In this document: positions 1 through 64,000 of the stretch, piece by piece
Numbering within the stretch: position 1 is the first letter of the stretch
How the letters are laid out: each line of letters opens with the position of its first letter
Assembly: GCA_947449135.1 (NCBI GenBank)
Contig: CANFQO010000001.1
Location: 84,946-148,945, forward strand
Length of the DNA: 64,000 bases
Source: Planctomycetaceae bacterium
GTDB taxonomy: Bacteria > Planctomycetota > Planctomycetia > Pirellulales > UBA1268
Direction of reading: 5' to 3'
Position numbers and translations under genes: made by a program
The notes under the pieces: generated by a model
Told to the model about the DNA's origin: nothing
Database searches by the model: none
The model's input: the letters and a program-made list of their open reading frames with translations, nothing else

Positions 1-498
1 CTGGAACTGGCGGGGCTGCCGGCTCCGGAGGGCCAGCAACTCGACGGAATGAGCCTCGTACCGGTCTTTCAAGGTGCAGCCACGCTGCCGCGTCCGCGGC
101 TGTTCTGGCACTTTCCCTGTTACGTGGGGCGGGCAACGCCGTCGAGTGCCGTCCGTGAAGGGGATTTTAAGCTCGTCGAGTTTTTCGAGGATGGCGGCCG
201 CGCCGAACTCTACAACCTGCGTGACGATCCGCATGAGGAGCGGAATCTTGCCGCCAAGCTGCCGGCCAAGGCAGCCACGCTGTCGCGGAGTCTCCATGAC
301 TGGCAGCGGGAGACGGGAGCCGCGATCCCCGGCGATGCCAACCCTGCATACGACCCTCAGGCCGAGCGGCCACGGGGCAGCCAGCCGGGAAGCCAGCGCG
401 GCCAGCCAGGAGGCCAAGGCGAACAGCGGGCGAAGGCAGGCCGGGGCGGGAGCGAACGCCGTGGTAGGCCTGGTCGACAGCCGTCGAACTCTCAGTAG
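1..498 (+). CDS. Sulfatase family protein, C-terminal part (5' end outside window)
   Basis: Frame 1 is open from nt 1 (LELAGLPAPEGQQLDGMSLVPVF...GDFKLVEFFEDGGRAELYNLRDDPHEERNLA). This is the conserved C-terminal sulfatase block and resembles the C-termini of the sulfatases at 21859-24696 and 63297-64000. It ends in a G/Q/R-rich tail; stop at 496-498. Confidence 0.8.
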   Translation: MELAGLPAPEGQQLDGMSLVPVFQGAATLPRPRLFWHFPCYVGRATPSSAVREGDFKLVEFFEDGGRAELYNLRDDPHEERNLAAKLPAKAATLSRSLHDWQRETGAAIPGDANPAYDPQAERPRGSQPGSQRGQPGGQGEQRAKAGRGGSERRGRPGRQPSNSQ

Positions 499-544
499 AA
501 AACTCGTTCCAACGAGCTGAATTCGACGTGGGAGTCTGCGACCC

Positions 545-757
545 TTACCGCTGAGCCAGCAGCATCCGCAGCTGCTGGAAGGCCGCGCCGCAAGAGGCGA
601 CAACCGTGCCCTCATCGATCCCACACTCTCTGGCGATCGCTTTTCTGTCTAAGCCCATGAGCCACATTTCCATGAGCCGGCGTGACTGGGGATCGAGCCA
701 GATCATGGCATCTTCAAGGCGGCTCTGGCTCTCGACGTCCAATGCGTGGTAGTGCAT
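545..757 (-). CDS. Stand-alone sigma-70 region-4 / LuxR-type HTH mini-protein (70 aa)
   Basis: LDPQSRRLMEMWLMGLDRKAIARECGIDEGTVVASCGAAFQQLRMLL fits the sigma-70 region-4 helix-turn-helix pattern. No sigma region-2-like frame is present in the 255 bp upstream (758-1012). Confidence 0.5.
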   Translation of the reverse strand: MHYHALDVESQSRLEDAMIWLDPQSRRLMEMWLMGLDRKAIARECGIDEGTVVASCGAAFQQLRMLLAQR

Positions 758-1012
758 TCGGTCGCTCCGCGTTCCTTCCGTCCTTGGCGACTCCGGCGTG
801 ACTGCGCCCGAGTGCTATTTTCCCCAACCCATGGGGCACGAGCATACAGAGTGCTGCTAGCGTCTTACAACAGACAATTCAGGCCCGCCCGTTCAGAAGC
901 CACTCGGAACACCATCAGTGGGGTGTTCCAATCGCTCATCGGAGGTCGCTCTGCTCGCTGCCGATGCGACAGCGCCACTGAGTGGAAAACGGCATTGACC
1001 ACAACCGGCTGA

Positions 1013-2623
1013 CTAGCCGCGGGCGGCACGGGCCAGGAAATGGTGGAACGAGTCGGCCAGAGCAAGCCAGCTCGCCTCGATCACATTCTCGCTCACGCCC
1101 ACCGTACCCCAGACTGCCTCGCCGTCGGTGCTCTCGATCGACACGCGAACCTTCGCGGCCGTGCCCTCCTGGGCATTGATCACGCGGACCTTGTAGTCGA
1201 GCAGGTGCATTCGATCGAGGGCAGGATAGACCTCGGAGAGAGCCTTTCGGAGGGCGGCATCAAGGGCGTTCACAGGGCCATCCCCTTCAGCAACCTCGTG
1301 CCGCTGCACACCGCCCACCACCAGCTTCACAGTCGCCTCGGTCGTCACGGCTGCGTCCGTTGGCCCGCTGCCGTCGGCGCCGTCGCGGCTGTCGACGGCG
1401 ACGTTATAGGCCAGCTTTTCGAACGCCGGCCGGAACGTGCCGGCGCAGCGGTCAACGAGCAGATCGAATGACGCCCCGGCCGCCTCGAACTGCCAGCCCT
1501 CGTTTTCGAGGCGGCAGACCTCCGCCAGCACCCTGTCCAGCAGCGCCCGATCGTTCTTCACGTCGGGCCGATTCACGAGCGCGGCGATGTTGGAGCGGCC
1601 AGACAACTCGCTGACAAGGATCCGCCGCGAATTGCCCACCGATTCAGGCGGGATGTGCTCGTACGACTCGGTTGCCTTGGCGACCGCGTGCACGTGCATG
1701 CCCCCCTTGTGGGCAAAGGCGCTCGTGCCGACGAACGGCTGCCCGGGCCGATAGCTCATGTTCGCCGTCTCGTAGACGAAGCGGGAGAGCTCCGTGAGGT
1801 GCACCGCACCCGCATCACCACCGCCAAGCACCGAATAGCCTGACAGTTTGATCGCGAGGTTGGCCACGACGGAGATCAGGTCGGCATTGCCGCACCGCTC
1901 ACCGATCCCATTGATCGTGCCCTGCACCTGGACCGCACCCGCGGCGACGGCCGAGAGCGAATTGGCGACTGCCACATCGCAATCGTTGTGGCAGTGAATG
2001 GCCAGAGGAACATGCTTGCCGCCAGCCTTGAGCGAGGCAGACGCCTCGCCGACGAGCCTCGCGATTTCGTCGGGCAGCGTGCCGCCATTGGTGTCGCAGA
2101 GCACGATCCGCGTCGCCCCCGCCCGCGCTGCCGACAGAAGCGTCTCGACCGAGTAATCGCGGTCGAGCCTCCAACCGTCGAAGAAGTGCTCGGCATCATA
2201 GAAGACCTCGCGGCCAGACCCAACCAGAAAGGCGACCGTATCAAATATCATGGCGAGGTTTTCCTCGCGCGACACGCCAAGGACTTCGGTGACGTGGAAG
2301 GCCGAAGTCTTGCCCACGATCGTGACCACGCTCGTGCCAGCGTCGAGCAGGGCCTTCATGCCTGGATCCTCGGAGGCCGTCATGCCGCGGCGACGGGTCA
2401 TGCCGAAGGCGCAGATCCGCGAGTGACGCAGCTTCAGTTCACGGGCCCGGGCGAAATACTGCGAGTCCTTGGGATTCGAGAGGGGATAGCCACCCTCGAT
2501 AAAGTCGATGCCGGCCTCGTCGAGCCGCCGCGTGATTGCGAGCTTGTCCTCGAGCGAAAAATTGACGCCCTCGCCCTGCGAGCCGTCGCGGAGTGTCGTG
2601 TCGTAGATTTCGATCGTGCGCAC
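1013..2623 (-). CDS. cimA: Citramalate synthase (LeuA/CimA family)
   Basis: N-terminal IEIYDTTLRDGSQGEGVNFSLEDKLAITRRLDEAGIDFIEGGYPLSNPKD and HCHNDCDVAVANS blocks are typical of CimA-type HMGL-like synthases, and a C-terminal LeuA-dimer-like region is present. Start set at GTG 2623 (AGAGGA about 10 nt upstream), because the longest ORF (to 2839) overlaps the upstream channel gene. Confidence 0.85.
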   Translation of the reverse strand: MRTIEIYDTTLRDGSQGEGVNFSLEDKLAITRRLDEAGIDFIEGGYPLSNPKDSQYFARARELKLRHSRICAFGMTRRRGMTASEDPGMKALLDAGTSVVTIVGKTSAFHVTEVLGVSREENLAMIFDTVAFLVGSGREVFYDAEHFFDGWRLDRDYSVETLLSAARAGATRIVLCDTNGGTLPDEIARLVGEASASLKAGGKHVPLAIHCHNDCDVAVANSLSAVAAGAVQVQGTINGIGERCGNADLISVVANLAIKLSGYSVLGGGDAGAVHLTELSRFVYETANMSYRPGQPFVGTSAFAHKGGMHVHAVAKATESYEHIPPESVGNSRRILVSELSGRSNIAALVNRPDVKNDRALLDRVLAEVCRLENEGWQFEAAGASFDLLVDRCAGTFRPAFEKLAYNVAVDSRDGADGSGPTDAAVTTEATVKLVVGGVQRHEVAEGDGPVNALDAALRKALSEVYPALDRMHLLDYKVRVINAQEGTAAKVRVSIESTDGEAVWGTVGVSENVIEASWLALADSFHHFLARAARG

Positions 2624-2699
2624 GGATGACGTCCTCTGCTGCCGCCTGCCTGTATTCGAACCGCCGAGTATAGCCAGCAAGCAGTCGACTTGCCGGGGG

Positions 2700-3416
2700 C
2701 TACCAACAACCCTTTTCGGATTCCCCGGCCGCCGGCATCGAGGTAATCCGGGCGATGAGCGTGGCGGGATAGAGAATGCCACAGAGGCCCTCGAGCGCCG
2801 CCACCGCGCAGGGCCACGACCCCACGGGTGACATGTCACTGAAACCCGCGGTAGTCAGTGTGGAAAAACTCAACCAGAGGAAGTCGACGTAGCGCTGTGA
2901 CCGCCCCGCCTCGAGCGTTGCCGAGAGGTTGTACCTGCCGAGGTCGAGCGCAAAAACGAGGCCATGAGCAAACGCGAACACGAAGCCGATCATCACAAAG
3001 CTGGCCGCGCCGCAGAGGATCCGCTGCGATGGACGGAGATTCGCGCTGAAGGCGTATTGCACGCTCAGGTAGGCCGTGGCGACGTACGTGGCCGCGAGAG
3101 ACGCGATCAGCGGTGCCCTGCTTTGCAACGTGACATCCCGGTTTCCCCACTCCCAAAGGAGGGCCAGTGCTCCGATGATTCCCAGCGTCAGCGACAGCCT
3201 GCGATACCCCAGAAACACGAGGGTGAGGAGCGACAAGAGCGACGCGACCATCACTTGCTGCAGCGGAGCTGTTGGGCCGCCTTGATCGAACACCGGGATC
3301 AGCACGAGCAACAGAATCTGCCCAAGAAAAACCAATAGGCCGTGGTAGGGCATGGCTTTCACCCGTTGGAGCCAGAGAAATGGCTGCGCGGGCGGGGGCA
3401 CAGTCGATTCGTTCAT
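2700..3416 (-). CDS. Ion-channel family membrane protein (pore-loop TLTTAGFSD)
   Basis: Polytopic hydrophobic protein. Its C-terminal pore helix and filter-like segment, DFLWLSFSTLTTAGFSDMSP, is followed by a final TM helix (Ion_trans_2-like). Confidence 0.6.
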   Translation of the reverse strand: MNESTVPPPAQPFLWLQRVKAMPYHGLLVFLGQILLLVLIPVFDQGGPTAPLQQVMVASLLSLLTLVFLGYRRLSLTLGIIGALALLWEWGNRDVTLQSRAPLIASLAATYVATAYLSVQYAFSANLRPSQRILCGAASFVMIGFVFAFAHGLVFALDLGRYNLSATLEAGRSQRYVDFLWLSFSTLTTAGFSDMSPVGSWPCAVAALEGLCGILYPATLIARITSMPAAGESEKGCW

Positions 3417-3419
3417 GGG

Positions 3420-6242
<2,823 letters not shown>

Positions 6243-6460
6243 CTGGGAGTCCTTTCCTTCCAAACGCGCGGCATCCATTCAAACTCTACAAGCCGGTTTC
6301 TGGCACGGCGGCAACGCTCGCGGGCCGGACCCACTCGTTTCGTGCTGACTGTGACGGTTGTGCCGACTTCCGGACATCTGCCGCCGCGGCACGTGCCGGG
6401 CGGCCGATCCAAGGGACGCCGGCGGATTCGCCGTGATGAGAACCCCTGAGCGACCTGACG

Positions 6461-7420
6461 ATGATCGATCAGTCCACAGCGAGCCTGGGGCTGGGTGTCG
6501 CCGCCGGACTGGCCGCTGCGTTTTTTAGCGCCATCTCCTATCTCGTCTCGCGGCATCACGGCATGCAGCAGCGAGCCCTGGGACGGCAGGGGGTTGCGCT
6601 GCGGCTACTCACTCTCGCGCATCTTCTCATGGCGGTAGTCTGCATCCCGATCACCGTGGCCCTCTGGCCGAACGCAGCACCCAGGTTGCCGGACTTTCTA
6701 TTCCCGCTGGCCGCCTCGGTCGGCTTCTACCTGCTCGGGCAATCCTCGCTCTTCGCCGCCCTGAAGCGGGTGGAGGCGTCTCGGATTGCGCCGCTGTTGG
6801 GCTTGAAGATCGTGATGCTCGCGGCGATCGTGTCATTCGTGCTGGGGCACATCCTCGACACGCGGCAGTGGCTGGCCGTGGCGCTGAGTGTTGTCGCGGC
6901 GATGCTTCTTCAAGCGGGCAGGGGCGGGGTGTCAGCGGGAGCTTTCGGCCTGGTTCTGTCGTGCTGTCTCTCGTTCGCGATCTCCGACCTCTGGATCGTC
7001 CAACTGATCGACGGCCTGCAAGCCGGGGCCGTGGCGTCCGGGGGCTCGATCAGTCGGATGCATGCCGGCGGCCTGGCCATGGCGCTCACCTACGGCCTGT
7101 GCGGGGTGGTCTTTGCACCGCTGGCGATTGGCCTGCGGCCGCACACGCGGGCCGACTGGCAGGCATCGGCCCAATATGCCGCGGCGTGGCTTCTCTCGAT
7201 GGTGGGGCTCTACTGCTGCTTCGGACTGGTGGGAGTGGTGTTTGGCAACATCCTGCAGTCCACCCGCGGGGTGATGTCGGTCGCAATCGGTGCGGCACTG
7301 GCCCATCTGGGCTGGCACGAACTGGAGCAGCGTGTCGACCGCGCAACGCTCCTGCGGCGACTGACCGCGGCCCTGCTGATGACAGCCGCGATTGCACTCT
7401 ACGTGATCGACCTGTCGTAG
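6461..7420 (+). CDS. EamA/DMT-like polytopic membrane transporter
   Basis: About 10 hydrophobic helices in two similar halves. The pattern ...ALKRVEASRIAPLLGLKIVMLAAIVSFVLGHILDTRQWLAVALSVVAAMLLQ is typical of an EamA repeat. Confidence 0.6.
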   Translation: MIDQSTASLGLGVAAGLAAAFFSAISYLVSRHHGMQQRALGRQGVALRLLTLAHLLMAVVCIPITVALWPNAAPRLPDFLFPLAASVGFYLLGQSSLFAALKRVEASRIAPLLGLKIVMLAAIVSFVLGHILDTRQWLAVALSVVAAMLLQAGRGGVSAGAFGLVLSCCLSFAISDLWIVQLIDGLQAGAVASGGSISRMHAGGLAMALTYGLCGVVFAPLAIGLRPHTRADWQASAQYAAAWLLSMVGLYCCFGLVGVVFGNILQSTRGVMSVAIGAALAHLGWHELEQRVDRATLLRRLTAALLMTAAIALYVIDLS

Positions 7421-7478
7421 GTCCGTCGGGGGTCGCCCCGACTTCCTTCGAAGGGCGTCGTCATCGAATTCAGCTGGC

Positions 7479-8201
7479 CTACTTCCCGTCGTCTGCACGT
7501 CGGATCGCGAGTTGCACTTCGGAGACCTTGGCAAACCCGGGAACGAACGGGCTGTTGTATGCCATCGTCCGCGGCTCACCTTCTGCCACCCACTCCGGGT
7601 GATCGGCCAGCCATACCTGCAGTTGTTTGTAGCCCCGCTCAAATGTCGATGCGTCATAGCCACCACGGAGGGCTATCGACACGACCCTGATCGGCTGAAT
7701 GTCATCAACGACCACCCGTGAGTCCTTGGGGTCGCCTCCGGCCTGGCCAATCGTCGGGGCGGCGTAGAGAAACGCCATAGACTCCGGGTTCTTCGCGAGA
7801 CTGCCATCCTCGGCACGCCACGACATCTCCACTGGCGCCGTCATCGCAATCTCGTTTCGCTCGATATGACGAAATAGTTGCATGAACATCCCGTTCTCTT
7901 TTCCAGAGGACGTCACCTTTGCAAGCCGGTACGCGGGGTAGCTCTTGATGACAACCTCATTGATGGGGCCTGGCTGCGGGAATCCGACCGGCAGATTCGC
8001 CTCCGAAAACATCCACGGCTTCTTCCCGCTCGGCTCGGCCACAGGCTTCTCCTCGGCGACTGACTGGGCCACACCCGTAGCCGTGACCAGCAGGGCTACA
8101 CACATCGACAGAGTACCCCGCCAACGCATCCGCATGGTTTGTGAACGACGCATACTCAAGACACCTCTGACAGCATTGTATCGCTGACTAGAATGCATCA
8201 C
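7479..8201 (-). CDS. SOUL heme-binding-like secreted protein
   Basis: YPAYRLAKV...FMQLFRHIERNEIAMTAPVEMS and ...VVSIALRGGY... match the SOUL/HBP pattern (MTAPV block). Signal peptide MRMRWRGTLSMCVALLVTATGVAQS, so the true start may be 8153 or 8135 rather than 8201. Confidence 0.6.
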   Translation of the reverse strand: MMHSSQRYNAVRGVLSMRRSQTMRMRWRGTLSMCVALLVTATGVAQSVAEEKPVAEPSGKKPWMFSEANLPVGFPQPGPINEVVIKSYPAYRLAKVTSSGKENGMFMQLFRHIERNEIAMTAPVEMSWRAEDGSLAKNPESMAFLYAAPTIGQAGGDPKDSRVVVDDIQPIRVVSIALRGGYDASTFERGYKQLQVWLADHPEWVAEGEPRTMAYNSPFVPGFAKVSEVQLAIRRADDGK

Positions 8202-8204
8202 TGG

Positions 8205-9644
8205 CTACGCTAGGATGCCCTTGACGACCTTGCCGTGGACGTCGGTGAGCCGGTAACGACGGCCCTGGAACTTGTAGGTCAGCCGCTCGTGGTCGATGCC
8301 CAAGAGGTGAAGCATCGTGGCGTGGAAGTCATGCACGTGCACACCGTCCTTTACCACGTTGTAGCCGTATTCGCAGGTCTCACCGTATGTCGTGCCCGGC
8401 CTGATGCCGCCGCCGGCCATCCACGAGGTGAAGCAGCGTGGATGGTGGTCGCGGCCGAAGTCCATGCCCGGCTTGTAGAGCCCCTGGCAGTAGTTCGTGC
8501 GACCAAACTCCCCGCCCCAGATGACGAGCGTGTCGTCGAGCATGCCACGGTCGGCCAGATCCGCCACCAGTGCTGCGGCAGGCTGATCGGTCTGCTTGCA
8601 CTCCGACTTGATCATATTCGGCAGACCACCGTGATGATCCCAGTCTTGGTGATAGAGCTGGATGAACCGCACGCCCCGCTCCGCCAGCCGCCGCGCCAGC
8701 ACGCAGTTTGCCGCGAATGTGCCCGGCTTCTTCACATCCGGACCGTATTTTTCCAGCACGTGCGCCGGCTCGTCCGAGAAATCGGCCACCTCAGGCACAC
8801 TCGCCTGCATCCTGAAAGCCATCTCGTAGTTGGCGATCCGCGCCGTGATCTCGGCGTCGGGAAGAGCCGCAAACTCATGCTCATGAAGCTGCCGCAGGCC
8901 GTCGAGCAGCTGCCGGCGGTTTTCCGGCGAGACCCCCGCGGGGTTGTTGAGGTAGAGCACCGGATCGCCGCCGGAGCGGAACCGCACCGCCTGATGCTTC
9001 GTCGGCAGAAATCCCGCGCCCCAGAGATGTGACATCAGCGGCTGACCGCCCTTGTCCTTCGTGAGAAGCACCACGAACGAGGGCAGGTCGTCATGGGCAT
9101 TGCCGAGGCCATAGTCGAGCCAGGCACCGATGCTCGGGCGGCCTGGAATCTGGGAGCCGCTCTGCATAAACGTCACGCCGGGCCCGTGGTTGATGCTTTC
9201 GGTGTGCATCGTGCGGATGAAGCAGAGCCGGTCGGCAATCTTCGCCGTATGTGGAAGCAGTTCGGAGAGCCAGGCTCCCGAGTCGCCGTATTGCGAGAAC
9301 TTGAAGGGCGAGCCGACCAGCGGAATCGAACTCTGGTTGCCCGACATGCCGGTAAGCCGCTGCCCGCCGCGCACGCTGTCGGGGAGCTGCTCGCCGGTCC
9401 TCTCGACGAGCAGTGGCTTGTGGTCGTAAAGATCGAGCTGCGACGGTCCGCCCGACTGGAAGAGATAGATCACCCGCTTCGCCTTGGGCGGAAAATGAAA
9501 ACCGCCCAGCACGCCACCCGCCCCATCCGCAGCGGCTTCGTCGGCCGCCGTGCTCCTGCCGAGCAGATCGGCCAGCGCCATGCCGCCGAGCCCCATGCCA
9601 AACGAGCCGAGCCACTCCCGGCGATTCATTGGATAGCGATGCAT
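8205..9644 (-). CDS. DUF1501 family protein (sulfatase/alkaline-phosphatase-like fold, TAT signal)
   Basis: Twin-arginine leader MNRREWLGSFGMGLGGMALADLLG. The blocks VIYLFQSGGPSQLDLYDHKP and WDHHGG...VIWGGEFGRT...GRDHHP are typical of planctomycete DUF1501 proteins. It starts 4 nt after the stop of the upstream DUF1553 gene. Confidence 0.85.
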   Translation of the reverse strand: MHRYPMNRREWLGSFGMGLGGMALADLLGRSTAADEAAADGAGGVLGGFHFPPKAKRVIYLFQSGGPSQLDLYDHKPLLVERTGEQLPDSVRGGQRLTGMSGNQSSIPLVGSPFKFSQYGDSGAWLSELLPHTAKIADRLCFIRTMHTESINHGPGVTFMQSGSQIPGRPSIGAWLDYGLGNAHDDLPSFVVLLTKDKGGQPLMSHLWGAGFLPTKHQAVRFRSGGDPVLYLNNPAGVSPENRRQLLDGLRQLHEHEFAALPDAEITARIANYEMAFRMQASVPEVADFSDEPAHVLEKYGPDVKKPGTFAANCVLARRLAERGVRFIQLYHQDWDHHGGLPNMIKSECKQTDQPAAALVADLADRGMLDDTLVIWGGEFGRTNYCQGLYKPGMDFGRDHHPRCFTSWMAGGGIRPGTTYGETCEYGYNVVKDGVHVHDFHATMLHLLGIDHERLTYKFQGRRYRLTDVHGKVVKGILA

Positions 9645-9648
9645 CGTC

Positions 9649-12600
9649 TCACCTCTTCACGACGCAGCCGTCGTAGTTCATCAGGGCATTGACCACGCCG
9701 GTGACTGCGGCCACGTCGACGGCCGGCAGCGCGGTATTCGGCGTGGTATCGCCAATCGATACGAGCTTCCCGGCGTCGTCTGGATGAGCCCGATACCAGT
9801 CCAGTTGCTCCGCATGCATGCGGCGGAGAATCTCACGTTCCTCGTCGTCCGGCTGACGGCTGGTGAGGAGTTCAAATGCCTTTCCAAGCATGGAATCGAC
9901 CCGCCCCGCAGAGTTGTTCTCTGGATACTCGACCAGCAACTTCTCGGCGAGCACCCGCGCCGCCTCCACAAACTGTGGCCCGTTCATCAGCACGTAGGCA
10001 TGGAGCGGCGTGTTGGTCGCATCCCGCTTCGCCACACAGACCACCCGCTTGGGCACGTCGAAGCTTTCGAGCACCGGGGCGGGGCCCGTCCGCCGCCAGA
10101 ACGTGTAGAGGCTGCGACGGTAGAGCGATTCGCCCTTGTCGGCAGCGGCAGGCTTAAACGATTCCGGTAGGTCGTAGGTATTCACCGGCGGTCCGCCGGT
10201 CTTGTCTATCAAGAGCCCGCATGACGACAGGATTCCGTCACGGATCATTTCCGCCGGCAGGCGATGGCGGGGCCCGCGGGCCAGCCAGAGGTTGAGCGGA
10301 TCGTCGGCCATCACCTGGGCATCGGCCATGCTCCGCTGCCGGTAGGTCTGCGACAGCATGATCGTCTTCATGAGCTGCTTCATGTCCCAGGCAGGAGCGA
10401 CTGGGCCCGCGACTACCGAAGAAAAGCCATGGGAAAACTCCCACGCCAGACAATCGAGCACCTCCGGATATTCAGGACGCGTCGACTGGCTACCGAGATC
10501 CTCCGGGCTCTTCACGAGCCCCAGCCCAAAGAGCGACTGCCAGATCCGGTTGACCGTCACCCGGGCCAGCAGCGGATGATTGGGATCGGTCAGCCAGCGT
10601 GCCAGGCCCAGCCGATTCCGCGGCTGATCGGCGGGGAAGGGAGGCAGCGCGGCGGGCGTATCGGGCTGCACTGGCTCGCCCCGCTTGTCGTAGTCGCCGC
10701 GGTTGAGCACATAGGCCGGCTTCGGCTGCGACAGCTCCCGCATCACCATGATCTCCTGCGGTTTCTCCGCGAGATCGTCGCGGGCACGACGCGTGTCTTC
10801 CAAGGCCGTCCGCTTCACGGCCGCGGCCTCATCGAAGGCGGCAGCCCAATAGCCACCGAGCAGCTCTGCATCCTGCTTGGCGGAAAGCACTGCGTGAATC
10901 GCACCCGGCTGGAAGAGATCGCGGACCTCGAGCGGCGACAGTCGGCGGTCGAAGACGCGGAAGTCGTCGACAAGCCCGTCCTTGAATCCATGGTCGCGCA
11001 TCCGTTCACCGATCCGGATGTGGTCGCCACCACCGCCGGTGATCTCTCGGGTGAGACTGTCACGAACCACCTCCGTCGCCGCCGGATGCCCGTTCACGAA
11101 GACCTTCAGGCCTGCTGCTTTGCTGGAGCCATCGTTCGACACCGCGACATGCACCCACTCGCCGACGGGCAATGGCTCGGCCACGCGGACTGCGATCGCA
11201 TCGCCTGGCCAATAGTGGATAAGCGACCACTGCAGGTGGCCATCGAGAACGAGGAGTTCGTAGCCGCGGCTGGCGGCATCGGTCCAGGCCTGCGAGCGAT
11301 GGAAGATGACGGCCCGCTCATACCGGCTCGGTGCCTTGAGCCAGAGCGAGACCGTAAAGGGCTCGCTCCGTCGGAAATTGCCGACCGGCGTCTGCACTGG
11401 ATCGTCGCCCGTGAGTTTTACGGCGGCACCGGTGTGCCCCTCGACGAGTACGTTCTCTGGAGGCGATGTGGCGGCATGGTCCTTCGGCTTGTCGACCTTC
11501 TCCTGCGGGCTTTTTTCAGCTTCCGCGGTCGTGCCGTCGACAGGTTCATCGGGGACGACGGGCTGCGCCTGTGGCTCTGGATCGAGAAGACTGGCAAACC
11601 GACCGTCTTCGCGGCGTGCGTCAAATGAGTAGCGGACGAGTTCGCCGGGAATTGTGCTCGCCTGCTCGCCGCCAAGCCCGACCGGCATCTCGGCTCTGCC
11701 GGCAATCCAGTCGGCCACTCTGGCACGGGCGACCGCCTCGACCCGCACCATTTCCGCCTCGGCTTCGGCGGCGGCCTCGTCGGCCCTGGCGAGCGACGTG
11801 GCCATTGCATCGTCCACCAATCGCAGTTTTGGCGTGGGCACGGCAGGCGTGAAGAAGGAGTAGAGCCCAGCCTCGTCGACATCGTCGAAGAAGGCAAAGA
11901 ACTGATAGAACTCGCGCTGTGAGAGCGGATCAAACTTGTGATCGTGGCAGCGGCAGCATTCGAGCGTGAGTCCGAGGAATGCCGTGCCGAACGTCGTCAC
12001 GCGGTCGTTGACCGAGTTGACCCGATACTCCTCCTCGACCGATCCACCCTCGCACTCCTGCTGGTGCAGTCGGTTGAACGCAGTGGCGAGGATCTGCTCG
12101 TCGGTGGCATGCGGCAGTAGGTCGCCGGCGAGCTGCCACGTGGTGAACTGATCCCAGGGCAGGTTGTCGTTGAAGGCGGCGATCACCCAGTCCCGCCACG
12201 GCCACATCGGCCGCTCGCGGTCGACCTGGAAGCCGTAGCTGTCGGAGTAGCGGGCAAGGTCCATCCAGTCAGCCGCCATTCGCTCGCCATAGCGCGGATT
12301 GGCCAGCAGCCTATCGAGGAGTTTTTCGTAGGCGTTTGGAGAGGCATCGGTGAGAAATGCCGCGACCTCGTCGGGGGTTGGCGGCAGGCCCGTGATGTCG
12401 AAGCTGGCTCTGCGAATGAGCGTGGTCTTATCGGCCTCGGGCTGCGGCTTGATCCCCCGCTGTGCCATTTTCGCCCGCACGATCCGGTCGATCGGATGCA
12501 GTCCAGATGCAGCGTCAGGCTGCGCAGAGGCCGCGGGAATCTCGGGCTTGTAGACCGGCACGAACGCCCAGTGCGGCTCATAGGCTGCACCTTCGGCAAT

Positions 12601-12993
12601 CCACCGCTTGACGAGATCGACCTGTTCGTCAGCGAGCCGGCCAATCTTGGCGTCGGGCGGCGGCATGACCACATCGGGATCGGTCGAGACGATCCGTGCG
12701 ACCATTTCGCTCAGGTCGATATTCCCAGGCACGATGGCCCGGCCGCCGCTCTCCAGTTCGCGGGTGGCCTGCTCAGCAACGTCGAGCCGGAGCCCGGCCT
12801 GCCGCTTGCCGCTGTCTGGGCCGTGGCAGGCGAAGCAGTTGTCGGAGAGGATCTGCCTGATGTCGCGGTTGAACGAAATGCTTGACCGCGGTTCGGGGGT
12901 GGCGGCCTGCACTTCTGCAGACGCCAATACCACAACCGCCACTGCCAGCGCAGCGGCCGATCGCAGATGCAAAGCGTGGGCCGAACAACGCAT
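9649..12993 (-). CDS. Planctomycete cytochrome-c / DUF1549 / LamG / DUF1553 giant protein
   Basis: Signal peptide, then N-terminal CxxCH (NCFACHGPD) and a DUF1549-type [11 protein letters not shown] motif. A central concanavalin/LamG-like insert follows (FTVSLWLKA...VFVNGHPA...DDFRVFDRRLS), then a DUF1553-type C-terminus (NRIWQSLFGLGLV...). Confidence 0.88.
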   Translation of the reverse strand: MRCSAHALHLRSAAALAVAVVVLASAEVQAATPEPRSSISFNRDIRQILSDNCFACHGPDSGKRQAGLRLDVAEQATRELESGGRAIVPGNIDLSEMVARIVSTDPDVVMPPPDAKIGRLADEQVDLVKRWIAEGAAYEPHWAFVPVYKPEIPAASAQPDAASGLHPIDRIVRAKMAQRGIKPQPEADKTTLIRRASFDITGLPPTPDEVAAFLTDASPNAYEKLLDRLLANPRYGERMAADWMDLARYSDSYGFQVDRERPMWPWRDWVIAAFNDNLPWDQFTTWQLAGDLLPHATDEQILATAFNRLHQQECEGGSVEEEYRVNSVNDRVTTFGTAFLGLTLECCRCHDHKFDPLSQREFYQFFAFFDDVDEAGLYSFFTPAVPTPKLRLVDDAMATSLARADEAAAEAEAEMVRVEAVARARVADWIAGRAEMPVGLGGEQASTIPGELVRYSFDARREDGRFASLLDPEPQAQPVVPDEPVDGTTAEAEKSPQEKVDKPKDHAATSPPENVLVEGHTGAAVKLTGDDPVQTPVGNFRRSEPFTVSLWLKAPSRYERAVIFHRSQAWTDAASRGYELLVLDGHLQWSLIHYWPGDAIAVRVAEPLPVGEWVHVAVSNDGSSKAAGLKVFVNGHPAATEVVRDSLTREITGGGGDHIRIGERMRDHGFKDGLVDDFRVFDRRLSPLEVRDLFQPGAIHAVLSAKQDAELLGGYWAAAFDEAAAVKRTALEDTRRARDDLAEKPQEIMVMRELSQPKPAYVLNRGDYDKRGEPVQPDTPAALPPFPADQPRNRLGLARWLTDPNHPLLARVTVNRIWQSLFGLGLVKSPEDLGSQSTRPEYPEVLDCLAWEFSHGFSSVVAGPVAPAWDMKQLMKTIMLSQTYRQRSMADAQVMADDPLNLWLARGPRHRLPAEMIRDGILSSCGLLIDKTGGPPVNTYDLPESFKPAAADKGESLYRRSLYTFWRRTGPAPVLESFDVPKRVVCVAKRDATNTPLHAYVLMNGPQFVEAARVLAEKLLVEYPENNSAGRVDSMLGKAFELLTSRQPDDEEREILRRMHAEQLDWYRAHPDDAGKLVSIGDTTPNTALPAVDVAAVTGVVNALMNYDGCVVKR

Positions 12994-13211
12994 GGAACGC
13001 CTTCCTGTCGAGATGCCCTGAGTATGCCGTGCGCAGCCACTTTGAGCAAGAAAACTGGGCGATTCGCATCACCAACACCGCTCCTTCAGCCCGGCTCCAC
13101 TGCTGCGACAGCGATTGGCTCCGGATCGCTTGGGGCGTCGGGTAGGATGCGGCGAAATAAATTTGGTGGCCTGTCTCGGCGACACTCACCCCTCGCAAGG
13201 AATCCCGTCCC

Positions 13212-14078
13212 ATGGCATCCGGCTTCAAGTCCGAGCTGACCGGCAGCTTTTCCAGCCCCTGCAACGACAATCCCACAGTCGTGATGATCGAGGCGGCCTA
13301 TCGCCACCTGGGCCTTGACTGGCGGTACATCAACGCGGAGGTGCAGCCTGACGGACTCGCCGCCGCGATTGCCGGCGCCCGCGCGATGGGCTGGCGAGGT
13401 TTTAATCTCTCGATGCCGCACAAGGTGGCGGTGATCCCGCACCTCGACGGCCTCGGCGAGAGCGCGAGGCTGATCAATGCCGTCAACTGCGTCGTGCGGC
13501 GTGGCGAGACGCTCATCGGCGAGAACACCGACGGCAAGGGGTTTCTTTCGTCACTCATGCCGATACGCGACCCACGCGGCACGCATGTGATGCTTCTCGG
13601 CGCCGGCGGTGCCGCCCGGGCGATCGCCGTGGAACTGGTGCTGGCGGGCGTCCGAAGACTGTCCATCGTCAATCGCTCGGTGGCTCGGGGCGAGGAACTG
13701 GCTACGCTCGTGCGGGCGGCCAAGCCGATCGAGGTGACAGCGAGCGTCTGGACCGGTGATGTGGCAATTCCTGCCGATGTCGACGTGCTCGTCAACTGCA
13801 CGAGCATTGGTCTGGGCGACGCAACCGCCCGTGTTCCGGTCGCTGCCAACACCCTGCGGAGCGATCTGATCGTTGCCGATGTGATCCCCAATCCACCGCG
13901 AACACGGTTTTTGGCGGAGTCTGCCGCGGCCGGTTGCCGGATCATCGACGGCCTGGGCATGCTTACCGGCCAGGGGCTTCTCGGCATCGGCTATTGGACC
14001 GGGATGGACGTCACGACAACCGCAGCCGCCGAGTTGGCGGCCACCATGCGGAAGTCGCTTCAGGAGGTGTTTGCATGA
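13212..14078 (+). CDS. aroE: Shikimate dehydrogenase
   Basis: Blocks GFNLSMPHKVAVIPHLD, NAVNCVV, GENTDGKGF and the Rossmann motif LLGAGGAARAIA match AroE. Confidence 0.88.
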   Translation: MASGFKSELTGSFSSPCNDNPTVVMIEAAYRHLGLDWRYINAEVQPDGLAAAIAGARAMGWRGFNLSMPHKVAVIPHLDGLGESARLINAVNCVVRRGETLIGENTDGKGFLSSLMPIRDPRGTHVMLLGAGGAARAIAVELVLAGVRRLSIVNRSVARGEELATLVRAAKPIEVTASVWTGDVAIPADVDVLVNCTSIGLGDATARVPVAANTLRSDLIVADVIPNPPRTRFLAESAAAGCRIIDGLGMLTGQGLLGIGYWTGMDVTTTAAAELAATMRKSLQEVFA

Positions 14079-15337
14079 ACCGGTATTCATTCACGATTTC
14101 AAGCATGATTCCGAGCCTCGCAGGGATCGCGCTCGTGGCGGCGTTGACTTCAGGGCAGGGGAGGGCGGCCGACGTGCAGCCCGAGGAGCGGACGATCAGC
14201 TCCCAGCCGTCCTGGATCCTCTCCAACGACACTGTCGAGGTGGCCGTCACAAAACTCGGCGGCCACATGGCGCCGGTCACGTTCGATCGCAAGGCCGCGG
14301 CGCCGATTCGGCCCTATCACATCTCGCCTTGGCAGGACGAAGGCCTGAAGGATCTTCCAGCCGCGGTGCTCGTGCCGTTGCGGGGCGACTTTTTCTGCAT
14401 GCCGTTCGGGGGCAATGCCGAGGCCAAGGGCACTGAACAGCACGTGCCCCACGGCGAGTCGGCGACGGAGACGTGGAAGCTTGCCGGTCGCCAACGCGAG
14501 GCCAATGGCACCGAAACGCTGACGCTCACACTCGCGACGAAGGTTCGTCCGGGGACCGTCACGAAGCATCTGATGCTCACCCCAGGCCAGCCGGTTGTCT
14601 ACACCAGGCACGTGATCGAGGGGTTTGCGGGCCCCGTCCCGCTTGGCCACCACGCCACGCTCGCCATGCCCGAGGAGGAGGGCACTATCGCGGTCTCGGT
14701 CAGCCCCTTCCGACTAGGCATGACCTGCCCCGGGGTCTTCAGCGATCCGGCCAAGGCCGAATACCAGTCGCTGGCAAGCGGCGAGGTATTCACCGATCTC
14801 TCGCGGGTGCCGAGCCGCTGGAAGCAGCCCGCAGATGTCGACTGTTCGCGGTTCCCCGTGCGTCGCGGCTACGCCGACCTGCTCGCGGTGGTTGCCGACG
14901 AGAAAGCCTTGGCTGGAAGGCCCGCCTGGACGGCCGCCGTGAATACCCGCGACCACTGGGTCTGGTTCTCGCTGCGTGACCCCCGTGTGCTGCCCACCAC
15001 CGTCTTCTGGATCGAAAACCGCGGCCGCCACGGTGTGCCGTGGAACGGCCGCAACAGCTGCCTCGGGCTCGAGGATGTCTGTGCGTATTTCGCGGAGGGA
15101 TTCGTGCCCTCGATCACGCCCAACCCGCTCTCGCAGCAGGGCATCCGCACGGCGATCGAACTCGACGCCAAGAAGCCGACAGAGATCCGCTCCGCCCAGG
15201 GGGCGGTTCACGTGCCGGCCGGCTTCGACCGTGTGAAGACGATCGATTTCACGCAGGCGGATCGCATCAGTCTCGTTTCGGAATCCGGTCTCACGGTCAC
15301 CGTGCCGGTGCGGCACGATTTCGTCCTCACACGGTGA
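14075..15337 (+). CDS. Secreted hypothetical protein, possibly galactose-mutarotase-like fold
   Basis: Start ATG 14075 overlaps the aroE stop (ATGA) and is preceded by AGGAGG. Signal peptide MNRYSFTISSMIPSLAGIALVAALTSG. Weak aldose-epimerase-like pattern (VPHGESATETWKL; beta-rich). The fold call is tentative. Confidence 0.5.
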   Translation: MNRYSFTISSMIPSLAGIALVAALTSGQGRAADVQPEERTISSQPSWILSNDTVEVAVTKLGGHMAPVTFDRKAAAPIRPYHISPWQDEGLKDLPAAVLVPLRGDFFCMPFGGNAEAKGTEQHVPHGESATETWKLAGRQREANGTETLTLTLATKVRPGTVTKHLMLTPGQPVVYTRHVIEGFAGPVPLGHHATLAMPEEEGTIAVSVSPFRLGMTCPGVFSDPAKAEYQSLASGEVFTDLSRVPSRWKQPADVDCSRFPVRRGYADLLAVVADEKALAGRPAWTAAVNTRDHWVWFSLRDPRVLPTTVFWIENRGRHGVPWNGRNSCLGLEDVCAYFAEGFVPSITPNPLSQQGIRTAIELDAKKPTEIRSAQGAVHVPAGFDRVKTIDFTQADRISLVSESGLTVTVPVRHDFVLTR

Positions 15338-15351
15338 ACGAGGGTTCGACC

Positions 15352-16356
15352 ATGGCCTCCAGAAGCCCGCTCAGGATCTGTATCGCGACCTATGTCGCGC
15401 TGACTGCCTGCGGGCTGTTCTTCGGCTGCCGGCCAGCCGTAGACGCAGTGCCACGGACCGGTGGTTCGAGGGGCACGATCGGCGTGTCTCTGCTGGCGCT
15501 CGACAACCCCTTCTTCAAGGTGATTGGCGACGCCATCACGGCCGAGGGGTCCAGGCAGGGGTTCGAGACGATCGTCGTCAGCGCCGACAAGGACGTTGCC
15601 CGGCAGGGGAATCAGATCAAGGACTTCATCGTGTCGAAGGCGGCGGCCATCGTGCTCTCGCCCTGTGATTCCAAGTCGATCATTCCGGTGATCCGCGAGG
15701 CCAATGCGGCGGGCATCCCCGTCTTCACGGTCGACATTCCCTGCAACGAACCGGGCGTCGTGATTGCCACGCAGGTCGCCACCGACAATGAGGGGGGCGG
15801 CCGCGAGGCGGGGCTCGCGATGATCGAAGCGCTCGGTGAGGCCGGCGGCAAGATTGCCGTGCTCCATTTCAAGCAGGCGGAATCATGCCAGCTGCGTGTG
15901 AAGGGATTTCGTGCGGTGATCGAGGCCCACAACGCCGCCGCGGCAGCGAAGATCGACATCGTCACGGAATTGGAGAGCAATGCCGCCAAGGACACGGGCT
16001 ACAAGGCGATGGAGGACGCGCTGCAGGCATTTCCCGACCTCCGCGGCGTGTTCGCGATCAATGATCCGGCGGCGCTCGGCGCACGGGCGGCGCTCGAGAA
16101 GGCCGGCAAGGCCGATCAGGTGAAGATCATCGGCTTCGACGGCCAGCCCGAGGGAAAGCAGGCGATCCGCGACGGCAAGATCTACGCCGACCCGATCCAA
16201 TTTCCCGACAAGATGGGCTCGCAGACCGTCGAAGCGATCGTCCGCTGGTCCAAGGGGGAATCCCTTCCGCCGCAGACGCTCATTCCGACCAGCCTCTACC
16301 GCAAGGCCGATGCCGAGCGGGATCCCACACTCAATGCGGAAGCGGGCCGTCCATGA
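15352..16356 (+). CDS. Sugar ABC transporter substrate-binding lipoprotein (RbsB-like)
   Basis: Lipobox-like LTACGLFFGC. The periplasmic-binding-protein type I pattern is IGVSLLALDNPFFKVIGDAI...IVLSPCDSKSIIPVIREANAAGIPVFTVD. Confidence 0.85.
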   Translation: MASRSPLRICIATYVALTACGLFFGCRPAVDAVPRTGGSRGTIGVSLLALDNPFFKVIGDAITAEGSRQGFETIVVSADKDVARQGNQIKDFIVSKAAAIVLSPCDSKSIIPVIREANAAGIPVFTVDIPCNEPGVVIATQVATDNEGGGREAGLAMIEALGEAGGKIAVLHFKQAESCQLRVKGFRAVIEAHNAAAAAKIDIVTELESNAAKDTGYKAMEDALQAFPDLRGVFAINDPAALGARAALEKAGKADQVKIIGFDGQPEGKQAIRDGKIYADPIQFPDKMGSQTVEAIVRWSKGESLPPQTLIPTSLYRKADAERDPTLNAEAGRP

Positions 16357-17885
16357 GCGAAGCCATAAACGGCAACGCTCCGATATATTCTCGGCCGCCT
16401 GCGGGGGAGCCGCTGCTGGTGATGCAGGGAATCGTCAAGTCATTCCCCGGCGTGCAGGCGCTCCGCGGCGTCGATCTGGATGTATCCGCTGGTGAGGTGC
16501 TTGCCCTCCTGGGCGAGAACGGTGCCGGAAAAAGCACGCTCATCAAGGTGCTTGGCGGTGCCTACGCCCCCGACCAGGGCGTTTTGAAGCTCGACGGCCG
16601 CGAGGTCGCCTTCCGGTCGCCGCAGGAGGCCCGGGCGGCGGGAATTGCGATGATTCACCAGGAGTTCAACCTGGTTCCGGGGCTGACAGCAGCTGAAAAC
16701 ATCTTCCTGGGCCAGGAGTCTGGCCTGGCGGGATTCGTGCCGCATCGCGAGGAGCGACGACTGGCCGCTGAACTTTTTCGCCGGCTCGGCGCGACAATCG
16801 ATCTCGACGTCCCATGCTCACGCCTGACAACCGCGCAGCAGCAACTCGTCGAGATCGCCCGGGCACTGGCCCGTGAGGCAAGGATCATCGTCATGGACGA
16901 GCCGACGGCAGCCCTGACGGCAGCCGAAGTCAATCGACTCTTCGAGATCATCCGTGATCTTGCGAAGCGTGGTATCGCCGTCATCTATATCAGCCACCGC
17001 CTGGACGAAATCTTCGCGTTGGCCCAGCGCGTGGTGGTGCTCCGCGATGGCCGGAATGTGGGCACCCTGCCGACCGCGGGGCTTGGTCGCACAGAACTGA
17101 TCGAGATGATGGTGGGCCGCGAACTGGCTGACGAATATCCGCGGCGTTCGGTGAATCTCGGGCCACCTCGGCTGACCGTCGCCGGCCTCTGCCGGGGCAG
17201 GGCGGTTCGCGACGTGTCGTTCACGGTGCGGGCTGGTGAGATCCTGGCGATTGCGGGCCTCGTGGGCGCGGGCCGCACCGAAACGCTGCGGCTCATCTTC
17301 GGCGCCGACGCCCGCGATGCGGGCGAGATCTCGCTCGACGGCCGGCGACTCGACATCCGCTCTCCTCGGGATGCTATCGCGGCCGGCATCGGCCTGCTCA
17401 CGGAGGATCGCAAACTGCAGGGGCTCGTGCTCGGCCAATCGGTTCGCGACAATTTTACATTGCCGAATCTCGACACACTCGCTCGGTATGGCTTCATCGA
17501 TGGCCACCGTGAGCGCACGGCGTTCGGCCGTCACGTGGATGGGCTCCGCATCAAGGTTTCGAACCAGGATCAGCAGGCCCGGCACCTCTCCGGCGGCAAC
17601 CAGCAAAAAGTGGTGCTCGCCAAGTGGCTCGAACGCGATTGTGAAGTGCTCTTCTTCGACGAGCCGACCCGCGGCATCGACGTCGGCGCACGGCACGAGA
17701 TCTACCTGCTCATGAACGACCTGGCGGCCCGCGGCAAGGCGATCGTGATGGTCAGCTCCGAGCTGCCCGAGGTGCTCGGCATGGCCGATCGAATCCTCGT
17801 CATGCATGACGGCCGGATCACCGGCGAGCTTTTGAACGGCCCTGACGTCACACAGGATCAGGTTATGCGGCTGGCGATGGCCTGA
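16353..17885 (+). CDS. Sugar ABC transporter ATP-binding protein (duplicated ABC domains, RbsA-like)
   Basis: First-half Walker A GENGAGKST, signature LTTAQQQLVEIARAL and Walker B IIVMDEPTA. The second ABC domain has LSGGNQQKVVLAKWL and LFFDEPTRGIDVGA. It overlaps the upstream gene by 4 nt. Confidence 0.92.
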   Translation: MSEAINGNAPIYSRPPAGEPLLVMQGIVKSFPGVQALRGVDLDVSAGEVLALLGENGAGKSTLIKVLGGAYAPDQGVLKLDGREVAFRSPQEARAAGIAMIHQEFNLVPGLTAAENIFLGQESGLAGFVPHREERRLAAELFRRLGATIDLDVPCSRLTTAQQQLVEIARALAREARIIVMDEPTAALTAAEVNRLFEIIRDLAKRGIAVIYISHRLDEIFALAQRVVVLRDGRNVGTLPTAGLGRTELIEMMVGRELADEYPRRSVNLGPPRLTVAGLCRGRAVRDVSFTVRAGEILAIAGLVGAGRTETLRLIFGADARDAGEISLDGRRLDIRSPRDAIAAGIGLLTEDRKLQGLVLGQSVRDNFTLPNLDTLARYGFIDGHRERTAFGRHVDGLRIKVSNQDQQARHLSGGNQQKVVLAKWLERDCEVLFFDEPTRGIDVGARHEIYLLMNDLAARGKAIVMVSSELPEVLGMADRILVMHDGRITGELLNGPDVTQDQVMRLAMA

Positions 17886-17919
17886 AGCCGCGCCTGCCCC
17901 CCAGAAAGGTTTTCATCGT

Positions 17920-19239
17920 ATGCAGTCCCTGCTTCGCCGCTTCGCCTCCGACTACGGGATGCTCGCCGTGCTCCTGCTGCTGGGCATCGTCTTCAGCGGA
18001 CTCACGCTCCAGGAGCAGCCGGCCACTGACACCGCTGCCGCCAGGCGATTGGTCGCGTCGATCCGGCGTCAGGTGCCGGAGAAGGCCCACGTGCTGGTGG
18101 CGGTTCGGCAGACGCCGGAGGACACGCTTCTCGCCGAATCGCTCACCCGGGAGATCGTCGCGGCAGGCATGGAGGTGGCCGATGTCGTCCGCGGCGAACC
18201 GCAGGCTGTCAGGGCGGCGCTCGACAGGATCAGCACGGCAGGCGGCCGTCTCGACGCAGTGGCGGCGACGGAGCGAACCAGCTCATGGCTCGTGCTGTCG
18301 GAGATGAGGGAGATTTTTCCGGCCCTCGGCCAGCCGCCGATCTTTGTGCCGGAAAGCTATCGGTGGCCCAACTTCCTCAAGGCCGACAACCTTCTCAACA
18401 TCGCCAACCAGATCGCGGTGATCGCGATCATGGCGATCGGCATGACGATGGTGATCATCGCCGGCGGCATCGACCTCTCCGTAGGCAGCCTCGCGGCACT
18501 GTCGGCTGTGTTGGCCGCCCGACTGATTCGCGATCAGTGCGGCGGCGTCGAAGCATCCGCAGCCGGCATGGTCATCGCCTGCGCTGCCGCGATCGCCCTC
18601 TGCGGACTGCTCGGCGGCCTTTCCGGGGCGGTGATCACGCTCTTCGGCGTGCCCCCATTCATCGTGACGCTGGCAATGATGCTCGTCGCGAGCGGGCTCG
18701 CCTATCTCGCCTCGGCCGGCCAGTCGATCTACCAGCTTCCGGAGGCGTTCGTCTGGCTCGGCCGCGGATCGGGGCTTTTTGGCCTGCCGCACGCTGTCGT
18801 GCTGATGTTTCTGCTCTACGCGGCAGCGCATGTGCTCATGTCGCGAACCACCCTCGGCCGCTACCTCTACGCCGTTGGCGGCAACAGTGAGGCGGCACGC
18901 CTCTCGGGCGTGCCCGTTCGCCGCGTGCTGCTATTCGCCTACATCGTCTGCGGCCTGCTGGCCGGATTGGGTGGCGTGATCATGGCCTCACAGCTCAAGA
19001 GCGGCTCGCCCACCTACGGAAACATGTACGAGCTCTACGTGATCGCAGCAGTCGTGGTGGGTGGAACCGCCCTATCGGGAGGCGAAGGAAAAATCTTCGG
19101 CACGCTCATCGGCGCCTTCATCATCGCCGTGATCCAGAACGGCATGAACCTGACGAACATCGAGAGCTACACGCAAAAGGTCGTGTTGGGTCTGGTCATC
19201 CTCGCGGCCGTCCTCATCGACCGGATCCGACACCGGTAG
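17920..19239 (+). CDS. Sugar ABC transporter permease (RbsC-like) with about 120-aa insertion after TM1
   Basis: The C-terminal 300 aa match the BPD_transp_2 pattern (NIANQIAVIAIMAIGMTMVIIAGGIDLSVG...YAVGGNSEAARLSGV...). An extra soluble segment lies between the first TM and the conserved core. Confidence 0.88.
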   Translation: MQSLLRRFASDYGMLAVLLLLGIVFSGLTLQEQPATDTAAARRLVASIRRQVPEKAHVLVAVRQTPEDTLLAESLTREIVAAGMEVADVVRGEPQAVRAALDRISTAGGRLDAVAATERTSSWLVLSEMREIFPALGQPPIFVPESYRWPNFLKADNLLNIANQIAVIAIMAIGMTMVIIAGGIDLSVGSLAALSAVLAARLIRDQCGGVEASAAGMVIACAAAIALCGLLGGLSGAVITLFGVPPFIVTLAMMLVASGLAYLASAGQSIYQLPEAFVWLGRGSGLFGLPHAVVLMFLLYAAAHVLMSRTTLGRYLYAVGGNSEAARLSGVPVRRVLLFAYIVCGLLAGLGGVIMASQLKSGSPTYGNMYELYVIAAVVVGGTALSGGEGKIFGTLIGAFIIAVIQNGMNLTNIESYTQKVVLGLVILAAVLIDRIRHR

Positions 19240-19269
19240 AGCGAGTGCTTCGGACCTTGAGTGGCCCAA

Positions 19270-19377
19270 ACCGCCGGGGGCGGTGAAAGACTGCGTCCGC
19301 CGTCACGGCGGCGGAGGGGCTCCGACTCGGGGGCAGGATAGCCCAACTCGCTCCGGCTTCCACCGACCCCCGGCTCC
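19270..19377. repeat. GC-rich intergenic repeat, copy 1 (long variant)
   Basis: By hand alignment, 19289-19377 matches 52696-52783 at 81 of 89 aligned positions. It shares the ordered blocks CGGGGGCGG / CGGGGGC / GCCCAAC / GCTTCC(A/G)CCGACCCCC with 24754-24847. Confidence 0.8.
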
Positions 19378-19419
19378 TTGAATGGTTTTAGCTGTAGCGA
19401 CGAACTGGCGGAGCTAAAG

Positions 19420-19513
19420 ACGTAGGCGAGGGGGTCGGCGGAAGCTCGAGGAGCGTTGGGCCGCCGCGGCCCCCGCGACGAGACTTTTGCCGCCCCCGAA
19501 GCCGGTGCGAGAC
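19420..19513. repeat. GC-rich intergenic repeat, copy 2 (short variant, inverted); left arm of 94-bp perfect inverted repeat
   Basis: Exact reverse complement of 24754-24847 (94/94, compared base by base). It is also an imperfect inverted partner of copy 1 located 42 nt away. Confidence 0.95.
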
Positions 19514-19529
19514 CTTGGTCAGATGCGCT

Positions 19530-21635
19530 CTAGATGACCGTCAGGCCGGTGCGGATCGCGGAATTCAGTACTCCCAGGCTCATGGCGGCCGCCACCGCGG
19601 CGAGGACGGCCTGCGGTTCGACAGGTTCGGCCGACGCCACCTCCGCGAGGGGCAGGAGTTGTTCGCTGATGCCGTCGTGGTCGTGAACGATCTGACCTGC
19701 GCGGACCGCGATGCGATGGCCAGCGGCAGTAGCTCCCGCGGGAGCACCGGGGGTAGCCACCGTGATCACCGCCCGGCCACTGCGGTGCGCCAGTGCGGCC
19801 AGCTCGCGATCGGAATCAAGCACGACGATCGTTCCCTTCGTATCAACCGCCTTGATCATCGTCTCCATCACCCCCAGGAACCCGTCTTCCTGCGGGGACG
19901 ACGATGCCGGCAGATCTCCAGCGGCAGGAGAGAGAAGAACGAGCGTCTGCCAGCAGTCCGTGGGCAGCCCTTGGCCTGCAGCCGACCGCCAATCGATTTC
20001 AAACACCGCGGACTCGATTTCGGGTGACATCAGGACATCCCTCGCCGCGGCTGGGGTGGCGAGCGATTCCGCGGAGCAACGCCAGCCAGCCACCCACTTG
20101 CCAACAGCGCACGTGAGTCCCGGCGTGCTCTGGTTAGCACGGAGAATCCGTTCCAGCAGGATCGCCGTCGTGGTAGCCGACTGACCTACGACGGCCGTGA
20201 TCGGAATTCTGCCCGTTTCACCGGGGCCAAACAGTTCCTCCACGATCGCCTCGCCGATCGGCTGCCCGGGTCCGGACGGGGGAAGGGCATGGATGAGCAG
20301 CTGTGGTCCGGCATTCACCTCGCAGACCTTCGCTCCCTGCTCCGCAAACGGCCGGCTGATGTCGACGGCGACGAGGTCGATGCCGGCGATGTCGAGGCCT
20401 ACTGTCCTCGCCGCTCGCACCGCCGCCGCGGCGATCTCCGGATGCACTTCCGCCGTCACATCGGGACCGTGCGAGCCGATCTGCTTGACGAGCACCCGCC
20501 GACCGGCCGCCGGCACGGTCTGCGGTTCGACTCCCTCCTGGGCGAGCTGGGTCAAGACCGTGGCATCGATGTCGACCGTCTTGTTGGGCATCGTTTCCGA
20601 ACGGCCGCGGCGCGAGTCGCAGTTGATCTGGATGTCGATAAGCTCGGCGATGGTTCGCTGCCCGTCGCCGGTAACGAAGAGATGCTCCCCCCGGGCGCAG
20701 GCCACCAGCCTCGAGCCGATGATGAGCAGCCGGTGCTCGACCCCCGGCACGAACTGCTCGACGATGACGGCAATGCCGCGTCGACCACCGTCGAGGGCGA
20801 CGGGAAACGCCTGCTCGATTTCCTCACGCGTGGAGAGATTGAGGAACACGCCGCGGCCATGGTTGCCATCCAATGGCTTCATGACGACCGGCGTGCCCAC
20901 GGTCTGGGCCGCCTCCCACGCCTCGGCCGCCGTCGTCACCACCCGGCCTCGCGGCACGGGCACGCCGGCAGCCTCCAGGAGTTGCTTGGTGAGCTGCTTG
21001 TCGCGTGAGATGGACTCGGCAATCGCCGGAGTGCGGTCGCTCTCGGCCGTCCAGATCCGGCGATGCCGCGCCCCCTGGCCGAGCTGCACGAGGCTCCATT
21101 CGCTCATGCGGAGCCAGGGAATGCCGCGGGCCTCGGCGGCCCGCACGATCAACATCGTGCTCGGGCCAAGACAGACGTCGTCAGCGCGTTCGACCAGTTC
21201 CTCGAGAAGCTCCCCGAGTTCGAGCGGTTGACCTGCACGTGCGTCATTGATGATCACAGCAGCGTGCCGCAGGCAGTCCGCCGCGAGCAGCCGATCCCGG
21301 GCTTCGATCACAACGCGAAACTGAAGGGGTTCAGCGGTGTTCAGCACCCGCAGATACCTCACGTCCGGTGGCCGGGCATGGCTCTGCAGGGCGAGCGCAA
21401 CTTCGGCCAGGAGCCGCGGCCAGCGGATGTCGCCGGCACCACTGTCGCGACTCGCGTCGTTGGAAAACCGACCAAAAAGCGTCTGGCGACCAGGCAGGGC
21501 GGCGTCGATCCGTTCCACGACGTCGGCGAGTGCCGTCGGCGACTCCGAAGGACCACTGCGAACGGTGGCGTCAAGCACCTCCGTCGTGGTCCAGACGTTG
21601 GGCGCCCACACGTGCCGGGTCGAGCAGATCTCCAT
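19530..21635 (-). CDS. Cyanophycin synthetase-like protein (N + ATP-grasp G domain, degenerate/truncated Mur-ligase M domain; CphA2-like)
   Basis: ATP-grasp blocks match CphA: RDKQLTKQLLEAAGVPVP, TPVVMKPLDGNHGRGVF, IVEQFVPGVEHRLLIIG and VCEVNAGP. The M-domain entry GRIPITAVVGQSATTT replaces the Mur-ligase P-loop GTNGKTT. The protein ends about 200 aa after it. Start at ATG 21635 (MEICSTRHVWAPNVW, GAGGAA upstream). Confidence 0.75.
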   Translation of the reverse strand: MEICSTRHVWAPNVWTTTEVLDATVRSGPSESPTALADVVERIDAALPGRQTLFGRFSNDASRDSGAGDIRWPRLLAEVALALQSHARPPDVRYLRVLNTAEPLQFRVVIEARDRLLAADCLRHAAVIINDARAGQPLELGELLEELVERADDVCLGPSTMLIVRAAEARGIPWLRMSEWSLVQLGQGARHRRIWTAESDRTPAIAESISRDKQLTKQLLEAAGVPVPRGRVVTTAAEAWEAAQTVGTPVVMKPLDGNHGRGVFLNLSTREEIEQAFPVALDGGRRGIAVIVEQFVPGVEHRLLIIGSRLVACARGEHLFVTGDGQRTIAELIDIQINCDSRRGRSETMPNKTVDIDATVLTQLAQEGVEPQTVPAAGRRVLVKQIGSHGPDVTAEVHPEIAAAAVRAARTVGLDIAGIDLVAVDISRPFAEQGAKVCEVNAGPQLLIHALPPSGPGQPIGEAIVEELFGPGETGRIPITAVVGQSATTTAILLERILRANQSTPGLTCAVGKWVAGWRCSAESLATPAAARDVLMSPEIESAVFEIDWRSAAGQGLPTDCWQTLVLLSPAAGDLPASSSPQEDGFLGVMETMIKAVDTKGTIVVLDSDRELAALAHRSGRAVITVATPGAPAGATAAGHRIAVRAGQIVHDHDGISEQLLPLAEVASAEPVEPQAVLAAVAAAMSLGVLNSAIRTGLTVI

Positions 21636-21858
21636 GCCGCGTTCCTCGTCTCCGTTCTCAAACTCGCTGAAGCAGCCAGACCGCTCCTGCGCTGAATCGT
21701 CATACCGCCGTCGGCAGTCCTGTTGGCACCCCCGAGGAACCACAACGAACGCTTCGACGGGGCCGGTTATACGTCGCCTCTCCCGCCGCCGCCACCCGGA
21801 AATGCAGCACGACGCTCACCGTGTCTTGGATACTGACGTGCAGCGACCGAACCGACGA

Positions 21859-24696
21859 TCAGGGCTGTAAAACACCCGCCGGGGCAGCCTCCGGCTTCGC
21901 CGCACTGCCCCGTTCTTTCGGGCCATCCCGCCAGAGCGGCTCGATCATGCTGGAGTCGATCGTCTCCCACGCGGCCGCGAGCTCACGGAGCTTCTCCGGA
22001 TGTTTCTCGGCGAGGTTCTCCTGCTCGCCGATGTCGTTCCTCAGGTTGTAGAGCTGAGCGCCAACGGTGGTGGCCCGGCCATCACGGGAGCCGCGGGTGA
22101 CGCCGCCGCCCTCAGGAGCCTTCACGAGCTTCCAGTCGCCCCTGCGGAGTGCTATCTGTGGACCAAATCGCCAGTACAGCGAGTCGTGGGGATCGGCCGA
22201 ATCGCTTCCCGTGAGGCACGGCAACAGGTTGACGCCGTCGAGCTTCTCGTTGTCGGCAAGAGTCACGCCGGCGGCCGCGAGCGCCGTGGGCAGGATGTCG
22301 AGCTGGATCACGGGCCGATCGTCTACCGTGCTGGCGGGAAGACGGCCCTTCCACTGCATCAGAAAAGGAACGCGGATGCCCCCCTCCCAGGTCTGCGACT
22401 TGAAGCCTCGCAGGGGCCCGTTGCCCGACGTGATGGAGGCGGTGGGGCCACCATTGTCGCTGAAAAACACCACGAGCGTGTCATCTTCAAGACCGTTACG
22501 ACGGAGGGAGTCGAGCGTGACGCCGACGGCATCGTCCATCGCCGACAGCATCGCCGCAAAGGTCCGCCGCTTCGGGTCCTCGATATCTGCGAACCGGGCG
22601 AGATACTTCTCGGTCGCCTGCAGCGGCGCATGCACGGCGTTGAAGGCGAGGTAACAGAGCCACGGGCCGTCCTTGTGCCGTTCGATGAAGTCCGCCGCCT
22701 CGCGGCCGAACGCATCGGTCGCGTAGTCGATCTCGGCAATCGGGGCCGTGCCACGGACAATCGGGTCTGCAGGATCCCCTCCCGCACTGAAGAAATCGTG
22801 CTTGCCGCCTAGAAAACCGTAGAACTCATCGAAGCCTCGCCGCAGCGGATGAAACTGCGGCGCATAGCCCTGGTGCGACTTTCCGATCCAGCCCGTGGCG
22901 TAGCCCGCGGACCGGAGGCGGTTACCGATCGTCGTCTCCGTGACCGGGAGGCCGACCGTCGGCGGAGTCAATGCCGCCGGCCCCGGATTGAATTCGTGAC
23001 CGAACCGCTGCTGATACCGGCCTGTCAACAGGCCGGCCCGCGTGGGACTGCAGTAGGGACAGCTGACATAGCCGCTGGTGAATCGCACGCCATTGGAGGC
23101 GATGCTGTCGATGTTCGGCGTGGGAATCTCACGCGTGAATCCCTGACAGCCCAACTCCCCGTAACCGAGATCATCGGCGACGACGACGAGCACGTTCGGC
23201 TGCCGCGGGACCGCACGCGAGACGGGCTCGCCGGCTCCCGGACGCGTAAACCCACGCTCCCGCGCCGCAGAAAGCATCTGCTTCATCGACCCGACGATCG
23301 CGGCATTATCGGCTGCCACGTCATGCTGCTCCGCAGGATCGAGGCGGAGATTGAAGAGCTCGTCGTGAGTGGGAGCGTCGGCGTCGTGCTTGGGGGGACG
23401 TTTCGTGGGGCGGCGCTCGCAGGGTGGCGCTCCCACACGTTCGACCAGCTTCCAATCACCCTGCCGCAGGGAATAGACCGCGCTGGCAGCCTGCAGAATC
23501 ACGTGATCCCGCACGGGCGGCCCCGGGGCCGCCTCGGTGAATGCTCTGAGCACACTGAAGCTGTCTTCGGCAGCACCCTTCGGCAGCGTCGCGCCGAGAA
23601 TCTCGGCGAACGTGGCGACCATGTCGGTCAGCCCGATCACCTGATCACTCACGGTGCCGGCCGGCACCCGTCCGGGCCAGCGGACGAGGAACGGCTCGCG
23701 GAAGCCGCCCTCGTATTCGGAGTGCTTGCCTCCGCGGAGCGGCCCGTTGATGGCGAGCCCGGCGTCGAGCGCACGGATGACGTTCTCATTCTTCCTGTCG
23801 ACGATGCCACCGTTGTCGCTGGTAAACACGATGAGCGTGTTGTCGGCGATTTCGAGCCGATCGAGCGTGGCGAGCAGTTGGCCGACGCTCCAATCGAGTT
23901 CTTGAATGAAGTCTCCATAGCTGCCCAAGCTGCTGCCAGTGAAACCCGGGCTGGGGACGATCGGCCCATGCACCGCGTTGGGGGCGAAGTAGACGAAGAA
24001 CGGCTCCGCCCGATGCGACTCGATCCAGCCAGTCGCCTTGGCCGTCAACGTCTGCATGATCTGGTTGGGCTCGAACTGCCGCGAGATGCCCGTCGTTCCA
24101 GCGGGCGTGACGGCGACGGGCTCTCCCGGAACACGATCCACGATCCGGTCGTCTTCGATGAACGAGTGCGGCCCGTTGTTGGGATTGGCGGCGAGTCCGA
24201 AGAAGGTGTCGAAGCCAACCGCCAACGGACCGGGTGACAGGGGCCGGTTCCAGTCTGTGGCCAGGGTCCCCGACTGGAGGCCGAGGTGCCATTTCCCGAA
24301 TGCCGCTGTCTGGTATCCCCGGCTCTTGCAGAGCGACGCGAGGGTGAACCGGTTGGTCTCGATATGGAGGGGGGAGTCGACGGGCAGCACCTCCCCGTCC
24401 TTGATGTTCGTGCGCCAGTAATAGCGGCCGGTCATCAGTCCGTAGCGAGACGGCGAACAGACCGACCCCGGCGCGTAGGCGTTGGTGAATCGACGGCCCT
24501 CACGGGCCAGGCGATCAAGGTTCGGGGTCTGAATTCCCTTGGCACCGTAGCAGGCGGAACTGCCCCAGCCAAAATCGTCCGCCAGAATGACCACGATGTT
24601 CGGCTGTGTCGGCTTCGCTTCACCGGCCTGTGTGATCGTCGACGTACACGTGCCGATGCCCGCCACGAGAAGTGCGACGAGCAATCTGACGTGCAT
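21859..24696 (-). CDS. Tandem (two-domain) sulfatase
   Basis: Two complete sulfatase modules in one ORF. The first has NIVVILADDFGWG...CSPSRYGLMTGRY, the second NVLVVVADDLGYG...CSPTRAGLLTGRY. Signal peptide MHVRLLVALLVAGIGTC from ATG 24696; the longest ORF (24780) runs into the repeat. Confidence 0.88.
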   Translation of the reverse strand: MHVRLLVALLVAGIGTCTSTITQAGEAKPTQPNIVVILADDFGWGSSACYGAKGIQTPNLDRLAREGRRFTNAYAPGSVCSPSRYGLMTGRYYWRTNIKDGEVLPVDSPLHIETNRFTLASLCKSRGYQTAAFGKWHLGLQSGTLATDWNRPLSPGPLAVGFDTFFGLAANPNNGPHSFIEDDRIVDRVPGEPVAVTPAGTTGISRQFEPNQIMQTLTAKATGWIESHRAEPFFVYFAPNAVHGPIVPSPGFTGSSLGSYGDFIQELDWSVGQLLATLDRLEIADNTLIVFTSDNGGIVDRKNENVIRALDAGLAINGPLRGGKHSEYEGGFREPFLVRWPGRVPAGTVSDQVIGLTDMVATFAEILGATLPKGAAEDSFSVLRAFTEAAPGPPVRDHVILQAASAVYSLRQGDWKLVERVGAPPCERRPTKRPPKHDADAPTHDELFNLRLDPAEQHDVAADNAAIVGSMKQMLSAARERGFTRPGAGEPVSRAVPRQPNVLVVVADDLGYGELGCQGFTREIPTPNIDSIASNGVRFTSGYVSCPYCSPTRAGLLTGRYQQRFGHEFNPGPAALTPPTVGLPVTETTIGNRLRSAGYATGWIGKSHQGYAPQFHPLRRGFDEFYGFLGGKHDFFSAGGDPADPIVRGTAPIAEIDYATDAFGREAADFIERHKDGPWLCYLAFNAVHAPLQATEKYLARFADIEDPKRRTFAAMLSAMDDAVGVTLDSLRRNGLEDDTLVVFFSDNGGPTASITSGNGPLRGFKSQTWEGGIRVPFLMQWKGRLPASTVDDRPVIQLDILPTALAAAGVTLADNEKLDGVNLLPCLTGSDSADPHDSLYWRFGPQIALRRGDWKLVKAPEGGGVTRGSRDGRATTVGAQLYNLRNDIGEQENLAEKHPEKLRELAAAWETIDSSMIEPLWRDGPKERGSAAKPEAAPAGVLQP

Positions 24697-24753
24697 ACGT
24701 CGGGAACTCCTGAGGGGTAGAAACAGTGGGCCGCTCGATCGCATCTGTGTTTT

Positions 24754-24847
24754 GTCTCGCACCGGCTTCGGGGGCGGCAAAAGTCTCGTCGCGGGGGCCG
24801 CGGCGGCCCAACGCTCCTCGAGCTTCCGCCGACCCCCTCGCCTACGT
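24754..24847. repeat. GC-rich intergenic repeat, copy 3; right arm of 94-bp perfect inverted repeat
   Basis: Exact reverse complement of 19420-19513. It lies between the DUF1501 stop (24893) and the sulfatase start (24696). Confidence 0.95.
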
Positions 24848-24892
24848 ATCCAAGTCTACGAACTTGTCGGGATATCTACCTGAGGCGAGCTA

Positions 24893-26383
24893 CTAGGCGA
24901 TGATCTGGCGGATCGGGTGCCCGTGCACGTCAGTGAGGCGGTAGTCCCGCCCCCCGTGCCGATAGGTCAATTCCTCATGATCGATGCCCAGCAGGTGCAG
25001 CACCGTGGCCCACATGTCGTAGACCGTGCATACGCCCTCGATGGCGTGATATCCAAACTCGTCGGTGGCCCCATGGATCGTGCCCCCCTTGGCGCCCCCT
25101 CCAGCCAGCCAGACGGTAAACCCTTGAGGATTGTGATCGCGACCGTCGGCGCCCTGGCAGAACGGCGTTCGCCCGAACTCCCCAGCCCAGACCACCAGCG
25201 TGGAATCAAGCAGCCCCCGATCCCGGAGGTCGGCGATCAGCGCTGCGATCGGCTGATCGACCTGTGCCGCCATCTGCGTGTGACCTACCTTGACACCCTT
25301 GTGCTGATCCCAGGGGTTGTTGGCTGAACCGTAGCCGTTCTCCGAGCGCAGGCAGCTCAGTTCGACGAACCGCACGCCACGCTCAACCAGACGCCGGGCC
25401 AGCAGACACTGGCGGCCGTAATCGGCGGTGCGATGGGATGTTACATTGAGCCCGTATCGCTCTTTCGTCGCTTCCGTCTCGTCAGAAATATCGCAGAGTT
25501 CGGGTACCTCGCTCTGCATGCGAAATGCCGTTTCGGCATTATGAATGGCGGCCTCGATGGTGGGGTCGCGGTCGGCCTCGGCGAGAAAATCGCGATCGAA
25601 TCCCGCCACGAAATCGAGCCGGCGACGCTGCGCTGCGAGAGTTCCAAGCGGTCGGATGTTGGCGATCGCCTCGGCGGCATCGGCCTTGATGATCGACGCC
25701 TGATGCTGGCCCGGCAGAAACGCGTTGCTGAACAGGCCCACGCCGCCGTGAGGCGTTTCGGCCTTGCCGCTCTGCAGCACCACGTAGCCGGGCATGTCGG
25801 CGTTCTCGCTGCCCAACCCGTAGGAGGCCCAGGCGCCCGCGCTTGGGAATCCCAGGAAGGGGAAGCCGGTGTGCATCACGTAGTTGCCCTGCGCGTGCTC
25901 GTTGACCGTCGTGGTCATCGACCGCACCACCGCCAGTTCGTCGACCACGCCGGCAATGTGTGGAAACATGGTGCTCACGGGGATGCCACTCTGCCCCCAC
26001 TGTTTGAACTCGAACGGGCTGGCCATGATGTTGCCGTTGTCGTTGAACTGCGTCCGCTCCACTTTCATTGGCATCGGCTTGCCGTCATCGATCGCCAGCC
26101 GCGGCTTTGGGTCGAAGGAATCGACCTGCGAGACGCCGCCCGACATGAAGCAGAAAATCACGTTCTTCGCCTTGGCGGGGTGATGCAGCTGTCGCAGCGC
26201 AGCGCCGGCCGGCAGAGGAGTCGGGTCGCCGACCGTTGCGGCCCGGGCGGACTGTGCCAGCAAGGCCGACAGTGCCACGCCACCAAACCCCGTTGAGCAG
26301 GTTTCGAGCAATCGCCGCCGCGACCATTGGCCGCTGAAGGGGCCTTTGATGCCGCACTGATGGGCGTGTTGTGAACGTGACAT
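24893..26383 (-). CDS. DUF1501 family protein (TAT signal)
   Basis: Leader [24 protein letters not shown]. The blocks [20 protein letters not shown] and WDQHKG...[11 protein letters not shown]...GRDHNP make it a paralog of 8205-9644. Confidence 0.87.
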
Positions 26384-26434
26384 TGCTTCCTCGTGCTTTC
26401 AGGCCGATGGAACGGCCTGCTTCCCGTCCGCCTG

Positions 26435-29400
26435 CTACCGCAGGTAGATGAATTCCTTCAACAAAAAGATTGCCCGACCGACCTCCGTCCACCCCGCCAG
26501 CCGCGGGTCAGAAATCGCCTTCTCACCCGTCTGCTCGACCAAGGAGGCCGCCAGGGCCTGCAGCTTCTCCAGTTGCGTGCGTGCCGCGACAACCCGCTGG
26601 CGTTCGGATGGCTGCAGGCTCTCGAACACCTGCTCATCGGTCATCGCACCCTGTGCCGTCGCCATGAAGTCGGCCTGCACATCCTGTTCGCCCAGCGCCC
26701 TGTCGTAGAGCGCGGCCGAAAATATCTGGCCTGACAGCATGCGGTCAGGCTGCGCAGGGAGATGGCGGACACCGAACGACACGATCGTCTCACCGGAGGC
26801 AAACTCTTGCGGCGAAGGCGACTCGGACCTGTAGGGCTTTCCATAGGGCATGCCATTGCGGTAGCCGCGGATCGTGCCGTCGGCGGTGTACGTTACGGCC
26901 AGATGCACCGGCCGCGACACCGCCTCTTTTTCCGGTGATCCACCAAACGGTTTGGTACGGAGGTAATGATCGCTCCCAGCCAGCCATTCGCCCGGCACCT
27001 GCTCGCCGAACACGATCGCATCGAACCGCTCGCCGCCGCTGGTCTGGATCGTCATCACACCGCCACCCCGCTGCTCGAGGTTCGACAACTGCACCCATGC
27101 AACCAGCGTTTTTTCACGCAGCGAGCGGCTCAGCGGCGCCGTCACAGCGTGGGCCGTGCCCGCGAGCACGAGGGAGCCGCCGTCCACCCTGGCTCCGTCC
27201 CGGAGCGTAACCGCCATACCGCCGAGCAGATCATCGAGGCCCTTGGCAAAATCCCAGCGGCTCATCGGCCCGGGCGGTGCAGGGACGGGCGTTCCTGTCG
27301 TCGTCGCCGTCGACACGCGTACCCTGGCTGCAGTGAACACCTCCGACACGGTTGACGTCAGCGCCGCCTGCTCGGCACGAATCGACGCAAGACGGGATGC
27401 GCTGTCGGAAGTGTCCTGCTGCGTGCTCGCGAGCAGCTGCCGCGTGCGACTCAGTTCTTCCGGCGAGGCTGACCGACCAAGTGCCGACACGAACATCTTC
27501 TGCAGGCGGTCGTCATCGGTGGCGAGCGATCCGTCGGCGAGGATCTGTTCGGCCCAAGTCCGCGCCAGTTCGGTGATCCGCTTGTCGTTGAGCAGATAGA
27601 GCGCCTGAGCGGGCACGTTGGTGACGTCACGACAGCCCACTGAACTGGCGGGCTCGGGAAAGTCGAAGACTCGCAGCAGCGGATCGATCGCGTTTCGGGC
27701 AACGCGGACGTAGACGCTGCGCCGCTCGCCACCACCAGGCTGCATCGAGCCAAACATCTTCCGGTCGAGACTGCCCGACGCCGCCAGCAGGCTGTCGCGG
27801 ACCGACTCCGCCTCCAACCGCCGGACGAAGGCATGCGACAGGAGCCGGTTTTCTGGATCGGCCAGGCTCGCCTCCGAGTTGGCCTGTGAATCGAGGCGCC
27901 AGGTGCGCGATGTCACGATGTGACGGATGAGGGTCTTGAGCGACCAGCCATTCGTTTCCAGATACCGCGCCAGTTCATCCAGCAGGGCCGGGTGTGTGGG
28001 AGTCGGTCCGAGGTGGCCGAGGTTGTCGGGCGTGGCGGCCAATCCGCGGCCAAACACGTGGTGCCAGATGCGGTTGGCGATGACGCGACGGGTAAGCGGA
28101 TTGTCTTGCCGTAGCAGGTCGCTGGCCAACTGCAATCGGCCACTGTTCATTGATCGATACGGCGTGGCGTCGATCACCGACAGAAACCCTCGCGGCACCG
28201 AATCGCCCGGCTTCTTGTGGTCGCCCCTGGCCAGGAGCGGCTGGTCGCGGCCGACGCTCTCCTCCATGGCCGGCACCCGCTCGGCAGGGACGATTTCAGC
28301 CTCCAGCCGCCGGTATGTCTCGATCAGGGGCAGGGCGTCGGCGAGTTTTTCAATCGTGTTCTCGAGCAGTTCTTCCCCGACGCAGGCATCGAGCAGAAGT
28401 GCCTGCGAATCGCTCGCGGTGCCATCCATCCACGCCCGAATGGACCGCTCAAGAGCCCGCAGATAGCAGGCCCGCAGATCGGCGGCCGTTTGCGGCCTCG
28501 TCGCCAGAGCCTCATCGAGAATCGCTGCCTGCTTCTCGTCAGCGATGGAAGGCGGCGCGGGCTGCTGCTTCTCGACCAGCACCGCCTCACGGACTGAGAA
28601 CCACGACCGCTCGCGATTGCTCAGCGGAAGCGGCATGTCACGGGACGTGGCCAGTTCTACGTGGATGTCGTCACCCGTCCAATAGTCCAGGTCGTAGGTG
28701 TACCACTTCCACTCAGGAGACAGGTTGTCCAGGGGATAGATCCGGCCGAGTCGCGTGTAGTTTTGGATCACGGGCCGCAACGTGGCTCCGTCTCCTCCCG
28801 CTGCCAGCACGCGGAGCGAGTATTCCTTGTCGAGCCGCATGGTTGGCGACGTGAAGCGACCTCCGTGCTTCGTGGAGAGCGTGTGCGTCTTCACGCTTGC
28901 CGGCCAGACCCGCGAGATCGCCTTCGGTCCCTCGGGTGCAATCGCGAAATCACCGGCATCACTCTGCAGGTCCGTGCTTCCATCGGACGCTGTCTTCAGG
29001 CCGCTGCCAGATCGGAACCACTTCGCCGCATCGTCGGCCTCACCGTTCCCGGCGCCGAACTGCCAGCGGGCGAGCGACGGCGTTTCCCGCGAGCCGGTTC
29101 GTTGCGTCCGGGCAGCGGCCCACGCTTCGATCTGCCCCTGAACGACCTCCGCCTCGCTCTTGCCCTCCGCTCCATCGCCGTCCGTGCGGGCCTGCTCGGC
29201 CGCATAGAGGGGATGCATCAAGCTGGAAGCCTTTTCCGCAGTCCGCCACGGGGCATCGGCAGCCTCCATCCGAGCAGCCAGAGCCGGCAGCGAATCAAGC
29301 CACTGAGTTGCGATCTTCTGCCGAATGGCCGGCTTCAGTGCCGCCAACTCTGCTTGATGTCTTGCCTGCACGTCGGGAGTCGCGATTTCCAGTCGCCCTG

Positions 29401-30598
29401 GGCGGCACGAGCCCAACACTCCAAAGAGCGCGTAGTAGTCGGCCTGGCTGATGGGATCAAACTTGTGGTCGTGGCACCGTGCGCACGACACCGTCAGCCC
29501 GAGAAAGGCCTTGGAAAAAGTGCCGATCTGATCGTCGACAAACCGCACCTTCTCGTCGAGCGCGTCGGTGGGACTGTATCCATGAAACACCATCCGGAAG
29601 TGCGCCGGACCGATCGCCGACTCATTGACCGTGCCGCTGGCATCGTACCTGGGATCCTGGAGCAGGTCGCCCGCCACATGTTCCCGCAGCAGTTGATCGA
29701 ACGGGACGTCGGCATTGATCGCCCGAATCAGATAGTCGCGGTAGTGCGCGGTGCCGACGATCTCCGGATCTCCCTCGGAGCCGTGGGTGTCGGAGTAGCG
29801 AATCCAGTCCATCCAGTGTCGGGCCCACCGCTCACCGAAGTGCGGACTGGCGAGTAGGTGATCGACCAATGCCTCGAAGCCCTGCGGCTCAGCCAGGCGG
29901 GCGGTCCACCGAACGGTTTCGTCGGCCGTCGGTGGCAAACCGGTGAGGACGAAGAACAGCCGTCGCACCAGCGTCTGCGGCGTAGCGTCGGCGGCGGGCT
30001 CCAACCCCTTCTCGCGAAGAGCGGCGAGGATGTGTCGGTCAACGGGATGCTCTGACCAGGTGTTGTTCGGCACATCGGGCGAAGCACCGCCAGCCAGCGG
30101 CTGGAATGACCACCACTGGCGGCGGCGGGCCATGATGGTGTCCCACGATGTGGCCTTCGCCAACTCGTCAGCCGTCGGCGGTGCATCACGCGGATCGGGA
30201 GCGCCCGCGGCGATCCAGGTGGCCACATCGGCCAACGTGGCGGCGTCGAGCTTGCCCGAATCCTTTGGCATCTTGATGCCATCGACCTCATGTCGCAGCA
30301 CGCTCAGCAGCAGACTGGCGGCCGGATCGCCCGCCACGATGGCCGGCCCGGAATCGCCCCCCGTGAGCAGGCCGTCCCGCGAATCGACAGCGAGCCCGCC
30401 GTCAGCGGTCCCCGCCGAGTTGTGGCAGGAGTAGCACCGGTCCACCAGCATCGGACGAATCCGCGACTCGAACAGCTCGAAGTCTTCGGAGGCCGCAGCC
30501 GGTTGTGCTGGTCCCGTCGAGACAGTCGAGATGAACAGAACCGCGAGAGACACTCTCCGGAACATGCATCGAAAGCGTCGGGAAGTGATTGTGGGCAT
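26435..30598 (-). CDS. Planctomycete cytochrome-c / DUF1549 / DUF1553 / C-terminal LamG giant protein
   Basis: CxxCH (DRCYSCHNS), DUF1549-type [12 protein letters not shown] and DUF1553-type [12 protein letters not shown] are present. There is a C-terminal LamG-like block (LVAWVQLSN...[18 protein letters not shown]...). Start chosen at ATG 30598 ([22 protein letters not shown]); the longest ORF begins with GTG 30631. Confidence 0.87.
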
Positions 30599-30732
30599 AG
30601 GTCGCTCTACCGTTGGGAGGCCCCAAGCCACCCCATCTTTAATATAATAGCTCCTTTCATCGGCACGGCCCGGGCCCGGCGAATAGTTTCAGCCCCTTGG
30701 GGGGGGTGGAGCGGGGGCGGCAAGCCAGCCGG

Positions 30733-32076
30733 TCAGGCCCGCGCCATGCCCTTGAGCACGTCAGCGGCCGCCGCAATCGTGGCGTCGATGTCGTCGTCGG
30801 TGTGCATGCTTGAAAAGAACAACGCCTCGTACTGGCTGCACGGCAGGTAGATGCCGCGATCGATCATGCCCCAAAAAAATGCCGCGTAGCGGCCTGTATC
30901 GCTCCGGGATGCCGTCTGCCAGCCCATCACCGGCACAGCCTCGTCGCCGCGCTGGAAAAACATTGTCATCATGCTGCCCACACGGGCTATCCAGACCGTC
31001 AGTCCGGCTGCCGCTGCAGCAACGCGGAATCCCGCTTCCAGCGCCGATCCATGCCGCTCGAGCTGGGCGTAGGGCGGGTGATCGCGAAGCTCCAGGAGCG
31101 TAGCGGTGCCGGCCGCCACCGCCAGCGGATTCCCAGAGAGCGTGCCGGCCTGGAACACCTTGCCGGCCGGGAGCACGTGGTCCATCACATCGCCGCGGCC
31201 ACCGTAGGCGCCCAGCGGCAGCCCGCCCCCGACGATCTTGCCGAGCGTGGTCAGGTCGGGCGTGATCCCCAGCAACTGCTGCGCGCCACCGAGCGACAAC
31301 CGAAAACCGGTCATGACCTCGTCAAAGACCAGCAGCGCACCGTGGGCCTGCGTGAGCCGCCGTGCAGTCTCGAGAAATTCACGCGTCGGTGCAACAAGCC
31401 CCATGTTGCCCACCACCGGCTCCATCACGACAGCCGCAATCGTATTGCCCTGAGCGCGAAAGGTGGCTTCGAGTTGGCTGGGCTCGTTGTATTCCAGCAC
31501 GATGGTGTCTTGGGCCGCGCCAGCCGTCACACCCGGCGAATTTGGCACGCCCAGCGTGGCAGCCGAGGAGCCGGCGGCCACGAGCAGGGCATCGGCGTGG
31601 CCATGATAGTTCCCGGCAAATTTGATCAACTTGTCGCGGCCGGTGAAGCCCCTCGCCAGTCGCACCGCGCTCATCGCCGCCTCGGTTCCCGAGCTCACCA
31701 TCCGCACCTTCTCGATGCTCGGCACGGCATCGATGATCAGTTCGGCCAGCCGGCTCTCAGCCTCGGTGGGCGCGCCGTAGCTCGTGCCCGTCTGGAGCGC
31801 CGCTTCGATCGCAGCCACCACCCTGGGGTGGCGATGTCCGAGGATCATTGGCCCCCATGATCCGATGTAATCGAGGTACGTCGTGCCATCGATGTCGGTG
31901 AGCCGCTGTCCATCGGCACGCGCGAAGAAAATCGGTTCGCCGCCGACCCCACCGAACGCCCGCGCCGGTGAATTCACCCCGCCAGGAATAAGCCTGCGGG
32001 CGCGGGCGAATGCGGCCCGGCTCGCGGTGCGGCGGTCGGCGTGAGCCTCATGAGGGAGGGAGCGAGCAGGTGTCAT
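30733..32076 (-). CDS. hemL: Glutamate-1-semialdehyde 2,1-aminomutase
   Basis: Blocks RLIPGGVNSPARAF, YLDYIGSWGPMILGH, LVFDEVMTGFR and TLGKIVGGGLPLGAYGG match HemL. Start at ATG 32076; the longest ORF overlaps the kinase gene. Confidence 0.92.
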   Translation of the reverse strand: MTPARSLPHEAHADRRTASRAAFARARRLIPGGVNSPARAFGGVGGEPIFFARADGQRLTDIDGTTYLDYIGSWGPMILGHRHPRVVAAIEAALQTGTSYGAPTEAESRLAELIIDAVPSIEKVRMVSSGTEAAMSAVRLARGFTGRDKLIKFAGNYHGHADALLVAAGSSAATLGVPNSPGVTAGAAQDTIVLEYNEPSQLEATFRAQGNTIAAVVMEPVVGNMGLVAPTREFLETARRLTQAHGALLVFDEVMTGFRLSLGGAQQLLGITPDLTTLGKIVGGGLPLGAYGGRGDVMDHVLPAGKVFQAGTLSGNPLAVAAGTATLLELRDHPPYAQLERHGSALEAGFRVAAAAAGLTVWIARVGSMMTMFFQRGDEAVPVMGWQTASRSDTGRYAAFFWGMIDRGIYLPCSQYEALFFSSMHTDDDIDATIAAAADVLKGMARA

Positions 32077-32080
32077 GGCT

Positions 32081-34303
32081 TCAGTTGGTTTTAGGTGGGC
32101 TACCGGCGGCTGGATCGGGAACTGTTCCGCCTTGCGACGGAGACGGCTGAGGCTTGTCGCTGCGACCGAGTTCCCGCTTCGCGAACGCCACTGCCTCTGC
32201 TGCGTGGGGACGCTTCGCGTAGACCTCAACCAAGTTTTCAAGGATCGCACGTCGCTGGGAGGCAAACATCTTCCGAGCGTCGTTGTCTTGGGCGATGTCC
32301 GCCCTGGCAGCGAGCGACTGGGCTTCGGCCAAGAGTTCGCCGATCCGCTTGCCGTCGTCACGCTGCTCAGCGAGAGCCTGCGGACGGAGCTGCTCGACCT
32401 TCCGGCGGGTGAGATCGAGCCAGCGTTTTGATTCGTCGTCCGAGGGGTCCGTTCCGTGCACCGCGAGCATCGCCTCCAGCGATTTCACACACGCTGACGG
32501 GCCGTTTTCCTCGTTCGTCATGGCGGCCCGGTATTCGCGTTCGAATGGCGTGAGTTCCTTGTCATTTCGCACGCGTCGGCGGGCCCGCCGCTCGAGAACA
32601 TCCAGTTCGAGCGTCCGCTTGAGTTCGCGAATCTGTTCAGCCCGCGGGTCACTGGCATGCTTGTCGAGAAAAAGGTCGATCTCGCTACGGGCATCACGCA
32701 GGTCGCCGTGTTCGTCGGTGGCGATGGCCATGATCCGATCGTAGACCTGATCGGTTGACAGCGGCTTCATGAGCAGCCAGCCGCCACCAGCCAGAGTGGC
32801 CAAGACGACGGCCGCCGTCAGCCCCTGCCACAAGGCCTGCCAGAACTGCTCACGCCGTTGCTTTGCTGCGGCCGTCTGCTCGAATTCGGCGACTGTCGTG
32901 AATCGATTGCGTTCACTGCGCTCAACCTTCGTCGTTGCCGAGGACAGGTTTGTCGGCAGGCGGGATGAATCAGCCTGAGATGCCGGTGCGGCCATGCGCG
33001 CGACGGCACTGCTGCCCGTGATGTCCTGCGTGATCTCGGTGCTTCCTGCGGGTGATCGGCGGTCACCCGTTGACTGGCGACGGGAGACCTGATCATGAGG
33101 GGTTTGGCTGGGAGACACCTGCGGAGGTGCCTTACCGGGTGTCGCCACGCGGGGGCGCGTCGGCTGGGCGCTCGGGACGGGCAGCGGCTGGGTGGGAGCC
33201 AGCAAATCACAGGCCGGAGGTGCCGCCGGCGATGCGGGAGGAACGGCCCGGGGAGTTTCCTTGCCTGCCACGCCGCCAGCGACTGCCGGACCGATCCCCT
33301 CATTCGGCCGCGTGGGACGGTTGCTGCGTTCATGGGCCGTTGGGCCCAGCGAGGCGTTGCTGCCCGGAGCATCTTTCTCAACAACGGGGCCGCCACTGCT
33401 CTGTGGCAGGGGACGAAGCGTTTCAATCGCGGACAACAGCCGTGCGAGCGCCAGGGCGCTCGCCGGCCGCTGCGCAGGATCCTTGGCGAGCAGGCGGGCG
33501 ATCAGTTCGTCGAGTTCCGCCGGCGTGTCGGGGGCCAGCGACGCCACCCGCGGTGGGATCGCTCGTCGCTGCTTGTCGATCACCTCGGTCAGTTGCGTGC
33601 CACGGAAGGGCGGCGAGCCCGTCAGCATCGCATACATCACGAGCCCCAGAGCGTAGAGATCAACTCGATGATCGACCGGCCGGCCGGCCGCCTGCTCCGG
33701 CGCCATGTATTCGGCAGTGCCCACGACATGGCCCAGGGCCGTATGGCCGACCCCACCAAAGAGCTTTGCGATTCCGAAGTCGGCCAGCTTCACGCTGACT
33801 TTATCGCTGCCACCAGTCGTGGTGTCATTTCCATCTTGAGCGACACGCACCTGGGCTTCGGCGGCACCCAGCGATGGATCGGCAACGAGCAGGTTTGCCG
33901 GCTTCAGATCCCGGTGCACAATGCCCTGGTCGTGTGCCGCCTTCAGCGCCCGGCTGATCTCGATCGCCACGGCAACCGTCTCCCGCCACGTGAACCGGCG
34001 GCCGCCGCGCAGGAGCTGTTCCAGGCTCTGGCCGCGGACCAGTTCCATCGCGAAGAACGGCTGGTCGTCCTGTTCGCCAAACGCGAGCAGGCGGACGATC
34101 CCCGGATGCCGCAGGTTCTTGAGTGCGTCGATCTCCGCTTCAAAGCGCGAGCGTACCCCCTCGTCGTCGGCGAGATGCGACGCCAGCACCTTCACGGCGA
34201 CCAAGTCGCCGGAGGTCGTGTCAACAGCCTCATAGACCGCCCCCATGCCGCCGCGGCCGAGCCGGGACTGGATCGCATAGGGGCCCAATTGGGTCGGGTT
34301 CAT
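32081..34303 (-). CDS. Ser/Thr protein kinase with Pro-rich linker, one TM helix and a C-terminal helical domain
   Basis: Kinase motifs are GRGGMGAVYEA, VAVKVL, HRDLKPANLL, DFGIAK and GTAEYMAPE. A TM helix (LTAAVVLATLAGGGWLL) sits about 240 aa before the C-terminus. Alternative start at 34339. The R/P-rich 5' extension of the longest ORF (to 35185) is antisense to the prpD-like gene and was rejected. Confidence 0.9.
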   Translation of the reverse strand: MNPTQLGPYAIQSRLGRGGMGAVYEAVDTTSGDLVAVKVLASHLADDEGVRSRFEAEIDALKNLRHPGIVRLLAFGEQDDQPFFAMELVRGQSLEQLLRGGRRFTWRETVAVAIEISRALKAAHDQGIVHRDLKPANLLVADPSLGAAEAQVRVAQDGNDTTTGGSDKVSVKLADFGIAKLFGGVGHTALGHVVGTAEYMAPEQAAGRPVDHRVDLYALGLVMYAMLTGSPPFRGTQLTEVIDKQRRAIPPRVASLAPDTPAELDELIARLLAKDPAQRPASALALARLLSAIETLRPLPQSSGGPVVEKDAPGSNASLGPTAHERSNRPTRPNEGIGPAVAGGVAGKETPRAVPPASPAAPPACDLLAPTQPLPVPSAQPTRPRVATPGKAPPQVSPSQTPHDQVSRRQSTGDRRSPAGSTEITQDITGSSAVARMAAPASQADSSRLPTNLSSATTKVERSERNRFTTVAEFEQTAAAKQRREQFWQALWQGLTAAVVLATLAGGGWLLMKPLSTDQVYDRIMAIATDEHGDLRDARSEIDLFLDKHASDPRAEQIRELKRTLELDVLERRARRRVRNDKELTPFEREYRAAMTNEENGPSACVKSLEAMLAVHGTDPSDDESKRWLDLTRRKVEQLRPQALAEQRDDGKRIGELLAEAQSLAARADIAQDNDARKMFASQRRAILENLVEVYAKRPHAAEAVAFAKRELGRSDKPQPSPSQGGTVPDPAAGSPPKTN

Positions 34304-34458
34304 TTCGTTAGTGTAGCCATCCGGGGAGCGAATCGGCATGTGCGGATTTCTGATTTGCGAGCCTGGTGTACAACAGCATCCCGCCATGAGCCCGGGCCCT
34401 GAGCACGCTGCCGGGGCCTCATCAGCACGAACTTCAACCACCTGCGACACCCCTCGCG

Positions 34459-36030
34459 ATGACCACGCCCTCAACGCTCCCCGGGCCTGCTGCCGGGGCC
34501 ACGATCGTTCTGCCGCGGACGGAAAACCAGGCGCTCGGCCTGGCCCGATATTGCGTCGACTTTCTCCGCTCGTCCGGGCGGACAACTGCCGACATCGGTC
34601 AGGCCACGCTCGACCGCGTGGAGCAGTTTCACCTCGACAGCGTCGGCTGCGGCGTTTCGGCCCTGAGCCACCGGGCCAATGCACCAACGGTTCTGCGGCG
34701 GGAGGCGCTCGACACCTCCCCTTCTGCTGGGACTCGGGGGGGCATCTGCCTGGGGGCAGCGCGGCCCGTCGCGGTGGAGAAGGCGGTCGCAGCCAACGCC
34801 TCTGCCGTCCGCGAGTGGGACTCCAACGGCACGAATTTTGGCTATGACGCGGCCAAGGGCCGGACGGCGGGCGAATTCGGGCACAATGACTTCTATCCGG
34901 TGGCGGTTGCCGCTGCCCGCGAGAGCGGCCTCGATGGCGATGCCACGCTCCGCGTGATGGTGCTGATCGACGAGATCCGCGGCCGGCTCGCCGAAGTCTT
35001 CGCGCTGCGAAAATACTCCATCGACCATGTGCACCACGGTGCCGTGGCCTGCGCGGCGGCCTACACGGCGGCGCTGGGAGGAACCGTCGAACAGATCGAG
35101 TCGGCGATCGGGATGATCGTCGCGCATTACGTTCCCTTCCGCGCCATCCGGGCGGGGCATCAGCTTTCCGACAGCAAGGGAGCATCGGCTGCGCTCTCCG
35201 CCGAGGTCGCCGTGATGTGCGGCCGGCGGGCGCTGGCCGGCTTTCTGGGTCCGCGGGACGTCTTTCGCAATCCGCTGGCGATCTATCGGTTGAACGAGCC
35301 GTGCCCCGATGGCCAGAGCCCTTTCGACTTGGAACTTGGCGTCAGCGGCGATGCCTTCGCGATCCACTCCATGCACTTCAAGCTTGGGCTCTACGAACAC
35401 CAGTCGGCGGGCGCCATCCAGGCGATTGTCGATGCGTGCGAGGCTCGGCACGAGGCGTTCCGTGATCTGAACCGCCTCCGTGGAATCCGCGTGAAGATCT
35501 ACGAGCCTGCCTACTCAATCATCGCCGATCCGGCCAAGCGGACGCCCACCACGCGACAGTCGGCCGACCACTCGCTCCCGTTCATCCTCGCGAAGACGCT
35601 GCTCAAGGCACGCGATGCGCTGGCCGCCGGGCAGGCAGCCGGCTGGGAATCACTGATGCTGCTGCCGGAGGATTACTCCGACGACGCCATCGGCGACCGC
35701 GAGGTGCGAAGCCTCATCGATCGCATCAGCATCGAGCATGGAGGCCGAGACTACGATGCCCTCTATCCCGACGGCATCCCGACGAGCGTCGCGATCGAGC
35801 ATGCTACGCTTGGCCTGCTCGGGGGCGGACTCGTGCGGTATCCGCTCGGCCACGCCCGGTCGGATGCGGCCCGCACGGCAGCCGTCGTGGACCTCAAGTT
35901 TGACCGGCTCGTAGCTGGCGCCGTGGACGACCCCCGTCGTCTGCGGGAACGGATCAGGGTGGCCGGACGGAGTCCGCAGGAGATCGCGGAGTTGTATGCG
36001 TTTCCCATTCACGGGTGTGATCCCGGTTGA
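34459..36030 (+). CDS. MmgE/PrpD family protein (2-methylcitrate-dehydratase-like)
   Basis: Length and pattern (…HLDSVGCGVSAL…FGHNDFYPVAVAAA…SADHSLPFILAKTLL…) are typical of the MmgE/PrpD superfamily. No prpB or prpC is nearby, so the substrate is unknown. Confidence 0.75.
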   Translation: MTTPSTLPGPAAGATIVLPRTENQALGLARYCVDFLRSSGRTTADIGQATLDRVEQFHLDSVGCGVSALSHRANAPTVLRREALDTSPSAGTRGGICLGAARPVAVEKAVAANASAVREWDSNGTNFGYDAAKGRTAGEFGHNDFYPVAVAAARESGLDGDATLRVMVLIDEIRGRLAEVFALRKYSIDHVHHGAVACAAAYTAALGGTVEQIESAIGMIVAHYVPFRAIRAGHQLSDSKGASAALSAEVAVMCGRRALAGFLGPRDVFRNPLAIYRLNEPCPDGQSPFDLELGVSGDAFAIHSMHFKLGLYEHQSAGAIQAIVDACEARHEAFRDLNRLRGIRVKIYEPAYSIIADPAKRTPTTRQSADHSLPFILAKTLLKARDALAAGQAAGWESLMLLPEDYSDDAIGDREVRSLIDRISIEHGGRDYDALYPDGIPTSVAIEHATLGLLGGGLVRYPLGHARSDAARTAAVVDLKFDRLVAGAVDDPRRLRERIRVAGRSPQEIAELYAFPIHGCDPG

Positions 36031-36880
36031 CAAGCCTGTGGGTGTGTCGTCGCGTCGCGTCGTCGACGTGGTGGCACGGAACCTCGGCATGAAGTCGGTG
36101 GGCCACGCCGGCACGCTCGATCCGCTCGCCAGCGGCGTCGTGATCGTCTGCGTGGGCCACGCGACCAAACTCGTCGACTACCTGCACGAACTGCCGAAGC
36201 ACTATTCCGCGACGTTTCTCCTGGGACGCTCCAGCCCCTCGGACGATTTTGAGACCCCCATCGAGGAAGAGCCGCAACCGGTCCGCCCATCGTCCAAGGA
36301 GATTGAGGCCGCGGCCGCCGCATTCCGCGGCGACATCCTGCAACGTCCCTGCGACTATTCGGCGGTTCACGTGGATGGCAAGCGGGCCTATCGCCTGGCA
36401 AGAAAGGGACGGCCGGTCGTACTGGAATCGAAGCCGGTGCGGATTGATCGGCTGGAGATCAAGGGCTACGAATGGCCGCGGCTGGCCGTCGAGATCGACT
36501 GCTCCTCGGGCACGTTCGTGCGGGCACTTGGCCGCGATCTGGCGGAGAGCCTCGGTACAAAAGCCGTCATGGAGTCGCTCGTGCGCACGGCCGTAGGACC
36601 GTTTTCATGCGCCGAGAGCATCGCGCTCGATGCGATCACGTCTGATGCGGCGCGGGCCGCGTTGCTACCCGCCGCCGTCGCCGTGGGGCATCTGCCGAGC
36701 ATGGTGCTCCGTGACGACGTGCTCGCCAGCGCTATCCGCGGCGGACTCGTGCCGTTGCCGGAAGGCACGGCCTCTGCCGTGACGGCCCTCGATGACACGG
36801 GCCACCTCATCGGCATCCTCAAGCAACTCGATGCCGGCAGCTATAGGCTGCGACCTAACTTTTTGCCAGGCTCACCTTGA
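35996..36880 (+). CDS. truB: tRNA pseudouridine(55) synthase
   Basis: GVIPVDKPVGVSSRRVV and the catalytic-Asp block GHAGTLDPLASGVVIVCVGHATK match TruB. It overlaps the upstream gene by 35 nt (14 nt if GTG 36017 is used). Confidence 0.9.
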   Translation: MRFPFTGVIPVDKPVGVSSRRVVDVVARNLGMKSVGHAGTLDPLASGVVIVCVGHATKLVDYLHELPKHYSATFLLGRSSPSDDFETPIEEEPQPVRPSSKEIEAAAAAFRGDILQRPCDYSAVHVDGKRAYRLARKGRPVVLESKPVRIDRLEIKGYEWPRLAVEIDCSSGTFVRALGRDLAESLGTKAVMESLVRTAVGPFSCAESIALDAITSDAARAALLPAAVAVGHLPSMVLRDDVLASAIRGGLVPLPEGTASAVTALDDTGHLIGILKQLDAGSYRLRPNFLPGSP

Positions 36881-36895
36881 GTGCGAGGAACGTCA

Positions 36896-39800
36896 TCAGT
36901 GCAGCGTGCCGTTGAGCGAGCCCTTCACGAGGGAGCCATCGGCGGAAGGAAGCTGCCAACTGAGGGCGTAGCAACGGGTCGCGGCGAATCCGGGGACTGT
37001 CAGTGTGATGGTGCGACCGTCGGCTGAGAGGGCGGCACTCTCGATCGCCCGGTCCTGCTCGTCGCGGTGGGGAGATCCATACTCCTGCGTGCGGTCTATC
37101 TCCCAGGTCCGCAGCTGCCAGGCATCCGGCTTCTCGGCTCCATCCGCCAGCGGCGTGGAGAACGTCAGTTCCAAAATCCCGGGAGCGGCATGCAGCGACA
37201 GCGGCAGCCGCAATGGATGGAGCGTGCGGCGCACCCGGAAAAATCCACCGGGCGCCGTGCGGTTGCCCGCCCAGGCGTGCAGGCCGCAGGCGTAGAGCTG
37301 GCCATCGGCTGGAGAAAAGCGGCCCCGCATGATGCCGGTCGGCAGATCGTCCATGGGCAGTGGCACCAGCCCGCCCTGCAGCACCATGCCGCCCGAGCCA
37401 CGCGGATCGATGACTCGCTCGGTCAGCACCAGATGAATGCGTCCCTCGCCGTAGGACAGTTCGAGCAGGTGTCCCGAGAGCGGCTCGAACCGCCCCGACG
37501 GCACCCGGAGCAGTTCGGCAGGCGAACGATCGAAGGCGTTGGTGATCCAGACCGCCGGAGGCTCCATCGCCGAATCGCTGGCGTCGGTGATGCCGTGGAA
37601 GCCGAGCATGTTGCCGTAGAAGCCACCCGCCCGAACATGATTGATTCGGTTCTTGGGATTCCAATGCCCCTCCTGATCGGTCACCCAGAATGTGCCGTCA
37701 TCCTCCACGCAGACGCCGTTGGCAGCCCGGAATCCCTGCGCAACGATCTCCGTCCCGCTGCCATCGGGCGTCACCTTCAGGAGCGTGCCATGGTGGGGCA
37801 CGACGGCAGGCAGGGCGTGGCGGGCACTCTTGGCGTAGTAAACGTTGCCCGCCGCATCGGTCTCCAGGCCCATCGCGAATTCGTGAAAATGCTCGGTGAC
37901 CTGGTGGTCATCGTTGAAGGTGTCGTAGCGGTCGGTCTGGCCGTCACCGTCGAGATCGATCAGCCGCACGATCCGGTCGCGGCAGCCGACATGAACGATG
38001 CCGTTGATGACCTTGATGCCAAGCGGCTGATAGAGACCGGAGGCGATGCGCCGCCAGACGAGACGCCCGTCGGCCGCTGTGAGCCCCTCCACCCGCCAGA
38101 CATCCCCATCCCAGGTGCAGAGCAGGGCGGTGGTTCCGCGTGCGTCCAAAAAATCGAGGCCTGAGAAACGCAGCTGTGCGTTCCAGGGATTCTGAATGGG
38201 ACCTGTGAGCCCATCGACTGCCAGCGGCCCGCTCTCGTCGCCCTTGACCATCTGCGTGGACAACGGCGTGGCCCAGAGACTCTGCGCTGCCCGCCCGATC
38301 AGACTCGAGGGACTCGGTGGAGTCACCAAGGAGACGAGTGAATCCACCGGCGCTTCGGCGGAAGCGAAGGCGACATGGACATCCAGTGGCAGGTCGCCAG
38401 CAGGAACGAGCAGGTCCACAAAGCCATCACGTTCGACCAGTTGTGGTGAGGGGTTTTCACGCTGCTCTCCGACGATGCGGGCAATCGCCGGCAGCATCGC
38501 CAGCCGGGCAGCGAGCGGCTGCGGTCGGGGGCCGAACGAAAACGAACGCAGGGCCACGGTGGGAGTGGTGGCCGGAGCGCCGTCTGCACCCACTCCAATG
38601 GATAGTTGAGGCATGCTGGCCGACTCGAGCACGCGTGTGTTTCCCACCCGATACTCCAGCACAACCTGATCGCCAGCATGGTGCACCGCAAGAAAGCGGG
38701 CATGGGGAAGCGGGCCGTAGGGAAGCCCATCCCTGCCCAACGGTCGAGGATCGGCAAAGCTTCCGGTGGCGGGATCGGCCCAGCCGGGCTGAGTGGCCAG
38801 TTGCACAAGCACGTCGCCTGAGAGCCGCGGATGGGCTCCATGACGGCCGTCGAAGTTGATCCCCGCCCAATCGATGAAGCCACTGCCGGTCCAGATGGCT
38901 GCCGTGCGGAGCGTGTCGAGTTCATGCAGAATCCAGGCCTGCCCGCGGCCCACACCGCCGGGGCCGGCATCGAGCCGCACCGCCAGTCCCTTGCGGGCCA
39001 CGTTGCTGCCGTCGCTGCCGACCTCGAAGCTGCCGGCCAGGAACGGCCCGTAGTCGTGCAGCCGCCAGGTTTCAAGCGACGCCGGCTCTGGTCCGCGGGA
39101 TGTTCCCCGCGGCAGGCCGGCCAGATAGTCAGGGCCGACTTCCGCATAGAGCGAGGGATTTCTTTCCCGGAAGAACGTCTCTCGCAGGTAGTGGATGACG
39201 TCGTACTTCTGGCTCGGCACCATCCAGGTCTGTGCCACCATCTGGCCAGTGCCGCTGGTGAGCGTGCGGTAGAGGCTGTAGGGATCGCTGCCCGCCTTTA
39301 GCCGCGCCTGTGCAAAACGGGGAGCCGTTGGTAATGAGCCCGGGGCATCGAGCGTGCCGTGGCAGTTGGCACAGACTCTTTGATAGATGTCCCCTCCGCG
39401 TTTGAGAGCCGCCCGGGAGATTGAAGGATCGGCCCAGTCGCCGACAAAGGCGGCGTGGTCGATGTCGTTCTCCCAGGCAGCGGGCTGCGCGGCGGCGAAG
39501 AAAGCGGGATCGGGCCGCAGTTCGGCGGCGCGGGACGGACCGCCTTGGGCGATAGCCACCAGATAGGCCACGAGGTCGAGAAACTGCCCCCGGTCAGCCA
39601 ACAGGTTGACCAGCCCCGCCGGCATCAACGACACCGTCGATGGAATGGACGCCTCGATTGAGCCGCGGGGGATCGAAAGCTCCCTTCCGGCGGCTGCGGC
39701 GTCGCGGAGCACCAACTCCTCCGGTGTCTCGCGCATCACGATCCCAGTCAGGCTCATCCCCTCATCGTTGACGATGGTGATGCCGCGGTATTCGGGGCGG

Positions 39801-40162
39801 ATCGTGGCGGAGGGCGACAGCAGCGATTCCACCACATAGGCAGGCAACTGCTCGTTCCTGATGTCCGCGGGCATCCGGGCGAGGTCGGGGCCGAGGGCCA
39901 CAGGGCCTGCACCGGTGCTGTGGCAGGTGGTGCAGGCGAGCTGCGCGGTATGAAACACCCGGGCCCCGCGGCTGGCGTCGCCGGCGTTCACGCAGGCATC
40001 TGCCAACGTCTGCCGATCCTCAGTCGAGAGCCTCTCGGCCAATCCACCTCCCTGCTGCCCCTGTATCGGGCTCCCGCCAAGCCCGAGGACAAGTGCCATC
40101 GACAACACCGCCCATGGCAGTGGTCGGGCAGAGCTCGGCAACGTGCAGCGGGTGAGAACCAT
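36896..40162 (-). CDS. Large secreted protein: two N-terminal c-type heme motifs + membrane-bound-dehydrogenase-like beta-propeller + Ig-like C-terminus
   Basis: Signal peptide; heme motifs CTTCHSTGAGPVALGPDL and CANCHGTLD. A later block, GLYQPLGIKVINGIVHVGCRDRIVRLIDLDGDGQTDRYDTFNDD, is typical of the Pirellula/Verrucomicrobium-type putative membrane-bound dehydrogenase domain. Confidence 0.75.
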   Translation of the reverse strand: MVLTRCTLPSSARPLPWAVLSMALVLGLGGSPIQGQQGGGLAERLSTEDRQTLADACVNAGDASRGARVFHTAQLACTTCHSTGAGPVALGPDLARMPADIRNEQLPAYVVESLLSPSATIRPEYRGITIVNDEGMSLTGIVMRETPEELVLRDAAAAGRELSIPRGSIEASIPSTVSLMPAGLVNLLADRGQFLDLVAYLVAIAQGGPSRAAELRPDPAFFAAAQPAAWENDIDHAAFVGDWADPSISRAALKRGGDIYQRVCANCHGTLDAPGSLPTAPRFAQARLKAGSDPYSLYRTLTSGTGQMVAQTWMVPSQKYDVIHYLRETFFRERNPSLYAEVGPDYLAGLPRGTSRGPEPASLETWRLHDYGPFLAGSFEVGSDGSNVARKGLAVRLDAGPGGVGRGQAWILHELDTLRTAAIWTGSGFIDWAGINFDGRHGAHPRLSGDVLVQLATQPGWADPATGSFADPRPLGRDGLPYGPLPHARFLAVHHAGDQVVLEYRVGNTRVLESASMPQLSIGVGADGAPATTPTVALRSFSFGPRPQPLAARLAMLPAIARIVGEQRENPSPQLVERDGFVDLLVPAGDLPLDVHVAFASAEAPVDSLVSLVTPPSPSSLIGRAAQSLWATPLSTQMVKGDESGPLAVDGLTGPIQNPWNAQLRFSGLDFLDARGTTALLCTWDGDVWRVEGLTAADGRLVWRRIASGLYQPLGIKVINGIVHVGCRDRIVRLIDLDGDGQTDRYDTFNDDHQVTEHFHEFAMGLETDAAGNVYYAKSARHALPAVVPHHGTLLKVTPDGSGTEIVAQGFRAANGVCVEDDGTFWVTDQEGHWNPKNRINHVRAGGFYGNMLGFHGITDASDSAMEPPAVWITNAFDRSPAELLRVPSGRFEPLSGHLLELSYGEGRIHLVLTERVIDPRGSGGMVLQGGLVPLPMDDLPTGIMRGRFSPADGQLYACGLHAWAGNRTAPGGFFRVRRTLHPLRLPLSLHAAPGILELTFSTPLADGAEKPDAWQLRTWEIDRTQEYGSPHRDEQDRAIESAALSADGRTITLTVPGFAATRCYALSWQLPSADGSLVKGSLNGTLH

Positions 40163-40313
40163 ATGGTCGGAACTTCCCTGGGAGAAACAGCATCGGGTGC
40201 CATGTGATTGCTCTCGGGCCGCCGACAGACCCGATTGTATCGTGGCGGTCCTGTGCGGTGGAATCTGCTAGGACCAGCGAGATGGTCAGGCGGCAGACGT
40301 CGATGAAGCGGTC

Positions 40314-40793
40314 TCATGCTGCGTTCCATGTCCGGCGGACCTCGGCCAGTCCGGCGACGCAGACGTCATATTCGCTGCTCAGACGTTCGAGCAGGAGCCG
40401 TTCCGCGGCGGCCTCCTCGGGCTCGAGCGCGCTGGCCATCCAGTAGGCCCGCCGGCCGACGACACGGTAGTCGAGGGGCTCCATGCGCTGCAGCGCCTCA
40501 GGATAGACGCCCGTCCAGAAGAGCGTCGCATCGCCTATACGCCGGTACTCCTCGATCGCTGCAGCAGCCGGCGGCTGCGACACACCATCCAACAGCCGGG
40601 CCAACCGTTCGCGATCGGCAGCGGTACGGTAGGGGAACACGCGGAGATCGTCGCTGCGGATGAACCGTACGAGAAGCGTCGCCACGTACTCGACCAACGG
40701 CGGATCGACCACACCGATCTGGCCGTGGAACACGTTCTCGGTCAGTCCTCTAAAAAACCGGTCGACGTCATCTTGGTCACTGGCGGAAAACAT
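40314..40793 (-). CDS. Hypothetical protein (159 aa), no recognisable family
   Basis: ATG 40793 is preceded by a strong AAGGAGG at a 10-nt spacing. Composition is coding-like, but I recognise no motifs. Confidence 0.6.
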   Translation of the reverse strand: MFSASDQDDVDRFFRGLTENVFHGQIGVVDPPLVEYVATLLVRFIRSDDLRVFPYRTAADRERLARLLDGVSQPPAAAAIEEYRRIGDATLFWTGVYPEALQRMEPLDYRVVGRRAYWMASALEPEEAAAERLLLERLSSEYDVCVAGLAEVRRTWNAA

Positions 40794-40934
40794 GGTCGAG
40801 CAGCCTCCTTGGCCCTCACACGCTTCTTCCGAAAAACCCAATGCTCATTCTATCAAAAGTCGCAGAAAGCGATCATCGGGCTTTGGTATCGACAGCACTC
40901 TCTGCATCGTCTCCGCTGCCCTGCGCGGTGGCCT

Positions 40935-43900
40935 CTAGTGAACCGTGTTCTCACCGACGCGACTCCCAGCCGACGACAGAGCGGACGGATGCAGTTCTCG
41001 AGCATCCGCGTTGCTTCGCCCCCGGAGCGGCCGTGGCGTGGCAAGGGCGGCAAGCACCTGCGCGGGGCCGAGATGCCCGCGTCGTCCGCCATACCACGCC
41101 ACGGAACGGTCCACGACGGGCAGCGTCCGAAATTCGCAGTCGTGCGGATGGAATTGCCGGCCGTCGTAGACCAGCACCTCTCCGCTCGACGGACTCCACG
41201 CCGCCAACTGCACCCAGCGGTTGTCGAACAGCCGCCTGACGGCTGGCGACCGGTCGGCAGCGGACAGAATATCTTCCGGTTCGGCATCGACCACCATCAA
41301 AAGACGCAGCGGTTCGTGGATCTCCACCGTCTGCCATGGGAGTCCGGTGCGCAGGTCGCTGGCGTGGCCGTCCATCACGCCCAACAGCCCGGTAATGTTG
41401 TGGGGGAGCTTGGTTCCGCACCCAAACCGCAGTCGATCGACCCGCGAGAAGTAGTAGGCCAGATTGATCCCGGAAGCGACGGGGCAGACCCCGGCGAGCG
41501 TGCGGGCCAGTATGTCGTTGTCATTGTCGGACTGTGGATCGTAGGACACGAGGAACGAGCGGCGATCGAGGAACAGGCCACGGGTCCGTGCTCTCCGCCC
41601 GATCAAGCAGACGGCGTTGGTGGCGTGTCCGAGTTCCGGACGAACCTGCGCCATGTCTGCGGCTCGTGATGCGACATGCGACAGCGCAGCTGCAGGCGTG
41701 ACGTTCAAGGGCACGTCATGAAATCGCCGGCAACGTTCGTGCGCGTCTGCGGCGGACACCTGCCTGCTGACGGCGGTCAGTCGCCGCATATCCTCCGCAT
41801 GCGTCTCGGGAACGAGTTGCTCGTCGTACCAGGTCAACTCGTTGGTACAGGTGTCGAGGATTCCACCGACAAAGCATGTGTCGGGCGCGATGCTCAATCC
41901 CCACTCGGCGAGTTGGCGGCGGACACGAGCGTCATTCGCCATCAGTGCCAACGCCCGGGCATTGGCGCCGCCGGGCCTGCCGCCGCACGCGCCACAATGA
42001 TAGGCGCTCTCGTGCGGGTTGTTGGAGCTCGTCGACCCATGGCCAACGACCGCAACCAGTCGGGCGAGACGGTGGGTGATGCCGATATCCTCCAGCGTTC
42101 TACGGACGGATTGTGCCATCGTGACAATGTCGAAACCGAGCGGCAGACCGTCTTCCGACACGGTGTCGCCGACCCGCTCGATGACAAGCCGCGTGCCGAC
42201 GCCAGCACCCGACGTCCCGGCGGTACGTGGGATCATGCGGGCCGCAAGTCGTGGGAAGAGCACCCGGGCTACCAGTGGAATCGTCGCCAGGGCGCCGAAA
42301 AAAGTCGCGAAGATGCCGCCACAGAACGAAGTGACACCGCCGGTCGTAAAAGCCGCCCGCAGGAGACTGGTGGCCCGAGTCACGTGCCTGCGGGTCGAAC
42401 AGAGCTTTTCCGAACCGAGGGCTGGCACTTCGATGACCGCGTTCGTCGGCCGCATGACGATGGGGCACAGTGATACCGGATGCCAGTCATCAATGCCGCG
42501 AAACGACATCGGCACGGAGAAGAATCCGGCAGTCCCAAACGTCTCATATGCCTGCCCCAGCTCTTCGAGGTGCCGCCGGAACGACTCACACCTCTCGTCC
42601 ATGCAGAAGACAGCCTGGACGAGGGGAGTGATGCACTCCGACACTGGTTGCATGCTGCCATGCACGGTGAGCGCGTCGAGCATCGTATTGCGATGGCGTC
42701 GCTCGTACGCCAGATGCAGGATTTTGCGCCGGCTCATCCCATCGAATGTCATGATCGCGTTCTCAAACCGCAGCAGCTCATTTTCGTCGAGCCCGCGGAT
42801 ATCGTCGGGAGTGAGCCCCGCCAGCTGGGAAATCTGGTGAAGAAGGAGTGCCCGGGCGAGCGTGCCGGGGCCTCGGCGTTGCGGAAAGTGATCCCGCAAC
42901 TCCGTCCACAGGCTCGGCAACGAGCAGCCGGCACCACGGCCGGTCGGCGCGTGTAGTCGCGTGGCGGCCCACTCCGCCGCGACCCGGTCGCAGACGAGCC
43001 GCAGCGCGAGGAAATCGATCAGCCGGGCGTTGATGGGCACAGCAGGCGCAAGATCTGGCCGGTCTTCGAGTTGGCGAATCATCCCGGCCCAGCCTCGCAG
43101 CGCAAGAAGGCTGTCACGAATGAATTCGTCCCAATACGTCTCCGGTACCCCGAGCAGCGTCAACTCTCGGGCCACAACTTCGCTGGCATCGCGGCCCTGC
43201 GACTGCTTCAAGGCTGTCGGAACGCCCAACGCCCACGCCTCGCCCCGCCACACTCCCCGTGACCATGACCGGGCGACCGCCTCGAGCAGCCCGCGATCGC
43301 GGCCTGGCATCGGCCAGCGGGCCACGCCCTGGTCGAGAAACGCCGAGCACCATCGAATCAAAAGCGGGTGCACCAACTCGTCGGTGTCGATCGAGGGATT
43401 GACGGCCCGCACGAGGTCCCGGTGCCGTACCGGCGGCTTGTTGAAGCGCAGGGGAGAACCGGTCTGAGACACCGCGACGATGCAGGCATGCCAGAGATCG
43501 CTCGACACGAACTGCTCGTCGGCCGGCTGACCCAAGGGCTGTGTGCGGTCACGGACTGCCGCGTGAGCGGCCACGTCATCGGGAGAACGAAACACGGAAT
43601 CAGGAGCCGTGTGGTGAGACGCAGACGACGTAGCAAGCGTCTCACGAAGAAGATGCCAACGCACGTCGGGGGCGAGATCGTCGCGCAGCCGCTCCACAAT
43701 GTCCTTTTCCGTCAACGTCCATCGCGCTCCGGCGTCGGATTCGCGGCATACGGAATGGAGAAGAATGAGCCTGTGCAGTTCTCTCAGCAACAGCTTTCCG
43801 TGGCAGACAGACTCGTCGAGCGACTGCGTTCGATGCTCTTCGGTAAGCACCGCATCGATGTCAGCCGCGGTGATCCTGCCACGGGCGAGTTCCTCCCGGT

Positions 43901-44126
43901 ATTGCTCCTCGGACAGGTAGGTTTCGGCCTGCAACAGCTTGGAGGCGGTGACCATCGCCTGCTCGAAGGGCTGAGATTCCAGGAAACTGACAGGGTTCTG
44001 CGCGACGAACGTGGCGAGCGGCCCCTGCTGGGGGAGGCACGCTCGTGAGACTTCGACCGCCCGCATGACCCGTGTTCTCTGCTCGGCTGTCACTTCGTCC
44101 ACGGCGTGATCCCGTTGGTTTTGCAT
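40935..44126 (-). CDS. dabA: DUF2309 / DabA-type protein (putative inorganic-carbon pump subunit A)
   Basis: Contains the DUF2309 hallmark blocks. These are QAVFCMDERCESFRRHLEE (Cys-x-Asp), VVGHGSTSSNNPHESAYHCGACGG (His and Cys 15 residues apart), and the C-terminal QVRPELGHATNAVCLIGRR...FLVSYDP...INLAYYFSRVD...GTKLPHNITG. Start at ATG 44126 (GGAAAG upstream); the longest ORF starts at 44225. Confidence 0.85.
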   Translation of the reverse strand: MQNQRDHAVDEVTAEQRTRVMRAVEVSRACLPQQGPLATFVAQNPVSFLESQPFEQAMVTASKLLQAETYLSEEQYREELARGRITAADIDAVLTEEHRTQSLDESVCHGKLLLRELHRLILLHSVCRESDAGARWTLTEKDIVERLRDDLAPDVRWHLLRETLATSSASHHTAPDSVFRSPDDVAAHAAVRDRTQPLGQPADEQFVSSDLWHACIVAVSQTGSPLRFNKPPVRHRDLVRAVNPSIDTDELVHPLLIRWCSAFLDQGVARWPMPGRDRGLLEAVARSWSRGVWRGEAWALGVPTALKQSQGRDASEVVARELTLLGVPETYWDEFIRDSLLALRGWAGMIRQLEDRPDLAPAVPINARLIDFLALRLVCDRVAAEWAATRLHAPTGRGAGCSLPSLWTELRDHFPQRRGPGTLARALLLHQISQLAGLTPDDIRGLDENELLRFENAIMTFDGMSRRKILHLAYERRHRNTMLDALTVHGSMQPVSECITPLVQAVFCMDERCESFRRHLEELGQAYETFGTAGFFSVPMSFRGIDDWHPVSLCPIVMRPTNAVIEVPALGSEKLCSTRRHVTRATSLLRAAFTTGGVTSFCGGIFATFFGALATIPLVARVLFPRLAARMIPRTAGTSGAGVGTRLVIERVGDTVSEDGLPLGFDIVTMAQSVRRTLEDIGITHRLARLVAVVGHGSTSSNNPHESAYHCGACGGRPGGANARALALMANDARVRRQLAEWGLSIAPDTCFVGGILDTCTNELTWYDEQLVPETHAEDMRRLTAVSRQVSAADAHERCRRFHDVPLNVTPAAALSHVASRAADMAQVRPELGHATNAVCLIGRRARTRGLFLDRRSFLVSYDPQSDNDNDILARTLAGVCPVASGINLAYYFSRVDRLRFGCGTKLPHNITGLLGVMDGHASDLRTGLPWQTVEIHEPLRLLMVVDAEPEDILSAADRSPAVRRLFDNRWVQLAAWSPSSGEVLVYDGRQFHPHDCEFRTLPVVDRSVAWYGGRRGHLGPAQVLAALATPRPLRGRSNADARELHPSALSSAGSRVGENTVH

Positions 44127-44550
44127 GGTCAGATCTTTCCTGGAGGCAGAATTGGCGGCAGAAGGCTGGTCCGCGGAATGCCGATGTCGGTTGATGACGA
44201 GATGGCAAAGCAAATGCGACGCCACCGCCGGCTTGCAATGCAGTTAGGAGTGACATCGCTGGCGGAAATCGTGAGCTTTTGCGTCGCGAGAGCGTCACCG
44301 TGTGTCGGAGCGCGTGCGGCCGAGTGCCTACAATGCGGGCACGGGCACCATCGTGGTGCCGAAGAAAGTGGCATGCCGGCCGCGACAGCCCGTGAGACTG
44401 CCCACAAGATCGAGGCCGCCATCGTCAGCACGCAGCGGGGATCCCGGACCTGCGCCGCGTGGACATCAGGACGACATCACACGCAAGCGGCATCGTTTCG
44501 GACCAGCCCGCACATCTGATGGGTCTTCCGCACGCCCCGCTCCGGGGTCG

Positions 44551-46725
44551 CTACTCTGCCGGAAACGGCCCCGTGAACACCAGTCGCTCGCCCGTGGAGT
44601 CAAATCCCGTCAGATACGGGATCGATGCGGAAACGAGCGTACCCGCGTGTTCACCCCGGATCACGTAGCCCTCCGCCCAGACGTAGTTATCGAGTCCGCG
44701 GACGTAGAGTTCTGCGGCATAGGGCTGGGGGCGGCCTGGGAGCGACTCGGGCCAGGATGCTCCCCCGAAATACAGGTCAGGCCAGCGATTACCACGGTCG
44801 GGATCCATCGGATCAACGACGAGGATCTCTGAATGCCCGCCGGCACCCCAGTGCGCGGCGACCGCATGAGCGTCCGTTCCGACCGTCCAGCGAATGTGGC
44901 CCGCGCCAGAGCGGCCGGAGTTGCGAAAGAGCGAGATCGCCAGGTCAGTCGCACGAATGCAGTCGAAGACTCCTCGCGCGAGCGCGTCGCGGAGCGTGAG
45001 CGTCGCACCATACTGTCCGCCACGATCGGCTATCTCGTCGGCCCGGCGGCAGGCGTCCGTGAACGCCTCGACGGACGTGCCGGTCAACGCACTCGCCTCC
45101 TCGACGAGACGCGGGTGGAAGCGGTCGCCCCACTCCATCCCGGCGAACGAATGTCCGCGGTAGAAGAGCACGCCCATCAACTGCTCCACCGTGGCGTTGG
45201 GCATCAGCTGGTCGAACCGCCGCAGCACCTCGCACTCGCGCGCGAGACAGCCGGCGTTATCCGCGCGAAACAGCATGTTGATCAGAAAACTGCACTCGTA
45301 GGGCGTGCGAGCCGCCGCAGCGAGCGTGCGGCGGTTCCCAAGCGACAGACAGTTCGCGAGCGCCATGTAATTCGCCCGTCTCGCCGGCGGCACGACCGTA
45401 CTTTCGCCGGAGATGTATTGCTCGTCCTGCAACGCTTCCAGGCGATCATCCGGCATATGAAATATCCTCTCAGCCTGCCGCTCCACCTCCAGGAAGTTGG
45501 CCCGGCCATGCAGCGTGAGCATGCCGGCCGGTAGACAACTCGCGCTGCTGAGGATGTCGTAACGTCCGCCATGCTCGTCGATCGCGCGAAATGGCTCTGG
45601 GCATGCCTTCTGAAACCGCAACGCGGTGTCGTAGTTGCCAACCAGACGGTCGAGCCAGCGGTGCAGGTCGACGAGCCAAAAACTTGCCGACGCCAACTCG
45701 GCCGACCACCGTCTCGTCAGCCCAATGTCGCGATTGCGCACGGCTTCGTTCAGTCGGCAGAGGCAGAACCCGGGCCATGTCGATTCGTCGGAGAAATCCA
45801 CCGGGCGGAGTTCGTCAGGGAAGGCTGCGGCCGCCGCCACCAGATCGGCCAAGGCCTGCGCCTCGACATGGAACTGCTCGGCAGCCTCCCAGGCCGGCTG
45901 GTTGATCCGTTGCTCATTCACGAGAAACTGTTGAAGCCGCGATTGATGCCAGCGGAAGTCGTCCATGGCGGTCGTCAGAGACTCGCGTCCGGGGATGAGA
46001 AGCATCGCGACTGTCGTTCCCGGACCGCCGTTGAGATCGCCCATGTCCGGGGGAATTTGGTTGGACAGCGTCCCATCTGCCACAGGGCTGATGCAGCTCT
46101 TGCCCTTCGGATTCCGGCTCCCGAGCAGGACGACCCGGCTCAGTGGCAGGCAGTGCAAGGCACGTCGCTCGAGTGACTCGAACATAGAGGCCGGCCGTTC
46201 GTGAGACGGCGTGGCAGCAACGCGAACAGACGGCAACGAGGATGTCACTGTCAGCCCGTTTCCGGGGAACACACTCTCGAAGAAGGACGCTTGGGCGGCA
46301 CCGATGCCGGCGAGGACGACGCCCGAGACCGTGCCGACGGCCGCGCCGAGCACGAGCAACCGGACGAGATCGAGGTCGCGTCGCTGCCTCACCGTGGACT
46401 GCACGAGAACGGTCACGGTGGTAAGGATGCCCAGCAGCATGCCGGCGCTCCAGCCCGCGATCGCCGGGGCGACTCCATCGCTCACACCCGACAGCATCCG
46501 TGCGGCGGTCGCGAGAAGGGCAATGCACCCGCCGGCGCGGATGCCGAAGAACCAGGTCGCCAATGTCACCGGAACGAGGTAGAAAAAACTGAGCGAGAAA
46601 TTGCGCAGCACGATCGAGTCGAAAAAGAACACGACACCGAGGCTGCCGAGAACCGTTACCCAATGGAGCAACGGATGCCAGGCTGTGCCGGCTCTGTCGC
46701 GGCTTTCTGTCGGTTTTGCAAGCAT
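44551..46725 (-). CDS. Membrane-anchored protein: 4-5 N-terminal TM helices (DUF4118-like), large unknown middle, C-terminal transglutaminase-like Cys-His-Asp core
   Basis: The N-terminus, SLSFFYLVPVTLATWFFGIRAGGCIALLATAARML, resembles DUF4118 sensor helices. The C-terminus, GVFDCIRATDLAISLFRNSG...HAVAAHWGAGGHSEILVVDPMD, fits the transglutaminase-core order C...H...D. The domain calls are tentative; the ORF itself is convincing. Confidence 0.6.
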   Translation of the reverse strand: MLAKPTESRDRAGTAWHPLLHWVTVLGSLGVVFFFDSIVLRNFSLSFFYLVPVTLATWFFGIRAGGCIALLATAARMLSGVSDGVAPAIAGWSAGMLLGILTTVTVLVQSTVRQRRDLDLVRLLVLGAAVGTVSGVVLAGIGAAQASFFESVFPGNGLTVTSSLPSVRVAATPSHERPASMFESLERRALHCLPLSRVVLLGSRNPKGKSCISPVADGTLSNQIPPDMGDLNGGPGTTVAMLLIPGRESLTTAMDDFRWHQSRLQQFLVNEQRINQPAWEAAEQFHVEAQALADLVAAAAAFPDELRPVDFSDESTWPGFCLCRLNEAVRNRDIGLTRRWSAELASASFWLVDLHRWLDRLVGNYDTALRFQKACPEPFRAIDEHGGRYDILSSASCLPAGMLTLHGRANFLEVERQAERIFHMPDDRLEALQDEQYISGESTVVPPARRANYMALANCLSLGNRRTLAAAARTPYECSFLINMLFRADNAGCLARECEVLRRFDQLMPNATVEQLMGVLFYRGHSFAGMEWGDRFHPRLVEEASALTGTSVEAFTDACRRADEIADRGGQYGATLTLRDALARGVFDCIRATDLAISLFRNSGRSGAGHIRWTVGTDAHAVAAHWGAGGHSEILVVDPMDPDRGNRWPDLYFGGASWPESLPGRPQPYAAELYVRGLDNYVWAEGYVIRGEHAGTLVSASIPYLTGFDSTGERLVFTGPFPAE

Positions 46726-46782
46726 GGGGATAGACTAGTACACGCGTCGGTTGCCTACAACAAGCAGCCGCACCGGTTCCGC

Positions 46783-47232
46783 CTAGAAGCGGGGCCGCCC
46801 AACTCTCGGCCCTCGTCCTCCGCCAAGAGGATCACACGCTCGATGCAAACAAGCGACCGCCGACAGACAACGCTTATCGGCCGGCACCAGGGATCGACCG
46901 AGGAAACTGTGCTTCCAGCAGCGTCTCAGCTTTCGTCCTATGACTGAGCACCGTCGCAAGGCTGACAACCTCGAGCCCATCGAGGCAGCGGCAGCGTGGT
47001 CACGTCGGGATGAATAGGAGCGGAAGTGAGTGCTGTTGTCCCAGACCCGCAGACTGTCAGGACGGCGGCCAGTGAGCAGGCATGAGTGGGACGGATTGCA
47101 GAGGGCTACGTGCCCTCCAGATTGTCTTGTGTGGATCACCATTGTCATGGCCTTCGCCGGTCTCTGCCCCACGTCGAAGGCCTTCAAGACAGCCGCAGTT
47201 TCGGCCAGTCGACACATATCGTATAGTCGCAA
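46783..47232 (-). pseudogene. Sulfatase gene relic (active-site region only)
   Basis: The ORF translation contains RLAETAAVL...ALCNPSHSCLLTGRRPDSLRVWDNSTHFRS, which is the sulfatase CxPSR-LLTGR block with Arg changed to His. The expected next block appears only in a +1-shifted frame (HPDVTTLPLPRW). The N-terminal DD-metal-binding block is missing because the opposite-strand gene starts at 47265. Confidence 0.45.
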
Positions 47233-47264
47233 CCGCTTTGGAATCCCAGCATCAGGGGGACGTC

Positions 47265-48122
47265 ATGACACAGACAGCCGGCACCCGTCCGCTCGACGAC
47301 CACCACGTGGCGGAATACGCCCGCGAGGGCTTCGCGATCGCGCGAGGCTTCTTTAACGCGGACGAGATCGACCTCCTCCGCCGGGCCGCCAAGGAAGATC
47401 GCGAGCTCGACGCCCACGCCTTCGGCCGGGCCGACGGCGAGGGGGGCACCGTGCGGCTCTCCCTCTGGAACCATCCTGGCGACGGCATCTACGGCATGTT
47501 TGCCCGCTGCGAGCGGATCGTGCGTTCGGCCGAGCGGCTCCTCCATGGCGAGGTCTACCACTACCACTCAAAAATGATCATGAAGGACGCCCGCGTCGGC
47601 GGAGCGTGGACCTGGCATCAGGACTATGGCTACTGGTATCAGAATGGTGTGCTTGCGCCGCTGCTCACCAGCGTGTCCATCGCCGTCGACCGGGCCACAA
47701 AGGAGAACGGCTGCCTGCAGGTCATCGCCCGCTCGCACGAACTGGGCCGAATCGATCACGTCCTCAGCGGTGAGCAGGCCGGTGCCGACATGGAGAGGGT
47801 GAACGTGGCGCTCGAGCGACTGCCGCTCGTGTACTGTGAGATGGAGCCGGGCGACGCCATCTTCTTCCACGCCAACCTGCTACACCGCTCCGACATGAAC
47901 CGTTCCGACGAGCCTCGCTGGTCGATGATCTGCTGCTACAACGCCGCCCGGAACGACCCCTACAAGGATTCGCACCACCCCCGCTATACGCCGCTCGATG
48001 TCGTGCCCGATGCACGAATCCGTGAGGTGGGGATCCGACGATTCGCCGACTCGGGGGCCGATGTTGCCTGGCTGACCGATGAAAAGGATCGCTCGGCACG
48101 GCTGCTCAAAAAGTCGACCTGA
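47265..48122 (+). CDS. Phytanoyl-CoA dioxygenase (PhyH) family Fe(II)/2-oxoglutarate oxygenase
   Basis: EYAREGFAIARGFFNADEI, the facial-triad candidates WHQDYGYW (H, D) and FFHANLLHRS (H), and the C-terminal pattern are typical of PhyH. ATG 47265 is preceded by GGGGGA. Confidence 0.8.
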   Translation: MTQTAGTRPLDDHHVAEYAREGFAIARGFFNADEIDLLRRAAKEDRELDAHAFGRADGEGGTVRLSLWNHPGDGIYGMFARCERIVRSAERLLHGEVYHYHSKMIMKDARVGGAWTWHQDYGYWYQNGVLAPLLTSVSIAVDRATKENGCLQVIARSHELGRIDHVLSGEQAGADMERVNVALERLPLVYCEMEPGDAIFFHANLLHRSDMNRSDEPRWSMICCYNAARNDPYKDSHHPRYTPLDVVPDARIREVGIRRFADSGADVAWLTDEKDRSARLLKKST

Positions 48123-48173
48123 CGGACCGGCTGCAGGATCACGCCGTCTCAATCTACGGAGCAGGCAAGAACC

Positions 48174-49601
48174 ATGTCGCACATCACAACCCACTTGTCT
48201 TCCATCCGGCGCCGTGCGTTCATGCAGCACGTTGCCGCCGCCGGGGCCGTCTCCGCACTGACACCCCGGATGATGTTTTCCGCGTCACCGGAATCGTCAC
48301 CCAACGAGCGGGTCAATCTCGCCTGCTGCGGCATCGGTCACCGCGGTGCTGATGATGTCCGGTCACTGCATGCGACAGGGCTCGCGAACATCGTGGCAAT
48401 CTGCGACACCGACATGGGGGCGCCCCACACGCGGGAAATTCTGAAGCTCTTTCCAGACGTGCCACGATTCCAGGATTTCCGGCGGATGTTCGACACGTTG
48501 GGCCGCGAGATCGACGCGGTGAGCGTGGGGGTTCCCGATTTCTCGCACTTTCCGATTGCGATGCTGGCGATGTCGCAAGGCAAGCACGTCTATTGCGAGA
48601 AGCCGATGGGCCACAGCTTCCGTCAGATCGAACTGATGATGGCGGCGGAGAAGAAGTACAACGTCGCCACACAGATGGGAAATCAGGGCCACTCCGAGGC
48701 CAATTACTTTCAGTTCAAGGCCTGGGTCGACGCAGGCATCATCAAGAATGTCACGAAGATCACCGCCTCCATGAACAGCACCCGCCGCTGGCACGGCATG
48801 CAGGTCTCGGGCTATCTGCCACAACAGCCGATCCCCGAAACACTCGACTGGGACAGCTGGCTGTCGACGGCACAACCGCATGACTACAACCAGGGCTACG
48901 TCAACGGCGACTGGCGGTCGTGGTTTGATTTCGGCAACGGTGCCCTCGGCGACTGGGGCGCGCACATCATCGACACAGCCCACGAGTTTCTGAACCTGGG
49001 TCTGCCGACCGAGGTGAATGCGGTGAAGCTCGAGGGCCATAGCCCCTTCATCTTCCCGCAGGCGTCGACGCTGACCTTCCGGTTTCCGGCCCGTGGCACG
49101 CAGCCGCCGGTCGAACTGACCTGGTATGACGGGCAAACCAACCTGCCGCCGTTGCCCGACTCCATCGGCGAGGACGAAGAAAACACAGACCTGCCGCCAG
49201 ATGCCGACGGAAAGCGCCCTCGCAAGAAGCGCGGCCCCGGCAAGGTCATTTACGGTGAGGGCCTGACGTTCGCCGGCGGCTCCCATGGCCGGACGCTGCG
49301 CATCATCCCGGAGGAGAAGGCACGCGAGATGGCCTCCTCGCTCCCACCGGTGCCCGAAAGTCCTTCCAACCACTTCAAGAATTTCCTGCTCGCCTGCAGG
49401 GGGCAGGAGAGATGCCGTTCCTCCTTCGCGGTGGCGGGCCCGCTCTGCCAGGCGATGGCCCTGGGGGTGATTGCCCAACGGGTCAATGCGAAGCTCGCGT
49501 TTGACCCCGCCACCAAGCAGATCACCAACCACCAGGCCGCCAACGACCTGCTGACGGGCGTACCGCCGCGCAAGGGTTGGGAAGATTTCTACCGGATGTA
49601 G
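48174..49601 (+). CDS. Gfo/Idh/MocA family oxidoreductase with TAT signal (GH109-like)
   Basis: Twin-arginine leader SSIRRRAFMQHVAAAGAVSAL and Rossmann motif NLACCGIGHRGADD. The block DAVSVGVPDFSHFPIAMLAMSQGKHVYCEKP is typical of the family. Confidence 0.85.
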   Translation: MSHITTHLSSIRRRAFMQHVAAAGAVSALTPRMMFSASPESSPNERVNLACCGIGHRGADDVRSLHATGLANIVAICDTDMGAPHTREILKLFPDVPRFQDFRRMFDTLGREIDAVSVGVPDFSHFPIAMLAMSQGKHVYCEKPMGHSFRQIELMMAAEKKYNVATQMGNQGHSEANYFQFKAWVDAGIIKNVTKITASMNSTRRWHGMQVSGYLPQQPIPETLDWDSWLSTAQPHDYNQGYVNGDWRSWFDFGNGALGDWGAHIIDTAHEFLNLGLPTEVNAVKLEGHSPFIFPQASTLTFRFPARGTQPPVELTWYDGQTNLPPLPDSIGEDEENTDLPPDADGKRPRKKRGPGKVIYGEGLTFAGGSHGRTLRIIPEEKAREMASSLPPVPESPSNHFKNFLLACRGQERCRSSFAVAGPLCQAMALGVIAQRVNAKLAFDPATKQITNHQAANDLLTGVPPRKGWEDFYRM

Positions 49602-49658
49602 ACGGATGACCTGTGGCGGCTGTCCCAACACCGCCCCAGGATCAGGATCCGAGAATTC

Positions 49659-51344
49659 ATGACCACCTCCAGTTCCACTCGGCTGATCCACGTTTTTTCC
49701 TCGTTGATGGAGCGGCCATGGCTCGTGGCCAGCCTGCTGGGATTGCTGACGTTCGTCGTCTTTCTGCCGGCGGTAACCTGCGATTTCGTGAACTGGGACG
49801 ACAATGCCTACGTCTACCGCAACCCCTTGGTGCTGGAGGGCCTGACGGTACGGGGTGTGGCGGCGGCATTCACCCGCGTCATGTTCCACAGCTGGGCGCC
49901 GCTGACGATCCTCTCCTATCAGGCCGATGCGTCACTCTACGGGCCGCGACCTGAGGGATACCATCTCACCAACGTGCTCCTGCACGCCGTGGCCGTCGGC
50001 ATGATTGCGGTGGCGCTGGGACGGATGACCAGCGCCCCCGGCCGCAGTGCCGCCGCAGTGCTTCTGTTCGCCATCCATCCGCTGCGGATCGAATCGGTGG
50101 TCTGGGTGGCGGAACGCAAGGACGTGCTGAGCGTTTTCTGTCTGGCGGTCGCGCTGCTGGCCTACGAGTGGTATTGCCGGCGGCCGGGAGGCTGGCGGTT
50201 CGCGGCCGTGTGCGCCGCGATGCTGGCGAGCCTGCTCACCAAGGCGACGATTGTGACCCTTCCAGCTCTGTTGCTCCTGCTGGACGTGTGGCCGCTGGGC
50301 CGATTGCAGCTACCGGGCTGGTCGCGTGCGACGACCGCAGCGCCGGCCCGCTACGCCGCCTGTTCCTGGCAGTGGGTGGTCGCTGAAAAACTGCCGCTCT
50401 TGGCCCTGTCGGCGCTGTTCATTGGGATCACGCTGGTGACGCAGGGCCGGGACGCCCACTTCGCCAAGGCGCTGCCGCTGCTGACCCATCGGGTGCCCAA
50501 TGCCGTCCATGCCGTCGCCTGCTATCTGCTCGATACGGTCGTGCCAGTGGGCATGCACCCCGCCCACCTTCATCCCGGACAGGCGGGTTGGCCGCCGCTG
50601 TCAGTCGGTCTGAGCCTGCTGGCGCTTGGCGGCGTGGCTGCCTGTGCGTGGCTGGCGTCGCGCCGCGAGCCCGCGGTGACGTGTGGGCTGCTCTGGTTTC
50701 TGATCGCGCTGTCGCCAACGCTCGGGATCGTGGCGCACCCGGGGATCCTATCGAGGGCTGACCGATTCACCTACGTGCCCCATATCGGGCTGATGGTCGC
50801 GATTATCTGGGGGGCAGGGGCGGTCGTGGCCCGACTGCGGATGCCTGCGTGGGCACAGTCGCTCGTCCTGCTGGTGGCGGTGCTGGGGTGCGTGGCGGTC
50901 GATCGGCGGCAGATCGCCGTCTGGAAGGACTCGGAGACCCTCTGGAACCATGTGCTCTCGATCGATCCCGACAATCCCATCGCCTACAACAATCTCGGCA
51001 CCGCTTTCTACGAGCGGGGGCTCGTTCGGGAATCGATGCCCTACTTCGAACGCGCTCTGGCCATCCGCGACTCGGAGCGATCCCACGCCTGGCTGGGGCT
51101 GGCACTCGCCGATCAGGGTCGGCTGGATGAGGCGATCGTGCACTACCGTGCCGGCCTGGCCCTCGATCCGGAGTCGGTCGATACCCACAACAATCTGGGG
51201 GCTACGCTCGCGCAGCTCGGTCGACTCGAGGAGGCCCTCCAGCATTTTGAAGCCGCGTACCGACTGGATCCCCAGGACGTGTCGGCCCGCCGCAACCTCG
51301 CCCGCGCACGGGCCACGCTCGGACTCCCGCTCGACGGTCGTTGA
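49659..51344 (+). CDS. Polytopic membrane protein with C-terminal TPR repeats (TMTC / PMT_2-like)
   Basis: The N-terminal motif FVNWDDNAYVYRNPLV is followed by about 9 TM helices. The C-terminus has 4-5 TPR units (AYNNLGTAFYERG..., HNNLGATLAQLGRLEEAL...). Confidence 0.75.
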   Translation: MTTSSSTRLIHVFSSLMERPWLVASLLGLLTFVVFLPAVTCDFVNWDDNAYVYRNPLVLEGLTVRGVAAAFTRVMFHSWAPLTILSYQADASLYGPRPEGYHLTNVLLHAVAVGMIAVALGRMTSAPGRSAAAVLLFAIHPLRIESVVWVAERKDVLSVFCLAVALLAYEWYCRRPGGWRFAAVCAAMLASLLTKATIVTLPALLLLLDVWPLGRLQLPGWSRATTAAPARYAACSWQWVVAEKLPLLALSALFIGITLVTQGRDAHFAKALPLLTHRVPNAVHAVACYLLDTVVPVGMHPAHLHPGQAGWPPLSVGLSLLALGGVAACAWLASRREPAVTCGLLWFLIALSPTLGIVAHPGILSRADRFTYVPHIGLMVAIIWGAGAVVARLRMPAWAQSLVLLVAVLGCVAVDRRQIAVWKDSETLWNHVLSIDPDNPIAYNNLGTAFYERGLVRESMPYFERALAIRDSERSHAWLGLALADQGRLDEAIVHYRAGLALDPESVDTHNNLGATLAQLGRLEEALQHFEAAYRLDPQDVSARRNLARARATLGLPLDGR

Positions 51345-51441
51345 CTCGGGTAGGACCCGGTCACACGCTACACTCGTTGGCTGAACCCTTCGACACGAAC
51401 CACCGCCTCTTTCGAACCACCGCCTCTCCGGAGACAGGACT

Positions 51442-52656
51442 GTGCCGCACCTTCGATCTGCTCTACTCGCCGTCGCCGTCATGCTTTCAGTCGTTCACTC
51501 CGTAGGCCCCCAGCTCCTTGCGGATGAAGTGACCTCGTGGAAGAAGCACATCATCAACCATCGATCGCCATTCGAGGCGGTTGGCGTTGCCGACGTGAAC
51601 GGGGATGGCACGCCCGACGTGTTTTGCGGAGATTCCTGGTACGCCGGCCCCAACTGGACGCAGCACAAGGTTCGGAACGTGCCCCCGGGAACCAACCCGC
51701 AATACCACGAGGATTTCGCCGATGCGCCGCTCGACGTCAACGGCGACGGCAAGGTGGACATTGTCACCTGCGCGTACTTCAGCAAAACCGTCGCGTGGGT
51801 TGAGCAACCGGCGGACCCCACGACTCCATGGACCGAACACACGATCGACCTGCCCGGCTCCATGGAGACGGGCTATCTCCTCGATCTCTATGGCGACAAG
51901 ACGCCGGTCTTTCTTCCCAACGTGGGCGACAAGGTTGTCTTCTATGAACTCGTGTCGAAAACCCCGACCGTGGCATGGACAAAGCGATCACTCGGCACCC
52001 AGGGCGCCGGCCACGGAATCGGCCATGGCGACATCAACCACGATGGAAGGATCGACCTGATTACTCCCTCGGGATGGTACGAGCAGCCGGCCGATCGCAC
52101 TGGCGATTGGACATTCCACCCGGAGTTTCAACTCGGAACCGCCAGCATCGAAATCATCGGCCATGACTTCGACGCGGATGGCGATACAGACATCGTCTGG
52201 GGAATGGGGCATGAATTCGGGCTGTACTGGCTGAAGCAGGGCGACGCAGAGGGAAAGCGCACCTGGACGAAGGAGGACATCGACACGAGCTTTTCACAGG
52301 TCCATGTCCTGTCTCTCGCGGACTTCGATCGGGACGGCGAGATGGAGTTCGTCACGGGCAAAAGGATCTACGCGCATGCCAGCGAGCCCGGCGCCACCGC
52401 GGAACCCTGCCTGTATCTCTACAAATACAACCGCGCGACCTCGACTTGGTCGAAGAGCACGGTCTATCAGGGCGAGCCGGCGCCCGGAGCGCCGCTCAAC
52501 CCGGAGCAACGAGATGCGCTGAAGGATTTTCGGCCCGGATCTGCTGGCACCGGATTGCAGATGGCAATCCACGACATGGATGCCGATGGCGACCTCGACA
52601 TCGTCGCCCCTGGAAAGTCAGGGCTCTACTGGTTTGAGAACCCGGCAACGCCGTGA
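51442..52656 (+). CDS. FG-GAP/VCBS repeat secreted protein
   Basis: GTG start and a signal peptide. Repeated Ca-binding-like loops (DVNGDGTPDV, DVNGDGKVDI, DINHDGRIDL, DFDADGDTDI, DFDRDGEMEF, DMDADGDLDI) are spaced as in a 7-blade FG-GAP propeller. Confidence 0.8.
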   Translation: MPHLRSALLAVAVMLSVVHSVGPQLLADEVTSWKKHIINHRSPFEAVGVADVNGDGTPDVFCGDSWYAGPNWTQHKVRNVPPGTNPQYHEDFADAPLDVNGDGKVDIVTCAYFSKTVAWVEQPADPTTPWTEHTIDLPGSMETGYLLDLYGDKTPVFLPNVGDKVVFYELVSKTPTVAWTKRSLGTQGAGHGIGHGDINHDGRIDLITPSGWYEQPADRTGDWTFHPEFQLGTASIEIIGHDFDADGDTDIVWGMGHEFGLYWLKQGDAEGKRTWTKEDIDTSFSQVHVLSLADFDRDGEMEFVTGKRIYAHASEPGATAEPCLYLYKYNRATSTWSKSTVYQGEPAPGAPLNPEQRDALKDFRPGSAGTGLQMAIHDMDADGDLDIVAPGKSGLYWFENPATP

Positions 52657-52676
52657 CAGACGTCGGTCAGCACAAG

Positions 52677-52783
52677 CCGCCGGATGCGGTGACACGACTG
52701 CGTCCGCCGGCCCGGCGACGGAGCGGCTCCGACTCGAGGGCAGGATAGCCCGACTCGCTCCGGCTTCCACTGCCCCCGGCTCC
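52677..52783. repeat. GC-rich intergenic repeat, copy 4 (long variant)
   Basis: 52696-52783 aligns with 19289-19377 at 81 of 89 positions (hand count). It lies between two convergent gene ends (52656 and 52828). Confidence 0.8.
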
Positions 52784-52827
52784 GTTTTCACGCGAACCAC
52801 CGGCATCGTGCCGGTAGTTCGTATGGA

Positions 52828-55800
52828 TCAGGGGCTGGCGGTGGCTGCCTGTTGCCGAGCCAAGAACTCGAGCAGGTCGGCAGCCTCCTGCCGGGTCATG
52901 TCACGCAGTAACTGCTCCGGCATCAGCGACTGCGGCTGCTGCTGCAACTGCTGAATGTCGGCAGAGGCCACCGTATGAAGACGGTTCTGGGCATCGCGAA
53001 GCGTCACCCGCTCCGCTGTTTTCTCGACCAGCAGGCCCGAGTGCACGTCACCATCCTCTGTTACCAACGTCCAGGTGACATACTTAGGATCGATCGTCTT
53101 GGAGGGATACAGCAGGCTTTCGAGCAGTTGCGGCTTTGTGAGCTTGCGACCAACGCCATCGAGCGCAGGCCCCACCTCGGGTCCCTCGCTACCAATTTTG
53201 TGGCAACTGCGGCACGTCACCCCCACGCCGGTGTGAAAGATCGCCGCGCCGCGAGCGGCATCGCCGGTCACCGCCAACAGTTTCGCAGCATCGATGTCGG
53301 TGCCGAGGCGTTCGGCTCGCTGCTCTTCCGGTACAAATCGCTCGAAGAGATCGCGGACCAGCGGGTCGCCGTGCGCCGCACCGGCCGTCACGATCCGGCG
53401 GCGGGTTGTCAGATCGAGAGGCTTGGTCTCGAGCGCCCGCACCAGTGCCACCGCACCGGCCGTTGATTCGAGGGATTTCCCGATGCCAGCGGCGGAAAGA
53501 TCGTCAGCCGTCACAGGGGCAGAGTCGGCTGCTGCTGCGGGAGGGGCCGGAGCATCCGCTGCGGGAGCGTCCGAGAGGCCGGCGATCCAGTCGCCCACCA
53601 TCTTCAGGCCGACGGGGTCGACCACATCAGATCCGAAATGGGGCATCCGCCCACGGCCGAGCTTGGCTATCCGGTAATAGAGCACGGAGCGGGCTGGGTC
53701 ACCCGCCCGCACCACTTCCGCTCCCTCGATGCCAAAGTTTCCGTGCTTGGGAATCGAGCCGACGAGTTTGGTCTTGTCCAGCGGCATGTCGAAGCGGGTT
53801 TCAAAGTCGCTCGAACCGCCGCCACCGCGGAGATGGCAATGGTAGCAGTTCATGTGGAGGTAGGACCGCACCCGCTGCGTCAGCTCCACCGACTCATCAT
53901 ACGGATTGGGATAGGGCGCGGCAGACTGGTCGACCGGACCGGCAAACAGCCCGAGGCCCGCATAGGTGGCCAGCTGGTTTGCCAATCGACCGGCGGGAGC
54001 AGTAGACGCCTTGTCACCGACAGAACCGGTGTAGCTGGCGGCCGAAGCGAAGTCGAAATCACGGTTGAGCTGTCCGGGAATGAAACCGTAAATCGAACCG
54101 CCACGGGTGGAATGGCAGAGCAGGCATTCGGTGCGACTGGCCACCCGGTAGGTCTGCCGGTGACTGCCACCATTGGACGTGGGATCGAATTTTCCGGCAT
54201 CGAGTTTGTCGGAATTCTGGATGGAGAGTGCGACCGTCGTGCCCTCCGCCGGAGCGAGTTCGGCGTCGGTCTGCGCGTCGTTCCACACATAGGAATAGGC
54301 TGCCCAGTCGGTGCCATTGAAGTGAAAGATCTGTGTTTCGATGCGGCGCCAGCTGGAGGGATCGCCCGGCCGCGTCTCGATGCCAACAGTCTTCGCGAGC
54401 ACGCCGTCGACTGGAAACTGGAACTTGCCCCGGATCGTGCCCTGCTGGGGATTGTTGCCGCCATAGACCGACAGCTTGGTGTCATTGGGCAGGCCGAAGA
54501 AGCGTCGCGACGTGGTGCCGTCGGCCCACGCCTCGGCGCTGACCTCATAGGGAAGGACGCCTGGCGCGGTGGTGTGCTTCGCGGTGTCGGCAAACAGGCC
54601 GGTCTCGCTCAGCTTCCGGGGGAATTTCTGATTCGCGCTCGCCGGTGGCTGACGCTCGAGTTTGCTCAGCGTGCCGCTGGAGTAATCGACGATCAGGATC
54701 TCGCCTTGGCTGTCGACCCCGAAGCTGACAATCCCCAGCGGCGTGTCGGCCAACTCGATGAGCTTGCCGACCCGATCGCCATCTTTCCACATCGCCCACA
54801 TCCTGCCGGTGACAAAGTCACCGTAGACGTAGGCGCCCTTCAATTCCGGCAGGCGACTGCCGGTGTAGATGTAGCCGCCGGTAATCGATCGGGCCTCATT
54901 GTGGGCGTGCTCATAGAAAGGCTTTTCGATCGGCTGGGGACCGCGCGGCCGCTCACTGGCCACCGGCTGCGACCCCTCCGTGATGCTCCAGCCATAGTTG
55001 CCGCCGCGCTTGAGGTGGTAGATCATCTCCCACACCTCCCAGCCGACGTCCGCCACCCAGAGGGTGCCGTCGGCATCGAAGCACATCCGCCAGGGATTGC
55101 GCAGCCCATAGGCCCATATTTCGCCCCGTGCTCCGGGCACATCGACGAATGGATTGTCGGCGGGGATGGAGTAGAGCTTCGGCGGCTTGCCCGGTTCGGC
55201 CGATTCCTTCTCGGGATGATCGACGTCGATCCGCATGATCGAGGCGCACAGATCGTCGATCCGCTGTCCGGTGTTGTTGCCGTCGGGAGGGAAGTTTTCG
55301 CCGCTGTCGCCGGCGGAGAAGTAGAGCATGCCGTCAGGGCCGAACTGCAGCGAACACCCGTTGTGGCCGCCGGAGATCCAGGTGATCACGATCTCCTCGC
55401 TCGCCGGATCGATCACCGGCGGATTGGTCTCGCTCACCTTGAACCGGGAAATACGCGTGCCATCAGGCAGCTTCGGCTGGAGGGCATAGACGATGTAGCA
55501 GTAGCGGTTCTTCGCAAACTGCGGATGAAACGTCATGCTGAAGATGTGGTCGAGGCCGGGAGCCGAAGCGGCCAGGTCGATCACAAGGTCGGGACTCTCG
55601 GCATCCGGTCGATTGGGGAACGAATAGACCTTTCCCTTCTCCTCCGTCACCATCAGCCGGTCGCTGCCGGGCACCTGCACCACTTCGGTGGGATTGTTGA
55701 ACCGGATCTTCGGGAAAGCATTCTGGGCCCGATAGGGCAGCGGCGGCTCGGGCGAACCGGTAATCCCGGGGGTGGTCCAGGGAACGCGTTTGGTCAGACC

Positions 55801-55908
55801 AATGACGGCCTCTGCCTTCTGGTCCTCCGCACGTGCGGCCGTCATGCCTTGGCTGGCGATCACCTGGGCGGCAAGAAACAGGATCAACAGGCAGCGACTC
55901 ATTGTCAT
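52828..55908 (-). CDS. PQQ-type glucose/sorbosone-dehydrogenase-like beta-propeller fused to three c-type heme domains
   Basis: The N-terminal SGDH-like blocks are FHPQFAKNRYCYIVY, GGHNGCSLQFGPDGMLYFSAGD, EIWAYGLRNPWRMCFD and GGNYGW. The three CxxCH motifs are CLLCHS, CYHCHL and CRSCHKIGSEGPEVGPALDG. A signal peptide starts at ATG 55908. Confidence 0.8.
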   Translation of the reverse strand: MTMSRCLLILFLAAQVIASQGMTAARAEDQKAEAVIGLTKRVPWTTPGITGSPEPPLPYRAQNAFPKIRFNNPTEVVQVPGSDRLMVTEEKGKVYSFPNRPDAESPDLVIDLAASAPGLDHIFSMTFHPQFAKNRYCYIVYALQPKLPDGTRISRFKVSETNPPVIDPASEEIVITWISGGHNGCSLQFGPDGMLYFSAGDSGENFPPDGNNTGQRIDDLCASIMRIDVDHPEKESAEPGKPPKLYSIPADNPFVDVPGARGEIWAYGLRNPWRMCFDADGTLWVADVGWEVWEMIYHLKRGGNYGWSITEGSQPVASERPRGPQPIEKPFYEHAHNEARSITGGYIYTGSRLPELKGAYVYGDFVTGRMWAMWKDGDRVGKLIELADTPLGIVSFGVDSQGEILIVDYSSGTLSKLERQPPASANQKFPRKLSETGLFADTAKHTTAPGVLPYEVSAEAWADGTTSRRFFGLPNDTKLSVYGGNNPQQGTIRGKFQFPVDGVLAKTVGIETRPGDPSSWRRIETQIFHFNGTDWAAYSYVWNDAQTDAELAPAEGTTVALSIQNSDKLDAGKFDPTSNGGSHRQTYRVASRTECLLCHSTRGGSIYGFIPGQLNRDFDFASAASYTGSVGDKASTAPAGRLANQLATYAGLGLFAGPVDQSAAPYPNPYDESVELTQRVRSYLHMNCYHCHLRGGGGSSDFETRFDMPLDKTKLVGSIPKHGNFGIEGAEVVRAGDPARSVLYYRIAKLGRGRMPHFGSDVVDPVGLKMVGDWIAGLSDAPAADAPAPPAAAADSAPVTADDLSAAGIGKSLESTAGAVALVRALETKPLDLTTRRRIVTAGAAHGDPLVRDLFERFVPEEQRAERLGTDIDAAKLLAVTGDAARGAAIFHTGVGVTCRSCHKIGSEGPEVGPALDGVGRKLTKPQLLESLLYPSKTIDPKYVTWTLVTEDGDVHSGLLVEKTAERVTLRDAQNRLHTVASADIQQLQQQPQSLMPEQLLRDMTRQEAADLLEFLARQQAATASP

Positions 55909-56122
55909 GGCATCCCCACACCAGAAAGAAAGACCCAATCAAAAGACCCTGATCGGCCGACCAAAGCCGCCACGCTACCTCACGCGGCGGGAATGGGCAG
56001 CTTTGGTTGCGGCGGCACACCGGCCGCTCGTCACCCCAGTCGCCCAGATTCTAGCCGGCTTTGCTAGATTGTGTACCCGTCGGCGGCCATGACGGCCGCC
56101 CACCCCCATCCGCGGTGATTCC

Positions 56123-57616
56123 TTGAATACTCTCCAGCCCTGTCCGCTGTTCATCAACGGCGAGTGGGTCACTGTCAAAAGCGGTGCCACCACCCCGGTG
56201 CACAACCCCTCAGACGGCGCCGTGATCGCCGAAACGCCGCTCTGCGAGGCAGACGTGATCGATCAGGCGGTGGCGGCGGCAGCAGCCGCGTTTCCCCGTT
56301 GGAGCGAGACGCCGCCGGTGGATCGAGCCCGGCTGCTGTTCAGGCTGAAGAACATGCTTGAGGACCACTTCGAGGAACTCGCCCAGGGGGTGACGCAAGA
56401 GCATGGCAAAACCCTCACCGAGGCCCGTGGAGACGTGCGGCGCGGACTGGAAAACATCGAGTTTGCCTGCGGCATTCCCAGTCTGCTGATGGGGCAGTCG
56501 CTGGAAAACGTGGCCCGCGGGATCGACTGCGATTCGATCCGTCAGCCACTGGGCGTGGTGGCGGGCATTGCCCCCTTCAATTTCCCAGCCATGGTGCCGC
56601 TCTGGATGTGGCCGCTCGCGATCGCCTGCGGCAACACGTTCGTGCTCAAGCCGAGCGAGAAGGTGCCGCTGTCCACGATCCGCATCACCGAATTTGCCAG
56701 GCAGGCGGGGCTACCGCCCGGGGTGCTCAATGTCGTCCATGGCGGCCGCGAGGCGGTCGATGCGATTCTCAAGCATCCGACTGTAAAAGCGATCTCATTC
56801 GTGGGGTCGACGAAGATCGCGCAGTACATACAGTCAACCGGCATCGCCCACGGCAAGCGGGTGCAGGCCGCAGGGGGCGCCAAGAACAGCGTCGTCGTGA
56901 TGCCCGATGCCGACGTGGGGCCCACCGCCACGGGGATCCTCGAGGCGGCCTTCGGCTGCGCCGGCGAACGCTGCATGGCAGGCTCGACGGCCATCGTGGT
57001 CGGAAAGGCAGCGGAGACGGTGCTGCCGCAGCTCGTCGATGCCGTCTCCAAGCTCCGGGTCGGCCCCACCGACCGCGATCCCAGGGCACAGATGGGCGCA
57101 GTGATCACCCGGCAGCATGCCGACCGCGTCTGTCAGCTCATCACTCAGGCTGCAGGGCAGGGGGCCAAGCCGCTCACCGACGGTCGAGATCTGAACGTCG
57201 TTGGGGTACCGAACGGCTTCTATGTCGGGCCCACGATCCTCGACCGGGTGGAACCGGGAATGGTAACGATGCAGGAGGAGGTGTTTGGACCAGTGCTCAA
57301 TGTGGCGCGGGTGGAGAGCCTCGACGCCGCGATCGAACTGGCCAATGCCTCGCCCTACGGCAACGGCGCCGCGATCTTCACCCGCAGCGGCCAAGCTGCC
57401 CGGGAATTCCGCCACCGCTCCGCTGCCGGCATGGTGGGAATCAACATCGGCGTGCCGGCGCCGCTGGCTTTCTTCCCGTTCAGCGGCCGGCATGCCTCGT
57501 TTTTTGGTGACCTCCACCTGCAGGGCCGCGACGGCGTGGCCTTCTTCACCCAGCAGAAGGTGACGACCACTCGCTGGTTCGGCGCAGGGGAAGGCAGCAT
57601 CTGGTCCGACAAGTAA
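56123..57616 (+). CDS. mmsA: CoA-acylating methylmalonate-semialdehyde dehydrogenase
   Basis: Aldehyde-dehydrogenase blocks are [27 protein letters not shown] and GERCMA (catalytic Cys). The MMSDH-type C-terminus is [35 protein letters not shown]. The apparent start is TTG 56123. Confidence 0.88.
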
Positions 57617-57648
57617 TCACCGGCACACTCTCAGCAGGAGCCCGCCCG

Positions 57649-59004
57649 ATGGCCACCATGCCCCAGACATCACCCCAGCTTCCGCCCACCAGCCACCGGC
57701 CGCGCCGGTATGAAGGGCCGTCGAAACAGGAAGTGGCCGACCTGCGGCGCGAGTTTCTCAATCCCGCGATCTTCACCTACTACAAGACGCCCCTCATGAT
57801 CGTGGAGGGGCACATGCAGTATCTCTATGACGAGACCGGCCGGCGGTACCTCGACGGGTTTGGCGGCATCGTCACCGTGAGTGTCGGCCACTGCCACCCC
57901 AAGGTGATCGCCGCGGTACAGCGTCAGAACGAAACGCTCCAGCACACGACGACGATCTACCTCAATCCAGCCATCGCCCAATATGCCCGCGACCTCGCCG
58001 CCCGAATGCCTGGTGAACTGAAGGTCTGCTACTTCGTCAACTCGGGCTCCGAGGCCAACGATCTGGCGATCCTGATGGCCCGGGCTGCCACCGGCAACTT
58101 CGACGTCATCGCGCTACGAAACGGCTACCACGGTGGCAGCATGCAGACGATGGGGCTGACCAGCCACCACACCTGGAAGTTCAATGTGCCGCACAGCTTC
58201 GGCGTGCACCACGCTCTCTGCCCCGACCGCTACCGCGGCGTGCACGGCTACGGCGACCAGCAGGCCGGCCTCAAATATGCGTCCGACGTGCAGAACCTGA
58301 TCGAGTATGGGACGCCGGGCAAGATCGCCGCCTTCATCGCTGAGTCGATCCAGGGCGTGGGGGGCGTGGTGGTCTATCCCGATGGATACCTCAAGCAGGC
58401 GTACGAGTATGCGCGGGCGGCCGGCGGCCTGTGCATCGCCGATGAGGTGCAGACCGGCTTCACTCGCACGGGCTCACACACCTGGGGCTTCCAGACGCAG
58501 GGCGTCATTCCCGACATCGTCACGATGGCCAAGGGGATCGGCAACGGCGCAGCACTCGCGGCAGTTGTCACCACGCCGCGGATCGCGCAGGCGCTCGCCT
58601 CGCGGATCCACTTCAACACGTTTGGCGGTAATCCCGTGGCGTGCACTCAGGGCAGGGCGGTGCTCGAGGTGATCGACGAGGAGGGCATCCAGGCCAACGC
58701 CGCCCGCATCGGCGGTCGCCTGCGAGCGGGCTTGGAAAGCCTCGCTGCCAAACACGACATCATCGGCGACATCCGCGGCATGGGGCTGATGCTCGGCGTC
58801 GAACTGGTACGCGACCGGTCGACGAAGGAGCCGGCCAAGGCGGAATGCCTGCAGGTGTTTGAAACCTGCAAGGACCTGGGCCTTCTGATCGGCAAGGGTG
58901 GCCTGCATGGCAACACGCTGCGGATCAAGCCGCCGATGTGCCTGCACGAAGCCGACGCCGACTTCATGCTCGAGGTGCTCGACGAGGCCCTGCGGCGTTG
59001 TTAG
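57649..59004 (+). CDS. Class-III aminotransferase (AGXT2 / beta-alanine- or beta-aminoisobutyrate-pyruvate transaminase-like)
   Basis: The blocks [46 protein letters not shown] and [12 protein letters not shown] (PLP Lys) match the family. The gene lies immediately downstream of mmsA. Confidence 0.85.
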
Positions 59005-59041
59005 AAGGGCCGTCATCCGTCCGCGGAACACAGGAGCCGAC

Positions 59042-61540
59042 ATGCGATACGCCGCCATCACCTTCATCCTGCTGACGAGCACCGCGCCGGTGCTCGTGCA
59101 TGCCGCCGACGAGGCCACGCCAGCCGCGGCGATCCATGTGCACGAGGGCTTTGCCGTGGAGCGGGTCTACTCGGTGCCGCGCGACCAGGGCTCGTGGGTC
59201 GCGATGTGCTTCGACGACAAGGGGCGGATCTATGCGTCGGACCAGGGGATGCGGCTGTTTCGGATCACACCGCCGCCGCCTGAATCGACTGCGCCAGCCG
59301 CTGTGGAGCTGGTTTCGGACCAGTGGGGCTTCTCTCAAGGCATGGCCTTCATTCAGGGCAGTCTCTACCTGATCCAGCATGGCGACCGGGCAGAAGAAAA
59401 TCCCCGTCCTGACCGTCTCCTGCGGATCAGCGACACCAACGGCGACGGCGATCTCGACTCGGCCGAAACGCTCCATGAATTCCCACGCGTGACTGGGGAC
59501 GCCTCCAACTGGGTGGAGCACAGCCTGCATGCGGTGGTGCCGGGGCCCGATGGCCGCTCCATCTTCATCATCAGCGGCGACCGCAACGGCCTGCCGTGCA
59601 GCCAGGGATGCACGCCGAAGCACTGGAACCGCGATAGTTGGGAGCACGGTTTCACAGCGGAGCCGTATTCGGGCGGCTGGGTCGTGAAGGCCGATCTCGA
59701 CGGCCAGAACATGGAATATGTCTGCATGGGCCTGCGCAATGGCTACGACATGGCCTTCAACCGCCATGGTGATCTCTTCACGTACGACAGTGATCTCGAA
59801 AACGATATTGGCCTGCCCAACTACCGCCCCACCGCGATCCGCCAGATTCTCAGCGGCGGCGACAACGGCTGGGGTGGTCGGGCGGGAGAGATGCTATGGA
59901 GTTGGACGCCCACCTGGGAAGACATCCAACCGCCACTGAAGAACATCGGCCCCGGCTCTCCCACGGGCGTCTGTTTCGGCTACGGCGCGAGGTTCCCGGC
60001 CCGCTACCAGCAGGCCTTGTTTGCCTGCGATTGGAGCTACGGCCGGATGTTTGCGGTTCACCTGCGTCCGCAGGGGGCATCGTATACGGCTGATCCCGAG
60101 CCTTTCCTGAGTGCCCAGGGTCTGCCAATCGCTGATGTGGCCGTGTCGCCCGTCGATGGGGCTCTCTACTTTGTCATTGGTGGACGGGGCACCCAGTCGG
60201 GGCTCTACCGTGTTGTCTACACAGGCACCGAGAGCACCACGCTAGCCGTGGACGAGCCACTCGATGAGGCCACCGCGGTGGCCCAGTCGCTCCGTCGACG
60301 GCTGGAGCGATTCCACGGCCGCACCGATCCTGCCGCGGTGGCGGAGGCCTGGCCGGCCCTTGGCCATGAAGACCGAGCCATCCGTGCCGCGGCACGGGCG
60401 GGGCTCGAATCTCAGCCGGTGATGGAATGGAGAGATCGTGCTCTGACGGAGACCAATCCCCGCATAGCGCTGCAGGCACTCCTGGCGCTGGCCCGCTCCA
60501 CTGACCGCGATCCCACGGCGCAGCCGTCCTTGCTCACCGCCCTCGAGCGATTTGACTTTCCTTCGCTCTCCCCAGACGGGCAGTGCTGGTATCTGCGAAT
60601 CCTCACCGTCTCGGGAGTTCGCCACGGCCGGTATCCGGCCGACGTCGCCGCCCGCCTGCTGGCCAGAATCGAGCCGGTCCTTCCGTCGCCCGATACACGA
60701 GTCAACGAAGAGATCGTGGCCCTCGCCGCCGCCCTGCAGAGCAGCACCTTCCAGGCCCCCACGCTCGACCTGCTCGAGAACAGTCGCACCCAGGAAGAGC
60801 AGGTGCTCTACACCCAGGCCCTGGTGAGTTCCGCAGCCAGCACCGCCTGGACGCCAGACCTCCGGGAGCGGTTCTTTGCCCTCTCGATGGAGCGGGTGCC
60901 CCAGTGGAAGGGAGGCTTCACCGCGCGGAGTGTGCGAGACCGCATCCTGCACGGGGTGGTGTCGCTCCTTTCCGATGCCCAGCGACAGTCTCATGCCGAA
61001 CGCATCGCCGCTGCCCTCCAGCCACCGCCCGCACTACCCACGATCACCCGTCCGTTTGTCAGGCACTGGCAGATGGAAGACCTCGTGCCGGAACTCGAGT
61101 CGGGCTTATCAGAGCCGAGGGATCTTGAACGTGGACGGCGGCTGTTCACCGCCACCTCGTGCGTCGTCTGCCACAGCTTTCAGGGGGCGGGGGGAATGGG
61201 TGGCCCAGACCTGACGACGGCCGGCAGTCGATACAGCCCCCGCGACCTGCTCGAAAATATCCTCCTCCCGAGCAAGGTGATCAACGAGCAGTACGGGCTC
61301 CTGATCTTTACCAAGACCGACGGCACGACGCTCACCGGCCGCACCGTCAACATGGCGGGCGACATGCTGATGGTCGCCACGAATCCCAACGATCCCGGTG
61401 GTAGCGAGGTGCGGTTTACCCTCGGCGAGTTGGAAAGCACCACGCCGTCAGCGGTGTCGCTCATGCCGCAGGGCCTGCTCGACACGCTCACACGCGATGA
61501 GATTCTCGACCTGCTAGCCTATCTGCGGACTCGTTCGTAG
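59042..61540 (+). CDS. Putative membrane-bound-dehydrogenase domain + HEAT-like repeats + C-terminal heme-binding domain protein
   Basis: ATG 59042 is preceded by AGGAG, and a signal peptide is present. The N-terminal propeller-like domain contains NGDGDLD. The C-terminus, CVVCHSFQGAGGMGGPDLTTAGSRYSPRDLLENILLPSKVI, is typical of the Pirellula/Verrucomicrobium-type heme-binding domain. Confidence 0.8.
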   Translation: MRYAAITFILLTSTAPVLVHAADEATPAAAIHVHEGFAVERVYSVPRDQGSWVAMCFDDKGRIYASDQGMRLFRITPPPPESTAPAAVELVSDQWGFSQGMAFIQGSLYLIQHGDRAEENPRPDRLLRISDTNGDGDLDSAETLHEFPRVTGDASNWVEHSLHAVVPGPDGRSIFIISGDRNGLPCSQGCTPKHWNRDSWEHGFTAEPYSGGWVVKADLDGQNMEYVCMGLRNGYDMAFNRHGDLFTYDSDLENDIGLPNYRPTAIRQILSGGDNGWGGRAGEMLWSWTPTWEDIQPPLKNIGPGSPTGVCFGYGARFPARYQQALFACDWSYGRMFAVHLRPQGASYTADPEPFLSAQGLPIADVAVSPVDGALYFVIGGRGTQSGLYRVVYTGTESTTLAVDEPLDEATAVAQSLRRRLERFHGRTDPAAVAEAWPALGHEDRAIRAAARAGLESQPVMEWRDRALTETNPRIALQALLALARSTDRDPTAQPSLLTALERFDFPSLSPDGQCWYLRILTVSGVRHGRYPADVAARLLARIEPVLPSPDTRVNEEIVALAAALQSSTFQAPTLDLLENSRTQEEQVLYTQALVSSAASTAWTPDLRERFFALSMERVPQWKGGFTARSVRDRILHGVVSLLSDAQRQSHAERIAAALQPPPALPTITRPFVRHWQMEDLVPELESGLSEPRDLERGRRLFTATSCVVCHSFQGAGGMGGPDLTTAGSRYSPRDLLENILLPSKVINEQYGLLIFTKTDGTTLTGRTVNMAGDMLMVATNPNDPGGSEVRFTLGELESTTPSAVSLMPQGLLDTLTRDEILDLLAYLRTRS

Positions 61541-61585
61541 AGCGCATCCAACAGCCGTCGAGGAACCCAAGCCGCCGGGGGAGAG

Positions 61586-63292
61586 GTGATGCATACCCGC
61601 CAACACGACAGTGTCTTCGTCCGATTGCTGTCGTGGATCCGTCCTCAACAGTCTCTGCGATTGAGTGCATGGGGCTGCCTGCTGACCCTCGTAACGCTCT
61701 CCTGCCAGCCTGCATCCGCTGAGCCGAATGCTTCTGAGCAGCGTGCAGCCCCGCGCCGCTGGAACATCCTCTTCGTGTTTGCCGACGATTGGGGCCGCTA
61801 CGCAAGCTGCTATGCCGGCCTTGAAGACAGGCCCTCAATCAATGACGTCGTCCGCACGCCGAACATCGACCGGCTCGCCAGTGAAGGCGTGCTGTTTCGA
61901 AACGCGTTCGTCAATGCGCCATCCTGCACACCCTGCCGAAGCTCCATGCTTTCTGGCCGACCATTTTTCAACTGTGGTCGCGGTGCGATCCTGCACGGCG
62001 CCGTGTGGGACGAGAGCATCCCGACGTTTCCGTTGCTGCTCCGCGATGCCGGCTATCAGATCGGCAAAACCCTCAAGGTGTGGAGCCCAGGCGAACCCGC
62101 CGATGCCCCTTTTGGCGGCCAGCGGTATGCCTATGAATCGGCCGGCACCCAGTCGCGGCATTTTTCCACTGCGGCGACAGAGATGGTCCATCAAGGCACG
62201 ACTGTGGAGCAGGCACGTGGCACACTCCTCGCCGAGGTCCGCGGCAACTTCGACGCCTTCCTGCGGGACGGCCAGAATGAAAAACCCTGGCTTTACTTCG
62301 CGGGCACCACCACCACGCACCGCAAGTGGGTGGCGGAATCGGGCAGGCGACTGTGGGGCATCGATCCCGACAGCCTGCAGGGAAAGCTGCCCCCGTTCCT
62401 GCCAGACGTGCCCGAGATCCGCGAGGACGTCGCCGACTACCTCGGCGAGGTACAGGCGGTCGACGCCTACGTGGGAGTGCTCCGCGAGCGGCTGGAGGAA
62501 ACAGGCCAGCTCGACAACACGCTCATCGTCTGCAGCGGGGATCACGGCATGCCGGGCGTGCCGGCAGGCAAGAACAATCTCTACGATCATGGCGTGCAGG
62601 TGGCGCTGGTGGCGCGCGTGCCAGGGGGCGTGGGCGGGCGGGTCGTCGATGATTTCGTGTCACTTCCCGACCTGGCCCCAACGTTTCTGGAGATCGGCGG
62701 GGTCAAGCCTCCAGAGGGGCTCTATGGTCGAAGCCTCATGCCGCAACTGACCGCCTCCAGCGGCGGTCAGATCGATCCATCACGCACGTATGTGCTGACG
62801 GGCCGGGAGCGGCATGTCGCCGCAGCCCGCGAGGGCTATCTGCCCTATCCGAGCCGGGCCATCCGCACGCCCGAGTATCTCTACATCCGCAATTTTGCCC
62901 CCGACCGTTGGCCGCTCGGTTCACCCGACGGGACCATCGGGCCAAGGCCAGCAAAGCCGTTGACGGTCGAGAACGACACCTACGCCGCCTTCGCCGATGT
63001 GGACGCCGGTCCCACCAAGACCTGGATGATTCGTCATCGTGATGTTCCCCAGTGGCAGTGGCTCTACGACTATGCCTTCGGCAAGCGGCCAGCGGAGGAG
63101 CTCTACGATCTCCGCACCGACCCCCACCAGGTCACCAACGTGGCCGGTAGATCGGAATATGCCGACACGCAGTCCGATCTCAGCCGGCGGCTCCTGGCGG
63201 AACTCAAGCAGCTCGGAGACCCGCGGCTGGCGGAGGTCGTGCCGTTTGAGCATTCGCCATTCACCGACCCGCTTGCGCGGGTCAAGCCCTAA
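61586..63292 (+). CDS. Sulfatase
   Basis: Motifs WNILFVFADDWGRY, SCTPCRSSMLSGR (CxPxR) and IVCSGDHGMPG, plus a signal-like N-terminus. GTG 61586 or ATG 61589 could be the start. Confidence 0.88.
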   Translation: MMHTRQHDSVFVRLLSWIRPQQSLRLSAWGCLLTLVTLSCQPASAEPNASEQRAAPRRWNILFVFADDWGRYASCYAGLEDRPSINDVVRTPNIDRLASEGVLFRNAFVNAPSCTPCRSSMLSGRPFFNCGRGAILHGAVWDESIPTFPLLLRDAGYQIGKTLKVWSPGEPADAPFGGQRYAYESAGTQSRHFSTAATEMVHQGTTVEQARGTLLAEVRGNFDAFLRDGQNEKPWLYFAGTTTTHRKWVAESGRRLWGIDPDSLQGKLPPFLPDVPEIREDVADYLGEVQAVDAYVGVLRERLEETGQLDNTLIVCSGDHGMPGVPAGKNNLYDHGVQVALVARVPGGVGGRVVDDFVSLPDLAPTFLEIGGVKPPEGLYGRSLMPQLTASSGGQIDPSRTYVLTGRERHVAAAREGYLPYPSRAIRTPEYLYIRNFAPDRWPLGSPDGTIGPRPAKPLTVENDTYAAFADVDAGPTKTWMIRHRDVPQWQWLYDYAFGKRPAEELYDLRTDPHQVTNVAGRSEYADTQSDLSRRLLAELKQLGDPRLAEVVPFEHSPFTDPLARVKP

Positions 63293-63296
63293 CCGC

Positions 63297-64000
63297 TCAG
63301 AGGCCAGCCTTTGCCTTGGCTCCGTTCGGTGGCCAGAGCGGCTCCATCTGCTCAGCATTCCAGGCGTTCCAAAGCGACTGCAGTTCCGCGGCCTTGGCCG
63401 GCTCGGCGGCGATGAGATCGTTCTTCTCACCGACATCGACCGCGAGATTAAAGAGCGCCGGTTCCTTGATGCCCACGCCCCGCACCAGCTTCCAGTCGCC
63501 GTGGCGAATGGCCATCTGCTTCCCGAAACGCCAGTAGAGTGTCTGGTGTGGCTTGTCAGCATTCGTTCCGGTGAGATACGGCAGCAGGTTCACGCCGTCG
63601 AGCTTCCAGTCTGGCGACACCGCGCCACCGGCGGCAGCGAGGAATGTCGGCAGCAGATCGAGCTGGATCACGGGATGTTCGTAGACCGTTCCTGCCGGCA
63701 GCTTGCCCTTCCACTGCATCATGAACGGCACACGGACCCCGCCCTCCCAGGTCTGGGCCTTGAAGCCACGGAGTGGGCCATTGCTCGAAGTGGTCTTTTC
63801 AGTGGGCCCGCCATTGTCGGAGAAATAGACCACGAGCGTGTTCTCCTCCTGGGCAAGTTCCCGCACCTTTGCCAGCACGCGGCCGACGGCATCGTCCTTG
63901 GCCGACATCATGGCCGCGAACAGCCGGCGGTTCTCGTCACCGATCTGCGGGAAGCGGTCGAGGTATTTCGGTGGTGCCTGCAGCGGGGCATGCTGGGCAT
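63297..64000 (-). CDS. Sulfatase, C-terminal part (5' end outside window)
   Basis: The reading frame stays open to the window edge (…HAPLQAPPKYLDRFPQIGDENRRLFAAMMSAKDDAVG…VVYFSDNGGP…GFKAQTWEGGVRVPFMMQW…). It is closely paralogous to the second module of 21859-24696. Confidence 0.85.
   Translation of the reverse strand, partial: AQHAPLQAPPKYLDRFPQIGDENRRLFAAMMSAKDDAVGRVLAKVRELAQEENTLVVYFSDNGGPTEKTTSSNGPLRGFKAQTWEGGVRVPFMMQWKGKLPAGTVYEHPVIQLDLLPTFLAAAGGAVSPDWKLDGVNLLPYLTGTNADKPHQTLYWRFGKQMAIRHGDWKLVRGVGIKEPALFNLAVDVGEKNDLIAAEPAKAAELQSLWNAWNAEQMEPLWPPNGAKAKAGL

Follow-up and report, generated by a model that had tools for sequence, protein, structure and literature searches.

The window, the whole 64-kb stretch of DNA that was analyzed, carries a dabA gene on the reverse strand between two genes for hypothetical proteins. 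The features of the locus are as follows, from the upstream neighbor to the downstream neighbor.

44551..46725, (-): 724-aa membrane-anchored hypothetical protein, upstream of dabA; not a conserved partner
40935..44126, (-): dabA, an intact 1063-aa CDS (PF10070/DUF2309); member of a DabB-less planctomycete clade
42591..42605, (-): C508-M-D510-E-R512, first zinc ligand (Cys) and Asp-Arg dyad of the beta-carbonic-anhydrase-like site (codons: C508, 42603-42605; D510, 42597-42599; R512, 42591-42593)
42519..42536, (-): G531-TAGF-F536 lid motif, counterpart of GI(A/G)GFFG; conserved
42462-42467, (-): C554-P555, gating lid together with G531-F536; conserved
42378..42380, (-): T583, second clade-diagnostic position, immediately before the elbow; counterpart of R422 in 9rd0_A
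42234..42341, (-): elbow, residues 596-631, GGVTSFCGGIFATFFGALATIPLVARVLFPRLAARM, a hydrophobic helix-loop-helix assigned by sequence alignment to the "elbow" or "finger-like" motif
41994..42041, (-): H696...C711, zinc ligands two and three, within GHGSTSSNNPHESAYHCGACGG (codons: H696, 42039-42041; C711, 41994-41996)
41997..41999, (-): H710, clade-diagnostic; Asp (or Asn/Glu) in operon-encoded DabAs; equivalent to T. albus D708
41625..41627, (-): H834 in RPELGH, His at the conserved Leu position of RPEWGL (T. albus L825, Hnea L658)
40314..40793, (-): 159-aa hypothetical protein (175 aa from a TTG at 40841), downstream of dabA; not a conserved partner

Judged by its sequence, the window gene is a genuine, full-length member of the DabA family, the cytoplasmic subunit, with a beta-carbonic-anhydrase-like site, of the CO2-hydrating DAB pump. 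The intact DabA (DUF2309) reading frame recognized in the preliminary description matched the Pfam profile PF10070 over positions 5-747 of 747 (E = 3.3e-221, 737 bits; curated cut-off 25 bits). The start was placed at the ATG at 44126, preceded by AGGAAAG, while a longer GTG form would begin at 44225; a public gene call identical to the 1063 aa exists. PF10070 was the only Pfam family matched at E ≤ 0.01, with no match to the beta-carbonic anhydrase profile PF00484, and a Foldseek search of the AF2 model against a PDB fold library, apparently without 9rd0, gave nothing significant (beta-carbonic anhydrase 7coi_A, E = 1.1).

Using phmmer, the protein matched DabA2 of Halothiobacillus neapolitanus (PDB 9rd0_A) with E = 6.6e-65. 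FCMDERCE was paired with FCIDVRSE and GHGSTSSNNPHESAYHCGACGG with GHGSSTTNNPHRAGLDCGACAG, placing C508/D510/R512 and H696/C711 on C351/D353/R355 and H524/C539 of 9rd0_A. The zinc-site motifs, their coordinates and the His-15-Cys spacing proposed earlier were correct, to the codon, and the ligands aligned as had been claimed. H696/C711 also correspond to H694/C709 of Thermocrinis albus DabA (10.64898/2026.05.01.722082), and the Cys-x-Asp-x-Arg and His-15-Cys residues were unchanged across 28 relatives of the window protein. The DAB-specific lid (the GI(A/G)GFFG motif and Cys-Pro loop) and the membrane elbow hairpin, as defined for DAB (10.64898/2026.05.01.722082), were both present. The His834-type substitution was common to the whole planctomycete DabA clade, orphans and non-orphans alike.

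Gene order around orphan dabA

The preliminary description had reported no NuoL- or DabB-type gene in the 64 kb, and every search of the window agreed. Pfam, run on essentially all ORFs of ≥200 aa, found no PF00361 gene; an all-frame hydropathy scan found no ORF with more than nine predicted transmembrane segments; and tblastn of planctomycete DabB and DabC returned nothing at E ≤ 1 apart from one spurious 25-bit match. Rfam gave no matches over the whole window, and promoter and terminator predictions around dabA did not exceed chance.

About 115 related DabA loci were compared. The usual planctomycete-type order was dabA followed by two PF00361 genes (dabB and dabC), and dabB lay directly downstream in the 79 loci with Asp, Asn or Glu at the coupling position, mostly with dabC as well. 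The orphan DabAs, including that of the window, formed one clade (NJ bootstrap 100/100) nested among the operonic DabAs. This clade comprised the window, L002/L003, L010, L013, L014, L086, L087, L088, L089, L090 and L112, together with L006, L011, L093, L094 and L097, for which flanking sequence was limited. L086 comes from GCA_040397545.1, and L010, L014 and L013 come from MAGs whose contig accessions begin with CALQRA01, CAMBFA01 and CANGGT01, respectively. No match to DabB or DabC was found at E ≤ 1 within up to 10 kb on each side of the listed loci. Neither the window nor any clade member with enough flanking DNA had dabA adjoining a PF00361 dabB gene (plus dabC, as in DAB1). Schlesneria (L055, L057, and L063) represents another orphan lineage, and there both diagnostic residues, Asp and Arg, were kept, a point against the uncoupled reading given below. 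Literature searches returned nothing on an orphan state of DabA or on DUF2309 in Planctomycetes.

The shared synteny of the two groups points to deletion of dabBC in place, rather than to dabA having moved away. In the relatives the order was dabA-dabB-dabC-(sbtA-PII)-hypF, with hypF, often accompanied by hypB/hypA, downstream in L004, L026, L027, L030 and L098, and in the same position in L102, L104, L106, L109 and L111. In the orphan clade it was dabA-PQQ_2 propeller-hypF, with hypF downstream of dabA-PQQ_2 in L086, L087, L088 and L113. The PQQ_2 gene occupied the former dabBC site in most of the clade. As a general new partner, the PQQ_2 beta-propeller was rejected, being absent from the window and L090 and on the opposite strand in L002; its signal peptide marks it as an exported protein, which also counts against it.

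The two genes flanking dabA in the window had been put forward as alternative partners, and by the proposal's own criterion this part of it, with its novelty, fell away. Neither had a homolog at any of the ~115 DabA loci except in strain-level relatives (94-100% identical). The 724-aa protein belonged to a family of 13 proteins and had no Pfam family above threshold and no NCBIfam family, and the 159-aa protein had no Pfam or NCBIfam match. The relative P0002, whose DabA is 77% identical to that of the window, had unrelated neighbors; the metagenome sample that yielded P0002 also encoded a 64% homolog of the 724-aa protein, on a different scaffold and not beside dabA, and P0123 was not beside dabA either. 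The intergenic gaps of 424 nt upstream and 141 nt downstream, correctly given before, disfavor tight operon coupling.

Residues at the DabB interface and selection on dabA

The Asp that precedes the second zinc Cys (T. albus D708, Hnea D538) was absent from the window protein, which has H710. D708 of T. albus forms hydrogen bonds with DabB R331/H328 and shows strict conservation in DabA1, and a part in proton transfer has been proposed for it (10.64898/2026.05.01.722082). At this coupling position the operonic DabAs had Asp, Asn or Glu in 79/79 loci, in contrast to His, or Leu in one member, in the orphan clade. His or Leu coincided with the lack of dabB in 13/13 loci with enough flank, although these loci are not independent, since the association rests on essentially one evolutionary event. 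No His/Leu locus with dabB was found among the loci compared. The residue signature, read from the protein sequence alone, foretold that P0010, P0026 and P0037 would be orphans, which their loci then confirmed. The second diagnostic position, 583, was Arg in 66/66 operon-encoded DabAs and Thr, Ala or Ser in the orphan clade, except in the basal member L090.

The elbow of DAB1 and DAB2 inserts into the membrane and into DabB. The AF2 model of the window DabA had helices at 573-599, 607-613 and 615-631 in this region, with low pLDDT. Elbow conservation was 0.61 in the orphans vs 0.74 in sister operonic DabAs, the region where orphan conservation drops most below that of the operonic relatives. 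Other DabB contacts were invariant, namely E706 and N702 (NNPHESA loop), N910 and G920, which correspond to T. albus E704, N700, N901 and G911; the last two were assigned through their motifs, using a residue offset that is approximate. The elbow, these four residues and the C554-P555 lid are still conserved in the orphans, which runs counter to an uncoupled protein, and the pattern would also be expected from a partner encoded elsewhere. Glu444 of the finger motif, essential in DabA2, was tried as a marker, and nothing in the planctomycete DabAs, whether from operons or orphans, corresponds to it; it is uninformative for the orphan question because the operonic proteins lack it as well.

The orphan dabA is under purifying selection, with dN/dS of 0.12-0.19 within the clade. 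Mean pairwise identity was 0.689 in the orphan clade vs 0.684 in the sister operonic clade, and more than 12 members had intact full-length ORFs despite divergence to 57-59% identity. One metagenomic member, L113, had a -1 frameshift in a C run inside the NNPH motif; in such a homopolymer run it may be a sequencing error.

Altogether, the comparison gives a stronger case than the preliminary description could see from one locus, with an orphan state that extends across a clade, dabBC apparently deleted in place, and the DabB-coupling residue substituted.

Function of the orphan DabA and alternative explanations

Given the deleted partner genes and the changed coupling residue, the orphan DabA may represent the pump in a naturally "uncoupled" form. 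Our tentative preference, which we put a little short of an even chance, is a DabB-independent, probably membrane-anchored carbonic anhydrase. The ancestor would have had a planctomycete dabA-dabB-dabC operon, from which one lineage would have deleted both antiporter-like genes in place, along with the neighboring sbtA-PII where present, keeping dabA alone. The protein has kept the zinc site, Asp-Arg dyad, gating lid and hydrophobic elbow hairpin, while the DabB-bridging Asp has become His (Leu in one member) and the otherwise invariant Arg before the elbow has been lost. Because the catalytic parts are kept and both the bridging Asp and the Arg before the elbow are replaced, interconversion of CO2 and HCO3- without a dedicated proton-conducting partner is the most likely mode. 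Such a protein, uncoupled by nature and probably tethered to the membrane, would act as a carbonic anhydrase that gives a heterotroph its bicarbonate, and the new His beside the zinc site may assume the proton transfer that is under DabB control in the pump. We infer that there is no partner elsewhere, that catalysis occurs without DabB, and that His710 has this role.

There is precedent for the uncoupled reading in point mutations that can turn DabA into a non-vectorial carbonic anhydrase; however, these laboratory-decoupled variants had modest activity only, with the DabB protein still present (10.64898/2026.05.01.722082). A further step, that the clade consists of self-sufficient, membrane-anchored carbonic anhydrases in which the Asp-to-His change provides an internal proton shuttle, and would form an as yet unrecognized subclass of carbonic anhydrases with a vectorial pump as its ancestor, is possible but rather doubtful.

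A dabB encoded elsewhere, a different partner and another function, as named in the preliminary description, are still the right set of alternatives. The first has a substantial minority share of the probability: the orphan DabA would still be a vectorial, energy-coupled CO2 hydratase, whose membrane partner, either a relocated DabB/DabC or another PF00361 protein (NuoL/NdhF- or MrpA-type), would act from elsewhere in the genome, in the manner of CupA/CupB on NDH-1. Such a partner would account for the elbow hairpin and most DabB-contact residues (E706, N702, N910, and G920) being kept under purifying selection, and the segments disordered in the AF2 model (591-641, 702-719, 827-833, and 894-936) are the regions that pack against DabB in complexes. 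DabA of H. neapolitanus DAB2 is moreover inactive alone, and dabA2 by itself fails to rescue E. coli free of carbonic anhydrase (10.1101/476713), a result that also counts against the uncoupled reading. On the other side, dabBC vanished at the ancestral locus, with sbtA-PII where present, while dabA did not relocate, and both the Asp that bridges to DabB by a salt bridge or hydrogen bond and the invariant Arg are replaced throughout the clade. No second planctomycete-type dabA operon appeared among the best 80 loci for five GTDB MAGs with the orphan form, an absence that weighs little because the MAGs are incomplete and the comparison covered the best 80 loci only.

An improbable alternative is a non-catalytic or regulatory protein, a CO2/bicarbonate sensor or scaffold using the buried, gated site without turnover. 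The orphans conserve both the gating lid and the buried site, and purified wild-type DAB2 is reported to bind CO2 with no hydration unless there is a proton motive force (10.64898/2026.03.13.711513). A mere sensor would not, however, be expected from the strict retention of the three zinc ligands, the Asp-Arg dyad and the His at the L825 position, and no fused or conserved neighboring signaling domain was found at the loci compared. Decay of dabA into a functionless relic of a lost DAB operon is very improbable and was already disfavored: the partner genes are gone and L113 carries its frameshift, possibly an artifact, but the many intact, diverged ORFs, their low dN/dS and conservation equal to that of the operonic relatives all oppose it. 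That the 724-aa and/or the 159-aa protein substitutes for DabB is scarcely credible. Their co-directional layout with dabA, which recurs in L118 and L119 (DabA 94-96% identical) and the 100%-identical contig L001, speaks for it, and the lack of co-conservation described above contradicts it.

The way in which DAB links the flow of protons to one-way hydration of CO2 was not taken up until 2026, in two cryo-EM studies and one suppressor screen. A lineage that discarded DabB/DabC, but has a selected DabA, is a ready-made evolutionary experiment on this coupling, and the residue that changed is exactly the Asp to which those studies assign the bridging of DabA to DabB and, possibly, the relay of protons. 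If the orphan protein is self-sufficient, it would be the natural counterpart of the laboratory "decoupled" mutants and would point to one residue as the energy-coupling switch. These results also carry a warning for annotation: a PF10070 match annotated as "inorganic carbon transporter subunit DabA" is not in itself a sign of a carbon pump, which bears on the carbon-concentrating capacity inferred from metagenomes.

Comparison with known systems

The window DabA resembles DAB1 of T. albus and H. neapolitanus in its PF10070 fold family, the Cys-Asp-Arg...His-Cys zinc site, the GxAGFF lid and Cys-Pro lid loop, the NNPxESA..CGACGG loop and the membrane elbow hairpin. It also has the ~1000-aa length of DabA1, and its nearest operonic relatives have the three-gene dabA-dabB-dabC arrangement. 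It differs in the lack of dabB/dabC in 64 kb, in the replacement of T. albus D708 by His, and in having RPELGH rather than RPEWGL, with the conserved Trp and Leu replaced (Leu by His). The third gene of the planctomycete operons encodes a PF00361 protein of ~500 aa, whereas T. albus DabC is half-size and has no Pfam family.

In experiments, a DAB pump is recognized by an accumulation of inorganic carbon that depends on the proton motive force and by a rescue of E. coli free of carbonic anhydrase that requires both subunits (10.1101/476713). DAB2 (DabA2-DabB2, 9rd0) was the sole solved structure obtained from the sequence search; its zinc ligands align exactly with those of the window protein, and it shares the finger-like motif and the beta-carbonic-anhydrase-like double domain. 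Nevertheless, DabA2 is 827 aa long and shorter at its N-terminal end, no acidic residue of the planctomycete elbow matches its essential Glu444, and its activity requires DabB2. MpsAB of Staphylococcus aureus, a DabAB homolog, supplies a heterotroph with dissolved inorganic carbon and substitutes for carbonic anhydrase. To our knowledge, a gene for MpsA (DabB-like) invariably accompanies the one for MpsB (DabA-like), which sets the system apart from the orphan DabA.

The closest structural relative of DabA, according to the DAB1 study, is CsoSCA, the alpha-carboxysomal beta-carbonic anhydrase, whose H397 lies at the position of planctomycete DabA His834 (10.64898/2026.05.01.722082). CsoSCA works as a free-standing carbonic anhydrase without energy coupling, as proposed here for the orphan protein, but it belongs to another family, is a cargo of the carboxysome shell, and has neither a membrane hairpin nor a long N-terminal helical domain. 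In the cyanobacterial NDH-1MS complexes, the CO2-hydrating subunit CupA/CupB (ChpY/ChpX) docks on a PF00361 antiporter-like subunit. CupA/CupB are unrelated to DabA as a protein family, and the likeness in docking is conceptual, serving as a model for an orphan DabA with a partner encoded elsewhere.

Identity of the window DabA and absence of DabB

The ORF at 40935–44126 encodes a protein identical to that of a public gene call and matched PF10070 (DabA) end to end in Pfam (E = 3.3e-221).

40935–44126, minus strand: dabA, 1063 aa, start codon ATG at 44126

The sole solved relative by sequence was Halothiobacillus neapolitanus DabA2 (9rd0_A, E = 6.6e-65). Window motif FCMDERCE aligned on its FCIDVRSE and GHGSTSSNNPHESAYHCGACGG on its GHGSSTTNNPHRAGLDCGACAG, which pairs C508/D510/R512 with C351/D353/R355 and H696/C711 with H524/C539. 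The intact DabA ORF and the zinc-site motifs of the preliminary description, equated there with Halothiobacillus C351/D353/H524/C539, were upheld, and its nucleotide coordinates for the zinc-site codons were correct. The protein belongs to the DabA family, and all three defining family features tested were present. Two testable DAB-pump features were missing, an adjoining DabB and the bridging Asp.

No DabB-like ORF was detected in the window by a six-frame hydropathy scan, which gave at most nine TM-like segments per ORF; the multi-TM ORFs were EamA, a BPD_transp_2 permease, FtsK, an ion channel and a TPR-containing membrane protein. Essentially all window ORFs of at least 200 aa were without a PF00361 match in Pfam, and tblastn with planctomycete DabB and DabC found nothing in the window, in agreement with the earlier claim that the 64 kb holds no DabB. 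The rest of the window looks like that of a typical heterotrophic planctomycete, encoding PSCyt1/PSCyt2/PSD1 proteins, DUF1501, sulfatases and a PVC-type haem-binding protein, and no RuBisCO, hydrogenase or hyp genes.

An orphan clade among planctomycete dabA loci

A protein search returned 674 homologs at E ≤ 1e-10, the best 120 of which were all about 950–1120 aa and, where named, planctomycete. Contexts were gathered for about 115 genomic dabA loci (L numbers) from three sources: the best 80 loci in species-representative genomes, 27 metagenome loci, and look-ups by exact protein. In the usual layout dabA was followed directly by two PF00361 genes, the first of about 447 aa with Proton_antipo_N and the second of about 510 aa, and often next by sbtA, a PII gene and hypF/hypB/hypA. 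This layout was seen at L004:13102–15974 and downstream of dabA at L007–L085 and L095–L111, with the second gene matching profile positions 83–293. In Thermocrinis albus DAB1, DabC has half the size of NuoM and belongs to no Pfam family, whereas the planctomycete third gene encodes about 510 aa with PF00361; dabA with two PF00361 genes seems to be a DAB operon subtype of its own.

Neighbour-joining analysis grouped the window, L002/L003 (DabA 77% identical to that of the window), L090, L087, L086, L088, L089, L010, L011, L013, L014 and L006 into one orphan clade nested inside the operonic DabAs (100/100 bootstraps). Searches of up to 10 kb of either flank gave no DabB or DabC hit at E ≤ 1 in the orphan-clade loci. 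No literature was found on DabB-less DabA or on DUF2309 in Planctomycetes. By every sequence criterion the orphan DabA appears still functional. Clade members with complete sequence were all intact ORFs of about 1036–1063 aa, Nei-Gojobori dN/dS was 0.12 between the window and L002 and 0.14–0.19 within the other orphan sub-clade, and mean pairwise identity equaled that of the sister operonic clade (0.689 vs. 0.684). The zinc ligands, Asp-Arg dyad, GTAGFF lid, C554-P555 lid loop and NNPHESA loop were conserved, as were N910 and G920, equated with T. albus N901/G911 by matching motifs at an approximate residue offset. At L113:7417–7429, an orphan-clade dabA from a lake metagenome carried a -1 frameshift in a C run within the NNPH codons, past which the new frame encodes an intact HESAYHCGACGG; either the homopolymer was misread in sequencing or the gene has become a pseudogene very recently.

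In operonic relatives (L004, L026, L027, L030, L098, L102, L104, L106, L109, L111), hypF followed dabABC(-sbtA-PII) at a distance of a few genes, and the orphan order at L086, L087, L088 and L113 was dabA, a PQQ_2 beta-propeller gene and hypF, often then hypB, hypA, hypC, hypD and hypE. This common hypF synteny indicates that the membrane-subunit genes were deleted in place while dabA kept its ancestral locus and did not relocate. The window and L002 belong to a sub-lineage whose locus underwent further rearrangement, and even the residual hypF synteny has disappeared there.

The PQQ_2/BamB-like propeller stood in place of dabBC directly downstream of most orphan dabA genes:

L086:13218–14546, PQQ_2 propeller
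L087:4873–6141, PQQ_2 propeller
L088:13529–14614, PQQ_2 propeller
L089:3734–5068, PQQ_2 propeller
L010, L013, L014, L112 and L113, PQQ_2 propeller also present

L002 had a 35% homolog two genes away on the opposite strand. The propeller carries a signal peptide and is exported, and it was absent from the window and L090, which makes it implausible as a cytoplasmic DabA partner.

Synteny between DAB loci and [NiFe]-hydrogenase maturation genes (hypF, hypB, hypA, hypC/D/E) was recurrent (L004:10001–23105; L098, L102, L104, L106, L109, L111; L086–L088, L113), often with sbtA and a PII gene in between, and L004 also held a hydrogenase small subunit. The arrangement suggests that, in these freshwater planctomycetes, the supply of inorganic carbon is tied to hydrogen metabolism.

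Clade-diagnostic substitutions in orphan DabAs

When columns with at least 90% conservation across 66 operonic DabAs were compared, the orphan clade differed throughout at exactly two, H710 and T583, the latter with the exception of basal L090. The H710 column held Asp in operonic proteins (Asn/Glu in six distant ones) and His in orphans (Leu in L086). Since the surrounding motif, NNPHESAY[D/H]CGACGG, is ungapped, H710 can be equated by alignment, unambiguously, with T. albus D708 and H. neapolitanus D538, directly before the second zinc cysteine. According to the DAB1 cryo-EM study, the Asp at the D708 position is strictly conserved in DabA1; its side chain bonds the DabB alpha3 helix (R331/H328), its backbone holds a water beside the zinc-bound water, and it is a candidate proton relay by which active-site regeneration would come under DabB control (10.64898/2026.05.01.722082). 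The T583 column, aligned with R422 of 9rd0_A and just N-terminal to the elbow, was Arg in 66/66 operonic proteins and Thr/Ala/Ser in the orphan clade except L090. In the elbow (residues 601–640), orphan conservation fell furthest below operonic (0.61 vs. 0.74), with hydrophobic character retained.

Scoring the 120 database homologs (P numbers) by these two columns alone found both orphan-type residues in eight, and Arg with His in one, P0037. All three previously unexamined predicted orphans were confirmed to be without dabB: P0010 (dabA-PQQ_2-hypF...), P0026 (dabA-PQQ_2...) and P0037 (convergent peptidase M16 gene downstream of dabA). In an independent metagenome set, Asp occurred with dabB in 15/15 loci having enough flank, and His with PQQ_2 or without dabB.

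Residue at the coupling position and presence of dabB; the His/Leu loci are essentially one evolutionary event, and the counts indicate consistency, not statistical independence.
Asp/Asn/Glu: dabB downstream, 79; no dabB with enough flank, 3 (all Schlesneria)
His/Leu: dabB downstream, 0; no dabB with enough flank, 13

The Schlesneria loci formed a second, unrelated orphan group elsewhere on the tree, retaining both the bridging Asp and the Arg. Their flanks were unrelated (inverse autotransporter, colicin-type DNase, fliI/fliH), and all came from MAGs:

L055:1117–4146, dabA without DabB
L057:10001–13018, dabA without DabB
L063:10001–13018, dabA without DabB

An AlphaFold2 model of the window DabA (28 aligned sequences; mean pLDDT 73.6, pTM 0.77) had low confidence at 591–641 (elbow), 702–719 (NNPHESAYHCGACGG loop), 827–833 (RPELGH) and 894–936, the elements that pack against DabB in solved complexes. 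This pattern does not discriminate between hypotheses, as an operonic DabA modelled as a monomer would probably match it. Foldseek of the model against a PDB fold library gave nothing significant.

Possible function of DabA without DabB and comparison with known systems

For the orphan lineage it is shown that selection has maintained a DabA whose catalytic site is complete, that an adjoining partner is absent across the whole clade, that the partner genes were lost in place and that the bridging Asp has been replaced. Our leading reading, held at not quite even confidence, is that CO2 hydration would be freed from a dedicated proton channel, with DabA tethered to the membrane as a non-vectorial carbonic anhydrase. 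His is a classic proton-shuttle residue in carbonic anhydrases. The lineage also dropped sbtA-PII, which suggests that it gave up active carbon accumulation altogether. Together with laboratory uncoupling of DabA by single or few substitutions (10.64898/2026.05.01.722082), these points underlie the uncoupled-enzyme reading.

The main rival, in which the genome encodes a DabB-like or different PF00361 partner at another locus, is a real possibility, if on balance a doubtful one: the elbow and several DabB-contact residues are still conserved in orphans, and H. neapolitanus DabA alone is inactive (10.1101/476713). Such a partner would limit the weight of the orphan finding, and the Schlesneria orphans would provide an independent replicate for this question. 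A sensor or regulator is unlikely and a relic very improbable; both, like partnership with the flanking genes, are less likely than an uncoupled enzyme or a partner elsewhere.

The flanking 724- and 159-aa proteins, proposed as alternative partners in the preliminary description, are scarcely credible in that role.

44551–46725, minus strand: 724-aa protein, roughly 5-TM N-terminus and large C-terminal domain
36896–40162, minus strand: 1088-aa multidomain protein, downstream of the 159-aa gene

The neighbourhood survey of about 115 loci did not find the 724- and 159-aa proteins to be conserved partners, and missing co-conservation argues against them. The 724-aa protein matched no Pfam family above threshold and belongs to a family of 13 in a 5.8-billion-protein database, whose named members, like the neighbouring genes, suggest planctomycetes as its source. 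Its 64% homolog came from metagenome sample ERZ23495216, the source of the 77% DabA homolog P0002, on another scaffold and not adjoining dabA; nor did the homolog P0123 adjoin dabA. The 159-aa protein had no family match, and its gene adjoined dabA only where DabA was 94–100% identical to that of the window (L001, L119). The 1088-aa protein combines TIGR02603 CxxCH haem-binding, cbb3-type cytochrome c, DUF6797 and a PVC-type beta-propeller region; the 159-aa/1088-aa arrangement recurs in the close relative L119.

The orphan clade bears directly on how DAB pumps are coupled, a question posed by the structures of 2026, and is open to an existing assay. Operonic and orphan planctomycete DabAs alike carried RPE[L/Y/C]GH (L832, G833 and H834 at window 41625–41633, the same column in all loci L002–L113), while RPEWGL is conserved in DabA1/DabA2. 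Where other DabAs have a Leu (T. albus L825, H. neapolitanus L658) that blocks bicarbonate binding, planctomycete DabAs have His, and they also lack W656, the Trp at which mutation uncouples DAB2; in CsoSCA, the proposed proton-shuttle His397 occupies the position of planctomycete H834.
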